Shown here one piece after another: positions 1 through 64,000 of a DNA stretch of 64,000 nucleotides. The position numbers and the translations under genes were made by a program. The notes under the pieces were generated by a model, which was not told where the DNA came from, searched no databases, and saw nothing but the letters and a program-made list of their open reading frames with translations. Location: NCBI GenBank assembly GCA_000091205.1, contig AP006502.2; one strand, 5' to 3'. Numbering within the stretch: the first letter of the stretch is position 1; every line of letters starts with the position of its first letter. The DNA is from Cyanidioschyzon merolae. Lineage: Eukaryota.

Positions 1-1
1 T

Positions 2-3000
2 ATTGTAGACTGGCGTAAAGCGCGTATCGTTTGTCGTTTTCTGCTCGTGCTTCTCAGCAGAGAGGAGGTACGTCATCTTGATCAGTTGGGGGCGTCTGTG
101 CCCAAGTCGTTGAAGGAGCGCATCGCCGAGCGCAATCGCTTTGAGTGGTCTCGTATTTTGCAAAATCGTCCGACGTACTTGCACTGGGGGGTAGCCAGGG
201 ATCACCCTGATGAGTGGACGCTACCCGAGGCGAAAACGTTTCCCCCGGGAACGATTCGTTTCGATAAGATCGCTGTACGCACCGAGTTTCCCGCCGAGCA
301 CCCAAGGATTCGCATCAACGTACCTTTCTTCGAATCTGGCAACGAGTTGCGCACGATCCGAGGAATCAAGGCAGTAGTCTACCGAGCAAAAGACCACAAA
401 TACTTTAAAGACGGTAGAAGAGATATTTTCGTGCCTGTCTGGGACTCTGTGCGGACCTGGGTCATCGACGGCGCAGGCATCGAAGAGAACGTTGCAGAGC
501 TTTCGTTGACGGAATCTGCTTTTCGGACGGCATTAGGTGTTTCACGCAGTGATTCGTACATGTCGCTTTCACGGGAAACATCCCCGGGACCGGACGCCTC
601 TGGTAGCGGGCGCTCAGCAGTGCGCCGGTCGATCTCGCTGAGCTCGGTTCGTAAGCTCAAGTCCTCAGCATCTCTTGATCGATTGGTGAAAGCCGGGGCG
701 CCACAGGATCGCTCATTAAAGGCAGTGCGCAGGATCCATACAGCGGCGACCGTTCTTTTCGAAGAACTGTTTGGGGGCGTCGGTCGCGGCGGCAGCGGCC
801 ACCTTGATGTTGTCGTGGAGGAAATGGAGCCCCAGTCCGAGTACCACATTCATATGGCGACAGATATCAGCGGATTGGCACTTCACTGGGGAGTCAGCCG
901 CAAGAAACCAGGTCAGTGGGTGCTTCCGCGTCGAGACTGGTGGCCCGCTGGCGTTACCAGCCAAGTCGATCACAAGGCTGTGCGCAGTGAGTTCGAAGCT
1001 GATCAGGATAACCCGGGCGTATGGCGCCTAGATATGTGCTTCCGCCGCGAATCCGAAGATGACATTGCAAACGGAGAGTCTTGGTTGCCGTCTGCACTAG
1101 TATTTGTTCTGTATCAAGCAGAGTACAATTTTTGGTCGAACTATCATAATGATAATTTTGTTGTACCAGTCGCACCGCCGGCGCCCTCCGTTCTTGAGGA
1201 CGTATACGCTTCGTATTTACACACGTTGCAGGAGCAGGAAAAGATGCTGGGCGATCGCGCCCAGGGCGAGGAACCAGAAACCCTGCCTGTTGGCACAATC
1301 CTGGGTCTGGAGAGACGCTCGCTCGACGACGATGGCGAGACAGTTATTTGTTTCTCCGTCGAAGAGGATGGCTTCGCGCTCCGAGTTCATGCTGACTTGT
1401 CGCCGCTCGTCATCCATTGGGGGATCGCGCGGCATCGGGTCACTGAGTTTCTGCAACCCGACGAAAGTCTCGCGGTTGAAACCAAGGGTCGGACCTACCG
1501 CTTCGAAAACAAAGCCATGCGGACCGAATTCGTGCCGGATGAGCATCATCAGGGCACCTACTATGCGGAAATCCACCTGAAGAAGGAGCATGCACCGCGC
1601 GCAGTCACCTTTGTGCTCTTTAATCCCGAGCTGAATCGTTGGTACCGCGCTGAGGGCGGCGGCAACTTTGTGCTACGAATGGATCTGGAGTCGTTCTCGC
1701 AGCTCCCAGGAAGTGTTGGCAAACACGAAGACGTCGCCCAGAAGATCATCGAGGTTGAGGTCGAGTACGGATCCTGGACGCTCATGCACCGTTACAATTT
1801 GGCGAATGATATCCTACGGAACAGCATGTCTGCTTTGGATGCGGATCTTTTGCAGATAGTCTTTGTGTGGTTACGGTATAGCTTCCTGCGGCAGCTGGAC
1901 TGGCAGCGCTCCTACAACACGCAACCGCGCCTGTTAGCGCACGCTCAGGAGCAGCTCACGACGACGCTAGCTCAGGTCTTTGTCAGTCGTCCAGATCTCC
2001 GGCTCTGGGTGCGCCTGTGTCTCTCGATGCTGGGCCGAGGCGGAGGCAACGGCCAGCGAATTCGAGACGACATCCTGCGGATCATGCACAAGCATCACAT
2101 ACCGGAAACGCCGGGTCATTTTATGGAACAGTGGCACCAAAAGCTGCACAATAATACGACTCCAGACGACGTGGCAATCTGTGAGAGTTATCTCGCATTT
2201 CTACGATCTAATGGCGACAAGAACGTCTTCTATGAGACGCTGCAAAAGCACGGCGTAACGAAAGAACGTTTGGCATCTTATGAACGTCCGATATTCGCGG
2301 AGGTGCAAACCTATCCCTGTGACACCAACAGCCTTATACACGACTTTGAGGAGTACCTTCACGTTCTGAAGAGCGTGCACTCCGGAACAGACCTGGCGGT
2401 TGTTCTGGACTATGCGCGCTGGACGCTTGATCAGGAGCTCATTAGCAAGGTTGAGCATATCCAGTCGGTGCGAGCGGAGCTCATGGCGAGTCCACAGGGG
2501 GCGCTCGAGTTCTCCTTCTTGATTGCTGAGGCGAGGAAGATGCTCCAGAGTACCTTAGAGCACGTCGAAGATCCAACGCGCGTTCGGGATATGCTGTTCC
2601 TTGACCTGGCGCTTGACGAGCTCGCTCGCTTGGCCGTCGAGAGTCAGGGGCTTGCCGACTACGTTGCCGAGACCGATGTCCAAAAAGCCTGCAATCTTTT
2701 GGTGGTTCTAGCACAGCACGTTGGATGGTCTATGCTATCCAGTGCGTTCCTGGAAACCAGTTATGATCTTGCGGCGCTGGTGTACGGTATTCAGTCGGAC
2801 GTACAATTGCAGGAGCCAGATTTCGGTCTCCGCCTCTATGCGACAATGGAGCGCCTCATGGACTGCGTCGGGCATGATGTGGTGGAACGGCTCCACCACG
2901 ACGTGCAACCCAAGGCGGTGTACATTGGCGTTGGCTGCAACATCGACCAAAAGGTTGTGACGCTTTTCTCGGAAGAGCTCATTCGGGGTCAGGCGGCCTT

Positions 3001-4483
3001 TGCACTGGCCCAAGTCCTTCGCCCGCTCATGAGGAATATTCGCAAGCAAGCTAATCTCGGAAATTGGCAGGTAATTAGCCCGGGATCATGCACTGGTCAA
3101 GGAGCGGTATTTGACGAGCTCCTGTCCATTCAGTACAAGACGTTTGCCGAGCCCACGGTAGCGTTTGTGCGCCGCATATCCGGAGAGGAGGAGATTCCCA
3201 CCGGCATGGTCGGCCTCATCACTACCGACACACTCGACATACTCTCGCATTGTGCGGTTCGGGCACGCAACGAGCATGTCGTCTTGGCCTGTTGTTTCTC
3301 CGAGGAGCTTTTTGATCAGCTCACAGAGCGATTCCGTGGTGCCTGGGTCGCCGTGCGCTCCCTAACCGATGGTTCTCTGGATTTCCAACCGATACAGGAG
3401 GGAGCTGGACGCACCACGGCGGCGGATACGACGGATGGAGCATCCGAACACGCCCAACGTCGAGCGGTATCCATGCGCTCCGATATCGAGAAAAAGCCAG
3501 TGAAATCGGTGCTTGGTATTGCGCAGTTCAACACGCAGCGTGGAGGTTCCAAGTCGAACTCGCTTGCCAAACTCATCCGCGTGATACCGGACTGGATTCA
3601 CATCCCTCCGTGCGCGTTGCTACCCTTTGGAGTTTGCGAGCAGGTGCTTGCAGAGGCACAGAATTCTGACGTGGGGGAGCGTTTCCAGCAGCTCATGGCG
3701 GAACTGGACGGAAAGGGGCCTACCGATGACTGCAGCGCCTTGCTCGCACGTTTGCGGCACTGTGTTCGGCAACTTGCACCGAGTGATACCTTCATGAAGG
3801 AGTTGCAACAGGTTCTCCAGCACGAAGGTTTCCACTCCATTGACAACCTCGATATGAGGCGCGCCTGGGAGTGTATCCTAGATGTTTGGGCATCCAAATT
3901 CAACGACCGGGCGTTTCTGGCGTTGCGCAAAGCAGGCGCTGTTGGGAAAACCTCATTGTCCTCGCTCTACATGGCAGTTTTGGTCCAGGAGGTGGTCCCT
4001 GCGGACTATGCCTTCGTCCTGCATACGAAGAATCCGTTCACTGGGGAGCCATCAGAGATCTATGGTGAATTGGTTCATGGTCTGGGTGAAGTGCTTGTTG
4101 GCAACTACCCAGGCCGTGCGCTCGGATTTACGTACTCGAAAAGCACGGGTCAAGTGCGCGTCTGCAACTACCCCAGCAAGACCAAAGCGCTTATTCCACG
4201 TGGTGGCTTGATTTTTCGCAGTGACTCCAACGGAGAGGACCTCGAGGACTTTGCTGGAGCTGGGCTCTTTGATTCCATCCTTATGCAACCAGCCGAAGAA
4301 GTTGTCGTTCGTTACCGTGAACTCAAAATTCTGCAGGACAAAGCTTACCTGGAACGTATCCTCTCAAAAATAGGAAAATGTGGGATTGAAATTGAGAGCA
4401 ATTGTGGTAACAAACCGCAGGATATTGAAGGTTGCATTTGCGGCGAGGATGTGTACGTCGTTCAATCACGTGACCAAGTCTAG
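2..4483 (+). CDS. GWD: alpha-glucan water dikinase (starch R1 / GWD), 5'-partial; the reading frame is open to the window start
   Basis: Seen: a 1478-aa uninterrupted ORF whose frame is open from position 2 (no stop before the GTG at 47). The C-terminus carries the PEP-utilising/pyruvate-phosphate-dikinase-like block MAVLVQEVVPADYAFVLHTKNPFTGEPSEIYGELVHGLGEVLVGNYPGRALGF that is typical of GWD. The N-terminal region has HWGV...W..P tryptophan blocks resembling tandem CBM45 starch-binding modules. Assignment is from established knowledge of GWD domain order. Confidence 0.88.
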   Translation: MVDWRKARIVCRFLLVLLSREEVRHLDQLGASVPKSLKERIAERNRFEWSRILQNRPTYLHWGVARDHPDEWTLPEAKTFPPGTIRFDKIAVRTEFPAEHPRIRINVPFFESGNELRTIRGIKAVVYRAKDHKYFKDGRRDIFVPVWDSVRTWVIDGAGIEENVAELSLTESAFRTALGVSRSDSYMSLSRETSPGPDASGSGRSAVRRSISLSSVRKLKSSASLDRLVKAGAPQDRSLKAVRRIHTAATVLFEELFGGVGRGGSGHLDVVVEEMEPQSEYHIHMATDISGLALHWGVSRKKPGQWVLPRRDWWPAGVTSQVDHKAVRSEFEADQDNPGVWRLDMCFRRESEDDIANGESWLPSALVFVLYQAEYNFWSNYHNDNFVVPVAPPAPSVLEDVYASYLHTLQEQEKMLGDRAQGEEPETLPVGTILGLERRSLDDDGETVICFSVEEDGFALRVHADLSPLVIHWGIARHRVTEFLQPDESLAVETKGRTYRFENKAMRTEFVPDEHHQGTYYAEIHLKKEHAPRAVTFVLFNPELNRWYRAEGGGNFVLRMDLESFSQLPGSVGKHEDVAQKIIEVEVEYGSWTLMHRYNLANDILRNSMSALDADLLQIVFVWLRYSFLRQLDWQRSYNTQPRLLAHAQEQLTTTLAQVFVSRPDLRLWVRLCLSMLGRGGGNGQRIRDDILRIMHKHHIPETPGHFMEQWHQKLHNNTTPDDVAICESYLAFLRSNGDKNVFYETLQKHGVTKERLASYERPIFAEVQTYPCDTNSLIHDFEEYLHVLKSVHSGTDLAVVLDYARWTLDQELISKVEHIQSVRAELMASPQGALEFSFLIAEARKMLQSTLEHVEDPTRVRDMLFLDLALDELARLAVESQGLADYVAETDVQKACNLLVVLAQHVGWSMLSSAFLETSYDLAALVYGIQSDVQLQEPDFGLRLYATMERLMDCVGHDVVERLHHDVQPKAVYIGVGCNIDQKVVTLFSEELIRGQAAFALAQVLRPLMRNIRKQANLGNWQVISPGSCTGQGAVFDELLSIQYKTFAEPTVAFVRRISGEEEIPTGMVGLITTDTLDILSHCAVRARNEHVVLACCFSEELFDQLTERFRGAWVAVRSLTDGSLDFQPIQEGAGRTTAADTTDGASEHAQRRAVSMRSDIEKKPVKSVLGIAQFNTQRGGSKSNSLAKLIRVIPDWIHIPPCALLPFGVCEQVLAEAQNSDVGERFQQLMAELDGKGPTDDCSALLARLRHCVRQLAPSDTFMKELQQVLQHEGFHSIDNLDMRRAWECILDVWASKFNDRAFLALRKAGAVGKTSLSSLYMAVLVQEVVPADYAFVLHTKNPFTGEPSEIYGELVHGLGEVLVGNYPGRALGFTYSKSTGQVRVCNYPSKTKALIPRGGLIFRSDSNGEDLEDFAGAGLFDSILMQPAEEVVVRYRELKILQDKAYLERILSKIGKCGIEIESNCGNKPQDIEGCICGEDVYVVQSRDQV

Positions 4484-7400
4484 ATATCGGTCGTTGAATG
4501 CGAAGAATTTAAAGTCTGGGATGCATTACCCGAGACCAGCGGACGCCGCTGGCAAGTGCTCGGTTTCTGCTTGCGCTGCGAGCGCTGCCCAGTGCCGAAT
4601 GTCGTGGCCAGCAGGGCGACTTTCGCGATGCGGCATCGACAGGCGCTCCGAGTGCTCAGTCATATCGAAGCAGGGGACCTCATGACCGGTCAGCTGTTGC
4701 CCAGGAAAACCGTTGTCGGTGAAAATGTACGAGGCGTCCTGCTTGCACGATTGCTGAACCGTACCATACCAGTGCATCGCTCCAGACGAGAAGCCGATGT
4801 GCGCTTGCTGGAGCTTTGCTTTTCCTTGGTGGCAAGTTTTCCGCGTTTCAGCATCATGCGTATACGGTGTATGGAATGGTTCACGTGAAGCTTTCACCTG
4901 CGGCAAACCCGATGGACGCTTCTGACGCACGAGACGTCTCCGGATGTGAATTGACGTGTTCGAGCTTCGGTGCAGCGCGTGTTTGCACACATCGTTGCCG
5001 ATGGCATCACTGCATAGCAAACCTGGTACCGTCGATTGCTTCGTCATCTGATATTCGGTCTGCGTACTGTGGATTATCTCGTGGATCCGGCCCTGTTGCA
5101 TTCCCTTTTTTGTTGTAGCAGTATCAGCGGGTACTCGTGCTTGTGGGGCGTGTTCTTCGTCCTTGACGCGTGCATTGGAATCGAACCCAATCGATTCCTT
5201 TATTGGTTGCTTGCTCTCGTCGACGGAGCAGGAGTGCAGGAATCGCGCGCTAGAGCACATCCAGCGCTACAGGCTACCACTGAACGACGCAACTTGTCAC
5301 CCGCGTCCTTTTTCAACGCACTGAGCAAGTTGGCGAATCCACGATCCTGGTCACCGTACAGCCAAAAGCCCCAGCGTCTCGTGCTCGATCTCGTGTACGC
5401 TTGGTGATGATCGATGACATGATCCGTATTGACGCACATTGGTGCTCAGAAGCGTAGCATCCATAGCTACAGTTCCCGCTCTTCTGAGCCAGGAAGGTTA
5501 GGGAACAGAACGCACGGGGTTCGCCTCATGAAGCGCTCAACATTGACCCAGGTATGTTTTCGTTCTCGTGCGATAGGTTTGATACTTTTTGCATTTACGC
5601 TTTAGATAATGCGATAGCGGACTTTCAGCACAGACAGTTCACGGTATCCGGGAAGGCGTTTGTGCGAATCTCGGATCCGACCATCATGCTAGCTAGCATC
5701 TTCAGAAGCGAGCATCACCTTTCGTACGAATGCTAGATCGAACGATTTCATAGTAACGAGGACAGCTGGTAACCGTTCGACCGGAGCGCCCGATTCATTG
5801 TTGCATACCGGTACGCGTCTAGGCGAGGGAAGCTGAACGAGCCTTCCCCGAAGTCAGAGGCTACTCGATCATGAACCGCATTCGGCGTCTTACTCTTTGG
5901 AGGATTCTCCACGCTGGTATGTTTTCGTAAAAACGCCTTGACAACGACATCAGATTGATGTTTCTGCTGCAGCCGTTTCTCCCGCTTGTCCATCCTCGTC
6001 CACTATTTGAAAGAATCGCTCTCTTCTTTTCGTAATGGTTTATTGCACCTTCCCGTTACTTTACAGGGTGACATATTCGTGGTCGCAGTACGCTATATTC
6101 ATGGTGTCCTCCGGGTTCAAGTGCATTTAGTGGACGATGGGAATGAATACCGCCTTTTCTATGCTTGTGAAGACGATGCCACAGGTACCATTTCGTCACC
6201 GTCGACGTCACGAGCACAACCGTGCAGAAAATCACGCCTTGCCGCTCGCTCCCGCACACTGTCAGAAGAGCAACAGAGCATTTCAGGACTGGTGAAGGTA
6301 GCGAACGACTCGTCATTTGATCTGAGCGCGTCACCATCGCGTTTGGTAGCGGAGCAGACGCCTTGGATTTGGATTGAGTCAATGAGAATAGGCTGCCGCT
6401 ATGAGCAGCTCAACGCCATTCGCAGCTGCATGCTCCTCGACCGCCCTTGGGTGGTTCAGAACGACGTTACCTAGAAGCACCGCAGAAGAACGTGCCAAAA
6501 GACAAGTCACGACGAGCTTCGTTGAGGGCTGGGCATGTTGCACCATCACGTCTGTTGGGCGGTCTGTAGGCGACCGACGCTCAACATCGCCCCGGGTGCT
6601 GATGCTGTCGTCATGCTCGATTGTCTCTTCTTGATGAGCAGCGTTTAACCGGTTTTCGAGTTCGCAAATTCAGATATGCGTTTTCTCGCGAATAAGGTCT
6701 CATCGAATGAGACGAATACGCGCCCCTTCTGAAGTAAGCGTTCGCGTTTCAGTACGGAATCGATGTGTGTATTGTTCAGCGGGCGACGGTCTCGCATCCA
6801 AGTGTGGTTCTCTGTTCGTCCGTCCACGCTTCCTCATGATCGGCCGCATGAACAGTACGGAAACTGAACATATCGTGGCTACTTTCGAAGTATACATTTG
6901 AGAACAACTGGATTGAAATGGATGAACGGGAAGGCAAATGTCTAGACTGAGTTTTATAGCATCTGGTCCAGGTGCACGACGTTCAGCACCAACGCTACGA
7001 GGCCGGCGATTTATCCACCTGCTGACTATTGATTAATCCAATGATGGGAGCAACGCTGTTTTCGGAAGCCAGTACCGACAAGATTTACGCTTCATGTGCC
7101 GGCACTCTAAGCTATAAGACGCAGTCCGTTCATTGGATAACTGCGAGAAAGAAACACAGGAACAAAAGATTCATACCGATATCGGTATTCCTGATTGTAC
7201 TGCTTTGCGTCTAGCGAAAGACGCAAACTCGGATTAGCCCCAAAATGTGATTCCTGCGAGATTCCAGATCTATATCCGCGTCGGTTTCAGAATAAATACG
7301 ACTGTTTGCGATGCATTTGCCAAGCGAGTGCTTACCGAGCCTTCGTCGATAAGCATGTTCGAGACTAGAAGCACAGCCATAAAGTCCTACAGATGCGCAA

Positions 7401-9475
7401 GTAGCTTTGGGGCGCTCCGTCGCTTTTTTCAGGGTCGCTCATTCGACTCTTTGCCGATGAAGCTCGTTACGGTACAGATATCAAGACGATTTACGACATC
7501 ATGATCCGACTCGTATGCGAGATACTCCAAGCTGCTCAGTTGCACACGTGGAGCATGTTTCGATCATGTATTCTTCAACTCTTAGAGTTTTCTCTTGCAA
7601 GGCAACTCATGGGCGCATAGATTCGCACCCCTCCATAGACGAGGAACAAGTACGCAATATCATCGCCTGATGTCTAGTTCAAGAGCATCTTACAAAAGCT
7701 CTCTGAGCTTTGCACGTGCTATAATCCATGCCATTCTCGAGATAGATCCTTTTCACTCTGTGATCATGGACAAAGTGGCATTCGACAGCAGCAGCTTTTT
7801 ACCTTTTATGCAAGACGCTCCCATGAAGCTCACTTCTGTTCTGTTCGCGAGGAGAAATGAGCTTGGGCTCGAACTTGAGCAACGCAGCGAGGGATTACTA
7901 CGAAGAATGTGTCACCGCTTTTTCTACGAAAGCGGTGTCTACGGGTTGAAATGTTGCGCACGGCTCTCTAGCCTGTATTTCCCATCCAGTACGTGTTCCA
8001 TTGTGGGCAACCTCGTGCTCTACGGAACCTATTATTGAATGGAGCATCTTGTGCTAGCGTGTGCAACAGCCAGAGTACTCGCTGAGGGCATCGCATCGAA
8101 GAAGCGCCTGACTGTAGCATACGGCACCGTGGGCAGACCTCATGACCCGTCGAGGGAATGTTCTGCGCGATGAAGAGGCAAGCACGCTGCGCAATGCGGC
8201 CTTCAGAGATCAAGGAATGTTGGATATACGGGAGTATCTGATCACAGTCAACTATCACTGGTGCGAAGGGCGCAAAATAGGCTATGTTTGGTGAGTGCGA
8301 AAACGGAAAGCAATGCGTGGATCGCAACTTCCGCTTCGGCATGGATTGCCTCGACTACAGCCGGAAGCTGCGACATCGGGACCTGTACGCTTCCGTTAAC
8401 ATCCGTAGACTTTCGGAAACGCATCGTGAGGAGAAGCAGAGCCAACCATATTTAAAACCGGAGATGCAAGAGATCGAACACAAAAAAGCCGCAGATAAAA
8501 CCCGCTAATACTGTTGTTGATGACATAGACAAGTGACCCAAAATTGAGCGAGCACACACGCTTCGTGGCTGCCCCATTCCAAATTATGCTGACATGGGTC
8601 TAGCTCTGCGTTCGCTCTCTGAGTCATATCCATAGCCCCCACGCACTGGAGTGTTTGACGACATGCGCCGTGTCCCGGAACGATAACAATCGCACCACGA
8701 ACTGCACAGGGAATTGCGACTTTCACGGTCGCAAGCGCGGAAACGTGCTTATCACCATATTACCAATACTTTGCAGCATTGGATAAGCAGCGCTTTGGTA
8801 TCGTAGATGCTCCTTCGCGCCGTATACAGCCTCGACATCGCGAACATGAGCAAGGCGTAATGCTTGCAAGAAGGACGACCTTCATCGTGGCACAGATATC
8901 GCAATCGCTGGTGACTCTGCCTATGTTGTGTACTTTCCATTATGGCATACGAAGGCATCTCGTGACGCTGGCGATTTGAAACGCATGTACCTGTGTTGAC
9001 GATGAATGCAGCGCCGATGAACAGGCGCAGCTGCATGACACCGAGACAACAGGTGCATCGTACACGACGGATGAGCACGAGACGGTACCAGCCTCGACGC
9101 GAGAACTCACGCGACCACGCACAAAAGCCCGATGCTGTTCTGATATTCACGCAAGCAGAGTTTCGAAATAGAATGCACTAGTGGATCATTCGTACAAAAG
9201 CGGCAAACACGTGCACTTTCTGCAGTGTACCCATCGTCGCACATGGTTGCAGAGGCCGCGCTTTCCCAGCGCGTGTCGTCTAGGCACGCTAGCTTCGTGC
9301 GGTATGCAAACGCCACCTAGCCAGGCGGGCATTGCAAGTGCTTTTATGTCCATGACAGGTGTCGACGAAAACGACGGCGGCGGCGAAGGCGGCGTTGTAG
9401 CCCAGCCCGAGTCATGAACTATCAGCGCTACGCTGCGACAGGGACAGTCGCACCAGAAACACAGTACCGACGATG

Positions 9476-12313
9476 CTATCCCTCATGGAAATGGTATCGT
9501 TCGGAATAGTCCAAGAGCCGCATCGCAACCAGGTAACGTTTGTTGCGAATCTGCTCGATCAAGAATCTGTAGAGGTCGCAGAAGCGATCCCGACCAAAAA
9601 CTGCCAGCACGCCCAGTTGAAGCATGATGTACGCGATGTGTAAGAGCACGAATATCCCCGACTGAGTGGATTCGTGACCAGGCAGCGCTTGAAACAGAAG
9701 AGGCAGCATCGCAATGCAAGCAGTAAAGATACATATTCGTAGAAGATTCGTAAACACGAGTACTGGGGCCGCACCTCGCCGAAAGATGAGTCTTTCGGGA
9801 AGAATACAATCGGCAAGAGCCGGATGTTCGCTCGGACTTGTTCCTCGTGGACGGAAGAGCGCTGGCCAGAGCACCCTTTGCGGCAAAAACCCGCGCAGCC
9901 ACGTCTGCACCCAGCGAGCGAAGGATACATCGCTGCTTGGAACGGTAGCCAACAGTGCGAAGTTGCGCTCCATGATGCACCCGAGCAAATACGGTAAGAG
10001 TACGAGCCATATGACCGAAGCACCCGCTATTGCGAGAAACTGCGTCATGTGTTCCGCCACAGACACCGAAAGAGCGAGCAGATCACCGCGCTGATAGGTC
10101 TGGTAGACAGTACGCGCAGCGGTCGCAATGATACCAATACACGTTAAGCTCAGAACATAGAGCATCAGGTCATTGATCTCGGCAAGTGTATCACCAGCCA
10201 GTACATGCAAGTAAGTAGAGACAGCTCGACCTATGACAAGCGGAATCGCCAGCACAAGTGCAATGCTGCAGCTCATAAATACGAACCAGAGCACAGCGAA
10301 GAGCACGATCCGCACTGGCAACAGTGATCCTCGCGAGGAGAAAGCAGGAACCTGCGGTTCCGGGACAGAGGTGACGTCAGCCGGAGTCGGGCTCTCGGTG
10401 CGCTGCGGTGTCGGGCGCATCACGAGATGCTGCAGGCCTAGCAAACGGCTGCTGTGGTGTGTCCAGAAAGCGACCACTTCTTGAGTGATCGATCGGAGTG
10501 GTGCCAGTCGAGTCAAACCCGACAGGAACAAACCGATAACTGTGGCGCACAGGGCGATATCCCAACCGGAACCGAGCCCTGAAACCAAACGCAAGGGAAA
10601 GACGTTCGGGCTGAACCATAGCACCATTTGCGTGGGTGCGTAGACCGTCAGCCCAATCACGGGAACGTAGAGTGCGGTGGAAAACCCCAGACGACGCAGA
10701 TGAAACCGCAGAGGTCGCGTGACGATCTCCCTCAAGGGATCAAAGTCGGGATCGTTCGGGTCTCGCAGAAAGCGCAGCAACCGGGGATGCAGAACCTCTC
10801 GCAGAATGCCAATAAGCACTGACAGGCCCGAGATGTACAGGATGCCGATGGTCCAGTGAATCAGCACATTTCTCGTGTCGGTTTCGAGGATCGATCGGAA
10901 GCGCACCTCCACGGTTCCAAGGCCCGACGGAAACGCAAACAAGTCCACAGCCATACCGAACACCAATGGAAGCATGATGAACTCAAGCATCATCACCAGA
11001 ATCGCTCTCGCTGTGACCTGGACGAAGGTAAGAATCCAGAGGGTGTTCCGAAAACGTTGCCAGCGCGCCGTGCCTCCTCTGACGTGGACGCGCTCCAGCA
11101 AGCGTATGCAACTCAAGATGAGACCCAGGAAGACCACGTATCCGATACAAATACTGTAAATGCTCGGAACGTTTCTCGATGAGGCAGATACCGCTGCGCC
11201 GGTGTCTAGAAGAGAACGCGGAACATCATCATCGGCGATCAGACGTACCCAGTGCACCAGAGGTAGCGTTAAGCACTTGAGGACAGGCCCCTTAAGCCGG
11301 AAAACCAGTGAGAGAACAAAGCGGCCCAGCAGCAGCGGGGACACAGCGAAAACATCGATGACCACCGCGTTACTAATCACGACGATGATCACATTCGTCA
11401 GCAGATTGACAAGCGGGCCTTTCAGTCCAAGCACTTCTGACAAAGTAAGGTCTTCGCCGCTGTCATGCTCAAGGAAAGAGAAAAGCCCAGGAGCGTTAGG
11501 TTCCGTCGTCCACTGCGTTTCTTGGGGGCTTGGCGCTGCCGACGGTGCTGTCCGCCCTTCTCCTGCAGGCGTGCTCGTCATCGAAGAAGGCCAGGAATCA
11601 TCGCTCTCTTCAGAGCCGCCTGCATCATCTTCGATACCTGCCATCGAGCCTAGACTACGCTCCTCTGTCAACGGGAACTGCGTGCCTGCCGCAGGCACTG
11701 CAATGCCCTGCCTCGCCCAGAGAGACCGCCGCCGGTGAAGAGGATGCGGCACTCGACGAGCGTAACCCGTTTGCCCCACACGACGGTTTGTCAGGGACTG
11801 GAGTGTTCGGCGCGACTCCTCGCGACCGTGCTCTTGGATGGCGTTCAGTCCGAGGCACGCGAGAAAAATCAGGATACACAAAACCAGACCTAACGACAGC
11901 CGAGTCACGATCGTCGATAAGTTTCCGACGTTTTTAATCTGTTCAAGATCTGTCCAACTCTTCGAGAACCCAGCGTACCAAATGATCCAGGTAGCGTACG
12001 GCACGACGAGCAGCCACGCCGCAGCGACCAGCGAGGCACGAGCCAGCCGAGCGTAGCCGGACGCAACAAGGTCGCTCAGACCCCAGAAAAGATCCGCCAA
12101 CCTCAGCGTGGTCGGTGCATCCGCTCGATAGACGGGCTCAAAGCGATACGCTGTTCCACAGAGTTCGCAGTGCGAGTACCCGGTCGTTCTTAGCCAAACG
12201 TGCAAGCAGTCTTCGTGGACGTACCGAACGGACCCGGCGCACTTGCAGGGACTTCGCAGTGGCCGATGGAGCTCACCAGGCTCTCGGCATATTCGACACT
12301 CCTCATCCGTCAT
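9476..12313 (-). CDS. Doa10/TEB4(MARCH6)-type ER membrane RING-CH E3 ubiquitin ligase
   Basis: Seen: an N-terminal RING-CH motif CRICREPGE...PLRSPCKCAGSVRYVHEDCLHVWL...HCELCGTAY, followed by about 900 aa with many hydrophobic helices. The first in-frame ATG is at 12313 (MTDEECRICRE); the ORF track began at a GTG at 12427. Confidence 0.85.
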   Translation of the reverse strand: MTDEECRICREPGELHRPLRSPCKCAGSVRYVHEDCLHVWLRTTGYSHCELCGTAYRFEPVYRADAPTTLRLADLFWGLSDLVASGYARLARASLVAAAWLLVVPYATWIIWYAGFSKSWTDLEQIKNVGNLSTIVTRLSLGLVLCILIFLACLGLNAIQEHGREESRRTLQSLTNRRVGQTGYARRVPHPLHRRRSLWARQGIAVPAAGTQFPLTEERSLGSMAGIEDDAGGSEESDDSWPSSMTSTPAGEGRTAPSAAPSPQETQWTTEPNAPGLFSFLEHDSGEDLTLSEVLGLKGPLVNLLTNVIIVVISNAVVIDVFAVSPLLLGRFVLSLVFRLKGPVLKCLTLPLVHWVRLIADDDVPRSLLDTGAAVSASSRNVPSIYSICIGYVVFLGLILSCIRLLERVHVRGGTARWQRFRNTLWILTFVQVTARAILVMMLEFIMLPLVFGMAVDLFAFPSGLGTVEVRFRSILETDTRNVLIHWTIGILYISGLSVLIGILREVLHPRLLRFLRDPNDPDFDPLREIVTRPLRFHLRRLGFSTALYVPVIGLTVYAPTQMVLWFSPNVFPLRLVSGLGSGWDIALCATVIGLFLSGLTRLAPLRSITQEVVAFWTHHSSRLLGLQHLVMRPTPQRTESPTPADVTSVPEPQVPAFSSRGSLLPVRIVLFAVLWFVFMSCSIALVLAIPLVIGRAVSTYLHVLAGDTLAEINDLMLYVLSLTCIGIIATAARTVYQTYQRGDLLALSVSVAEHMTQFLAIAGASVIWLVLLPYLLGCIMERNFALLATVPSSDVSFARWVQTWLRGFLPQRVLWPALFRPRGTSPSEHPALADCILPERLIFRRGAAPVLVFTNLLRICIFTACIAMLPLLFQALPGHESTQSGIFVLLHIAYIMLQLGVLAVFGRDRFCDLYRFLIEQIRNKRYLVAMRLLDYSERYHFHEG

Positions 12314-14996
12314 CAGTGTATAACGAACACCCAGACTGCACTCTGAACACAGTCCGCTGGTGTTTCTGTGGAGCGTGCGTCCCCAAAGCAGAACGCTTTG
12401 TTCTGGTCGAATAACAGGAACGTTCACGAGAGCGAGACAAGGCCGCTGCCGTGCCGCTATCTAGTGCACCGCGCAGCTTTGACCAGAGCTGTTGCCGCAA
12501 GTACCTTGTGACTGCAAAGCGCTTGACGCTGCAACACTTCGACGCTAACACCTAATAGGTGCCCGTGTATGCCACAGAGTTGATGCTTGGACGCTCACAG
12601 CGTAGAGACCGCGAACGGTGTCGTCTCTTCTCCCCTAGGAGCGCTCTCGCTGCAACACCGTCGTGCCCTTGAAGGCGCACACAGCACGTTATGCAGACCG
12701 AGGATGCCGGGTGGGTGCTCTTATCGCACGTTGTTCCTGGGGACAGAGGGATTCTGGGAGCGTGCTTGAAGAGATTGGTGGGAGCATCGACAGCCGCGCC
12801 TGGACGCTGGGCAAGTGCACCTGTGCTGCTAGCTGCGCTTTGACGACTTGCTTGCTGCGAACTGGACGAGTGCACCAGAGCAGGGCTCTTCTGTTCTTCG
12901 GGGGTTTTCAGTTGCTCCGACTTTGGCAAGTGAACTGGTGAGCAGTCCAGCAGAAGACTTTATTGCTCTGTCTGGCTTGCAGTTGTCCCTGTGTACCTGG
13001 ACGGTACTCGATTAGCGGCACGCAGCAGGGCACGCGTTCAGCACGAAAGACGGCCTGTGCGAACGAATGCTCTAGAAGCTTGCGCACTCGCCTGCCTCAC
13101 ACGCTCAGCTGTTATTTCACGGTGGACGTCAACGGGCATTGCGGCGACAGAGGAACGGAGTAGGGTCAATGCGCTGGCCTAGTGAGTTTGACGTGCTCTT
13201 CGAACGAGTGCCCTTCTTCTCGGGTGCTTTGTTCCACACACATACGCACCACATGGGATCTGTATGCGGACGGACTCGAATGTAATCGATCTCAGGATGT
13301 ATCGATAGCATCCCATTCTGCCGCTATTGCAACCAAGTTTGGCTGGTATCCATCGCATGTCGTCGCTGTGCAGCGTTCACAAGAAAAGTGGCTGGCCTCG
13401 ATCAACGCTACTCCCAAGTTGCCACCGCGGGCGTGAGCTCCCACGCACACCGCTCTCACAGGTTGCAGCAGTAGGCACTGAAGGTTCGAAGGCACCAAAT
13501 ATCTGGAGGTTCAGGTCCGTGAACAGGCTTTATCACTCTGGTATGTAAAGGGTTGGTTCGAATTCATTGCGCAAACATCGGGTACGCTGAAATGGATTAG
13601 ACGGAACTGTATCTGTGATTGTCTCGGGTATACGCGCGCACATATCAAAGCGTTCCATGATGTCAGTGTCAGATCAGAGTGGAGCACTGAACTGCACGCA
13701 CGCTTCGTTATTTTCGATTCCTTTCCGACCTCATGTTTTCGGTGCACAGCCATAACAATCAAAGTCCAGGAATAAGGACGAATTGATTGATGAGCAGTGT
13801 TGAGATTCCCGGCCGACTGTTTAGACTGGATTCGTCGACGCTGCGCCATTGGCATTCGCGACGTAATGGTTACCAATATGGTGCGCTACCTACCCGAAGC
13901 TGGGCACGTAGAATTAGCGAAATTATTATCCACTTCATACGCTCAAGCATCCACTCTTCTGCTTTCCCTTACGTTGAGCACGCTCAAATCACGCAGTCTT
14001 CTTGAATTACTGGATCTTTTTGTTTCAAGGCATCTGCACATAAATATTCGCTTCGATGCATTGATGAGGAGAACAAAGAATCTGGATGTCATCCTTTGAT
14101 GGCTCGTCCATAAAGCCATGCCGAAAACTCACTCCGCTTGACACATCAAATGATCCATGTCGTTCGAAAGAGAAAGTCTCCTCTCGTTGTGGCCATCGAC
14201 GAAATGCGATTACACGACGGTCTGAGACCCCTGCATGGAATACGGGCTCAGGGGCCGCGTCTCTTCTGCTTGCATGGAAAAGATTTTTGGACTCGGACTT
14301 TACTCATCGGACCGATTCCTTCCTTTGTAGATTTCGTCATTGCTTTGGAGGAAATTAGTGTGGATGCATGGAGATTTTTCGACTTGTGTCCCAGTTTGAA
14401 TTCCGCTTCTGGTACTTGTTTCATCATTTATAGCTTTGCGTTCCCCAAATTCTCCATCGAATGGAACAGCATGCACTTGCGTGAGCAGCGGACAGCGTAC
14501 TCGCCGAGGGCGTCGCTCAAAACACACGCCCCGGATCGTAGAATACGGGATGGGGCACATCAACGGAAGACGGCTTTGATGGGATCCCGCAGTACCCGTC
14601 AATTGCATGTGCCAAGCGATGCAGCAATGTGTTTCATACCACTGGGCTGCACGAGGAGCCTACGCGGTCGACATCCGGTAACTCCCGACAGCAGCCAAGT
14701 ATCACCGCTGGAAAGCGCGCATCGAGGCTGTGTACTAGACACGTGAAGCATGGCAAGCGATGCATTCATCGTAATTTCGGTGGCGGCATGAAATGCGTCA
14801 TCAGCAATGGAAAACCGAAACATCCGATCTTGAACGATACCTTCAACGTCGTCCGACTGCGGACAACGAATCTCGTGCGAACGGTGAGATCGGCGTACGT
14901 CTAGCCAGAGATTAGAGAGAAGAAAAGCAAGCAGTCGCACCAAAAGGCCACAAATGCTTGTGTTCGTGATACTGGGAAGAGACCCAGATTTTACTG

Positions 14997-15018
14997 TATG
15001 TGTCTGTGTGTGTGTGTG
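14997..15018. repeat. (TG)n dinucleotide microsatellite
   Basis: Seen: gtatgtgtctgtgtgtgtgtgtg in the 3' flank of the OTU gene. Confidence 0.8.
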
Positions 15019-15077
15019 CCCAGTTAAGACGGCCTGGTCCAATTTATTCTGGCATGGATATGGGCAGATCAACGCTT

Positions 15078-15788
15078 TCAAAGTTCAACGAGGCGCAGAT
15101 CAGTCTCGTGTGAAGATGATGGCATGCTGGGCAGGCTCCGCATGCCGGGCGATCGCGCCGATCCTCGGCGGCTTTTCCGCGAGCGCGCGTCGCGTATCCG
15201 ACTCGAACTCGGGACGTGACTCGTTGCCATATCCGTTGATGCTCCAGGGTGTTGGATATCTGTTGGCAAGACGGCGTCGTAATGCTGATTTTCGTAGTAA
15301 GCAAGCCGAAGCACCCGCTGGACGGGGCCGTCTGAGTGACGGATACGGTACGACGGCGCGTCCAGAAGATAAATGATCATCTCCGACTCGAGCATTGCGC
15401 TCAGGGCGTGAACCTCGAGATGGCCAGCCCAGACCCCGTCGACACGCATCTTTTTCACGTACCCGTCAAAGTCGACAACTGCGTTGCAGCCGGTTCCTAG
15501 TGCCTCCGCCTCCAGGTAGGGTGCGTAGACCTTGCGGTTTTCACACAGGTAGTCGCACACCCGTTGTCGTAGTTTCATATGGTCGCAAATGTCTCGAGGG
15601 GCATGATTCCGACCTAGAATCTGAAACTGAACAGCACATGCGCGAAAGAAACAGTTTCCATCTCCAGGCACAGGCAGCAGTCGCATTCCAAGCGGTGCCA
15701 ACAAGCGGTTGAACTGCCTAGCCGCAGGTCCCGCACGGTTCGCCCTACGACTCTCCTTCGACGGAAGGTCCCTTCGTCTACGACCCAT
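15078..15788 (-). CDS. OTU-domain deubiquitinase (cysteine protease)
   Basis: Seen: a catalytic Cys box PGDGNCFFRAC and a distal His box ENQHYDAV, as in the OTU family. The first ATG is at 15788 (MGRRRRDL...); the ORF track start at 15806 is GTG. Confidence 0.75.
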   Translation of the reverse strand: MGRRRRDLPSKESRRANRAGPAARQFNRLLAPLGMRLLPVPGDGNCFFRACAVQFQILGRNHAPRDICDHMKLRQRVCDYLCENRKVYAPYLEAEALGTGCNAVVDFDGYVKKMRVDGVWAGHLEVHALSAMLESEMIIYLLDAPSYRIRHSDGPVQRVLRLAYYENQHYDAVLPTDIQHPGASTDMATSHVPSSSRIRDARSRKSRRGSARSPGMRSLPSMPSSSHETDLRLVEL

Positions 15789-16671
15789 ATCAAGTTTAGG
15801 AAGCACTCAAAGCGATTCTATATATTGGTACTTCAGCTTGAAGCATTTAGCGGGTATTTCTCGCGAGAAAAGGGAGCGTCACTAGGAAAAGCTGCCTATG
15901 CGGTGTTGCTTCTGACCGGCACTGCGGCTGGGCAACGCTGCAGAACGCGCAAGATCGACGCGCGGGAACGCAATCGATGAACACGTCGTCGCTGCGCGTC
16001 TTCAAGTTGCATCTGAAGATGGACTCCCTGGTGCGTCTTCAAGTCGTCATGGCGCATCCAGGGGAATCTGACGGGTTCTATTGCTCTCTGAAGATTAAAA
16101 TATCGATTTTGACTATACACCTCGTGGTGCCGCTTCGGCATGTACAGCGCTGAAGCGTCTTCGGATCCGCGGAGCGATGTCTTTCTCTAAGGTAATTCGC
16201 GATCGCAATGGCGCATCCGTGGAAGGATTCGATTGATTTCATCGTTCGTGGACCGGGAGAATCTCGATCGCAAGAGTATACCAAGAACGTCCGAGCTTCA
16301 TTTCATGGAAATTTGTTCTTCGATTCCATGCACTGCTATTCTTTAGCGACTGATGAGCAATTCAGGGATAACGAATGTTTACAGCGCGTCGAATTGCGGA
16401 CGGAACGATTCCACTAGCGCGCGTACATGCAAGGTTTGCGGGACAGTTCGTGCAACGTTGCTTTCAGGCACGCACCGAGGCCGACGATCAAGAGCTCATT
16501 TCTGAACTTGGTGCTTTCGAGTCTCTATAGGGTATATGAGGACTGTGGCATGCCATGGAAAGTCGCAGCGCGAGCGTTCGCTTTCGTGTATTCAGCGCGC
16601 ACTAGCGACAATGCTTCCAGACGATGAAGGTTTGTTCAGAATACCGCGCAACGTCCATGAACACGTTGCTT

Positions 16672-17769
16672 TCAGCGCCGGCAAGTTGGCCATTTGCCGG
16701 GCGTGTCCGCAGTGGCAAGTGTTGTGGGCGAAAAGTCCTCGTCGCTCTTCAGCGCGCGCCCCGAGCCATTTTCAAACTTTTCAATACCCCTGAGAGTGGC
16801 ACATTCCAAGTAATCCATGCTCGTGAGCGTCCTCCTTTCCCTGCTTACAGCTGGGGTGCGGCACGATTCGCCGGCTTCAAACTGGGATACCATTTGTCTC
16901 TTGCAGGATCCGTCGCCACAAACGGAAAGACTCGGCGCATTGAGGGCGTCGAGCCTGCCAGAGGGATTCATCAAACTCTGGGATGGAGAATGGACCCATG
17001 GCGCATGTGCGGCGAGCGCTGTCGACTCCGTGTCGAAGATTGACTCCCTGCGACTGCTTTTCCGTGCCAATGGCACAGTTTGGTGCCCAGTTGCGGAGGT
17101 GACGCACTCAGATGCGCATCTTTCCATGGACTGCGAGGATAACGCGGTCGCAGACTGTTCACTGCCATATCTTCGAGTCGATGGCGACACGCGCTGGTTC
17201 CGCTGAGATCGCCGGACGCGCGCGCGGCGATTGTTGAACCAGGTGGTTAGTTTTGCCTCCGGTTGCTGAAATGCTCGAGCGAGACGCTGAATATCATCGC
17301 GAGATGGATACTGGTTCTCCGCATACACTGCCTTTAGCACCTGTTGTTGCTCCGGAGTGAATATTCGGGCACCTTTTTTGGTGGACGTAAACGGTTTCGG
17401 CCGACTCTGGCGGGAACTTTTTCGCTCAGGCTCGAAGTGTCGGTACTCGTCATGCGCAGTATCAGCCCCGCGCCCACCAATAGCTCCATGCGTATCCCGA
17501 GGCGATACGGGATCCGGTTTATCCCACTGGCATGCGGGTTCCGCAATCTCCATGGATTGCGGCGTCTGTGCTACAGCCACAGCAGCGGTTGCGATCATCT
17601 CGAGTCCTTTGAAGCTTTGATCGAACCGTCCAGGCAGTCGGGTCTCTCGAAGTCGATTTTGGTAGTCGAGGTTCATATCCTGCGTCGTAAACGCACCGAT
17701 TTGCAGTCCCGGGCTTCCGACTACAACTGTCCTTGTCTCGGGGAGCCCGCGGTTACCATCGCTCGACAT
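16672..17769 (-). CDS. homeodomain transcription factor
   Basis: Seen: a 60-aa homeodomain KKGARIFTPEQQQVLKAVYAENQYPSRDDIQRLARAFQQPEAKLTTWFNNRRARVRR with a WF.NRRA recognition helix. The ATG at 17769 was verified. Confidence 0.72.
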   Translation of the reverse strand: MSSDGNRGLPETRTVVVGSPGLQIGAFTTQDMNLDYQNRLRETRLPGRFDQSFKGLEMIATAAVAVAQTPQSMEIAEPACQWDKPDPVSPRDTHGAIGGRGADTAHDEYRHFEPERKSSRQSRPKPFTSTKKGARIFTPEQQQVLKAVYAENQYPSRDDIQRLARAFQQPEAKLTTWFNNRRARVRRSQRNQRVSPSTRRYGSEQSATALSSQSMERCASECVTSATGHQTVPLARKSSRRESIFDTESTALAAHAPWVHSPSQSLMNPSGRLDALNAPSLSVCGDGSCKRQMVSQFEAGESCRTPAVSRERRTLTSMDYLECATLRGIEKFENGSGRALKSDEDFSPTTLATADTPGKWPTCRR

Positions 17770-18057
17770 TCTGCAGGGTGTTTTCGGGATCAGGGACGCA
17801 ATAGGATCCGTCGCATTCGCCGTCGGATACCCGCAATCCTGGTGACGTCAACTAAGTGTTACCGTTAGCTGACGCCTTCAGAACACCGAACCCAAGGTTT
17901 GTGTCCTCCACTATGTGACGCCACGCTCTAAAATGCACGTCACCGCCGAGTGACGATGGATGAGAGGTGCCTCTTAGAAAAAGAATTCGATACGCACCTC
18001 TCTTCCAGCAGCCATGCTCTACACAGATACGAAACACATGCATGGACAAACAAGGCA

Positions 18058-18119
18058 GTGCGCGCGCCATCGCATGCATGCATGCGTGCGCGCGCACGTG
18101 CGTGTATACACGCACGTCG
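18058..18119. repeat. alternating purine-pyrimidine (CG/CA/TG) tract, Z-DNA-prone, in the 5' flank of the homeobox gene
   Basis: Seen: gtgcgcgcgccatcgcatgcatgcatgcgtgcgcgcgcacgtgcgtgtatacacgcacgtcg. Confidence 0.7.
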
Positions 18120-18130
18120 ATGAAACACCG

Positions 18131-18133
<3 letters not shown>

Positions 18134-18163
<30 letters not shown>
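18134..18163. repeat. (CTG)10 trinucleotide microsatellite
   Basis: Seen: ctg repeated 10 times, directly 3' of the purine-pyrimidine tract and about 370 bp upstream of the homeobox ATG (minus strand). Confidence 0.9.
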
Positions 18164-18165
<2 letters not shown>

Positions 18166-18674
18166 CAATGAGCATTCGCCTTCAATGCATAGACCGCTAA
18201 TGTACAAGGTGCTGATTGATGCAGGCCCGTGTTCACAGTCCTAAACGTACGAGCAGCTACGTTTCCTGGTACACAAGTGCGCTTCCATGGGATCCGATGC
18301 AGACGTCTACTCCCTACACCGATCGCCCGGCAATGCTGAATACCGCGTCTGACGGAGCACTCTGTATCGATTTGCACGGATTCCGAGCCTTCGTTTGCAA
18401 CAGCTGCCGTGCTATGCGCTCCATATATAGAGGGGCGCTCGAAACTCCAAACCATTTGCGTCGCCAAGCATTTGTAGTTTCATGCGACAACGCGTGCATT
18501 CCAGTATATCGCACAAATGCAGTACATCAACTGACTCGATACCGCTTCCACATCCCCAAAACCAGATGCTGGTACCTGCTTCGTTCAAGCTCGATGTGTA
18601 CCTTACCAATGAACAGCCTCGATGGTACGTTACCCCATGTCACAGGGCATGCGACGCAGGTGATCACGAACTTA

Positions 18675-19241
18675 TCAGAACGTATGGTTGCTTTCGGGCA
18701 AGAACCTGATGGAAAACAGCGATCGCGACACATATTCGCTTGCGTCTGCCGGTGGTGCCTGATGTGCATCGACTCGGCAGGGGAAACCACTTGCTGTCAG
18801 TACTCCTTGAACGATGCCCGCTATGAGCGCATTGCAGTTCAAGCCTTCCAGTTCCGTTGGCACGCTGATGAAACGAGCGAACAGCATCGTATTGTCCACA
18901 ATAATATACTCGTTCTCCTTGTCTTTCACTCGCTCCAGCGAGTCAGCAAACTTGCCGAAAAGGAAGCGCCATACTGTCGTGGTGGTGAAGCGCAGCGCAC
19001 CAAGAACGTCGATTTCCCTTCGGGTGAACTTTTCTCGAAGCCACACCAGTTCCAGTACTCGTCGACCGATTTGTTGGCCAAGGTCCAGCAGTCGCTCCTC
19101 TAGCTCAGCGATGGAGTCGACTCTGTTCTGAAAATACGATATCGTCTCTGCAAAGAGCAGCGCGAACACGGAAAAGTGCGCCGACTGGTTTCGCCGAGCT
19201 TGCAGGAAGGGTACCGGCAGTGCCATTGCTGTAGTGCTCAT
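18675..19241 (-). CDS. TRAPPC5: TRAPP complex subunit 5 (Trs31/TRAPPC5, Bet3 family)
   Basis: Seen: 188 aa with blocks FSVFALLFAETISYFQNRV, LGALRFTTTTVWRFLFGKFADSLE and LNCNALIAGIVQGVLTASGFPCRVDAH that are colinear with TRAPPC5/Trs31. The ATG at 19241 was verified. Confidence 0.8.
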   Translation of the reverse strand: MSTTAMALPVPFLQARRNQSAHFSVFALLFAETISYFQNRVDSIAELEERLLDLGQQIGRRVLELVWLREKFTRREIDVLGALRFTTTTVWRFLFGKFADSLERVKDKENEYIIVDNTMLFARFISVPTELEGLNCNALIAGIVQGVLTASGFPCRVDAHQAPPADASEYVSRSLFSIRFLPESNHTF

Positions 19242-19510
19242 CAGTAACGAACTTTGCCGGCTGTGTCAACGCACAGTTTTGGGCAAGGCGCCCGTGAGGA
19301 ACAGCCACGCGGCAGGCGCGGTCAGCGTACCGTCTGGAACGTCCAACGCAAGCGCCACGGCAGACACGCGTTCGACTTCCAGCCGGTGCCGCTACCGAGA
19401 ACGTTTCCCCTGTGGGGCAGAATATTCCTGTCGACTACTTTGCAGCACACGAGTATACCAGTGTAGTTCTTGGACACGTGGAACGCTGGGGCTCGCTGAG
19501 CAAAGACACC

Positions 19511-19792
19511 ATGGTACTCTCTACCGAAGAAGCGTCGAAGCAAGTCTCGACACCGTACCCGCCGATCGATCCGAACCCGTCATTCACACGTGTGTTGCTC
19601 AACTTCAAACCCAAGGAGTACGCCGTCGTTGTTGCATCGGCTGCAGGCTCTGCTTTTTTCGGGTACTTGGCGGGTCACCCAGTACGTGTGCCGTCCACGT
19701 ACTGCGCTACAGCCATCGGGACACTGGGGGGCTTTTGCTATTCGTTTCGTGCTTCACTGGGTCGGCTTCTCGGTTTCGAGCCGAATAACTAG
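19511..19792 (+). CDS. small hypothetical membrane protein (93 aa) with glycine-zipper helices (G..G / G...G)
   Basis: Seen: an ATG at 19511 and protein-like composition, with two hydrophobic Gly-rich helices AVVVASAAGSAFFGYLAG and ATAIGTLGGFCYSF. It sits between two minus-strand genes. No family could be assigned; this is inference. Confidence 0.25.
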   Translation: MVLSTEEASKQVSTPYPPIDPNPSFTRVLLNFKPKEYAVVVASAAGSAFFGYLAGHPVRVPSTYCATAIGTLGGFCYSFRASLGRLLGFEPNN

Positions 19793-20017
19793 TGCTATGC
19801 ATAAGATCGTCTGTCGACTACGTATCACGAGGCTGGGTTTTCAGTTTCAGGCCGAATGACCTGTGCTTTACGCAACGCCGGGCATAGGCTAGGAATCACT
19901 GAGCTCCTTTTATGCTTTGCAGAACGCTTCGGAGGTTCAGCCCGGAGCTTCAAGCACAAGCGTTCGTGCTTGTGTGTCGAGCGCTACAGACCCGAAGCAA
20001 CCGCTCCAGGGAACCAG

Positions 20018-22948
20018 CTACGCCAAAATCTCTTTCCAAAGTTCGTGGATCGTAAGAAACTCACTTTCTATCCAGTGTTCGATTTCCATCATACACGGCA
20101 CCGCATAGGCGAGCGACTTGTTTGAGGAACGCTCACAGAGTGCCCGCGCATAACTACGAAGAGCCCGTAACGCCTCAGTGGGCGATACACTCCTCGAGGA
20201 CTGGGGAGTCTCCTTTGCACTGACTGATAAGTGATTTTGCCTCGATCTTTGAAACCGCTGAGGATCTATTCGGATAGGTCTACCGGCCTCAGGGGGCAGT
20301 GCATCACCAAAGTCCTCGACGCCTGCGGCCAGTTCGACGAGAATCGGCTTTCCCTGACGCTTCGCGCTCTGGCCAACAGCGTACGGAGGCAAGAGCGTGC
20401 CGATGCTCTGCGCAGGCTTCCTGAATGGCTCGTTTTCCGCAAATATGCCCCTGGAAAGCAAAGGCTCGGGCGCGAATCCGTCGGCATAAGGTTCGATTGC
20501 CAAGAACATGGGTAGCGCATAGCTGAACTCGGGCATATTCAGCAAAAGGAGCTGATCCACGAATTTGATAGCGCCAAGAGCAGCAATGGGTTCTCCCGTT
20601 GCACCACGTAATATGCGTAAGGTTTCTGACAAGAGTGTCGCCCGCGAGCCAAGCAGATGCTCGGGCGGAAAGCGCAGAAGCATGACACGAAGGAGCAGGA
20701 AACAGGCCGCGGACACCTTCGCGTCATTTTTGCGCCAGTCGGATTCAATTCTGCGCAGTAGAGACCGGCTTTGGGACGTAAATTCACCCACGCGACTATG
20801 AAAGAGGATGAAAGCGATGCGCCGCAGGGAGCGCGCTTCATCGGCGGATACGTCTCGCGCCTGGAACAGTGCCGCTGTGGTTACCGACTGGCTTTGGTTG
20901 CGGGTGCTGCTTTCACCGATGAGAGCGATCTGGAGCGAGTCACTATGTCGAAAAATTGCCCCCAGGCTTTGACCAAGCAGAAGCAGCATCATTCGATTCT
21001 TAAAGCGAAAAAAGGCGATGTCTTCAAACGCGGAAACGAGTCGCTCCTGCAAGTCCTTCACTCGCCATTGGGAGCGCCCACCAGATTCACTGGATTCAGT
21101 GACTTCATTTTCGAAATCATCCAACATGGACGGTTCTAAAAGTTTGTAGATGAGCAGAGCGGCCCTGGTTTTGTACGCGACCTGCAGGTCTCCCTCGAAA
21201 CAAGGTCTCCAGCCCGCTGCTACATCCGCATAAATTTGAATGTCACAGTCGTAGGCCATAGCGTCAAGTCCCCGACCTAAGCTGTGCAGCCTCGGGTCCA
21301 ATGCCGCCGTCAGCTCCCTGACGATTGCCGGCGGCGTGTTTTCGGGGTCTTCCGGCGATGGAGCCTTGAGAATGCGCAATGCTACATCGCTTATTGCACT
21401 GATGAGCTTCCTCCGCATTGTCTTGTCCTCGCGAAAGACGGCCTCGACGAGAGGAATCGCATACGCAGTCAGGAACTCCAACCCGAGGCTGGAAAACGCG
21501 AGTCGCACGCTGCGCTCATGTTGCGTCTGCTGGGGATCGCGGGCGCCCAGCGGTTGCCAGTCCTCACCGGCAATTCCGATGACGGTCTCAATTGCCGCGC
21601 GAATACGATCAAGAAAAGTTAGAGGATACTTGGCCCTCTCTGAAGAACAGCGATGCACGAAACTTTGCACTGCTTGCAGAAGCAGCAGCGGGCACACTGG
21701 CTCTCGGTAGTACCGAATCGTAGCATCCATGAGCATGGAGAATGCTGAGAGCATTTCATCCGCGGCCAAGTCACTGGGCTTGATGTGATCAATCCACAAC
21801 TGCAGCACGGTGAGCGCATGTCCATGAAGGTTCTGTAGGCGTTTCAAATTTTCAGCGCTAACGCCAGCGAGAAACACAGCGAGCACACGACGCTGCTCGC
21901 GACTCTGGAGCGCACTTTGCCTGTGCTCAGCTGCTAGCGCCTTCGAATTAGCCATGGGAGCGTTCGATGCCTTCCCGCTCGCCACCTCAGATAGCGCTAG
22001 TCCAGCACGAGGCAACGTTGATAGCGAAGGATCCGTAAGTATTGACTGGCTCGCTCCAGCGTTCCGGGACGATGCTTGTCCCTGTTGCGCTTGCTCAAGC
22101 GCAATCGCAGTCGTCAGCTTACTGATACAAGCGCAGAGAACAGCTGGAGGCACAGTATCGGATCCGGTGCTCAGCTTGATGATGCTTTCGAGAAAACCGA
22201 GCGAAGCTGACGTTGGAAGAACATTTCCTTCCGAAATATCCGCACTAGCGATACATAAAGCACAGCTATACGCGGTGAGGTGTTCCGCTAGAAAACTATT
22301 CACAAAGGACTTGCAGCGGCGGTAGAGCACGGGATTTGCACGGTAGGCGTCGGCAACGAGCTGTAATAAGCATGGCAACTTGTGTAGAAGGACATGCAAC
22401 GCGCTTTCGCTGGGCGCGTCACTGGTGGCAGGCCCCACGCTGGAATCGTCTGCAGAGAAGAAGCCGCTCAGGAGCCTCAGCGCAGTGGATGCCGTTGAAC
22501 GAACGGCACTAGCGTGTTTTCCAGCAGCTTTTGACGCGGCTGATCGATCCGACGCCTCGCTTGTTCCGTGGTCTCTTGGCATTTCGAGAGCTGCGTTTTT
22601 CAGAACCGACTTGGCAATGAGATCGAGGCTTGATAGCAGCAACTCTAGAGCGAGCGGCCCAGCCGTTTCCCCAGCGCTATCGTAAATATCACCCTCTGGC
22701 AGTTGCGCCTCTCTATTCTCTTCAACGGCATTTGCTATACATCGTCGTAGCGTTTCCAGCGTATCATCGAGAAACCTTGGCTCGGGGCACTCAGTAGTTC
22801 GGTAGTGTGTGACAAGAAGCGAGAGCCACTCTCGCAGCTCAGAGTCGGTGCAGCACTGCTCTAGGCTCTTCAGCGCGGGTTCCGCCAAAAGTAAAGAGAA
22901 TTCGTCTCTAGAGAAGGCGGCGTCCCGTTGATCCAGTTCCGAGTTCAT
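20018..22948 (-). CDS. large (976 aa) alpha-helical repeat protein (HEAT/ARM-like) of unknown function
   Basis: Seen: an uninterrupted 976-aa ORF with a verified ATG at 22948. It is Leu/Ala-rich with periodic helical composition. No diagnostic motif was recognised. Confidence 0.55.
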   Translation of the reverse strand: MNSELDQRDAAFSRDEFSLLLAEPALKSLEQCCTDSELREWLSLLVTHYRTTECPEPRFLDDTLETLRRCIANAVEENREAQLPEGDIYDSAGETAGPLALELLLSSLDLIAKSVLKNAALEMPRDHGTSEASDRSAASKAAGKHASAVRSTASTALRLLSGFFSADDSSVGPATSDAPSESALHVLLHKLPCLLQLVADAYRANPVLYRRCKSFVNSFLAEHLTAYSCALCIASADISEGNVLPTSASLGFLESIIKLSTGSDTVPPAVLCACISKLTTAIALEQAQQGQASSRNAGASQSILTDPSLSTLPRAGLALSEVASGKASNAPMANSKALAAEHRQSALQSREQRRVLAVFLAGVSAENLKRLQNLHGHALTVLQLWIDHIKPSDLAADEMLSAFSMLMDATIRYYREPVCPLLLLQAVQSFVHRCSSERAKYPLTFLDRIRAAIETVIGIAGEDWQPLGARDPQQTQHERSVRLAFSSLGLEFLTAYAIPLVEAVFREDKTMRRKLISAISDVALRILKAPSPEDPENTPPAIVRELTAALDPRLHSLGRGLDAMAYDCDIQIYADVAAGWRPCFEGDLQVAYKTRAALLIYKLLEPSMLDDFENEVTESSESGGRSQWRVKDLQERLVSAFEDIAFFRFKNRMMLLLLGQSLGAIFRHSDSLQIALIGESSTRNQSQSVTTAALFQARDVSADEARSLRRIAFILFHSRVGEFTSQSRSLLRRIESDWRKNDAKVSAACFLLLRVMLLRFPPEHLLGSRATLLSETLRILRGATGEPIAALGAIKFVDQLLLLNMPEFSYALPMFLAIEPYADGFAPEPLLSRGIFAENEPFRKPAQSIGTLLPPYAVGQSAKRQGKPILVELAAGVEDFGDALPPEAGRPIRIDPQRFQRSRQNHLSVSAKETPQSSRSVSPTEALRALRSYARALCERSSNKSLAYAVPCMMEIEHWIESEFLTIHELWKEILA

Positions 22949-25524
22949 GACAGTGGGACCGACGAGGAACTAGGTGGGCCTTTGTAACAGCAGCTGCAGC
23001 AGCCGCAGCAGCAGCACAACGGGTCGCATCCGAAAAACCTCTGTACAGCGGCTCGCATTTCAGCGTCTGAGAAAACGGGTGTTCTCGCCGAGGCTAGCCG
23101 CCTGCGGATCTCGAATTCGATGTTGCTTCGGCTGCTGACAAGCGCCAGCCTGCTGCCTCATTTCATCATGAGTTTTACGTTTCTAAAAATGGATAGCTTG
23201 CATTAGATTTTGCGTTGCTGTATAGAGGCCGTTCTACACAAGGATATCATGGAAGTTCTTTCCAATCGAGGGTAATTTGCGTTCGAACCTAATCATGTAG
23301 CTGACTCCGAGTACCCGCAGACCTGCATTGGAAGAAGCTGTGCAGGATCGAAAGCTGTAAAAGATACCTATGGACACGTCGACCTAGCTCTCTGCGCTCA
23401 GCGTGCGTCGAAGTAGATGCATACAGTCGGTCGCACGAAGCTGCTTCTTTTTCCAAGTGGGTAACGTGCACTAAACCACTGCGAGATTCACATGCAACTC
23501 TGAACTTGTCGCTCTGTTGCTGCTCTTCATTTTTCTCTTCCCAACTTTTTTAAATGGTCAACTTCGGCGTTTGAGGAGAAGCAGTAAGGACTTTCGGACT
23601 CATATGCAGTTTTCAAATGCTCTGTCGTCTTTTCAGAGTGATTTCAATGACGCCTTGTCGCTGGAATTCGTCACGACCTCTGAATCAAGATCATTCGCGA
23701 CACGCTGGAACAAGGGTACCTAAAATAACCCAAATCCTTATCGGATGCATATGCACAAGCCTTTCATCTTGTTGTTTCCCGAACAACAGCATGTTCAAAT
23801 CACAAAGTCTTCATGTGTGCGATTTTGCTTTTCCAACGCAAGTTATGGGCGAAGCAATTTTCGCAGAGGTAAAGCCTTTTTCGACCGACCACCACCTATT
23901 GACGTCAGCTTCCTCCTGCACACCTCAAGTCTGAGAGACTGCCCCATAAACCTGCATCGCGTCAGCTCCTCGGTTCTCTTCTTCAGCACTATATATCGTC
24001 GGATACTGAAGGTGACGTTGGAGTCTCGTTTCACGAACTCCTCGCATATATTGCCGCTTGTTGAATTCACCCATGCAAGGATTGCCAGAACACGAGTACT
24101 CAGTACCATTGACTGCTCTGTCAGCTCTCCGTACTTTTCTATCGCGCGAAGCGCTCCGCTGCCTTCTCTCTATCTCGATGTTCTGAAGTGTACACCGCAG
24201 CTCATCCCTTGGATTTCTTATTTCTTCAAATGGCGCGCTTCTTTATGCCGTTAGATGAGGAGCTAACCGGAGCGAGAAGGGCTTGCAGACGAAGGACGCA
24301 ATGTGGCCAGGTACCAATGTGTGCTGAACGCTGCAGCGACTCGCCCCGTTGAGCATTAAAAACGTCTCATAATAGAAAAAAACACTTTCTATGGGGCTCA
24401 ACCACGGATTATATCGAGGAATGAAAAGCAGCTCTATTCTCCGATCGAATCAGCAAACATTCGAACGCAAGGGGAATGGTGAAATACCAAGCCGTACAAC
24501 CGGACGACGTCGTCAGACGTCAGGGGAAATTTCTTCAACGATTCGGTACAGTGTGTGCTGTTCTACGAGCCTTCTCTCTGAGCGAAACTGCGGCCGCCAA
24601 ATGAATCCACTGCAGCTCAAACAGTTGATGATGTCCTCGCTCTCATCAAGTTCGATCATACATACAGCTGGCTCCATCTCCGCGACTACCCATGTACGCC
24701 CCGACCATTTCGGCCAAAGAAAGTCGCATCGTCTGAAAAAGACAGAGCTACGTCTCTGTGCTTCGTGCCGATCGGGACGTTCCGGGAACGCTGTCGTTGC
24801 GAATTCGATACAAGACGGCTGTGCATGAACCAGGACTTTATCGCGACTGCATGCCAGTGCATTCAGGATCACACGAATTAGCTGGCGAGAAAAACAGATA
24901 GAGGTGATGGGTATCATCGTCGCTTTCCCCTTCCCTAAAGTAATCAACGGGTCGTTTTTCTACCAGTGAACGCAAGCACACTTTGAGTATATCTGGTTTC
25001 GGTGCGGATCGCATGTACTTGCTTCTTTATTTCAGTGTTCCTCGTCCATCTGAATACTGTGGTGAACCGTACCTGAACGAGGAATGCAGTCCACCTTGCA
25101 CCGTTCAGTAAAGAATATATATCTAACATTCTATTCGTCTACGATCTATACAGCACATTGCTTCTACATCTCGACCTTCTGCTATACACATCAACATAGC
25201 ATACGAATACGCATAGCAGGAATGGAGCCTCATGGAGTCGCGCTGGTGAGCAGAGAGCGTCTCGAGCGTCCGCATGGGATGCGTTTCTGGATGGACAGAA
25301 TTCGAACGACCAAGAACGGCAGTGCAGTACAGTGCAGTTTGGGAATCCTCAGCTAGCCGACTTGGGGCTTGTGAACGTGTGTGAGCGGATGCGCATACGC
25401 ACCGCTCCATACATAAAAACGAACCTTCTTTGCCATATTCATGCTTCGTGGTCCGTATACTCTGCACTGCAGTGCACGGGTACCGAACAATATGCAACTC
25501 TAGTTCTGCTTGCACGCTGCCCTC

Positions 25525-28500
25525 ATGGCTGATCGTGGTACCTCCGTCTCCTCGTTCGAGTCGGAGACATTTGGAGACAGCACGCTAAGAGGCAGCAGCG
25601 AACTCAATAATGGACAGGAACGAGGCACGCGCACACGTCGAAGCAGTGCACGTCACCGCAGTCGTTTGTCGAGTTTCTTTGCTCCACCACAGATTCGAAG
25701 CGATCCAAAGGAAGCCAAGTTCCTCCTTGAGACGCTATCCTCGAAGCAGGTAACTTGGCAAATTCTCAACATATGCAGTGCAATCGTGCTCTCCGTCACC
25801 TACACGCTAGCAATGAGTCTGTTTGCACGCCGTTTCGAAGCGGCACTCCCGGCACTCAACCTCGTTGACCGCGTCGTCGTGTACTGCTTTTGCGTGCTCC
25901 AGCTTACTTTCACGATCGTCTACTTTTTGCGTCTCTATCGGTATGGATGGATCCGTTGCACCTTCGAAATGCGCAGCTGCTTCCTACAAGGTCTATTTAT
26001 ATTCTTTACGATGAATATTATAGGCAATATTGCACGAACGATATCGGAAGCGAGCGGCACCACGATCGCCATTCTCTATGTCTCCGACCTGGTCTGGCAA
26101 TGGTTCTGGATATTTGGTTTTTATGGACACGCCATGGCTATTCTACGACTCTATCGTGATATGAAGGATCGCCACACGTTTCTAGAACGAAACCGCGTGG
26201 TATTTGGTCTCTGTTTGATCATCGCCGCCGTGGAGACAGCCATTTGCGGCTGGTCTCGAACGACGTTAGGACTCACCTGGCCGGGCATGTTGGTTCAGTT
26301 CGCTATGCGTGGACACCAACAACAAGCGGCCTACTCGCTTACGTTCGCGCTCGTGGTTACCATGCGCATTTTCCTCGATGGCTGGATTGCCATGGAGCTC
26401 TACCGCGCCTTCCGAGTGCTCCAGCAGCTGCCGTATACCTGTTGTCATCACAAACAAATGGGTGCTCGTTTCTACCGTGTCTTTACTGCGATATCCTATA
26501 TATTCCTGATTGCAAACGATACCATCGCAGTGGGCCTGGTACCATTACCAAGCGCGAACGCGTCCCTCGATGGCGTACCGTTGCGGTTGCTGGGTATTGC
26601 ACGATTCAATGGTGGTGCCTTCGCGATGCTCTTTACATGGTCGGTGCTCCTGCTCTATGTGCATTTACCTCCGACAGTGCTGGGTGTTTGGCTGCCCTGG
26701 ATCGTTGCGCTGGCTCCGGACCCAGCTGCATATCAAGAAAAGCGAGCCCCACAAAGGAGCGTTTCCTCCGAGTGGGAGTTGTCCGCGCACAGCGCCAGCC
26801 AGGCGGCACCGTGGCCAGCGGACGCACTGGATGCAGAGCGAGAGCTGCGCAAAGCAAACCTCTACTACCAGACTGAGCAGGAAGCACTGCGAAATGGAGA
26901 CAGCTGGCTCTCGCGCTCACTTGTCCTCGAGACGCATGTTTTGATCTTCAACATGGCGTACCTGTCCTATCGACCGTGGCATGACCCGCATATGTATGCA
27001 GAGATGTTCAATCATTATGGTGTGGGCGAAATGGACCCCCTGCAAGCACGAGTCGTGCGGCATATCTCCAGCGCCGTTACAGATGTACATGTGCTCGTCA
27101 TTGACTTGGCGGATAGGATTGTGGTGAGCTTTCGCGGTACCAAAAGCACCAGAAATTTACGCACAGATATGAATGTCCGACGGGTTCCTCTCGAGGAGCA
27201 CCTGCATGCACGTGAATGTCCGCAAATACAGGATACGTGGCGCTTGAGCGCCTGCAGCAAACACGGTCAACGCGGGTCGTTGCGGGAGTCACCGGCGAAA
27301 GCGACTGTCGACGGTACAACTCGAATGCCTCGTACGACGAATGCTGTAAGCACCACTGCCTTGGCTGCCGGGCGTAGCGGCACCTCGGCTGCGACTTGTT
27401 CGCAAATACCGCCCGCAACACATAGCAAGCGCGAAATAGATTCGACTAGGAAGCACCAGGCATCAGTGGAGGCCTTTGCCAAGGACGATTCGGATATAGA
27501 GCGCGGTCTTGATGATGCCCTGTCACAGGAACTCGGTGTGGATCCTGGAGGCCGTTTTGCACATCGTCGATGGTGGCAGTATATGCTGAGCGTACGCGGG
27601 ATCCGTTCCCTGCGCTTTGGTGATTTTCGCGCTCAGGCTGGTGACGATTTTTCGTATCTCATAGGGCGACGAGTGCCTACAATGGTGCACGATGGATTTT
27701 TGCACGCCTATTTATCCGTGCGTGAAGAGTTAATGGAGACGCTGAAACCGCTTGTTGCAAAGCCCTCGAGCACTGCACCAACTGCAGTGGATGCGGCTTG
27801 CGCGCCCTTGAGCAGCACCTGCGGCGATGCCACTTGTGGTGTCGCTACCAGCCTGGATAGGCGCGTGCAACCATCGAACCGCTTTCCCGAGGTGTCCAGT
27901 GCGGATATTCATGGCGGTTGTGAACACGGGCAGCAGCAACAGCAGCTGAGCTTAGCGGGTACAGAGACCGCAGCGCGGTGTCGAAGCGAAACTGCTACAG
28001 CAGCAGCAGCAGCAGCAGCAGCAGATGCGAGCGAAGCGCAACCGTGTAGTGCGATGAACTCCTTGGATAGTGCATCTTGCAACCACAAACCGGTGATCTT
28101 TTGAGGTCACTCTCTCGGCGGGGCTCTGGCAAGCATCGCTGCCCTCGATATGACGTGTTTTGAGAATTCACAGTCGTTGCGTCTGTCATCGGATCTGGTG
28201 ATGTGTGTGACTTTTGGGTCGCCTCGAGTCGGGAATCGCGCTTTCGCTGCAGCGTTCCAGCGACATGTGCCGTTTTCATTCCGATGGGCAGCGGTCGGCG
28301 ATATCGGGACGAAACTGCCTTTCTGGGGTTATGAGCATGTTCCGGTCAAGATGATGCTGGATCCGTTGTTGGGGAGCATTCTCATGGATCCCTCGATCAT
28401 CGAGGAGTCCATGGTAGCGTTCCGGAACGCTTTGGATGCGCACCTGCGACCCGCATATATCCAGGGGTTTGAGCGCTGGTGTCGGCGCTACCACCCCCGC

Positions 28501-28578
28501 TGGAATGTGCAGTTCTGGGATTTCCACGACGTGTTTGATGACCCCGCCCTAGGTGCTGCTTTGGAAAGCATCACATGA
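25525..28578 (+). CDS. class-3 (fungal-type) lipase with an N-terminal polytopic membrane domain (DAG-lipase-like architecture); the catalytic domain is interrupted by an in-frame TGA at 28102-28104
   Basis: Seen: an N-terminal 350-aa multi-TM region. Lipase_3 blocks are then in the usual order but widely spaced: VVSFRGTKSTRNLRTDMN, VHDGFLHAYLSVREEL, then (after the stop) GHSLGGALASIAALD, VTFGSPRVGNRAFA, VGDIGTKLP and YEHV. The ORF at 28150-28578 is in the same frame as the ORF at 25510-28104. Two low-complexity inserts, including an Ala12 run, separate the conserved blocks. Confidence 0.7.
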
Positions 28579-29572
28579 TGAATGCATGACCTATGCAAGC
28601 GCATGGCTGCTGGAGCGTGCCACTTGTCCTCAAGGTCCGCTACGCTTCGCAAACGGGCGCAAGTGCGCTACCCACAGAAGCACACCAGCATCACGAAGGT
28701 GAGCAACGACATGTCGGGTACGCGAGGCACGCTTGAGCATCAGCCGAATGGTGTCTTGGATCACGCCCGGTGCGAGGTCGCTCAAATATGTGGCTCTCGC
28801 CACACGCTCCACCTCGACGACCTGCAAAAAAGTACACCTCTGCGAATCATGCTCCAGAGGTATGCATCAAAGGTTCCGCCCGATGTTCGTCGAATCGTCA
28901 TGCAGACTGGTCGGTGGATGAATGCAGCACCTTCATCGCCAAAGTGAAACGCGTTGACGTCCGAGTGGAGAGCGTGAACCGTCCCCGGTCGACTGGACGC
29001 GGAATCCGTCCGAATTCCCGGTAGCGAAATAGACGCGATCCGCCACTGGCTACCCTGAAAAGCGTCTCTGGCGGGTACTTCTGCGAAATCCAGAATGAGG
29101 CATGCTGCGCTCTGTCCACTAGTCTGCAGGTCTGGCTCTGACACTGCCGCATCGATGCTGGAGTTTAAGCTGCGCCCCAGTGATCGACGCATGCTGCGGT
29201 TGCTGAGATTGGTCTCTCGATAGTCAGTCGTAGTGCCTCAACCAGCGCCAATATTCCTGCTGAATTCATGCTTGTCGCGAGTACGCCTTTGAGCGCGTTT
29301 GCCGACAGAGGCCGGCGCCGTGGTGCTCGCAGCACAGCAAGCGATCATGTGCTCTTTGAGCAGCTACAGACAAGCACCACTTTTGCAGCGCATGGTACAC
29401 GCGATGGACGCGAGCGTAGCTTCCAACGATCCGCGATCTAGTCCTGAGGTATTCCGGCGGCGATAATCACCACCCAGTATCATGACTGAAACGCTGTAAA
29501 CGATGCATCATGCGATATCCACAGGGCCAGGGCACGGCGATGATTCAGCGGCAATCTCGCTCAAATGCTAGC

Positions 29573-30241
29573 TTACTGAGGATTCTCCAGGGTTTCGTTT
29601 TTGTTGGATGATCGTCGCCGATGATGTCGTCTTTTCTTTCTCACGGAAGACGCGTTCTTGGCCGCTGGGTGCACGTCATCCTCGTGCTCTGGCTCTAACG
29701 ACGACGACGACGACGAAACGGATGCAGACCTCCCGTGGTCGCGCTTTGCAGAGGCGCCATCCTGCGCTCCACCAGGTGCCCTCTTCTTCGAGCGCATGCG
29801 TTCGGGTTCAAGTCTCGCATCAGAGGTATCCAATGCCAGCATCAAACGCCGCTCGTCGCGTGTGCAGAGCTCCTCGCCAAGCCCTAGTTTCAAGAGCAAG
29901 AGTCGAAACCGACTTTCTGGGCGACGTAAGATACGTGACATCGACCGTGACTGCGAACCGAATACACCATCTGCAGTTGCCGCGTCTGCAAGCTCTTCCA
30001 GATGCTCCCAGGCAACGACCTGGCGGTATCCCGGAGTCTTGGATGCCTGGTCCACGATCTTCGCAACTTGCCTCACAAAAGGACTGCCTTCAGCCTGCAG
30101 TTCATGCTCGCCTTTCCGCCAGTAAGACATAGCGACTGATGCGACGCCAAATACTGAGTTGGGTGAGTCGACGCGTGCTGCCAGTTTGCTTTTGCTGTTC
30201 GAGATCGGCAAGGAATCGCCTGGCAACACGGTCCATGGCAT
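29573..30241 (-). CDS. hypothetical protein, Ser-rich with a basic C-terminus (KKRRHHRRR, NLS-like)
   Basis: Seen: a 222-aa ORF with a verified ATG at 30241. No recognisable domain. Upstream on the same strand are two further ORFs in other frames (30102-30365 and 30431-30904). Confidence 0.35.
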   Translation of the reverse strand: MPWTVLPGDSLPISNSKSKLAARVDSPNSVFGVASVAMSYWRKGEHELQAEGSPFVRQVAKIVDQASKTPGYRQVVAWEHLEELADAATADGVFGSQSRSMSRILRRPESRFRLLLLKLGLGEELCTRDERRLMLALDTSDARLEPERMRSKKRAPGGAQDGASAKRDHGRSASVSSSSSSLEPEHEDDVHPAAKNASSVRKKRRHHRRRSSNKNETLENPQ

Positions 30242-31037
30242 CGTCCGATTCTATTTCCCAGTCACAAGACTCGTTCTCTATGTCTTGCTCTAAAGATGTA
30301 AGCGACTTGTCGAGTACCTCAAGTGCCTTGGCTGCCAGCCCTGCACACTGCATCCCAAAACGCACTTGCTCCTCGGGTGTCAGTTTCGCTTGGACGAGTG
30401 CTCGCAGCTCTGCAGGTGATGCAAACGTGCTCAGATTACCGGCTTCCTTGGCTTTGCATCACCTTTTATGCAGCTTTCCTCTCTCTCGATGCCCGGGTTC
30501 AGCTTTGGCTGCCATGAGAGCTGCTGCGCGTGCCGTTGCAACAGAGATGCGAGCGTGGTGGTTAGGAGGAGGTCAGAAAACTGAAACAATCCATATGATG
30601 GTCTCTCCAAAGCGTCAAAGTCTTCAAGGCAGTAACCGGACTTGTCGCTTCCGCTGTCAATCAGCAGAAAAGCGCATAGCGTACGCCCCGTGCCGCACAG
30701 AGGAAGCAGCACGTTGGTTTCGAAGATCGATAGAAGACGTTTTTGATAAACAATTCGCCTCTGGAAACACCACCAAACGCCTTGCAAAAGAGAAACGCTG
30801 GAAAGCCAGTGTACAAGAGTGGCGTTTCTCACACCGTCCGTCGTAGACCGAATGTCTACCCATCGATGTACAGACGCCTGTGCCGGCGTTCCGCAACTGG
30901 CCACCTACTACTGGTTTCAACTTCTTCTCGTATAACTCCATTTTGGGAGGTTGCCCCGCAAAGTTGGCTCTCGCCAACTCCGGGGGTCTTCTTTCCAGTA
31001 CTGCACACCTCCTTATACTGATGGCGGCGTTAAAGTC

Positions 31038-31736
31038 TCAGTCCAGGAACTCTATTCGTTTCTTCCTATCATTAGTTGTACTAACCAATGCGAGTAGTCC
31101 TCGAAGGTTCGCCCTCCTTGCCATTTGCATTTCCGTCAGCGAGCCGCTGGCTTTTCTCCATCGCGACCCTCTGAAGTGTACAACACAGCTCGTGGTGTGT
31201 AGAAGATGTTCGAAACTCATCTAAAGGTATTTCGACATAACGGTGTGCGCACTCCTTGTACGTTCTTGTCGTTGGAGCTGGTATACACCCTTTTTGGGCC
31301 ATCCAGCGCCCTGCCCCGTATGCTACTACGAGCCTTTGGCTCCTGTCCTTCTTGAGGGCGATCAACTGAATGAAAAAGCTGGCGAATACTCGCTGCTTCC
31401 AACAGTACAGGTTCATACGCAAACGAGCCCACCTGAACTTTGTGCATTCTTTCCAAAGGCTCTCGTCATGAGCTGCGTGAATGCTCATAACCTCTCGAAA
31501 CGCTTCAATATCGGCTCCGCGGCTCGTCACCTGGCTGATCGCTTCCAAATTCCCTTCACTCCTGAATTCGATGTCTCACTTTTATTCCTTGCATTCATTA
31601 TACCGGATTCTCGGTAATATCTCGCTCATGAGAGCTTCAACAGACTTATGTCTTTCTGACGTAAGTTGCCGTCAGAGCCATCTTCCTCACGCTTGGGTGC
31701 TGCAATGGTAACGATGTGGGTGTTCCCGGGATCCAT
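31038..31736 (-). pseudogene. copy A of the TnpB/Fanzor-like ORF; disrupted
   Basis: Seen: an ATG at 31736 (MDPGNTHIVTIAAP...), then an in-frame TGA at 31626-31628. There is a 1-nt deletion relative to copy B near 31560 (frameshift) and another frame change near 31090 (ORF 31038-31220 versus 31081-31548). Confidence 0.6.
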
Positions 31737-31813
31737 GTCAACGGCAAACGCGTTCTTCTGCGCCTCCAGCGCCGTTGGGCTCGCCTCCTGGTCCGTCCTC
31801 GGCTTCGCCCGTG

Positions 31814-31963
31814 GCGAAGGATGTAGATGAGAAGGATGCGGATCCTGCGACGCAGGAAGTGGAAAAGTACAACCTTGTAGACGGCTCGGCGAAGGATGTA
31901 GATGAGAATGATGCAGATCTTGCGATGCAGGAGGTGCAGGATCACGACTTTGTCGTTGGCGTG
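31814..31963. repeat. 75-bp tandem duplication (2 units) at the palindrome centre, encoding AKDVDE(K/N)DAD...QEV(E/Q)... twice
   Basis: Seen: unit 1 at 31814-31888 and unit 2 at 31889-31963 are about 80% identical. Unit 2 runs into the G.DPG motif of copy B. Confidence 0.75.
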
Positions 31964-32686
31964 GACCCTGGGAATACGAACATCATAACCATCGCAGTAC
32001 CCACGTATGCGGAAGATGGGACTGATGGTAACTTCCGTCAGAAAGATATGCGTCTTTTGAGGTTCTCGAGAGCAAGATACTATCGAGAATCGGGAATCAT
32101 GAATGCGAGGTAGAAAATTTGTACGTGGAATTCAGGAATGAAAGATCCCCTGGAAGCTTCGAGCGAGGTGACGAGCCGAGGAGCGGACTTTGAAGCTTTT
32201 CGGAAATTCATGGAAGTTCGCATGGCGCATTGGGAGGCGCTGTGGGAGGAGTATACAAAACCCCGGTGGGCTCGTTTGCATATGAATTTGTATTGTGGTA
32301 AGCAGCGGGCGTTCGCGAATTTTTTCAATCAGTTAAGTGACCTGAAGGAGGATGGAAATCAGAGGCTCGTCGTAGCATACGGAGCAGGGCACTGGAAGAC
32401 CCGAAAAGGGTGTACACCAGCTCCAACGACAAGAACGTACAAAGAGTGTGCACGGCGTTTCGTTACGATACCTGTAGATGAGTTCCGAACCTCGTATACA
32501 CACCATGAACTGGGGTGTACACTTCAGAGAGTGGAGATGGAAAAGTGTCAGCGGAGCCCTGAAGATATAAAAAAGTACGGACCGCTGACGGAGGAGCAAA
32601 TGGAAAGGAGGGCACAAGTTCCAGGACTTCTTGCATTAGTGAGTACAACGAGTGACGGCAAGAAACGGATGGAGTTTGTGAATTGA
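31925..32686 (+). pseudogene. copy B of the TnpB/Fanzor-like ORF; one in-frame TAG at 32111-32113 but otherwise open
   Basis: Seen: ORFs 31775-32113 and 32138-32686 are in the same frame and separated only by a TAG. An ATG at 31925 gives MQEVQDHDFVVGVDPGNTNIITIAVP... The G.DPG motif fits RuvC-I, and YKECARRFVTIPVDEFRTS resembles the TnpB Y-K...V-D-x-x-T-S block that precedes the zinc ribbon. The CxxC pairs and the RuvC-III motif are not evident. Confidence 0.55.
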
Positions 32687-32974
32687 GACTTTAACGCCGC
32701 AATCAATATCCGGAGATGTGCGGTGCTGGAGAGAAGACCTCCAGAATAGACAAGAGTGAACTTTATTGGACAACCTCTCAAAGTCGAACTATATGAGAAA
32801 AAGTTGGAAGCAGTAGTGGGTGGCCGCTCCAAAAAGACGGGAAGGCGTCTGCACCTCAGTTGAAGACTTCTTGTCGAGAGCGGGTTTCTCGCCACTACTG
32901 TACACCGTTGGCGTCGTTCGACTTTCGAACGGCGTTGATGGTGCCACTATTCTGCCGTGTGTCATTCTGAGTGC

Positions 32975-34636
32975 TCAGCGAATCGCGTCGTTCTTATCAC
33001 TGGTCTCCGTTTTGAGGGTTTCGTCAATGCTGAGAATCGTGCATGCAGCCTCCGTTGCCGAAGCAAATGCATTGGCACGAATCAGGACCGGTTCCCAGAC
33101 ATAGTTCTGCCAGCAGTCTTGCGGTTCACCGGTTTCCAGGTTTGCTCCGAACCAGAGATTCTCGTCGCTGGTCGCGTGTTTTGCCCGTAGTTTGTTGAGG
33201 AGGTCAGTGGCGTCAAAACCAGCATTCTCACAGAGTGTGCGGGGTATGGTCTCGAGTGCTTTGCCGTAAGCCGCGAGCAAGAGCTGCGCTTTGCCCTGGA
33301 TATGCCTAGATCGCTCCCGCAGAAACTTGCTGAGCTCCATTTCGACAGCGCCGCCACCAGCCACCAGCTCGGGGTACTTGAGCGTACGTCTGACAATCAT
33401 GATGGCGTCGTGTAGGGAACGCTCGGTTTCATCGAGGAATTGCTCGGATCCGCCGCGGAGTAAAATGGTGGCCGACCGAGCCTCCTTGCATCCAGTGAAA
33501 AAGTTAAAGCGCTCCGCTCCGACCTGCCGCTCTTCGAACCACTCACAGGTACCCAGAGCCTCTTCCACTCGCATATCGTGAACAGTGGTCTGAACGCGGG
33601 CACCGACCGCTCGCGCCACCCGCTGCAGATCGGCATCGGGAACACGACCAGCACAGAAAACTCCGCGATCAGCGAAGTACTGCGTCGCGAGATCGCCAAT
33701 TGCCAGCCGGGAGAGCACAACACGAGCTCCAGTGGCCACTATTTTCTCAAGTTTCTCGTAGATGATATTCCACTCCGCGTCCACGATTTGCTGGTAAGCA
33801 GCAGCGGATTGCACCCGCACCTCCGCATTCTCCTTCTCGGACTTGAGTTCCAGTTCTAAGTTTAACAGCAGAATCTTGGGTTGATGTATCTTCTTCGGCT
33901 GCTGCTCAAAGCCGGCATAGCTGAACGTCTTCTTGAAGCCGACACCCGCGACGAGGCACGAGTCCGTCACACTGCCACCATTGACCTTTTTCACGCCGAT
34001 CATGTCCAGGTCCAGATCATCATCCAGGGCGAGGACTGCATCAACAGCTATACCTGCGAAAAATTCACGGTATTGCGCGATGAGCTTGCTGTTGAGCGCC
34101 GTCCCCGCACAGCGCTGTAGCAGGGCGCGAGCGGCCTCACGTTCTTCTGTGGAAACGCGTTCGGGATCGGCGCGCAGGACCTTCAGTTGACCGCTCACAT
34201 CGACCGCGATCTGCTTCAAGCGCTCCGAGATCATGCGGTGTGCCTCGCGATAAGCGTAGATGATAACGCGTGGGTGCACGCCGTCCTCGAGAAAGCCCTT
34301 CGCCTGACGCAGCAGCTCGCCTGCCAGCAGCACTACCGACGTGGTACCGTCACCGACTTCCTCGTCTTGAGACTTGGCGATGTCAGCTAGCAAACGAGCC
34401 GCAGGATGCACAACTTCGAGCACTCGAAGGATCGTCGCGCCGTCATTCGATATAGTGACCTTGCCGTCGCTCCCCTGGATGAGTTTATCCATGCCTCGCG
34501 GGCCCAGTGTGCTGTGCAACACCTCTACAACCTGCTCGCAGGCGTTGATGTTGGATATGATCTGCCCGATACCTTGTGAAGCGTCCACGTCATCTTTGAG
34601 GATAATGATCGGAGGATAACCAGAAACCTGCGCCAT
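32975..34636 (-). CDS. CCT7: T-complex protein 1 subunit eta (CCT7 chaperonin)
   Basis: Seen: [87 protein letters not shown] and GGGAVE blocks colinear with CCT-eta. The first ATG that fits the conserved N-terminus is at 34636 ([16 protein letters not shown]), 554 aa. Confidence 0.9.
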
Positions 34637-35643
34637 GAACGCGAGCCTAACCACAAGCGCGTAACCCCCGTCGACGCCGAAAGCGCAGGCACGGCAGCCG
34701 CGGACGCACTGCGCACCGCCGAAGCGGATGGAACGCGGCACGCGGGCGCGCGTAACACAAGTTCGGTCCAAGGTACTTCGCAGAACTTTTTAACTCCAGG
34801 CGAGTCGCTCTCTTCTCTAGCCGCACCGGTGGGTCTCCTGGTGGCACCCGGACAGCGCTGGGTGTTCCACTGACGCTTGGAGGTGTCTCGTATACAACGA
34901 CAGCGTTACGTGCAGGATTGCTGACGCCGGCGCCTGGGAACTTTGACCACTGCGTCGCGCACGAGTTGTGCGCTATACGGGCGTCTGAGAAAAGTCACGC
35001 GCACCTGTCGCGGTGTAGCTACTGCTAGTTGGTGACGCTAGCCAATAGTGGGTGAAGCGCAAACCGAGTGCGCTACGGGAACGTTTTCGAGCGAGGAATC
35101 AGGGCGTGAACGATTCGGGACACGAGCGTCTTCGGCAGCACGTTGTCGGCCGTGGACAGTGGTCAAAGTACTGAGACTTGACGCAGTCACACGAACTTGC
35201 GTCTGGGGGGATTGCCTCGCGCCCTCCAGTGACACACGAGGGGTTACCACTGCTGTTCGGCAGTGGCCCGCAGTGGTGGACACGCAGCGTGTCCGTTTCC
35301 CGCCAGTGCACGCATCAGCAGAGCGCGCCTGCGTGCTTGTTGGACACGTGTCCAACGATCCGCTTTGCACTGCAGGGGAAGCGCTTGGGGGCTGTGTTCA
35401 GCAGCTGCGGCTGCAGCAACAACAACACCAGCAAGAACAGCGACAACTGCTCAGGCTTCTCTAGGAAGCAGCTGCGAACCAGAACATTTCTCTGTCGAGA
35501 ATCGAAAAGCCTCGTTCACAAGCGTGTGCTTCATTCTTCAGGAAACATCTAGTCCGACATAGGCGCATTTCTTGGCGACACGCGCTATCTTCTGATCGCT
35601 GTTGTCGCACGAGCTAGTATCGTAGAAACTGGTGTTTTCTGCA

Positions 35644-36678
35644 ATGGTGCAGTCGGTAAACCTGGATACGGGGCAAGCGGAGGAATTCGAGTTGAAGCAG
35701 GGGCAGTGCGGTGCCGCACAGGAACCGCTCATACCAATCCGCATCGATGTGCAGTGGAACGATGCCCGTGTTGTCGATGCCTTTCTTTGGAACCAATATG
35801 AAGAACGCCTCACACCGGAGACGTTTGCCCCACACCTGCTCCGGGATCTGCAGCAACCTATGGAGCTTGCAAACGGTGTTGCGTCCGCCATTCGCGAGCA
35901 GATAGAGCAGTACTCTCCCTTTGAACACGAGCTATTCGCGGATCGTTCCGAGTTGCGCCTGCTCTTTACCTTGGATGTGCGAATAGGGAATATCCAGCTA
36001 CAGGATACCTTTGAGTGGGATGCGCTCTCATTCGAAAGCGATCCCGAGCAGTTTTCGCGGATGCTCTGTCGAGAACTGGGCCTTGGAACAGAGTTTAGCA
36101 CCGCCATCGCCCATGCGATTCGTGAACAGTTGCAGGACGTTTGGGCGGGTGTCGCTTACTCCCAAAAAAGCATTCTGGAATCCGTGCATCCGCGTATAAC
36201 GATTCGGGATGGCGAAGATTGGGAGCTTCCGGGTCCCGCGGTGCGCGTGCTCTCCAAGGAGGAACTCGAAGAGGTGGAGCGGCGTGAGGATCGCAGTGCT
36301 CGCGCCATGCGTCGCAGTCAGCGCAAATCCGGGCTGAGCTGGGGCCTGGCCCCAGCGCCAACGCTCCGGGAGCGCTCCGTGGACAGCACTGTGTTTTTCG
36401 GGCCGCGGCAAGCCGTGGCCGAAGAGCGCCCCAAACGGCGTCGCAACCAGAATCCTGTTGACTCTGAGGGTCGGCCCGTCGTAGCCTGCAGCCATTGTGG
36501 TCGACATCCGTCAAAAACGCCTTTAATGCGAGTTGGACCACGTGGTCTCAAGAACGAAATCTGCAATAGTTGTGGCCTGTACTATCGCAAATATGGAGAG
36601 CTTCCCACGCATTATAAGGGCTATCCCATTGGGCCTGGGTATCCGCCACCTCCTGGAAGTCAGGAACATGATGCATAA
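35644..36678 (+). CDS. SNF5/INI1 (SMARCB1/Sfh1-type SWI/SNF core subunit) with a C-terminal GATA-like zinc finger
   Basis: Seen: SNF5 repeat blocks LIPIRIDVQWNDARVVDAFLWN and LRLLFTLDVRIGNIQLQDTFEWD, then at the C-terminus CSHCGRHPSKTPLMRVGPRGLKNEICNSCGLYYRKYG (C-X2-C-X21-C-X2-C with a TPL.R.GP...CN.CGLYY.K GATA signature). The ATG is at 35644; the ORF track start at 35632 is GTG. Confidence 0.8.
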   Translation: MVQSVNLDTGQAEEFELKQGQCGAAQEPLIPIRIDVQWNDARVVDAFLWNQYEERLTPETFAPHLLRDLQQPMELANGVASAIREQIEQYSPFEHELFADRSELRLLFTLDVRIGNIQLQDTFEWDALSFESDPEQFSRMLCRELGLGTEFSTAIAHAIREQLQDVWAGVAYSQKSILESVHPRITIRDGEDWELPGPAVRVLSKEELEEVERREDRSARAMRRSQRKSGLSWGLAPAPTLRERSVDSTVFFGPRQAVAEERPKRRRNQNPVDSEGRPVVACSHCGRHPSKTPLMRVGPRGLKNEICNSCGLYYRKYGELPTHYKGYPIGPGYPPPPGSQEHDA

Positions 36679-37950
36679 GGATTCGTCCACACACGAGATA
36701 AGGAGGAGGTGCGAGCGGCACCAAGAACGGCAGCATCGTCGCATTCGACTTGTCCCGGGCGTAGCGCTGGCGCCTTTAGCCCCAGTTGATGCTGCCATTT
36801 TCGAATGCATCGTAGCGCGTATGTCGTCGCCCCGTCAGATGCACGAAAGTATTTGGCAATTGTGTCGCGGTCTGCGCTAGACAGGCGTTTTGGAATCCTA
36901 TGTTTTCAGAACCGCACATGCGCCATGATATCATACGAAGCGCGTATGGCATCGCCACCGATGGTCACAATCCGCAGATGCTGGTGCTAACCTGAAACGA
37001 CGGCGAGTGCTGCGTTCCGGAGACAACGTGTGCCTGCGTGCCTCGCCTCGGTGCGCGGCGTAGCTGCCGGGCTCACTCTGAGCGCCCCATACAGCTCGAG
37101 GAGATGCTGCGAATTGTGTGTCAGTACCGGCTCGTCGTTTTCCTCGTCCGATATCCGCGCTAATTGCTGTGTGCGAATGATACGCTTTAGCTAGTACCGC
37201 TATGCGATAGCCGCTAGCAGCCCAAGACCTGGGAGGCCCAGCGACCTTGCCATCGCCCAGTTCACGCGCATCCGCCAACCATTCCTGGCATGGCGGATGT
37301 GTCTTCCGAATCTGTGTGCCTCGGCCGAAACGGAGGCTTGTATGCATCCATTCCCGAAAAGAAGTTCGGCGAGCCGTGTGCGTCCTCCGGAATTTCGTGT
37401 GGCGATACGTCGACCCGGACTTTGCCCTGTGCTAGATCCATCGGCGGGGGTGGGCTCCATTGCGGGGATGCGCTCTAAAGCCTGCGCATCGGCGCGCAAG
37501 TACCCGGTTGCACGAAAGCGCTTCCCTCAGGTTTCCAGGTGTCACCAGACGCTGTCCTTCGGCTCGCGAATAGGTCCACGCGGACCTGGAATCGCCCTGA
37601 TCGCGCTGCTGGCTTAAGAACGGACGCTAGACGCACATGTACGCTTGAAACTGGGCGCTCGCCAACGGTCCAACGCTTGACCAGAGTCGAGACGAGTGCG
37701 ACCCTAGAAAGGTCCAGAAGACGTCGGTGATTCTGACGGTTTTTGCGCAAATGCATACGGCTCGAGCTAGGCGCCGTTGTTTCCGAACGCGCACACCTAC
37801 GCACAGCGTTCGCTCAGCTGCAGCCGGGCACCGAATCGCGACAACGCCTACGATCCGCCTAGATCCATCGTAATCATGCCGATAGACGGAAGCAATGGCC
37901 GCTTGCCGTGTCTGCTGGTGGCTGCATGCGATGCAGGTACGCTCTAGGCG

Positions 37951-39390
37951 TCACCGGGGCGCTGGTTTCACCGCTCGTAACGCACCAATCACGAATAGGT
38001 TTCGACGAAACCCGCGTATCATCCAACGGATGGCGAGCGCGCTACGAATGACTGGCCAACCGCCTTCAACTAGTCCTAGAAGCGCTTTTCGCTGTAAGGC
38101 GCTGCGCGCAACAGCCGGCCAAAAAGGCAGGGTAGCGCGTGTCCAATCCGCCGTCTCGATATCCACAAGGCCGCATTGCCAGGCATAATTTTCGAACTCA
38201 TCCAGAGTGCATAGAAACGGGATGCAGTAGTACGCACATACCTTGCGATAGATGCGTCGGTCAGCGTCCGTAAACGGAGGCGGACACCGCCGATGACACC
38301 AGGCCGTCATGGCGAGTATGCCGCCGGGTCGCAGCACGCGAGCACATTCCTCCATGAAACGGAACTTGTTCGGCATGTGCTCGGCACTCTCCATACTCCA
38401 GATGACATCGAAAGCGTTGTCTGGAAACGGGAGCGCCAGCGCGTCCGCCACAACGGTCTCGACGCGATCCTCCAAGCGCAGCTGTCGGGTGAGCACCTGC
38501 GCTCGCGAGGCCTGAACCGGGCTCAGGGTGACACCGGTGACGTGCACATCAGCACCGTAGCGCAGTGCAATATACCGCGAAGCACCACCAATGCCACATC
38601 CCACATCCAGCACACGAAGACGTCGATGACCGGCTCCAATGGCGGAGCGGATGGACGCATCCACGCCACTGTAGTGGAGTAAGCGGTCCATCATGTCGAT
38701 CTGGGCTTGGCGATCGTCCTTGCCATCCCGAGTGCCGTCGACGTTGTAAAAGCCGTGATGCATGTGTTCGCCCCATACTTGCTCCCACAGCTCCGACTGG
38801 AGATCGTAGAAGGTCGCGATGCGCTGGGCGAGGCCAGCACTCTCGGTGGCTTTTGTTTCGTCACCGGGGAGGCGCCACTGTGGCCCTGCTGCTGCAGGCG
38901 TCGTATCTAGTCCTAGCGCCTTCCTCTTGAGCAGGTATTCGGTACGTCGTCTCGCCATTATGAAACGGTAGAGCGTTGCGATGGCCAGTATGGTGATCGC
39001 AGCGATGGACAGTGCGCGGCCTGGGTGCACTCTGAGCCGTTCACGTGCGTTCTGTGTCCATGTCGAGAGGGTGTTCCAGGAGAGGCGCTCGTTGATTGTG
39101 CGCTCAGTCGCGGGGACTCGTACGCTGGCCCGATTCGCGGTGGAAAGAACTGACTGCGCAACGAGCTCAGTTTGCAAAAGCGGAGCGCCATACTCTACAG
39201 CGGAAACGCAGGAACTGCGGCGTTGCGCATAGCCGGCGAGACGTGTTATCCGCCGGTGATTCCAGCAGCGCAGTCTGTGCGTTGCGAATCGAGAAAGCCG
39301 ATCGTCCGTGAAGCGAAGCAAACCGCCACGTTTGCCCGGTGCGTGTGACTTGGGCACCGCCCAAGCGTGCGCGAACGCCAGTTGATGCAT
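37951..39390 (-). CDS. SAM-dependent methyltransferase of the gamma-tocopherol / MPBQ methyltransferase (VTE4-like) family, with an N-terminal extension containing a hydrophobic helix
   Basis: Seen: WEQVWGEHMHHGFY and the SAM motif I LRVLDVGCGIGGASRYIA, plus post-I and II blocks. The 479-aa ORF has a predicted TM segment ALSIAAITILAIATLYRFIMA upstream of the MT domain. The ATG at 39390 was verified; the true start could be downstream. Confidence 0.7.
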   Translation of the reverse strand: MHQLAFAHAWAVPKSHAPGKRGGLLRFTDDRLSRFATHRLRCWNHRRITRLAGYAQRRSSCVSAVEYGAPLLQTELVAQSVLSTANRASVRVPATERTINERLSWNTLSTWTQNARERLRVHPGRALSIAAITILAIATLYRFIMARRRTEYLLKRKALGLDTTPAAAGPQWRLPGDETKATESAGLAQRIATFYDLQSELWEQVWGEHMHHGFYNVDGTRDGKDDRQAQIDMMDRLLHYSGVDASIRSAIGAGHRRLRVLDVGCGIGGASRYIALRYGADVHVTGVTLSPVQASRAQVLTRQLRLEDRVETVVADALALPFPDNAFDVIWSMESAEHMPNKFRFMEECARVLRPGGILAMTAWCHRRCPPPFTDADRRIYRKVCAYYCIPFLCTLDEFENYAWQCGLVDIETADWTRATLPFWPAVARSALQRKALLGLVEGGWPVIRSALAIRWMIRGFRRNLFVIGALRAVKPAPR

Positions 39391-41468
39391 GAAAGAGGGC
39401 GCTCAGACACTGGCGGTCGTTCGAGCGGACGTGCAGTCTGGGACTATGCACGGCAACGCTCGTAGGTGACAGCGGTGCAGCGTGTGACTCGCCTTTGCGT
39501 CGTTTGATTCGGAGCTAGAATGTTTGCGTGTGGGTGCCAAGTTGTGCGAAAGATCCGATCACGTCCTCAGATATCGAATACGACACTTGCTGGCGTTCTG
39601 CAGCGTAACCGCACGCTCGGTGCTGGCGCAGCAGCCGACGCTTCTAGCGGTGGCGCACCAGCCACGGGTCGCTGCCAGGCGGAGGCGGGCCCCCATCGCC
39701 AGGGAGAGCGAGTCCACATAAGCTCGATTTTGTCTATAATGTTATGTTTGTTCAGGTTCTAATCTGATCTGCATGCACAATGGAGTGCTGAGCTGCACGC
39801 TCCATGCATGCCTGGCGATGTAGTTCCGAACGCTTCTAGGTGTCCAGCATCGAGAGCCCAGGTACAGCAATGGGGGATCACGGATTCCTTCGTACTTCTA
39901 GGATGATCGGTGGTCTGGTCGCGGGGGTCTCTTCGACGCCCGGCTGCTGGATTTCCTGGCGTCACCGATATCAAGATGCTTCACGACGCTTTCGTACGTG
40001 TGTTCGTCAACCAACCGATACAGTGACACCATGATACAGTTCATTCGCACGTATCTCGACTCTTCTCCATTTCTGACATGCAGTATGTTTAAATCACGAA
40101 ATCTCTACATGATCGATCTTATCTTTTGGGGCTCAAGACAACTCGTGTGCGCACTGCGAGTCGTTCAGCGGGGCCCGCAACGCGAGAAACCCCGACGTGT
40201 CGTCCTCTGACGCATTGTTCACGAGCGCTTGCTGAACGTCCACTGGCCTTGTCACGTCAAATGATCGATTGATTTCGGGAAACAAATCCTCCTTTCGTGA
40301 TGACCAATGAAGAACCGACATTCAGTACCAGCGTGATGCTTCTCAGGGCGCGATGGTGCTGCTGGTGCTGGTGCTGCTGCCAGAAGCGCTCGTCTCTCCT
40401 GTTTTCGCATGGAAAAGGGTACTGGACGCGGACTGGGGTCATCGCAGCACTCGGTACCAGTAGGGCATGCGCCACCGCTACGTACGAGACAAGCGTCCAC
40501 GGATCGGAGTCTATCGGCTTGTTCTTCGGTTTGAACGTACGTTTCTGTACACGTTTCATGGCGGACTAGACCGCATTCCATAACTCCTCCGCCGAATGGA
40601 ACAGCGTGTGCTTGCACCCACAGCCGACAGAATACTCGCTGAGGATATCGCTCAGCTGAAGCGCATGATCCCAGTGTAACGTACGGGGCTCGGGAACGGA
40701 AGCGAGCGCCTCGCTGGCTGTTTCCAGTATGCGTCAAGGGCATCCACCGAGTGATGCCGCGAGCGTTCACGCGCTGCAGGACAGCTCGCGGGGGCAGCGT
40801 TGTCGAGGACGTATTCGATCACCTGCTGACCACAGCCGAGTGTCACTGGTGTGAAGGACGCACTCAGCTTGTGTACGAAGAAGACATGGGAACTGTGACT
40901 TGCGTCTATGCATGCAATACGTGAAAAACTGCAGGACGCTGTGAACTCGGGACTTGAGCGCTACCGTCATCACCCCTTGACTGCTGAAAACGATTTTAGA
41001 GGACAAGAGACGTCCAAGGTATCGCAATCCGCTCGTAAGAGAACGGTGAAGAATCTATTTACAGAGCAAATCCCTCAAATACCTATATTGTCCACAATCG
41101 AAAATCGCGATCCTTTATTGTACACGTCCTTGTTACTCAGTTGCACTTGTTTCGTGCGCCCACCCCGCCGCCCCGCAAACTCCAGGTCACCCCAAAGCAC
41201 CCACACATACGACTACAAAGCCTTGCATTAGCCCCCCAGCCTCGTGTTCTCGATGCATCGCGCGTGCGGTCTGCGGCGCGCCGCGTTGCAACGGCTCTCG
41301 CTGCGACGCATCCTCCATTGCAACGCTGCTCAGCTCCCGTACGCTTCTTCGACGCGTATAGGGACCAGGTTTGCACTAGGACTCGTTCCTCGCTAGCCTG
41401 GATAGGGCAGCGGAAACTGAAAGGGTTTCAGCCTCTCGCTTGAAAGACGAGTCATTACGATCGTGCTG

Positions 41469-44024
41469 ATGCCTTTAGCGGCCTTGGGGCAACGCGCAGC
41501 GCTTTTCGCAACTTCAGCAACGACGACACGTAGTCTGTTGGGCAGGTTACGGGAGTCGGGTCCGCAGGATCATCGTTTCGTTTCCACGAGCACACGCTTG
41601 GTCCACCAGTCATCGCAAACGTTCGGTGCAAGGCGGGCTACTTTGCAGCAGCTCGCTCTATTCAAGGCGGTCGGCACTGGGGGGTCGTACGGCGTCCCTG
41701 GCGGCAAGCAGACGCTGAAACGGCAGCTGCACGCGTCCACACCCATGGCCAAGGTGCCGCTTTCACGCTATGAACCGGATACGAGTCTCGAAGAGGTCTA
41801 TGAGCGCATTCGCCAGAATGTCGCGGTGGTTCGGAAACGTCTCGATCGGCCGCTTACGTTGGCGGAGAAGATCCTGTACGGACACCTGTCGAATCCGGAA
41901 ACAGCAGAGCTCGTTCGCGGCAAGTCCTATTTACACTTGCATCCGGATAGAGTGGCGATGCAGGATGCAACAGCACAAATGGCAACGCTGCAGTTCATGT
42001 CGGCGGGGATTTCGCGCACCCAGGCACCAACCACCATCCATTGCGATCATTTGATTACCGCCCAGAGTGGGGCCAAGGAGGATCTCGAACGAGCAGTTCA
42101 GCAGAATCGTGAAGTGTACGACTTTCTGTCAACAGCGGCCGCCAAGTATGGCATGGGTTTTTGGAAACCGGGTTCTGGTATCATTCATCAGATCATACTG
42201 GAGAACTATGCTTTCCCGGGCGGGCTTATGATCGGTACCGACTCGCACACGCCGAATGCCGGCGGTTTAGGGATGGCGGCTATCGGTGTCGGGGGCGCCG
42301 ACGCTGTGGACGTTATGGTTGGGCTCCCGTGGGAACTCAAGGCACCGCGGGTCATCGGCGTGCGCCTCACTGGCAAACTCCACGACTGGACTGCTCCGAA
42401 AGACGTTATTCTCAAGGTTGCGGGAATCCTTACGGTCAAGGGCGGCACCGGCAGCATCATCGAATACTTTGGCCCCGGTGTCGATTCGATTTCCTGCACG
42501 GGCATGGGTACCATATGCAACATGGGTGCCGAAATCGGTGCGACAACCTCGATTTTTCCCTACAGCAAAAGAATGGAGGCGTATCTGAAAGCCACTCGTC
42601 GTGACGCGATCGCGGAACTGGCCAACAAGTACGTCGACCTGCTGCGCGCCGACGAGAACGCAGTCTACGATCGTCTGATAGAAATCAACCTGAGCGAGTT
42701 GGAGCCGCATGTGAACGGTCCCTTCACACCCGACTTGGCGCATCCGTTGAGCAAGCTCAAGGACGCTGTCAAGCAAAACGATTGGCCTGCTGAGATCCGG
42801 GTCAGCCTGATAGGCTCGTGCACCAACTCATCCTATGAGGACATGATGCGAGCGGCTTCGGTCTGCAAGCAGGCAATCGATCACGGTGTCAAGGCGAAGA
42901 CGATTTTCCATATCACTCCGGGCTCAGAGCAAGTTCGTTCGACGATTGAGCGCGACGGTATGATACAGCTGTTTGAAGCGATCGGTGGTGTTGTTCTCGC
43001 GAATGCATGCGGGCCCTGTATCGGCCAATGGAATCGACAGGATGTACCAAAGGGCGTCAAAAACACCATTATCACTTCGTATAATCGCAACTTTGCGCAG
43101 CGCAATGACGGGAATCCGCTTACACATGCGTTCATGGCGAGCCCGGAAATCGTGACTGCGTTTGCGCTCTCCGGACGACTCGATTTCAATCCGGTTACGG
43201 ATGTGCTGACGGATCAGTCAGGAAAGCCGTTCAAACTGCAGAGTCCAAGCGGGGATGAGTTGCCGGCTCGCGGCTTTGACCCCGGACGGGACACGTTCCA
43301 GGCACCTCCGGGGGACGGCTCGAGCGTCGCTGTTCGCATTGATCCGCAAAGCGAACGGTTGCAACAGCTGGAAGCGTTCCCGGCTTGGAACGGCAAAGAT
43401 ATCGAACGGGCGTTCATTCTCCTCAAGGTCAAGGGCAAGTGCACCACGGATCATATCTCCATGGCGGGGCCGTGGCTCAAATACCGCGGCCATCTGGACA
43501 ACATTTCGAACAATCTCTTCATTGGAGCTATCAATGCGGAAAACGGCAAAGCGAACCTCGTGAAGAACCAACTCAACGGTGAGTATGGCCCGGTGCCCGC
43601 AACTGCTCGGGCCTACAAGCAAGCCGGCATTCCGTGGGTCGTGGTCGGCGACGAAAACTACGGCGAGGGGAGCTCGCGGGAGCACGCCGCCCTGGAGCCC
43701 CGCTATCTCGGTGGAGTCGCGATCATCGCGAAAAGCTTTGCACGTATCCATGAGACCAACCTGAAGAAACAGGGTATGCTGCCGCTTACGTTCCAGGACC
43801 CCGCGGACTATGACAAGATCGACCCTTCTGATCGGGTCAGTATCCTCGGACTGACCAAGTTCCGTCCAGATGAACCGTTAACGTTACGCGTTGAAAAGGC
43901 GGATGGGTCGCAGCTTGAGCTCAAAGTCAACCATTCGTTCAACGAGGCTCAGATCGAATGGTTCCGTCACGGTAGCGCCTTGAACAAGATTCGGGCGGAC
44001 CTGGTAGCAGCCGGCAAAGCCTGA
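41469..44024 (+). CDS. ACO2: aconitate hydratase, mitochondrial type, with an N-terminal presequence
   Basis: Seen: [74 protein letters not shown], the Cys ligands [10 protein letters not shown] and [10 protein letters not shown], and [12 protein letters not shown]. The first ATG is at 41469 ([27 protein letters not shown], Arg/Ser-rich). Confidence 0.92.
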
Positions 44025-44897
44025 GCACCGACCGACCGACCGCCCTCGCGGTCCGCTTCCCCAGTGCAGCGCTTTTGCCAGCAGCAGTGCATTGGTTTCC
44101 CCTGATAGTGAGATTCACGACGTACTACCGTTTAAACAGAAAGGAAAGGCGTTTTCTTCTCACGACAATGCGTTACTAGAAACCGCATGCTCAGACGAGC
44201 GGTGAACGTCGGCGCCCCGTAACCTACTCGGTACGAACCGCATCCCGAGGTAATCCAGGGTCATTCGCCTCTTGTCTACAGACAGGCCAGGAGGTCGCAG
44301 CGCGACTCGGGCACGGCGCGGCGGCATAGACGGGTGGTTTCGAAACGCCGCCCGGTCTCGAGCACGCTCACGCCCATGCACCGCGTTCAGGGAGCGCGTT
44401 GCTCAAAGACCGGCACCTGATGCCCCTGGTACAGCTATAGGCGCCGCTGTTCAGTGGCTGATACAATCCAGTCAAAGTCGGCGTGGCGAAATCGGCACTG
44501 TTTCGCATAGCGAGCTGGATCCGAGCACTAGCGGCACCAGCTCCTGCAGTCTGCCGCGCAGCGTGAACGTCGCGCGCGCGACAACAGGCAGGTGCTGCTG
44601 GAGGAGATGCGGCGGGATTCCCCCCGGGGTTGCGTGTCGCTGGACACAGAGCAGCGGGCGGCGCGCTTGTCTCCGTACGCAGCGTCATCGTCTGGGGCGA
44701 GCGGGGCACCAGGCGGGTATTTCGCCAACGTATGCGGTTCCGTTCGCTGCACCAGATATGCATACAAGTCATTGCGGCCTGATGCACGCCACAAAAACGC
44801 GACCCAGCAGTCAGCACTTGCCGCCACAGCTGCTTCGGTGTACGCCACCGCGCCCCTGTCGACCAGAGACGCACCCCCACGTGCCTACGCAAGTCGT

Positions 44898-47450
44898 TCA
44901 CGACGTCGACCGCCGCATGGCACCCAGCTTGACTGCTCGCCGTCGCCGTGCGTCCGCGCTGTTCAACACCAGCGCCCAGTCGTTCGCGTCCGGTACCGAC
45001 GCCAGCGGCTCCGTTGCAGGTCCCTGCGGCTGCTGCACTGCTGCGCCTCCAGCAGCAGCAGCAGCAGCAGGCGCGCCCGCATTCGAGCGCGTACGCATCG
45101 CCGCTGGCGCATCGCGGCAACGTGCCGCTTCCGCAGTGCGCATGCATTCCTCCGCCAGCGCCGCCTCCCAGAGCGATGCCGAAGGCGCACGTGTGGATCT
45201 GGACAAACTGGACATCGATGCGTGCACCGCTGTACTGGACAGCGCCGCAGGTCGATGCGTGTCCGCACTGGGCGATGCGATCGGTGCGGCAAACTGCTCC
45301 GCTGAGAGGCGCGCTGCATTTGGAGGCGCCTCGGGCCGCGTCCCTCGATCGCGTGCGCTCATCGGTGTCGCGGAGCTGGCTTGCGTCTCACGCGTGATCG
45401 ACAGTAGCGCGTTGTCTTCGGCATTGAGCGCGCTGGGTTTCAAAGCAGCACCTGCAACAGCGGAGCGTCTGTCCGCTTCGGCGTGATTCGCTTGGCTCGC
45501 CCGGTTCAGCGATGTGCCCGCAGCGTGTTCTTGCTTCGTAGCATCGAATACGTCGACCAGCGAGGCTGCGAGCGATGCGAAATGCCACGATCCTGCGCGG
45601 TCGCTTTTCGATGCGGCGGCTCTGGCCCCGAGCGCGCTCGCCGTGCTCGTGCCAGGCTGAATCTCGGCGACGCGCTCGCGATCCTCTCGTTCTTTCTCCT
45701 GCTCATGCATGGTGCGTAAACGCCGCAGGTAGGCGTCTGTGACGCGAAACGCCTGTTCGCGCACATCAGCGACTTTATCGCCGAGTCCTTGACAGAGCGC
45801 CGGCAGAATTCGACTCACCATATCATCCCGAGCGTAGAGGTCAGCGGTCGCCTCTAGGGCTGCGATGCCCGCAGCGCGCGCGGGCGGGAATGAGTCGCGC
45901 ATCGCTCGCGTGAACGCCGCAACAAGCACCTTCTTCTGCGTCGTCGCACTCAAAAGGGTCGCGATCTTGCCCAAACAAATCGTAGTATTCGTTCGTATTG
46001 CCGGTTCCGGATCCAGCTGTAACTTGGCGAAATGGTTCATCAGGACGTGATTGCGATTCCGTTCGCTCAAACGCGGAGCTATCCGGGCGATCGTCTTGAG
46101 TACCATGTCCCGCAAAGCCAGCGGTACGACCTGCTCCATCGCGCTGGGTGACCCCGCTCTTGGATCCGACGTGCTCTGCGATGTTGTCGACGCTGTCCCT
46201 GTTTGGATCGTGATTTGGCGCGGCAAGTTGGCCACCATCGCCGGAAACAAAATCTCATTCAACTGACTCGTATCTGCACGCTCGACCAGCCAGTCCAGTG
46301 CCTGGGCAACTTCATTCCGGACGTCGATCGGACTGGCGCGTAGCCAGCGTGCAACCGCTTCCATGAATGCACGTGTTTCCGGTCCTTGTCGGTTCTCGAA
46401 ACGACGATGAATGCGTAACACCACGCGTATGGCAGCTGGATCCGCAACGCCCAAGTCAATGGCCTGCTGCAGCAGTGGTGCTGCCTTGTAGACACAAAAC
46501 GATGGCGGCAGTTTGTCTAGTGACTCTAGTAAAGACTCCATGGTGCTGCGTTTTTCCCAGTGCTCGCTCAGCTGCAGACGGTCGAGCGCTAGATTGAGAC
46601 GCACGAACGGCATCTGCAAAATGTGCTCTTGTGTGAGAAACGACTGGAGCGCTGCGCGTTTCGCGCTATCAGCCGCTAAAAATAGCGAATAAACGGAACG
46701 CAGCTTCTCTGGAATGACCTGGATACGACGCAAATCGTCTACTGTTTGGTATTGGCCGCCCGAGAAAAGCTCATACATGAGACATCCAAAAGCCCATGCG
46801 TCCAACGCGTGCGTCGGTATCGCGGTAGCAGGCGGGACGGGCGTATGAAGTTCTGGAGGCCAGTAGTTGGCGAACTGAAAGTGCCGCGCCTCGCTCAGGC
46901 GTTGCCACTGCGCCGACTCGGTGAGAACTTCCAGGCCGCCGAGTTTCCAGTCGCCTCCCGCTGTCACGAAAACCGTAGCCGGCGATAGCCGACCGTGAAC
47001 GGACTTCATTTCTGTATGAATGAAGTGCAGAGCTCTCGCTATACAAAATAAACCCCATACAATCGTCTCCGCGGTCAGCGAAATTGGATCAGAACGCAAC
47101 ACAAACTGCAACGGAACAACTGCTTCTGTCACCAGTTGCAGAGACTCGCTCTGAGCTGCGCCAGCTGATAGTTCCGACGAGTCAACAAACCGCAAAATAT
47201 CCGGATGTCTCACTGTTCGAAGCCGCTGTACGCCTGCCCTCGCGAGATGCTCGCAGACGTCCGCCCGGCTTCCGTGGTGTCGTCGCCGCTCGAAACGAAA
47301 CAGCGTTACCGGGGGAGCGTTCTCGTCGCGAGTCGAAACAGCATCGTGAACAGTCCAGACTTGCGCCGGATCATCAAGAGGAATGGTGCGTGTCACGCGA
47401 TAGGGCAAGTCTCGGGACTCCTTTCCGATAAGCTTGAGCAGCGTCTGCAT
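44898..47450 (-). CDS. SCY1-like N-terminal kinase-like protein (SCYL1/Cex1-type pseudokinase with HEAT repeats)
   Basis: Seen: MQTLLKLIGKESRDLPYRVTR..., VRHPDILRFVD, QLVTEAVVPL and VHGRLSPATVFVTAGGDWKLGGLEV are colinear with SCYL1, followed by HEAT-like repeats and a low-complexity Ala/Ser tail. The ATG at 47450 was chosen by homology; upstream in-frame ATG at 47591. Confidence 0.78.
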   Translation of the reverse strand: MQTLLKLIGKESRDLPYRVTRTIPLDDPAQVWTVHDAVSTRDENAPPVTLFRFERRRHHGSRADVCEHLARAGVQRLRTVRHPDILRFVDSSELSAGAAQSESLQLVTEAVVPLQFVLRSDPISLTAETIVWGLFCIARALHFIHTEMKSVHGRLSPATVFVTAGGDWKLGGLEVLTESAQWQRLSEARHFQFANYWPPELHTPVPPATAIPTHALDAWAFGCLMYELFSGGQYQTVDDLRRIQVIPEKLRSVYSLFLAADSAKRAALQSFLTQEHILQMPFVRLNLALDRLQLSEHWEKRSTMESLLESLDKLPPSFCVYKAAPLLQQAIDLGVADPAAIRVVLRIHRRFENRQGPETRAFMEAVARWLRASPIDVRNEVAQALDWLVERADTSQLNEILFPAMVANLPRQITIQTGTASTTSQSTSDPRAGSPSAMEQVVPLALRDMVLKTIARIAPRLSERNRNHVLMNHFAKLQLDPEPAIRTNTTICLGKIATLLSATTQKKVLVAAFTRAMRDSFPPARAAGIAALEATADLYARDDMVSRILPALCQGLGDKVADVREQAFRVTDAYLRRLRTMHEQEKEREDRERVAEIQPGTSTASALGARAAASKSDRAGSWHFASLAASLVDVFDATKQEHAAGTSLNRASQANHAEADRRSAVAGAALKPSALNAEDNALLSITRETQASSATPMSARDRGTRPEAPPNAARLSAEQFAAPIASPSADTHRPAALSSTAVHASMSSLSRSTRAPSASLWEAALAEECMRTAEAARCRDAPAAMRTRSNAGAPAAAAAAGGAAVQQPQGPATEPLASVPDANDWALVLNSADARRRRAVKLGAMRRSTS

Positions 47451-49292
47451 AGACGCAGCGCCAGGCGTTGCAGTAGTAACGGTATCGGTGAAGCGGGCGA
47501 TCGACACGTTCCAGGGCGCTGCGGGGGCGACTGCCGCGTGGCGCGCGCCCTGCCCGCATCGTACTTCCGCCTCCAGTGTTTTCTTCTTCATGGACAACAC
47601 GTTTCCTTAGGCCAGCGTTCTCCGATTATGCGCTTTTTTCTTTTCTTTCTTTTTTTTCAGTGCGCGGTGAGGTATCCATCAAACGCCCTACTTCCATGTT
47701 ACTTGACCTATACTTCGTCTCGGATATTCTGGTCGTTTCACACGTCCTATTGTGTGTGCCAAGTGCCTGCCGAAAGCGACCGCAATAGCGCCTATAGCGT
47801 CGGTGCGGTCGCTGCACGGAGACAGAGCGGCGTTGCCGTACCACACACAGGGGGCGTCAGCTCGTGTTTCCGCCTCCGATGCGCACACGTTGCACAGCGT
47901 GCATGCGTGCGTGCCTCTTTATCCGTAGAGCGTTCGCTGGCAAGTGCTTCGTAGCATCCATGTGTACCATGGAAGACTAGGGTCGAGCAACTCGCTCCGT
48001 TCGAGCGGGTAGGTAGAATCCAGAATTCATACGGTAGCTCAAATTTTTACATAAACTAGCGGGTGCGACGGCGGAGCTCGCAACTACATCCCGGCTGCGT
48101 CCCCGTCAACTGCCATCACGGATCGAGACACAGCCAACGCTCGGATATTGGATCCATGTATGCATCATGTTTACAGCGTTGGAAAAGTGTCGTCTATGCA
48201 TAGATCATGCCGAGTTGGGGTCTAAGTTACCCAAGCAACGGTCCATGTGCTGCAGGAGGCGCATGCTGCGGTGTGTCGCACAGCGCATCCAACTGAGTTT
48301 GCAGCACGTTTGAAAAGAGCTTCTGAGGGACTGATTTCGTTTCGAACGTGGCTGAGAGTCGTATGCACCTCACGGGTAGTGCTTTCGTTTACAAAAGAGG
48401 CTCAGAAGCAGCTGCACACTTTCCGAATGAACGCGCTCGCAGCGAAGGCGTCAATGCTCTGGATCCATGTGTGCGCGCACGCCCGCTCAACAAAAACGAG
48501 CGTGCCGATACGCATTGCGATTATAGGGAATCCCGGGTTCGCGTCAGTGATCCTGCACACCCCAGCGAAAACGCCATGATACAATGCGATACCGAGAGAG
48601 TACGGCGCTCACTCGATACCGGATCCAGCCGAGAACTGGCGCTGCGTAGGCGAGACGGTTCGAGAAGTGCAGTCAGGCACCAGCGATGACACGCTCCATC
48701 GAGAATAGGTACTGTTTTCTAGGTTGATCGCAGATATCCACGTCTCGATAGCCGATGCACAATACATTCGATGCTTGACGCGCACTTGAATGCCCAAAGA
48801 GGCGTTGATACGTCGCTGGTGAGCATGCGCAGCGGCGATGCCGAGGGTGAAGGTCATCGGGCTCAATGTCACGGGGAGCTCGCGACCAGCGCCATGGATA
48901 CTGCCCGCGATTTCGAGTCCATACGCGGTAGCACCTATTCGTTTCAGATGTATCGTTCCGGAGCGTCACCGGCATCTGCTCATCGTCAGAACCCGACACC
49001 CCCAGGCAGCGGGAGGTCCTCATTGCGCAGTCCAGGCCAGGTTCCCGAGGCCTCACCCGCCCCCCGGATTTGTGCATCGTCTATGGCGGGACCTTCCATG
49101 GGGCACGCATACGCTGCATACCAGTACCGTATGCACGATTTTCGACATCACCATGTAAGGCCCCTTCGCAGGTGCTGCTGGCGTCGCTACGCGCATGCAG
49201 CAGCAACATCGGCGACGAACAGGTATCGCATGTGTTGCCGGCAGACGCTCTGGTCAGCGTCGGCAAAACTCGCAGTGTCCCATGAACCAAGT

Positions 49293-50012
49293 CTACGGAT
49301 CCGGTGATTCTCGCGTTGCCGCAGTTGCCTCGGGCCGGCACCAGGCCAGGAGCATATCAAGTGCTGGACTCGACATGTCCATTTCCAACCAGAGCAAGCG
49401 AATCGGGCCATCTGGGCCTTCGTTATCACGGTTCTCGTCAGCATGCTGGTTCTCGCGGTTTATTCCCGAACCGCCCGTCCATAAATCGTCTTCCAGTATC
49501 TTGAATGAATCTGATTCATTACGTAGCTTCTGAACGGCTTCCCAGCTACACGGCCGATGCGTCTCCGAAGGGCCCAACTGGCGCCCCCGGTACTCAATTC
49601 GACGTCTCCATTCCACCTCGTCTGTGAGTTGGCAGTTCACAATGCGAAGTTCCACTCGTCTGACTCGAGAAGCGTTCGCAACTTTCCCTTCGACAAGTGA
49701 AGGTCGCAAGCGCTCCCTTATCGCCGTCATCAGGGCGACTAAATCCGCACGAAACCGAAACGGAGCGTCTACGAGTATGTAGGGCACACCCAATTGCACC
49801 TGTTCCGCAACGAGCCTCCACAGTAACTGTTTCGAGAGATCGTTGCAGCGCTCCTCGGGGAGCACGTTCGCGCCGTACAGCACATCTTTCAAGTCGTCCT
49901 TGTCAAAGCGCGGCGCTCTGAGACGCTCTGCTATCGCACGCGACAGTGTCGTCTTCCCGACACCGGGAAACCCTTTGAACACCAGGACACGCACCGGAGA
50001 CGCACCCGCCAT
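49293..50012 (-). CDS. P-loop NTPase / small-molecule kinase-like protein (AAA_33-like)
   Basis: Seen: a Walker A motif VLVFKGFPGVGKTTLSRAIA and a downstream ILVDAP hydrophobic strand (Walker B-like). 239 aa; the ATG at 50012 was verified. Confidence 0.5.
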   Translation of the reverse strand: MAGASPVRVLVFKGFPGVGKTTLSRAIAERLRAPRFDKDDLKDVLYGANVLPEERCNDLSKQLLWRLVAEQVQLGVPYILVDAPFRFRADLVALMTAIRERLRPSLVEGKVANASRVRRVELRIVNCQLTDEVEWRRRIEYRGRQLGPSETHRPCSWEAVQKLRNESDSFKILEDDLWTGGSGINRENQHADENRDNEGPDGPIRLLWLEMDMSSPALDMLLAWCRPEATAATRESPDP

Positions 50013-50242
50013 GCGCTGACGTCGTACCCGTTACGCACAGCAGGCCAAGCGCTTCCTGGAGCGCTTGTCCCGTCGACTTTGACCCCGGAACCGCCACGGG
50101 ACACCACAGCGAGTCCACTGGGGCCCGCCCAACCAGAGACACGAGGCGAAGCGACGCTGCTGCAACGCAGTCGAAAGCGCCTTTTCCGTTTTCGTCTGTT
50201 TTTGGTGTCGAAGGCGGCGACAATTGGAGCGGCGCGTGTTGC

Positions 50243-51127
50243 ATGTACGGCGAGACCGCAGCACCTACGTTCACGAGTCTTCAGGCTGGCGTATTCTCAC
50301 AAAAACAGAAGCGATCCATATTATTGGACAATAAGCTCATACATCAAGCGATGAAACTGATGCGCTGGTTCCGCTCGGCGGATTTGCGGTACGAGATAGG
50401 TGAGCGACTTGTTACGAGGCACCCGTCAACCCAGCGTGTCCCGGTGGCGCTGTCGCACGCAGACAGGCGAAGAGCCCCCAGTCTCTGCGCGCTAACCAGC
50501 GCGAGCACGTCTGCATCTAGCGTCCACAGCAGCTTGCTGCGATACGTGCAGCGTGACCTGGAGGGACGACCTCTTGGGCGCGTTTTATCGAACACGGGAG
50601 CGATCAGAGGCTTTTCGGCAACAAGCGCAGGTGACGCAACGCTGGAGACTGCACCGCTGGACGAGCTGCGGCGGGGACTGGGCGCTCCGGATCTACAGCT
50701 CGAAGACTCGCTGGATACCGGTGACGGGAGACCTGCAAAGCGCGACGCGAGTTTCACGGTGCGCCTCTTGCAGTACCTGGTGCAGCGCTACCGAGGCCGT
50801 GTTCATCCAAACCCGCTTGCAGTGGCGCAAAGCGCTACAGTTAGGGACCTGCTCTACCTCTTTGCGAAACTTGATCGGGATCTGGCGGTTCGCGAAGGTA
50901 GGGACACCGCCGCATGGCGAGCCTGGCGCTTACAGCGTTTCTTCGGCGTCTCCAGCATGGACGAGATACCACCGAACGTAACGATTGACGCTCGACTCTT
51001 GCCGGATGCACCTTCACCGGGTTCCGTTCCGTATAACCGAAGAAAAATCCGTGAGCGTTTACGTCGCGTGCTGGAGTCTGCGCGTGCATCGACGTCGCCT
51101 CAGAATGAGCACGAACCTGGGGCATGA
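50243..51127 (+). CDS. hypothetical protein (294 aa), transcribed divergently from the P-loop gene
   Basis: Seen: an ATG at 50243 and an uninterrupted ORF with balanced composition. No domain recognised. Confidence 0.35.
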   Translation: MYGETAAPTFTSLQAGVFSQKQKRSILLDNKLIHQAMKLMRWFRSADLRYEIGERLVTRHPSTQRVPVALSHADRRRAPSLCALTSASTSASSVHSSLLRYVQRDLEGRPLGRVLSNTGAIRGFSATSAGDATLETAPLDELRRGLGAPDLQLEDSLDTGDGRPAKRDASFTVRLLQYLVQRYRGRVHPNPLAVAQSATVRDLLYLFAKLDRDLAVREGRDTAAWRAWRLQRFFGVSSMDEIPPNVTIDARLLPDAPSPGSVPYNRRKIRERLRRVLESARASTSPQNEHEPGA

Positions 51128-51766
51128 ACGCGTAGCGGTGCGTGCTGTGGGAGACGGGCGCCCAATAAAGCGGCTATTCGAAGTGTGAAAGTGTGCGCTA
51201 GTCGTTGCGCCTGTGCAGCTTGTACCATGAGCATGGGCGTGTCGAGGTTCTGCCACTTTGGCCCCGTGGACTGTTCCCTCAAAAGTGGCTGGGTTGCATG
51301 GTGAAGCGTACTGATCGTAGCTGCGCGAGTGAGCTCTGTTGCAAGCGCGCAAAACGAATGCTCTGCTCTGGTGAGTAACTTGAAGCGGCATCTGCGCAGG
51401 AGGCGCAGGCGCTTATGGCAAAATGCTGATTACTTGCATGTTTGACCGCGAAAATCGCAGTCGATAGACATTGCTGCTGACAGCAGCGATAGAGAGCACG
51501 TCCATTCTACCTAGATGCGATTATTCACATTGCAGATCACTCGGACGACATCTGTCACCATGGAATGTGAGTCAGATCGCTTCCGTTCTGCCTAGTTGTG
51601 GTCAATCACTCTGCAGATCACTTGGACGACATCTCTTGTCATGGCAGGCCAATCGCATGATTCATGGACTCGAATGCCGGGCAACGAGGCAATCGCAACT
51701 GCATCGGAACATTGCCCAGCAGCTGGGTGGCGGCGCGCACCAGACTCCTGTCGCTGCAAATACATT

Positions 51767-53485
51767 TTACGAAGCGTCGAGGTGTACCAAGAGTCCATGG
51801 ATGTTATGCGTATCGCTTTTTGAACCGGACTCTTTTGTCTGGGGCGCTGCTGTAGACTGCACGTTTCCGAAAAGGAGCAGTTCAGGGGCCGGCATACCGT
51901 CACATGATGATTCCGGTGACGCGACTTGATTGGGAGGAGGCATCACGAGCGGTGCCCCTTCTCGCTTAGCTCCCGCTGCTGCATGTGGCCTATTCGACGG
52001 AACACGACTCGTGCAAGGATCCACAGGCTCCATGTGTACATGTGCTTGCGCAGTAGATAACACGCTGCGCTCATCAGCTTTCACTGCCTGTCGAGAGACT
52101 TGCGCGGCACATGGCGATCCGGATGAGCGCAGCTTAGAAGCATCTGGCGACGATTCCTCACGTGGATCCAGATGCGCTGCTGCTCGAGGAGGACTCAGCT
52201 GCTGTGCTGGCCACCAAACATGCCAAGGTTCAGAATCATGAGGCGAGGAAACCAGAGGTGCGTGATCCGGGGATGTCACATCGTTTCTCGTCCTCGAGGA
52301 GCGCATGCCTTGTGACGCAGCGAGCGGCTGGCGCACGTAAGCGGTTTGGTTCCGCAGTGCATAGATCGCTACCTGAACAGTATCCATCATTTCTCGCAGG
52401 CGATGCTCGATGGTCGTTCGATAGCTTTCGGGGCACCGGACGAGGTCGTTCAAGCCTTCCTGTAAATCAACCTGTAATATTTGCAACGCTTGCTCAAGGT
52501 GATTCACATTCTGGCGCAAACTGTTACATTCTTGAAAGAGTCGATGATACGCCATCTCGGTGGCGCAGCGTTCTGCACGTTCGCTTGCAGCGTAGGCCTC
52601 TTGGGCTTGGGCTCGTTCTTTCTCCTTTTCGAGTGCTTCTCTCAAGCGCAAAATCTCCCAATGTGGATGCGACGGCTCAAAGGGCCTCCTCAGAATATGC
52701 CGAGGGCTCTCTTCGATGAGGGAGCGAAAGTCGCCGGGTGAACCCTGTTCCTCGAGCGTGCGCGCTCGGGACCATCGGGACTTGTCAGCGACCACCACGG
52801 CTTCTTTGGTCGTTCCTTGCCCGGGTGCGCGGACTGGACGGCGTCGACTCTGCTGATTGCGGGCCGAGGCTTTCCGAGACTTGGTTCCAGGGCGGCTCGG
52901 TGTTGCAAAACAGGCTGTGCCTCCTGGGGTTGCGGGTTTTCCCGCCGGCGCGAGTTCCGAAGGTTGGTTCTGCAGCTCTCGAAGCACTGCACGCCCGGTT
53001 CGTGACGTATGACGCTTTCCGTGATTCCTCGCGTTTGACGACGACTCGATTTCGGTACGGGTATTGGACAGGGTGCACTGGTTCCCGGGTGCTCTAGTGC
53101 CGCGCGTTTCCTTCAAGTTCTTATGTTCGCGCTCCCTGCGCTCCGGAGTCAAGAGCGAGAACTCCAGCTGCCGTTGAACGATTCTATCCTCAGAATCGAG
53201 GTGTTTTTCCGGTACGCATTCATCATTCGTCATATTAGCGAGTCGTCGTAGTACAGCAGAGTCCTCTGGAGTGAGCATGATGCGCCAAGCGTTCGTTTCG
53301 GACAAGTCGCTGGGCGAGAGCGCCAAACCTGCAGGCGATTTGAAATAGGACGCAGGTTCTGAGCCCCGGGGTGCGCGCGACCGCATTGGAATCCTATACA
53401 CGATAGATAAAAATGTTCCATGATGGACACTGATGCGTTCGCGCATGGCGCCGGCGCCCGCACACCACAGCGGCGGGGGCGGCAT
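51767..53485 (-). CDS. hypothetical coiled-coil protein, Ser/Pro/Arg-rich
   Basis: Seen: a long ORF whose first ATG is at 53485 (the ORF track start at 53551 is TTG). A heptad-like stretch LRLREALEKEKERAQAQEAYAASERAE...LEQALQILQVDLQEGLNDL is present. No family assigned. Confidence 0.4.
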   Translation of the reverse strand: MPPPPLWCAGAGAMRERISVHHGTFLSIVYRIPMRSRAPRGSEPASYFKSPAGLALSPSDLSETNAWRIMLTPEDSAVLRRLANMTNDECVPEKHLDSEDRIVQRQLEFSLLTPERREREHKNLKETRGTRAPGNQCTLSNTRTEIESSSNARNHGKRHTSRTGRAVLRELQNQPSELAPAGKPATPGGTACFATPSRPGTKSRKASARNQQSRRRPVRAPGQGTTKEAVVVADKSRWSRARTLEEQGSPGDFRSLIEESPRHILRRPFEPSHPHWEILRLREALEKEKERAQAQEAYAASERAERCATEMAYHRLFQECNSLRQNVNHLEQALQILQVDLQEGLNDLVRCPESYRTTIEHRLREMMDTVQVAIYALRNQTAYVRQPLAASQGMRSSRTRNDVTSPDHAPLVSSPHDSEPWHVWWPAQQLSPPRAAAHLDPREESSPDASKLRSSGSPCAAQVSRQAVKADERSVLSTAQAHVHMEPVDPCTSRVPSNRPHAAAGAKREGAPLVMPPPNQVASPESSCDGMPAPELLLFGNVQSTAAPQTKESGSKSDTHNIHGLLVHLDAS

Positions 53486-53877
53486 CTCCGGGCGGCCACC
53501 GGATCGATGTTTCCTGTCTTCGGGACTGGAACCCGCATCTGAGCCGGTCAATTGCAGAGGCTTGCGGGGTCCAGCGGGAGCCTCTTTCGCGTTTGCAGAA
53601 GGCGCTTATGCCTCGCGCAAGTTCCGATTCTATTCGTGGACATTGCACTATACACAACGCTGCGCATCGAACAGACGAATGGCGGCTGTGTGCACGTAGC
53701 GTGCTGGCGCCGCGCATGGCTCGTACCCGAGGCCACCGGCGGTGGCTGTCGCACCGTCGCTGGCGCCGACTCGAGACTACCGGTCGGTAGTGTGAGGTGG
53801 CGACCCGAGTCGTCGCTGCGCCATCGCACCGGCCCTGCACACACTGACCACGATTGCACCGCGATGCGCATGGCCAA

Positions 53878-54885
53878 CTAGTCTGCCGCGTCCGCAATAC
53901 CACCGGCATTTATTTCGAAAGTAGCCTCGCCTTCGGGTAGGCAAGGACTATCCACCAGCTTTGCGATGCGCTGCTCGCCGCGTCCTTTCCGGAGTGCCAG
54001 TCTCGTGGTCGATGCATGTGCCATGATGTGACCGCCGATCGGCTTCAATGGATTTGAGGAGAACATAGCCGCCGCGCCATCCGGGCACGCCTGTACCTGA
54101 TTCGTAACCAGGGCACAGACGTTGAACTCCTCGGCGAGCTTGCCAAGCGTACTCATAAACTGATTTAAATGTTGCTGGCGTGCACTGAGTTCCCCACGTC
54201 CGCTATAGTCCACGCGATAGAGCGCCGTCGCCGAGTCTACAATCACCAAGGCGAAGCGCGACTCGCACATGAGAGCCGCTGCCTCGCGCAGCAGCTCCAG
54301 CTGCTGATCAGTGGTGTAGGCGCGCGCGTGCGCAATATTCTCGAGCACGTCATCGGCATCGATGCTGAAGCGCGTTGCGATCGCGCGGATGCGCTCCGGG
54401 CGGAAATTGCCCTCGGTATCGATGTAGACGACTCTGCCGGCATGCGACTCGTCCGCTGCTTGAGCGGTCACAGCCAGCGTGTGGCAAAGCTGGGTCTTAC
54501 CACAGCGATATTCTCCATAGACTTCGGTAATCGAAGCAGACTCGAGTCCACCTCCGAGTAGCGTATCGAGTGCATCGCTGCCCGTTCGGAGATGAAAAAC
54601 ACGCTGACGCACCGCCAGACACTCTGTACCGCTGCGGTAGCTGACGTCACCGGCGGCTGTCCTGGCCGCCGCCATGATCTTGTCCACCTTGGCCTCTGAG
54701 AGGCCCTTGATGTCAAGGAGCAAGCGCCGCGGACGCTGCAAAACGCCCAGACAGGTCACAATGCCAGCTTCGCGCAGTTTTTTCACATCTGTCGCGAGCA
54801 CACCTTGCTGTTCAAGTTCCTCGATCGGGTGAAATACCTCGGTCGTTTTCGAGCGGGCCCGCTCTACGACACTAGAGCGACTCAT
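53878..54885 (-). CDS. RAD51/DMC1-family strand-exchange recombinase (eukaryotic RecA homologue)
   Basis: Seen: an N-terminal HhH region ...DIKGLSEAKVDKI, Walker A GEYRCGKTQLCHTLAVTAQ, VYIDTEGNFRPERI, Walker B ALVIVDSATALYRVDYSGRGELSARQQHL, and PIGGHIMAHASTTRLALRKGRGEQRIAKLVDSP. The ATG at 54885 (MSRSSVVERARSK) gives 335 aa. Several positions carry DMC1-like residues (GLSEAKVDKI, EEFNV, GGHI, RIAK) and others RAD51-like ones. Confidence 0.9.
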   Translation of the reverse strand: MSRSSVVERARSKTTEVFHPIEELEQQGVLATDVKKLREAGIVTCLGVLQRPRRLLLDIKGLSEAKVDKIMAAARTAAGDVSYRSGTECLAVRQRVFHLRTGSDALDTLLGGGLESASITEVYGEYRCGKTQLCHTLAVTAQAADESHAGRVVYIDTEGNFRPERIRAIATRFSIDADDVLENIAHARAYTTDQQLELLREAAALMCESRFALVIVDSATALYRVDYSGRGELSARQQHLNQFMSTLGKLAEEFNVCALVTNQVQACPDGAAAMFSSNPLKPIGGHIMAHASTTRLALRKGRGEQRIAKLVDSPCLPEGEATFEINAGGIADAAD

Positions 54886-55039
54886 CCCACGATGCTGGTG
54901 TTGTCCTCGAACTGTCGCTAGACAACGCCAACAAGTTCGCCTTACGATGAATATCGCGATGCAGCGTGTCATCAAAATGATCGGATGCTCCTCCATGATG
55001 CATGTCGGGGCATGCGTGCATGATGATCGCTCAGTTGAC

Positions 55040-55190
55040 GAACACGCATGTATGTGTAGACACGTATATACATATGCACACATATATACACATGCACGCA
55101 TCTATACATATGCACGCATCTATGCAGACACGTATACATGCACGCATCTATACATATGCACGCATCTACGAAGACACGTACGTAGGTCGA
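55040..55190. repeat. tandem repeat (2 x 46 bp at 55091-55182, preceded by degenerate copies); CA/TG/CG alternating purine-pyrimidine, Z-DNA-prone; 5' flank of the RAD51-family gene
   Basis: Seen: catgcacgcatctatacatatgcacgcatctatgcagacacgtata followed by catgcacgcatctatacatatgcacgcatctacgaagacacgtacg, with acacgtatatacatatgcacacatatatacacatg immediately before. Confidence 0.8.
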
Positions 55191-55434
55191 TGGTGCCGAA
55201 CCTATGCCTGAAGGCCGTTCGTTCGACAGCTCTGCACCTGTTGACGTGAACATGGTACCGTAACCATGCAGTCAGAATTCGTCGCACCAGGGGTTCCTGG
55301 AATACTCCATTGTAACCGTAGACGCTCAGCATGCTGCAGCGGGACGCTGATCTGCTAGTGTTGCAGGCACCTCTTGCCCCGGGATGAACAGCTGGATTCC
55401 GTGAACGCCCCGGCATGCGAACGTGTACGTAAGC

Positions 55435-55452
55435 ACACACACACACACACAC
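55435..55452. repeat. (AC)n dinucleotide microsatellite
   Basis: Seen: cacacacacacacacac. Confidence 0.8.
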
Positions 55453-55974
55453 TATTCAGTGTCCGCTCTGAACCTGAACAAAGCACGTTGACAGCGGTTG
55501 GACAGCCTGCATACGACTTGCGGTCCGAGTGGTTTTCATTGAGCGCCCTATCGAGCTGAGGCCTGTCCCTGGCTCGTTTTCCGCTTTGGCACAGCGGCGT
55601 ACCTGGACAACACGAATCCACATCCCGTGTGTGGAAGCTGGTGCGCTCCTTTCCTCACAACAATGAAGGAACACGCAGCGAGCGCCGTTTGTCGCTCGTT
55701 TAGGATCCAGCACGATACCCGTGCGTGTAACACAGCTTGACTCCGTTCGGCGTGTTGCGTTCTGTTGCCAGTACCATCGAGCGCCACATGCTTACTCTTC
55801 ATGATTCTATGCTCTACACATCGAGGAAAAGCATTCCACGAAAGATCGCAAGGCTACCAAGAGAAGCAGACGATGGCGGTTGCGCGGCGGACAACGCCGT
55901 TCCTGCGCGCCTGCATCCGATGCCGACCAGACAAGCACTTTGCATTCGACCGCAAAGCTGCCGCACGAAACAAA

Positions 55975-58900
55975 CTATGTCTCCTGATCGTTGGTCGAAG
56001 ACTCCTCACCGAACAGCTTCGTTCGCGCATAATTCAAGTACACTTGGTCCTCGAAATCGCAGTTTGGCAAGACGCTCGACGCTCCCGAGGTCTCCATCGG
56101 AGGCAGCCGCACAACGACCACGGGCTCGGGTGCGCCGCTGCCCGCCGGCACCGATCCGGCATCTGCGGTTACCGCTGAGCCATGGTATCTTTGCCCAGCC
56201 CGGTCCGAGTTTGCTGGCGCTTCGTCAGTAGCTTCCCTGGAAGTTACAGCCGGGACCCGAATAATCAACGGTGCTTCGAAACGCTCTGGGGGCATCAGAC
56301 TAGCACGCGACCCCGCCACTGCATCATGCGCGTGCATACCCAGGGAGCGCATCTTCAAGCGACGTCCGTACTCGTCACGAGTTAACAGCGGCGCCGGTTC
56401 CCCAAAGCCCCACATGGTTCGGAAGAATTCCACAGCAGCCTGCCTCGCAACCGGGTGACGATACCTCGCAAAGAGGCGCAGAACTTGACGAACCGCCACC
56501 GCAGCCATTTCGTGCTCGCTGCGAAGCAAAATCGCCAGCTTTGTCGTTCGAGAAGCGAACTTGCACATGGCTCGCAAAACCAACACCGGATAGAGCGGCT
56601 CCGGTGCCACCGCAGCAATAACCAGCAGCGATCGAACCACTTCGGGACGATCACCGGCCGTTCGCACGAGACCCTCGACTGCCGCTCGAAACGGACGATG
56701 GAGCCACCAGACGCGGGCCAGGTACTGCTCGAATCGAGATCGAGTGGGCGCCTCATCGAACCGATCGAGCTCGACTCTAACTGGACCAAGCAATGTACTC
56801 CAAACGAGACGCTCGAAATCGTTCTGAATACGAACTGCCTCGGATGACGAGCGGTCGGACGTTACACATTGCCGCTGGATGGAGACCAGCTCGGCTGCGG
56901 CCTCGATACAACCGGCAGTGAGCGCTCGCTGATGACTCGGGAACAGTCGATCACGGTTCAGAAAGCGTTCGATGCAGCGTGCCACCTCCATGGTGCGCAA
57001 GCCTTCATTGGTACTGGACGCAGAGGCAAAAGCCAGCAAAGCATCCCGTAGAAAATACGCATCGTCAAACATATTCGCTTCGTTGTTATGAAAACGCAGC
57101 ACGTGATCTAGCAACGCAAATAGATCGGTAGGCGTGCGCTGAGCGCCTTCACCAGTTTGCGCGACCCGAATGCCCCCGAGGGCTCGCAACATAGCTCTTT
57201 GCAAAAAATATTCCGCCAGATTTCGACTGAAATCCAGCGGTCGTGGAAGTCGTTGCAGCCACTCGCGCCCGAGCCTTGCTCGCTTCTCCTGCAACCGCCC
57301 TGGAGCAGTTGCCGCTGTCGTCGCTGCGTCTGCCTGACTACCTACCAGTGCATCCGAGGCGTCGACGTTCGCCAAATGGTTATCCTCCTTGGCATCCGAA
57401 CGAGGAAGCACTTGGTCCTCACCAACAAGGTACCGATTCGCGTAAAAGTCTACAAGTATTTCAAGGCCGAGAAAGCGGGTTTCGCTACCACCCCAGCGGG
57501 CAATACTTGCCGCTGCAGCGCTGCGCACACGATAGTGAACCTGTTCATTCAGGAGGCCGTGCTCTGCGAGACCGCGCACACCTATTGCGGTTGCATGCAG
57601 ATAAAGAGCATCACAGCAGTCCATCTGACTTGATACGTCGCGTTCTCCGGCAAGCTGACGAACCCAGGCTCGCTCATTCTGGCGCCAGAATACCCCCCTG
57701 ACCCACTCCATGTCAGGGTCGACGCGGATCCACATAATCGGATCATGGGTCAGCGGGAGTCGCTCTCCAGCGGGTGTCGTTGTTGTCGTTGTTGCGTCAG
57801 CGCTGCTGGTACCGCCAATATCCGGGTGATCGACGCTGGTTGCTGCTGCTGCCGCTGCTGCCGCCGCTGCAGCTGCTCGCCCACGTACACCGAGACCTAC
57901 CTTGCGGGTACGGCAGTAGACGTCAAAAACGTGAACGCTTTCTTGAATCTCTAAATCAATGGTGTAGTGCTCTTCGGGTTCACGTATGCTCAAGCGCAGA
58001 GTACCGCGAAATACCAGCGGTTCCGTAACAACACCGCTCTGTCGACGATGATTGGTTTGTCTCACAGCGACCTCGATCTTGTGCTCTTTGGGATCGTATC
58101 GATAGCCGCAATGAAAAAGCGGCATACTATTGCTTACAACGTACTGGCGAACAAATGCGAGCAACTCCACGCCAGTCCGTCGCTCAAGGAGCTTCAGGAA
58201 AGGTTTCAAACCGACGGCATGATGGCGAGGAGGCATCACCAGCAAGCTGTGCAGCGTGGAGCGGATACCTTCACCGACATCGACCCGAGCTGCGTGATGT
58301 TTGCGCCCTGTCGATGCTCCGCTTGTCGACTGGACTTGGATGAGTTTGCGCTCCGCTCGGCGATCGATGGCCGCAATCAGCAGCATACTAAAGCGTCGAG
58401 AAGGCTCGTGCGACTCGGCCGCTGGCTGCTCGGCGGGCGACCAACGCAGCGAGCCTGGAGATTCCACGAGCGACTTCATCGCGTCCCGTAAATACAGACG
58501 GAACCAGGTGTTCCCGAAGAGCTTGCGGAGACAGAGCGCACCGACGTATTCCTCGATACCCACAAACAACCAGAGGTCAGCAGTATGCAGTGGTCGCAGC
58601 AAGCGACGCATCCAGAAGGATGCCAGCGCAGTCACCATGCGCCGGTGCGAGTCAAACACGTCATCCACGACTCGATCCGAGAACAGTAAAATCGAGGAAA
58701 GCACGACGAGACCTCCACCGGGATACACACTCGGCAGATGCATGCCGAATCCATCCACAAAGACAAACTTGAGCGAAGCGCAGGGACAGGGCACACCAAA
58801 ATAGTTCTCGAGGAATTCCATTGCCGCGGGCAAAAAGTCTACCGTGTTCACTAACTGGCGAACAAAGCCAGGTAAACAAAAATAGGTGACGCTCTGAGGT

Positions 58901-60309
58901 CGTATTCGATCGGGAAGCACCCGAAACAAGCCGGCAGAAAACGCGATATCGCTCGCAAGTACTGGCTCCGGAACCTGGAAAACAAAACGTGTGCGAGATG
59001 CTCGACCCGCCTCAGTGCTCTCTTCTAGGCTGCTGCCTTTGAGTTCCCCGGAGGCAACCGCAATCATCCCAGTTGGCACGGTTATCTCCAGGTCATAGGC
59101 GCAGCGCACTCCACTGTTGGCGAGCACTGCGTTCGGCGGGTTCAGACACGGCATCCACGTTGACGCCAAACCGCTGTGCGACTCCACGTACATGTGTTCC
59201 ACGAGAATCGGTAGAGGCTGTTGCTGCAGCAGCAGCAGCTGCTGCTGCTCCGGCAGGCGTTGGTCGAAGAGCAGCGCATCTTCAGCGGCTCCGCTGCCAT
59301 CGAAAACGTCAAGGGGCTCTCCGTTAGCATGTCCGCAAAAATGCACCGCTGGTGACTCTGGAAGCGTCGTATACTCTACCTGCAGACGGAGACCTATGCT
59401 TACAGTCGGTTTGGTCCAAGTCGCGTCGATTTTCGTCCCCAGTGGTGCCGTTGTCGAGCGCGGCTCCGTCTCTGAGCGAGGTATGCGGTCCACCAGCGCG
59501 TCCGCTTCCGCCACTGAAACTGGCTCCGCTTGTGGATCTTTGCATGCGCTTCGTGCTTCGGACGACGACTTTGAAAGATCATTCGGAGATGTTCCAGTAA
59601 CGTCCACGGGGTTCGTGGCAGCAGTGGGATCCCCTGGTGGTGGCAGCGGCTCTGCGGTTCGGCTGGCTCCCAATATCGACCATGGAACGAAAACCAGAAG
59701 CTCACCATGGGCGGCGTGACGAGCCTGTCGTGAGAGCATCATTTCCAGCTCCTCCATTGTTGGCGGAGGGTAGATTCTATCAGCAATAGCCTGCATAACC
59801 TCGGTACCGTCGAGCGGACTCTGCAAGCGATACTCCACAGCGCGGTCGTTCACGGTTACCGCCTGAATCGCACAACACCGGAGGTTTATGCGCAGTTCTA
59901 GGGTATCGGATGCGTCTCCCTTATATTTTGTCGTCCCTGGCTGACGCAGTGCATTCGGTACCTGGAAATAGAGCAGTGCTCGGCCGCGTAGTTTGCGCTC
60001 GGCAAAGTCGACGTCCACTCGCAGTTGCACGCGATCAAGGCGAGGTCCGAGACCACCGCCCTGACTAGCGTCACCGCGGGTATGCTCCGCGCGGGCTTGG
60101 GCCTTCCGATCAGTCCCTGGGTTGTTTGCGTGCGTAGGCTGCAACACACCGGCGCCATGACTCGTTGGCAAGCGCAAAAGCGTTGGCGCTGCAGCTGATG
60201 ACGCTTTGGAGCGGTGCTTGCGCGCTCGTAGCTCCTCAGCTCCTCTTTCCTGCGGCGTACGGCTCCCTGTCGTTTTTCTCAGTGTAGGACTGGAACGGTT
60301 ACCGTCCAT
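55975..60309 (-). CDS. TAF2: TFIID subunit TAF2 (aminopeptidase-N-like fold), with poly-Ala and low-complexity insertions
   Basis: Seen: LLRPLHTADLWLFVGIEEYVGALCLRKLFGNTWFRLYLRDAMKSLVE aligns with the TAF2 block W..GI.GY..GL..KK.FG.NEYR. IMWIRVDPDMEWVRGVFWRQNERAWVRQLAGERDV aligns with the TAF2 block LLWIRIDPDM...QLRYERDV. A C-terminal HEAT/ARM-like region follows. The first ATG is at 60309 (the ORF track start at 60399 is TTG). There is an Ala12 run at about 57840-57880. Confidence 0.72.
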   Translation of the reverse strand: MDGNRSSPTLRKTTGSRTPQERGAEELRARKHRSKASSAAAPTLLRLPTSHGAGVLQPTHANNPGTDRKAQARAEHTRGDASQGGGLGPRLDRVQLRVDVDFAERKLRGRALLYFQVPNALRQPGTTKYKGDASDTLELRINLRCCAIQAVTVNDRAVEYRLQSPLDGTEVMQAIADRIYPPPTMEELEMMLSRQARHAAHGELLVFVPWSILGASRTAEPLPPPGDPTAATNPVDVTGTSPNDLSKSSSEARSACKDPQAEPVSVAEADALVDRIPRSETEPRSTTAPLGTKIDATWTKPTVSIGLRLQVEYTTLPESPAVHFCGHANGEPLDVFDGSGAAEDALLFDQRLPEQQQLLLLQQQPLPILVEHMYVESHSGLASTWMPCLNPPNAVLANSGVRCAYDLEITVPTGMIAVASGELKGSSLEESTEAGRASRTRFVFQVPEPVLASDIAFSAGLFRVLPDRIRPQSVTYFCLPGFVRQLVNTVDFLPAAMEFLENYFGVPCPCASLKFVFVDGFGMHLPSVYPGGGLVVLSSILLFSDRVVDDVFDSHRRMVTALASFWMRRLLRPLHTADLWLFVGIEEYVGALCLRKLFGNTWFRLYLRDAMKSLVESPGSLRWSPAEQPAAESHEPSRRFSMLLIAAIDRRAERKLIQVQSTSGASTGRKHHAARVDVGEGIRSTLHSLLVMPPRHHAVGLKPFLKLLERRTGVELLAFVRQYVVSNSMPLFHCGYRYDPKEHKIEVAVRQTNHRRQSGVVTEPLVFRGTLRLSIREPEEHYTIDLEIQESVHVFDVYCRTRKVGLGVRGRAAAAAAAAAAAATSVDHPDIGGTSSADATTTTTTPAGERLPLTHDPIMWIRVDPDMEWVRGVFWRQNERAWVRQLAGERDVSSQMDCCDALYLHATAIGVRGLAEHGLLNEQVHYRVRSAAAASIARWGGSETRFLGLEILVDFYANRYLVGEDQVLPRSDAKEDNHLANVDASDALVGSQADAATTAATAPGRLQEKRARLGREWLQRLPRPLDFSRNLAEYFLQRAMLRALGGIRVAQTGEGAQRTPTDLFALLDHVLRFHNNEANMFDDAYFLRDALLAFASASSTNEGLRTMEVARCIERFLNRDRLFPSHQRALTAGCIEAAAELVSIQRQCVTSDRSSSEAVRIQNDFERLVWSTLLGPVRVELDRFDEAPTRSRFEQYLARVWWLHRPFRAAVEGLVRTAGDRPEVVRSLLVIAAVAPEPLYPVLVLRAMCKFASRTTKLAILLRSEHEMAAVAVRQVLRLFARYRHPVARQAAVEFFRTMWGFGEPAPLLTRDEYGRRLKMRSLGMHAHDAVAGSRASLMPPERFEAPLIIRVPAVTSREATDEAPANSDRAGQRYHGSAVTADAGSVPAGSGAPEPVVVVRLPPMETSGASSVLPNCDFEDQVYLNYARTKLFGEESSTNDQET

Positions 60310-60589
60310 TGCCGCTGTAGCGGCACGTCCAGTGGAACTTTGCGAGGCAACCGGGAGGTATCTGGCTTGAGCTCGAAGCGCTCGCTGAACGCGCTGCAAT
60401 ACCGAATGCCCCGTTGTGTTCTGGCGCTGCCGAGTGCTGAGCGCACTTTTGCTGCTGCTGTCGTTGTGGAAACGATCAGAGAGGGCTTGTGAAGCGACTT
60501 TTGCGGTTTGGGGTCAGAGGGCCATACGAGGCGGCTATGGTCCGGTTTGCAGGAGACCGGCCGCATGGTCGTGCAGGTCCGTAACCTCC

Positions 60590-60590
<1 letters not shown>

Positions 60591-60633
<43 letters not shown>
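60591..60633. repeat. (CAG)14 trinucleotide microsatellite, intergenic
   Basis: Seen: cag repeated 14 times between the TAF2 start (60309, minus strand) and the downstream gene end (61981). Confidence 0.9.
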
Positions 60634-60634
<1 letters not shown>

Positions 60635-61980
60635 TGCATACGGTCTTCTGTCAGACGGTCGTTCCCGGGAACGTCTAGAGCTGGAAGCTGCACTCGCTGC
60701 CCAAGTCGAGAGTCGTGTCCGAGTCAACGCGCGCAACATGGACTGGTCAACGATGCAGCTTTCGATGCGGGGCTTTCCCGTGGCTACCGCGGTCGACGAC
60801 CGTCGAGGGTGCTAACGAGCCTAGCCGCGACATAGACCAGCGCTTGGATTTGATTCACTTTTCAGGCAAGCTGAAGAGCTGTCCGGACTTGTTTAGACTG
60901 CAGACCTGGGAAGCTCACGTGGACCGCTTTTTGCTTGGCACTTTTTCGGTGCAGGCACCGGAAGGCGCAACGGGTGGCGTCTACGAACGCCACGCGACGT
61001 TTTGACCAGAGCAACGGATGCAGCTTGAAGTCTGCTTCGGGTGAGGTGCACCTTGGTTGGATGCGGAAAGTGCTTGCACCCTGTTGCTCTTCGAGTTACT
61101 CAGTTACCGGGAATTGAGACCTGCGGACCGTGCATGAACTGCACGCATACACGATACTTTGGACACTTTTGATACTTCGGATACGGTTCGATTCCAGTGA
61201 GTTGCAGCACCCGCGCTAGATCGTTTTTCCAATCTTTCGCCAGAAAGAACGGCATCCCTGTGTTGCGACGAGCTCGGCACGGACGAGTAGTCGCTATCAG
61301 TGAACCTGTCGCAGCCAAGTATGACAGCCAGCGGATTGTCCCCGTGACTGGGTCGTTAGGGACTATGTAGCCCCATCGTGGGGTGCTTTCGAGTTTACGA
61401 ACGACTTTTTCGGCACTGCGAATCGCCGACTCCAATCAGTCAAGCGGTTTAGTCGACAGGGCGTCGGCGCTAGTGCAGGTACACGTCGAGCAGCCGCCGC
61501 CTCTTCTGGGATCCTCTGCAACCTGATACCACACGAGATCAGCCACGAGACAGACATGACCATGGACCTATAGATGCTGAGCAGGTGGCAACAACAGCTG
61601 CTACCAGCGCTCCAACAGGCTGAATGCGAGGACGCTTGGATACCACCTGTGTCGATGGCTCACCGCTTCGACATTTTCATGCACTGGATAGGCAATGGCC
61701 GTTTCAACCTGCTGGATTCGCTGCAACAGAGAGCGTTCTGGTTTCGAGATTCCTCTCTGCGCTGGAATCCAGAAGCCGCATGCTAGAGTTTCTGGTCCTG
61801 AACAGAGCTCTCGCTTCAAGGTGACGCTTTGTGGTCGCACCCGGAGCACTGAGCATGCTCGCGAATATGCGTTATGTGAGATCCTTCTCTGGATACCGTG
61901 ACTAGGCTCGCCACTGACGTCTACGAGTACCTATAAACCACCCGCGTGTACCCGCCTGAACATTGTACATCTTCGATTTC

Positions 61981-64000
61981 CTAAACAGATGGGCGGCGTG
62001 CATCCGCGACTCGGAGTACTTGCAATGGCCGAGTGAGTATTTCTTCTCTCTTCTTCTGATAAAGTTTCTCCAACGCAGACTTGCACGACTCATAGGTCTG
62101 CTCTAGTACGCGAAGCTCATCCTCAATTACCTGTGTCATATGGGGTCCACGTTCGCAAAGAGCGCGACTCTGCTCCTGCGCTTTGGCGCCGGCACGCAGC
62201 AGCGTCTCCATTGCTTTCATCATATCTCGTAGCGAGGGTGTTTTGCTCATCGCGTTTCCGCTGTCCTCATTCAAAGAAACGCCCACTGATCCTGTTGCTG
62301 TATGCAACGGTTCGTGACCCATCGACAGGAACAGCGAGCTGCAGCCCGACGCAGGTGCCTGTGCCGAATAGGTACGCTCGCGTGGCTGCTGTGTCCCGCG
62401 GGAGCGCCCTTCCGCTGCCGCTGCGTGTGACGATTCTCTTCTCGTTTCGCTGCGCTCTGCAGTGCGGACGTTTCCAGTATCCGATGCTCGACACCGATGA
62501 TCACCGTCACCGCTACCGTCATGATCTTCTTCTGGTTTTTCATCGGAGAGATTCGCCCACCAGCCCCGCGCGATGAGGTCGAGGGGCGCGTGCTCGAGTT
62601 CGCCTCGAAGCATCGCATCCGCAGCGGCGTTGCCGAGCGCACGCCGACCGTGTCGTTTGTCGTGTGCGGATGCAGCATCGAAACCGAGCAAGCATCGATG
62701 AATGCTCGCAAGCCATTCTCGAAGTCTATTGGTCGCGTCCACAAAGCTTCGATAGAGGGCACGCGATCGACGCATCAGCGCCAGGTGATTGCTTCCGAGC
62801 AAGAGCTGCTGTTCCAGCACAGATTCCATCATCTGATTCAAGGTTGCAAACAGCTGCATGGCGTCGTGAACGATAAGTCGCGCAGCCTCTTGCATGATTT
62901 CATTATGGACGTTCACCGAGGCCATGCTTTCGTTGACGTGCGCGTGCGGCACGGGACTTGTCGCCACCTCTACAACGCTCTCCAGGCGCACTTCTGTGAC
63001 TGCGTTCAGTTCATAGAGCAGCACTGGGATGACTTCTCGAAGCGCTCTCTCGAACGGGACGCGCTCCGAGAGCTCCTCGCCGAGTCTCGACGACACGACC
63101 CCCATTTCATCGACACAGCAGGGCGTCCGCTCTGCCGCCGGAGGTAACGATGCGAAACGATCGCCGAGCTCATCCAAAATTTTCGATTCCTGACGCTCGC
63201 CCAGGTAGAGGATGCGAAAACTTTCCAATCGTGTCCAGAGATACCGAGCGTATTCTCTGACAAAGAGCGAGCACGCTGTTGCTTCGGGCCTGGTGCGGCT
63301 TTCGTCGCGGAATGCCCGCGCCACAGCTTCCAAACTCATGACATGATGTGCAACCGCAGGCAACGGTTCAGCATTTGTCTCGCTAGAAACGCTACTTCCA
63401 CTGGCGGTCGCTGCACCAGCCTGACTCGAGCGCGTGATCAGACGGCGCGTCCAGTCACGTTGTCCGCGAGGGGACACGCCGCTTGAATGCGCAGCCAATC
63501 GCTCCAGTAAGTTGAGCATCGGCGAGTCGCTCGCTGTCCGTTGAGAACGTGTCGCCCCCGGGTGACTGCAGGCGTCGTCCGAATCGACGTCGTGGATGCG
63601 CGCTGGACGCTGCAGCCGCTCGTAGTAGGTCGCCCAGAGGCGAAACGCCACACTATCTGCGTAATGCGCTGCATCGCGCATGAGGCGATGCGCCACCATC
63701 AGAACCTTACAGACAATCCGCCAGTCCCGTTCCTGGCCGTGTCGCCAGAGCTTGCGAACAATGTCCCCGCAGAGCAGCATGCGTTCGACGGCGAGTGCAA
63801 CGTCTTCGGCACGCTCGCCGCCGTCGCTGGACCAGGTACCCGTCGGGGGATTCCGTTGACGATGATGTGGAAGCCGCTGGACGTGGAATGTCGATACCTT
63901 ATTGAGGCCGTACTGGGGTTTTGTGCTCAAGATCGCCACCGCAGTCTTTCTTGGGGCAGGCGTGTTGCTGTTGCTATTGTTGCTGCTGCTTTCGGGGCCC
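61981..64000 (-). CDS. ENTH/VHS-superfamily-like protein with a C-terminal coiled coil; 5'-partial (the frame is open to the window end)
   Basis: Seen: the minus-strand frame has no stop up to position 64000. ...W..RIVCKVLMVAHRLMRDA resembles the ANTH/ENTH helix (w.v.fKaLi..HrLmreG). A C-terminal heptad region LRVLEQTYESCKSALEKLYQKKREE is present. The assignment is weak. Confidence 0.35.
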   Translation of the reverse strand, partial: GPESSSNNSNSNTPAPRKTAVAILSTKPQYGLNKVSTFHVQRLPHHRQRNPPTGTWSSDGGERAEDVALAVERMLLCGDIVRKLWRHGQERDWRIVCKVLMVAHRLMRDAAHYADSVAFRLWATYYERLQRPARIHDVDSDDACSHPGATRSQRTASDSPMLNLLERLAAHSSGVSPRGQRDWTRRLITRSSQAGAATASGSSVSSETNAEPLPAVAHHVMSLEAVARAFRDESRTRPEATACSLFVREYARYLWTRLESFRILYLGERQESKILDELGDRFASLPPAAERTPCCVDEMGVVSSRLGEELSERVPFERALREVIPVLLYELNAVTEVRLESVVEVATSPVPHAHVNESMASVNVHNEIMQEAARLIVHDAMQLFATLNQMMESVLEQQLLLGSNHLALMRRSRALYRSFVDATNRLREWLASIHRCLLGFDAASAHDKRHGRRALGNAAADAMLRGELEHAPLDLIARGWWANLSDEKPEEDHDGSGDGDHRCRASDTGNVRTAERSETRRESSHAAAAEGRSRGTQQPRERTYSAQAPASGCSSLFLSMGHEPLHTATGSVGVSLNEDSGNAMSKTPSLRDMMKAMETLLRAGAKAQEQSRALCERGPHMTQVIEDELRVLEQTYESCKSALEKLYQKKREEILTRPLQVLRVADARRPSV

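Follow-up and report, generated by a model that had tools for sequence, protein, structure and literature searches.

A premature TGA directly before the GHSLGG motif of a membrane class-3 lipase gene in Cyanidioschyzon merolae, probably a common null allele

Structure of the locus and identity of the lipase

In the window analysed here, a 64-kb stretch (64,000 nucleotides) of DNA from the hot-spring red alga C. merolae, positions 25510-28575 form a single reading frame (first ATG at 25525) whose sole break, in both sequence and translation, is a TGA at 28102-28104, so that the two ORFs found there are indeed one frame, as the original prediction had it. The resulting segments of 866 and 157 codons, with one stop between them, are the sole large split ORF pair in the window. 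Elsewhere in the window, 50243-51127 exactly matches CYME_CMT563C, which identifies the window as part of chromosome 20 of C. merolae 10D. When the 859-aa and 142-aa products of the lipase locus were looked up by exact sequence, no annotated protein was returned; the same holds for four other ORFs of the window, and the look-up is therefore uninformative on the annotation status of the lipase. A literature search for a gene identifier (CMT5... plus lipase) found nothing.

All the features described below lie on the plus strand. The N part of the gene (25525-28101) runs from the first ATG to the Phe codon that precedes the stop, 859 codons in all, and encodes about eight hydrophobic segments (residues 80-400, by hydropathy analysis) followed by the first half of the class-3 lipase fold, with the motifs VVSFRGTKS... 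and VHDGFLHAY; the fold is interrupted by two low-complexity inserts. The orthologues P0002 and P0003 are colinear with the N part from the N terminus onward. Close to its 3' end lies a (GCA)n microsatellite encoding poly-Ala (27997-28024), whose length differs between strains and which is the junction of alternative arrangements in environmental contigs. Around the premature TGA (28102-28104) the protein reads ...CNHKPVIF*GHSLGGALASIAALD, and GHSLGG starts directly after the stop codon. The C part (28105-28575; 157 codons) continues in frame, is open in strain 10D and contains GHSLGG (Ser codon at 28111-28113), FGSPRVGN, the Asp of GDIG (28300-28302) and a putative catalytic His in DAHLRPAY (28441-28443). 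It ends at the natural terminator TGATGA (28576-28581), and the orthologues stop at the same residue, likewise with TGA. The C part looks about 80% similar to the orthologues, as judged by eye on aligned residues, which would be well above the 57-58% identity of the whole proteins.

Translated conceptually, with X in place of the stop, the gene matches Pfam Lipase_3 (PF01764) with E=5e-22 and 78.8 bits against a cut-off of 22, and the profile match runs across the TGA. This match and the hydrophobic segments bear out the assignment to a transmembrane class-3 lipase, and the gene is, judged from its sequence, a single-exon gene for a predicted polytopic-membrane enzyme of this class. In the alignment to solved fungal lipases, GHSLGG and GDIGTKLP fall in register with GHSLGG and the catalytic-Asp motif DIVPHVP of 6a0w, and the TGA aligns with the Thr of VIVTGHSLGG, which places the stop, as predicted, at the position preceding GHSLGG in Lipase_3 proteins. 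The further claim that the catalytic elements are kept downstream stands for the Ser, FGSPRVGN and the Asp, which are all present, the Ser and the Asp also being aligned, while the alignment stopped short of the His, which is accordingly putative. Since the Ser, the Asp and the putative His are all encoded 3' of the TGA, no uninterrupted polypeptide carries the triad.

Origin and frequency of the TGA and the lesions that accompany it

At the site of the stop, the 57-58%-identical orthologues carry TGT (L002) and TGC (L003), and TGC (Cys) is also found in five environmental contigs that are 97-99% identical to the window (L004, L007, L013, L025, and L026). Orthology is supported at the L002 locus by a shared homologue of the 3' neighbour ORF. 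As read from these alignments, the ancestral codon is TGC (Cys) and the change is a C to A at 28104; the derivation of the stop from a Ser codon by a C-to-G change (TCA to TGA), proposed at the outset, does not hold, because both the orthologues and the five close alleles have Cys (TGC or TGT). The same TGA as in the window occurs in 18 independent environmental contigs from about 14 samples, in old and new assemblies, although such metagenome contigs may be mosaic consensus sequences and some are visibly scrambled (L026). TGA thus predominates in wild C. merolae-like populations, in which the intact TGC is still segregating. It follows that the suggestion of a strain-specific nonsense allele was right as to the allele and wrong as to its confinement to one strain, given 18 TGA and five TGC contigs. 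In a neighbour-joining (NJ) tree the TGC haplotypes are nested among the TGA haplotypes, with no clean single origin of the TGA, and diversity around the TGA shows no trough; these two observations indicate that the TGA allele is old or recombining.

Three independent additional lesions are found on TGA haplotypes only, and two of the three are on contigs of the alternative 'arrangement B'. Specifically, a 2-bp GA insertion after 26046 (26046-26047) frameshifts the N part in L001, L008, and L010, which all carry TGA and come from three assemblies; it is absent from strain 10D, and the out-of-frame N terminus of P0001 is consistent with it. A second premature stop lies at 28177-28179, where L009 and L012 have TAG in place of the TTG (Leu) of 10D, and L011 has lost 2 bp at 28306-28307, which frameshifts its C part. 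The N part is intact as an ORF in 10D, L015, and L017 and is missing from the contigs of arrangements B and C; most TGA haplotypes, like 10D, have an intact C part. The original view that this is not an old pseudogene applies to strain 10D, while in other TGA haplotypes a second lesion is already present. The coding sequence has frameshifting indels (2 in about 3.06 kb) at a rate similar to that of indels in the non-coding flanks (2 in about 2.6 kb).

The polymorphism of the two parts is not uniform. In the N part, the ratio of nonsynonymous to synonymous changes (N:S) is 40:20 (neutral expected nonsynonymous fraction 0.72, p=0.20), the conserved VHDGF block has 7:1, and radical replacements occur at residues conserved in the orthologues (W191G, W389C, D723G, and I514S). 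In the C part, segregating sites are nearly as dense (0.051) as in the 3' intergenic DNA (0.060), and N:S is 12:11, a nominal nonsynonymous deficit (p=0.03); for the states on TGA haplotypes only it is 8:11 (p=0.005), both values resting on κ-corrected binomial tests with very small counts. The pN/pS of the C part (0.39) against that of the neighbouring DOP1-like gene (0.38) is not discriminating. Such a deficit would be expected if the C part were still translated, and it can also reflect old pre-stop polymorphism shuffled by recombination, or small numbers.

Interpretation of the stop codon

Very probably, the TGA is a genuine germ-line nonsense mutation, a common null allele of a gene in early pseudogenisation, and is neither recoded nor spliced; the disabling mutation and the intact ancestral state are both confirmed outside the reference assembly, by the 18 TGA and the 5 TGC contigs. 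A TGC (Cys) has mutated to TGA in a single-exon membrane lipase gene, translation would most likely terminate at 28102-28104, and the 859-residue product would be catalytically dead, because the Ser nucleophile, the Asp and the His are all missing from it; the C part, being downstream of the stop, is presumably untranslated. The TGA allele is common in wild C. merolae-like populations with TGC still segregating, and the gene would have become dispensable, different strains then gaining independent frameshifts or a second stop. These later lesions are the reason why the gene appears dispensable and in early pseudogenisation. Probably no full-length protein is made, and the loss of the enzyme would be neutral or tolerated.

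The frame is continuous on either side of the stop, as it would be if the TGA were a sequencing or assembly error or lay within a small spliced intron and the mature mRNA encoded an intact lipase, but this is next to impossible. An error, one of the alternatives first considered, is ruled out by the 18 environmental contigs, assembled independently and drawn from both old and new assemblies, that share the TGA. The splice-like signals invoked for the intron do exist, as a polypyrimidine-AG-like sequence near the stop and a GTAAGC, but the GTAAGC starts at 27346, not 27345, and the AG is 28104-28105. Moreover, across HKPVIF-C-GHSLGG the orthologues and the TGC alleles align colinearly, the site being occupied by one codon, and the removal of 27346-28105 (760 nt, not a frame-preserving interval) would shift the frame, destroy GHSLGG and delete the conserved VHDGFLHAYLSVREEL block. 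The C. merolae genome has only 27 introns (PMC4829280), and the colinearity of the orthologues, the frame arithmetic and this rarity together refute the intron. A genome-wide reassignment of UGA is rejected as well: the gene itself terminates in TGATGA, which makes TGA an ordinary stop in C. merolae, several other long ORFs of the window end in TGA, and the search for other large split ORF pairs across the 64-kb window, which returned none, argues in the same direction. It is very unlikely that the 859-residue membrane fragment retains a non-catalytic role and/or that the C part is translated from the ATG at 28150 or 28201. The intact N-part ORF in 10D, L015, and L017, the open ORFs from 28150 (142 aa) and 28201 (125 aa), which metagenome annotators have called as genes, and the nominal constraint signal in the C part would agree with such products. 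However, both internal starts exclude GHSLGG, which makes lipase activity impossible for the proteins they would give, and the N part has a nearly neutral N:S with radical changes, is frameshifted in three contigs and is missing from the contigs of arrangements B and C.

It is unlikely that a near-cognate tRNA (Cys, Trp, or Arg) reads through the UGA at a low level, which would yield some full-length active lipase and make the allele a hypomorph with a C part under selection. Such readthrough would account for the open C part in 10D and in most TGA haplotypes, for the nominal deficit of nonsynonymous polymorphism there and for the high frequency of TGA on diverse haplotypes; near-cognate insertion of Cys at UGA, which is established in yeast, would also give back the ancestral residue. 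Nevertheless, the context is UUU-UGA-G, with a G at +4 (UGA-G is a strong termination context), UUU upstream and no readthrough motif, and no stimulatory RNA structure follows, as the fold of the 120 nt that begin at the stop is no more stable than that of shuffled sequences (z=0.35), so that the readthrough raised as an alternative in the original prediction receives no positive signal; in addition, the N part is nearly neutral in N:S with radical changes at conserved residues, and several TGA haplotypes tolerate frameshifts and a second stop. An extremely improbable alternative is that the UGA encodes selenocysteine (Sec), in which case the lipase would be the selenoprotein so far missing from C. 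merolae. The pairing of a TGA with Cys in orthologues and alleles matches the classical Sec/Cys signature, the C part of 10D is unbroken, and C. merolae retains Sec machinery (tRNA-Sec, EFsec, SBP2, SecS, and SPS2) with no selenoprotein found, for which lineage-specific genes or unusual SECIS elements have been suggested (Lobanov et al. 2007, PMC2375036). Against it, PSTK is reported missing (Liang et al. 2019, PMC6627142) and no selenoprotein genes were found (Jiang et al. 2020, PMC7539508). Rfam at the gathering threshold gave no SECIS or other match in the whole window, Rfam covariance models at E<=10 gave no SECIS in 28000-31000 and a spurious lncRNA match only, and a loose AUGA/AA/GA pattern-plus-fold scan of 28105-29700 gave no SECIS, its one match lying inside the coding sequence with the wrong structure; a crude SECIS pattern over the whole window, with 211 matches against about 170 expected, is uninformative. 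The 3' intergenic DNA is as variable as elsewhere and holds no structured conserved island, its longest invariant stretch (29059-29142) being unstructured (z=0.58). Furthermore, because Cys is ancestral, any SECIS would have to be a de novo acquisition; the residue, which is Thr in other class-3 lipases, precedes the nucleophile Ser by three positions and is not a redox site; and the frame 3' of the UGA is broken in some carriers (the TAG in L009 and L012, the 2-bp deletion in L011), with the N-part frameshift also tolerated on TGA haplotypes. That the UGA is decoded, whether as Sec via an unconventional SECIS or by efficient Cys/Trp readthrough, and that the lipase is still made, is highly improbable; the sole positive hint comes from the 157 codons beyond the stop, in which purifying selection is weakly indicated.

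Significance and comparison with known systems

As a plain nonsense allele, the TGA is of modest practical importance. In the annotation of 10D, the locus should be treated as a disrupted lipase gene and not as an error, an intron-containing gene or two ORFs, and metabolic models and lipid engineering in C. merolae should not count it as an active lipase. The locus offers a gene caught while being lost, whose intact allele coexists in hot-spring populations with several alleles that were broken independently. The occurrence of the stop on many haplotype backgrounds is a hint of recombination in a lineage that is generally considered clonal. It would be far more important only if the stop were decoded, since this bears on the question of the orphan Sec machinery, and the evidence presented here is against decoding; in the Sec version, the lipase would be the first selenoprotein in an organism that has Sec machinery and no known client gene (PMC2375036).

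With the lipases of Rhizomucor miehei and Rhizopus (PDB 1tgl, 6a0w), the C. merolae protein shares the motif order FRGT, VHxGF, GHSLGG, FGxPRVGN, and D-I-x-x-x-P, and PDB matches to lipases of this type reach E ~1e-11. Unlike in these enzymes, the C. merolae frame contains a stop three codons ahead of the Ser, at a position that is Cys in the C. merolae orthologue group and Thr in the solved lipases; its lipase domain is split by two long low-complexity inserts and is preceded by the domain of about eight hydrophobic segments, which has no Pfam match. The membrane-anchored sn-1 diacylglycerol lipases (DAGL alpha/beta), in which an N-terminal transmembrane block precedes a Lipase_3 catalytic domain that carries a large regulatory insert, resemble the C. 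merolae protein in architecture, the only feature by which they are likened here, and have 4 transmembrane segments against its approximately eight hydrophobic ones.

Eukaryotic selenoprotein genes of the Sec/Cys-pair type likewise have an in-frame UGA opposite Cys, in a host that retains most of the Sec machinery (PMC2375036), but the C. merolae locus differs from them in that no SECIS was found in the scans described above, the position is not a redox one, Cys is ancestral, and carriers tolerate extra lesions. The locus also shares features with polymorphic (segregating) pseudogenes caused by a single nonsense mutation: one disabling substitution coexists with a segregating intact allele, the ORF is otherwise kept, some null haplotypes bear secondary lesions, and constraint may be relaxed. 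In contrast to these, the null allele of C. merolae is in the majority over many hot-spring samples and fixed in the laboratory strain used as reference, and the region 3' of the stop retains a weak residual signature of constraint.

The lipase reading frame and its genomic setting

The lipase frame is open from 25510 to 28575, with the first ATG at 25525 (MADRGTS...) and a TGATGA double stop at 28576-28581, and its sole interruption is the TGA at 28102-28104, in ...CNHKPVIF*GHSLGGALASIAALD. The sequence (read over 27000-28800) and the translation (25510-28581) thus bear out the original prediction that two ORFs form one frame, split by an in-frame TGA before GHSLGG. The conceptual protein of 1017 residues, with X placed at the stop, has about eight hydrophobic segments in residues 80-400 and a Pfam Lipase_3 match that spans the stop (78.8 bits against a cut-off of 22). 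Aligned with both low-complexity inserts taken out, it is colinear with solved fungal class-3 lipases: FRGT, VHxGF, GHSLGG, and FGSPRVGN line up, as does the Asp motif (GDIGTKLP versus DIVPHVP), and the stop coincides with the Thr of VIVTGHSLGG. A scan of the 64-kb window for long open segments paired across a single stop yielded no second comparable case.

An exact match between the ORF at 50243-51127 and CYME_CMT563C, from strain 10D of the hot-spring red alga Cyanidioschyzon merolae, places the window on chromosome 20. The window has a GC content of about 55%, carries genes on both strands, including those for alpha-glucan water dikinase (47-4483, plus strand), a homeodomain protein (16672-17769, minus strand), aconitase (41463-44024, plus strand), TCP-1, and TAF2, and contains, over its full 64 kb, no tRNA or other Rfam family at gathering threshold; its gene content fits a compact, nearly intron-less eukaryote. 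The 3' neighbour of the lipase gene, a Ser/Arg-rich ORF of 222 aa (29573-30241, minus strand), is a real, syntenic gene, since a 46%-identical homologue adjoins the lipase orthologue in the outgroup sequence L002. Among six sequences, this ORF is unusually variable (18 nonsynonymous and 14 synonymous differences, 32 indel columns, and one stop-type difference).

Origin and distribution of the stop codon

Searching with the joined protein returned three clusters. Two of them are the orthologues P0002 and P0003, with identities of 57-58%, which read HKPVIFCGHSLG across the stop site with the codons TGC and TGT; the adjoining homologue of the 3' neighbour ORF in L002 supports orthology. In the third cluster, at least 90% identical, P0001, P0012, and P0014 terminate at ...HKPVIF, and P0015 and P0016 continue past the site with Cys. 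At the nucleotide level, 18 of 23 close-relative contigs (97-99% identity), from about 14 samples, carry TGA, and the other five (L004, L007, L013, L025, and L026) carry TGC. The stop therefore arose from TGC by a C-to-A change at 28104, and not from a Ser codon by the proposed change of TCA to TGA. The suggestion of a strain-specific nonsense allele holds for the nonsense allele but not for its restriction to 10D, and the recurrence of the same TGA in 18 contigs excludes a sequencing error at 28104.

The small intron suggested in the original prediction, which pointed to a GTAAGC, fares no better. In orthologues and in TGC alleles, a single codon flanked by conserved residues occupies the site, and excision of the 760-nt interval between GTAAGC at 27346 and AG at 28104-28105 shifts the frame, destroys GHSLGG, and deletes the conserved VHDGFLHAYLSVREEL block; only 27 introns are known in C. 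merolae (PMC4829280). That the TGA is a sequencing error or lies inside an intron can thus be dismissed almost entirely. Reassignment of UGA is rejected: the lipase gene's own terminator, at the end point of the orthologues, is TGATGA, and TGA also closes several further long ORFs of the window.

Probable decay of the lipase gene

Very probably, the TGC-to-TGA change turned a Cys codon of a membrane class-3 lipase into a stop and so created a natural null allele, now common in the species and fixed in the reference strain, of a gene at an early, multi-allelic stage of pseudogenisation; later lesions on TGA haplotypes would continue the decay. Small additional disabling lesions have been seen on these haplotypes only: a 2-bp GA insertion after 26046 (L001, L008, and L010, three assemblies from old and new pipelines), which explains the out-of-frame N terminus of P0001, a second stop at 28177-28179 (TTG to TAG; L009 and L012), and a 2-bp deletion at 28306-28307 (L011). 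The coding sequence has frameshifting indels at about the frequency of indels in flanking non-coding DNA (2 per ~3.06 kb and 2 per ~2.6 kb). Intergenic polymorphisms put kappa at ~2.9, from which a nonsynonymous fraction of 0.72 is expected under neutrality. The N part is compatible with this expectation (40 nonsynonymous and 20 synonymous changes, p=0.20); in the conserved VHDGF block the ratio is 7:1, and W191G, W389C, D723G, and I514S alter residues that the 57%-identical orthologues conserve. Moreover, the C part of 10D has changed at sites where the orthologues show little or no variation (derived V-to-M at 28351, S-to-L at 28370, S-to-A at 28429, and H-to-P at 28544 replacements), and its density of segregating sites (0.051) is close to that of adjacent intergenic DNA (0.060).

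All alternative junctions fall at a (GCA)n microsatellite (27997-28024). In one arrangement (L009 1-3946, L011 1-3032, L012 1-3968, and L025 1-634), unrelated DNA carrying a minus-strand ORF of at least 1144 aa, not present in the window, is joined at the repeat to the C part and a shared downstream flank; since four old and new assemblies show this arrangement, and it occurs with TGA as well as with TGC, it is probably real, as a true rearrangement or a partial duplication. In another (L005, L006, and L013), 23014 is joined directly to 27997, with CAG/GCA repeats at both places (22987-23014 and 27997-28024). This would be a 4983-bp deletion taking the whole N part, although its confinement to older JGI assemblies makes a repeat-mediated chimera possible. 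If real, both arrangements are further independent routes of gene destruction. L026 is locally scrambled (in 1-131, pieces of 28079-28157 and 27641-27695 precede 27851-28930) and holds a TGA fragment plus a TGC copy, and the C terminus of P0011 is an unrelated peptide after ...CGDATC; these oddities are either assembly artefacts or further rearranged alleles.

Other observations sit less easily with simple decay. In 10D and most TGA haplotypes, the C part remains an open frame, and its small counts lie nominally under the neutral expectation (12:11, p=0.03; 8:11, p=0.005, when only states on TGA haplotypes are counted), with a pN/pS of 0.39, on par with the neighbouring DOP1-like gene (0.38). 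This low ratio alone keeps alive a low-level decoding of the stop; programmed readthrough, however, finds no backing in the UUU-UGA-G context or in the 120 nt from the stop, which are no more stably folded than shuffled sequence (z=0.35), and leaky readthrough is improbable. Residual function of the lipase fragments is slightly less probable still. The constraint signal may come from polymorphism that predates the stop or from recombination with TGC haplotypes, and the simplest reconciliation also invokes small counts and the partly mosaic consensus nature of the metagenome contigs. TGA occurs on many haplotype backgrounds (28027-28800, 16-23 contigs), all four allele combinations are seen with nearby sites (e.g., 28104 with 28133), and a neighbour-joining tree nests TGC haplotypes among those with TGA, which reflects either recombination within wild C. 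merolae-like populations or mosaic consensus contigs. No diversity trough surrounds the TGA.

The stop codon and the selenocysteine machinery of C. merolae

The lipase site pairs TGA with Cys, the classical signature of selenocysteine. Against this reading, no SECIS was found by Rfam in 28000-31000, even at E<=10, or by a permissive AUGA/AA/GA pattern-plus-fold scan of 28105-29700, and the 3' intergenic region, with 59 variable sites in 991 nt, varies no less than other regions and has no structured conserved island. Moreover, Cys is ancestral, so that a SECIS would have needed a de novo origin; the residue is structural rather than redox (Thr in other lipases), and the secondary lesions fit poorly. 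Selenocysteine is thus very improbable. Lobanov et al. (2007) reported SBP2, EFsec, SecS, SPS2, and tRNA-Sec in C. merolae with no selenoprotein, and raised the possibility of lineage-specific genes or of atypical SECIS elements (PMC2375036); later surveys again recovered no selenoprotein (PMC7539508) and reported PSTK as missing (PMC6627142). Given this orphan machinery, a selenocysteine in the lipase would, if true, be remarkable, but the stop is best seen as a real feature with an ordinary explanation.
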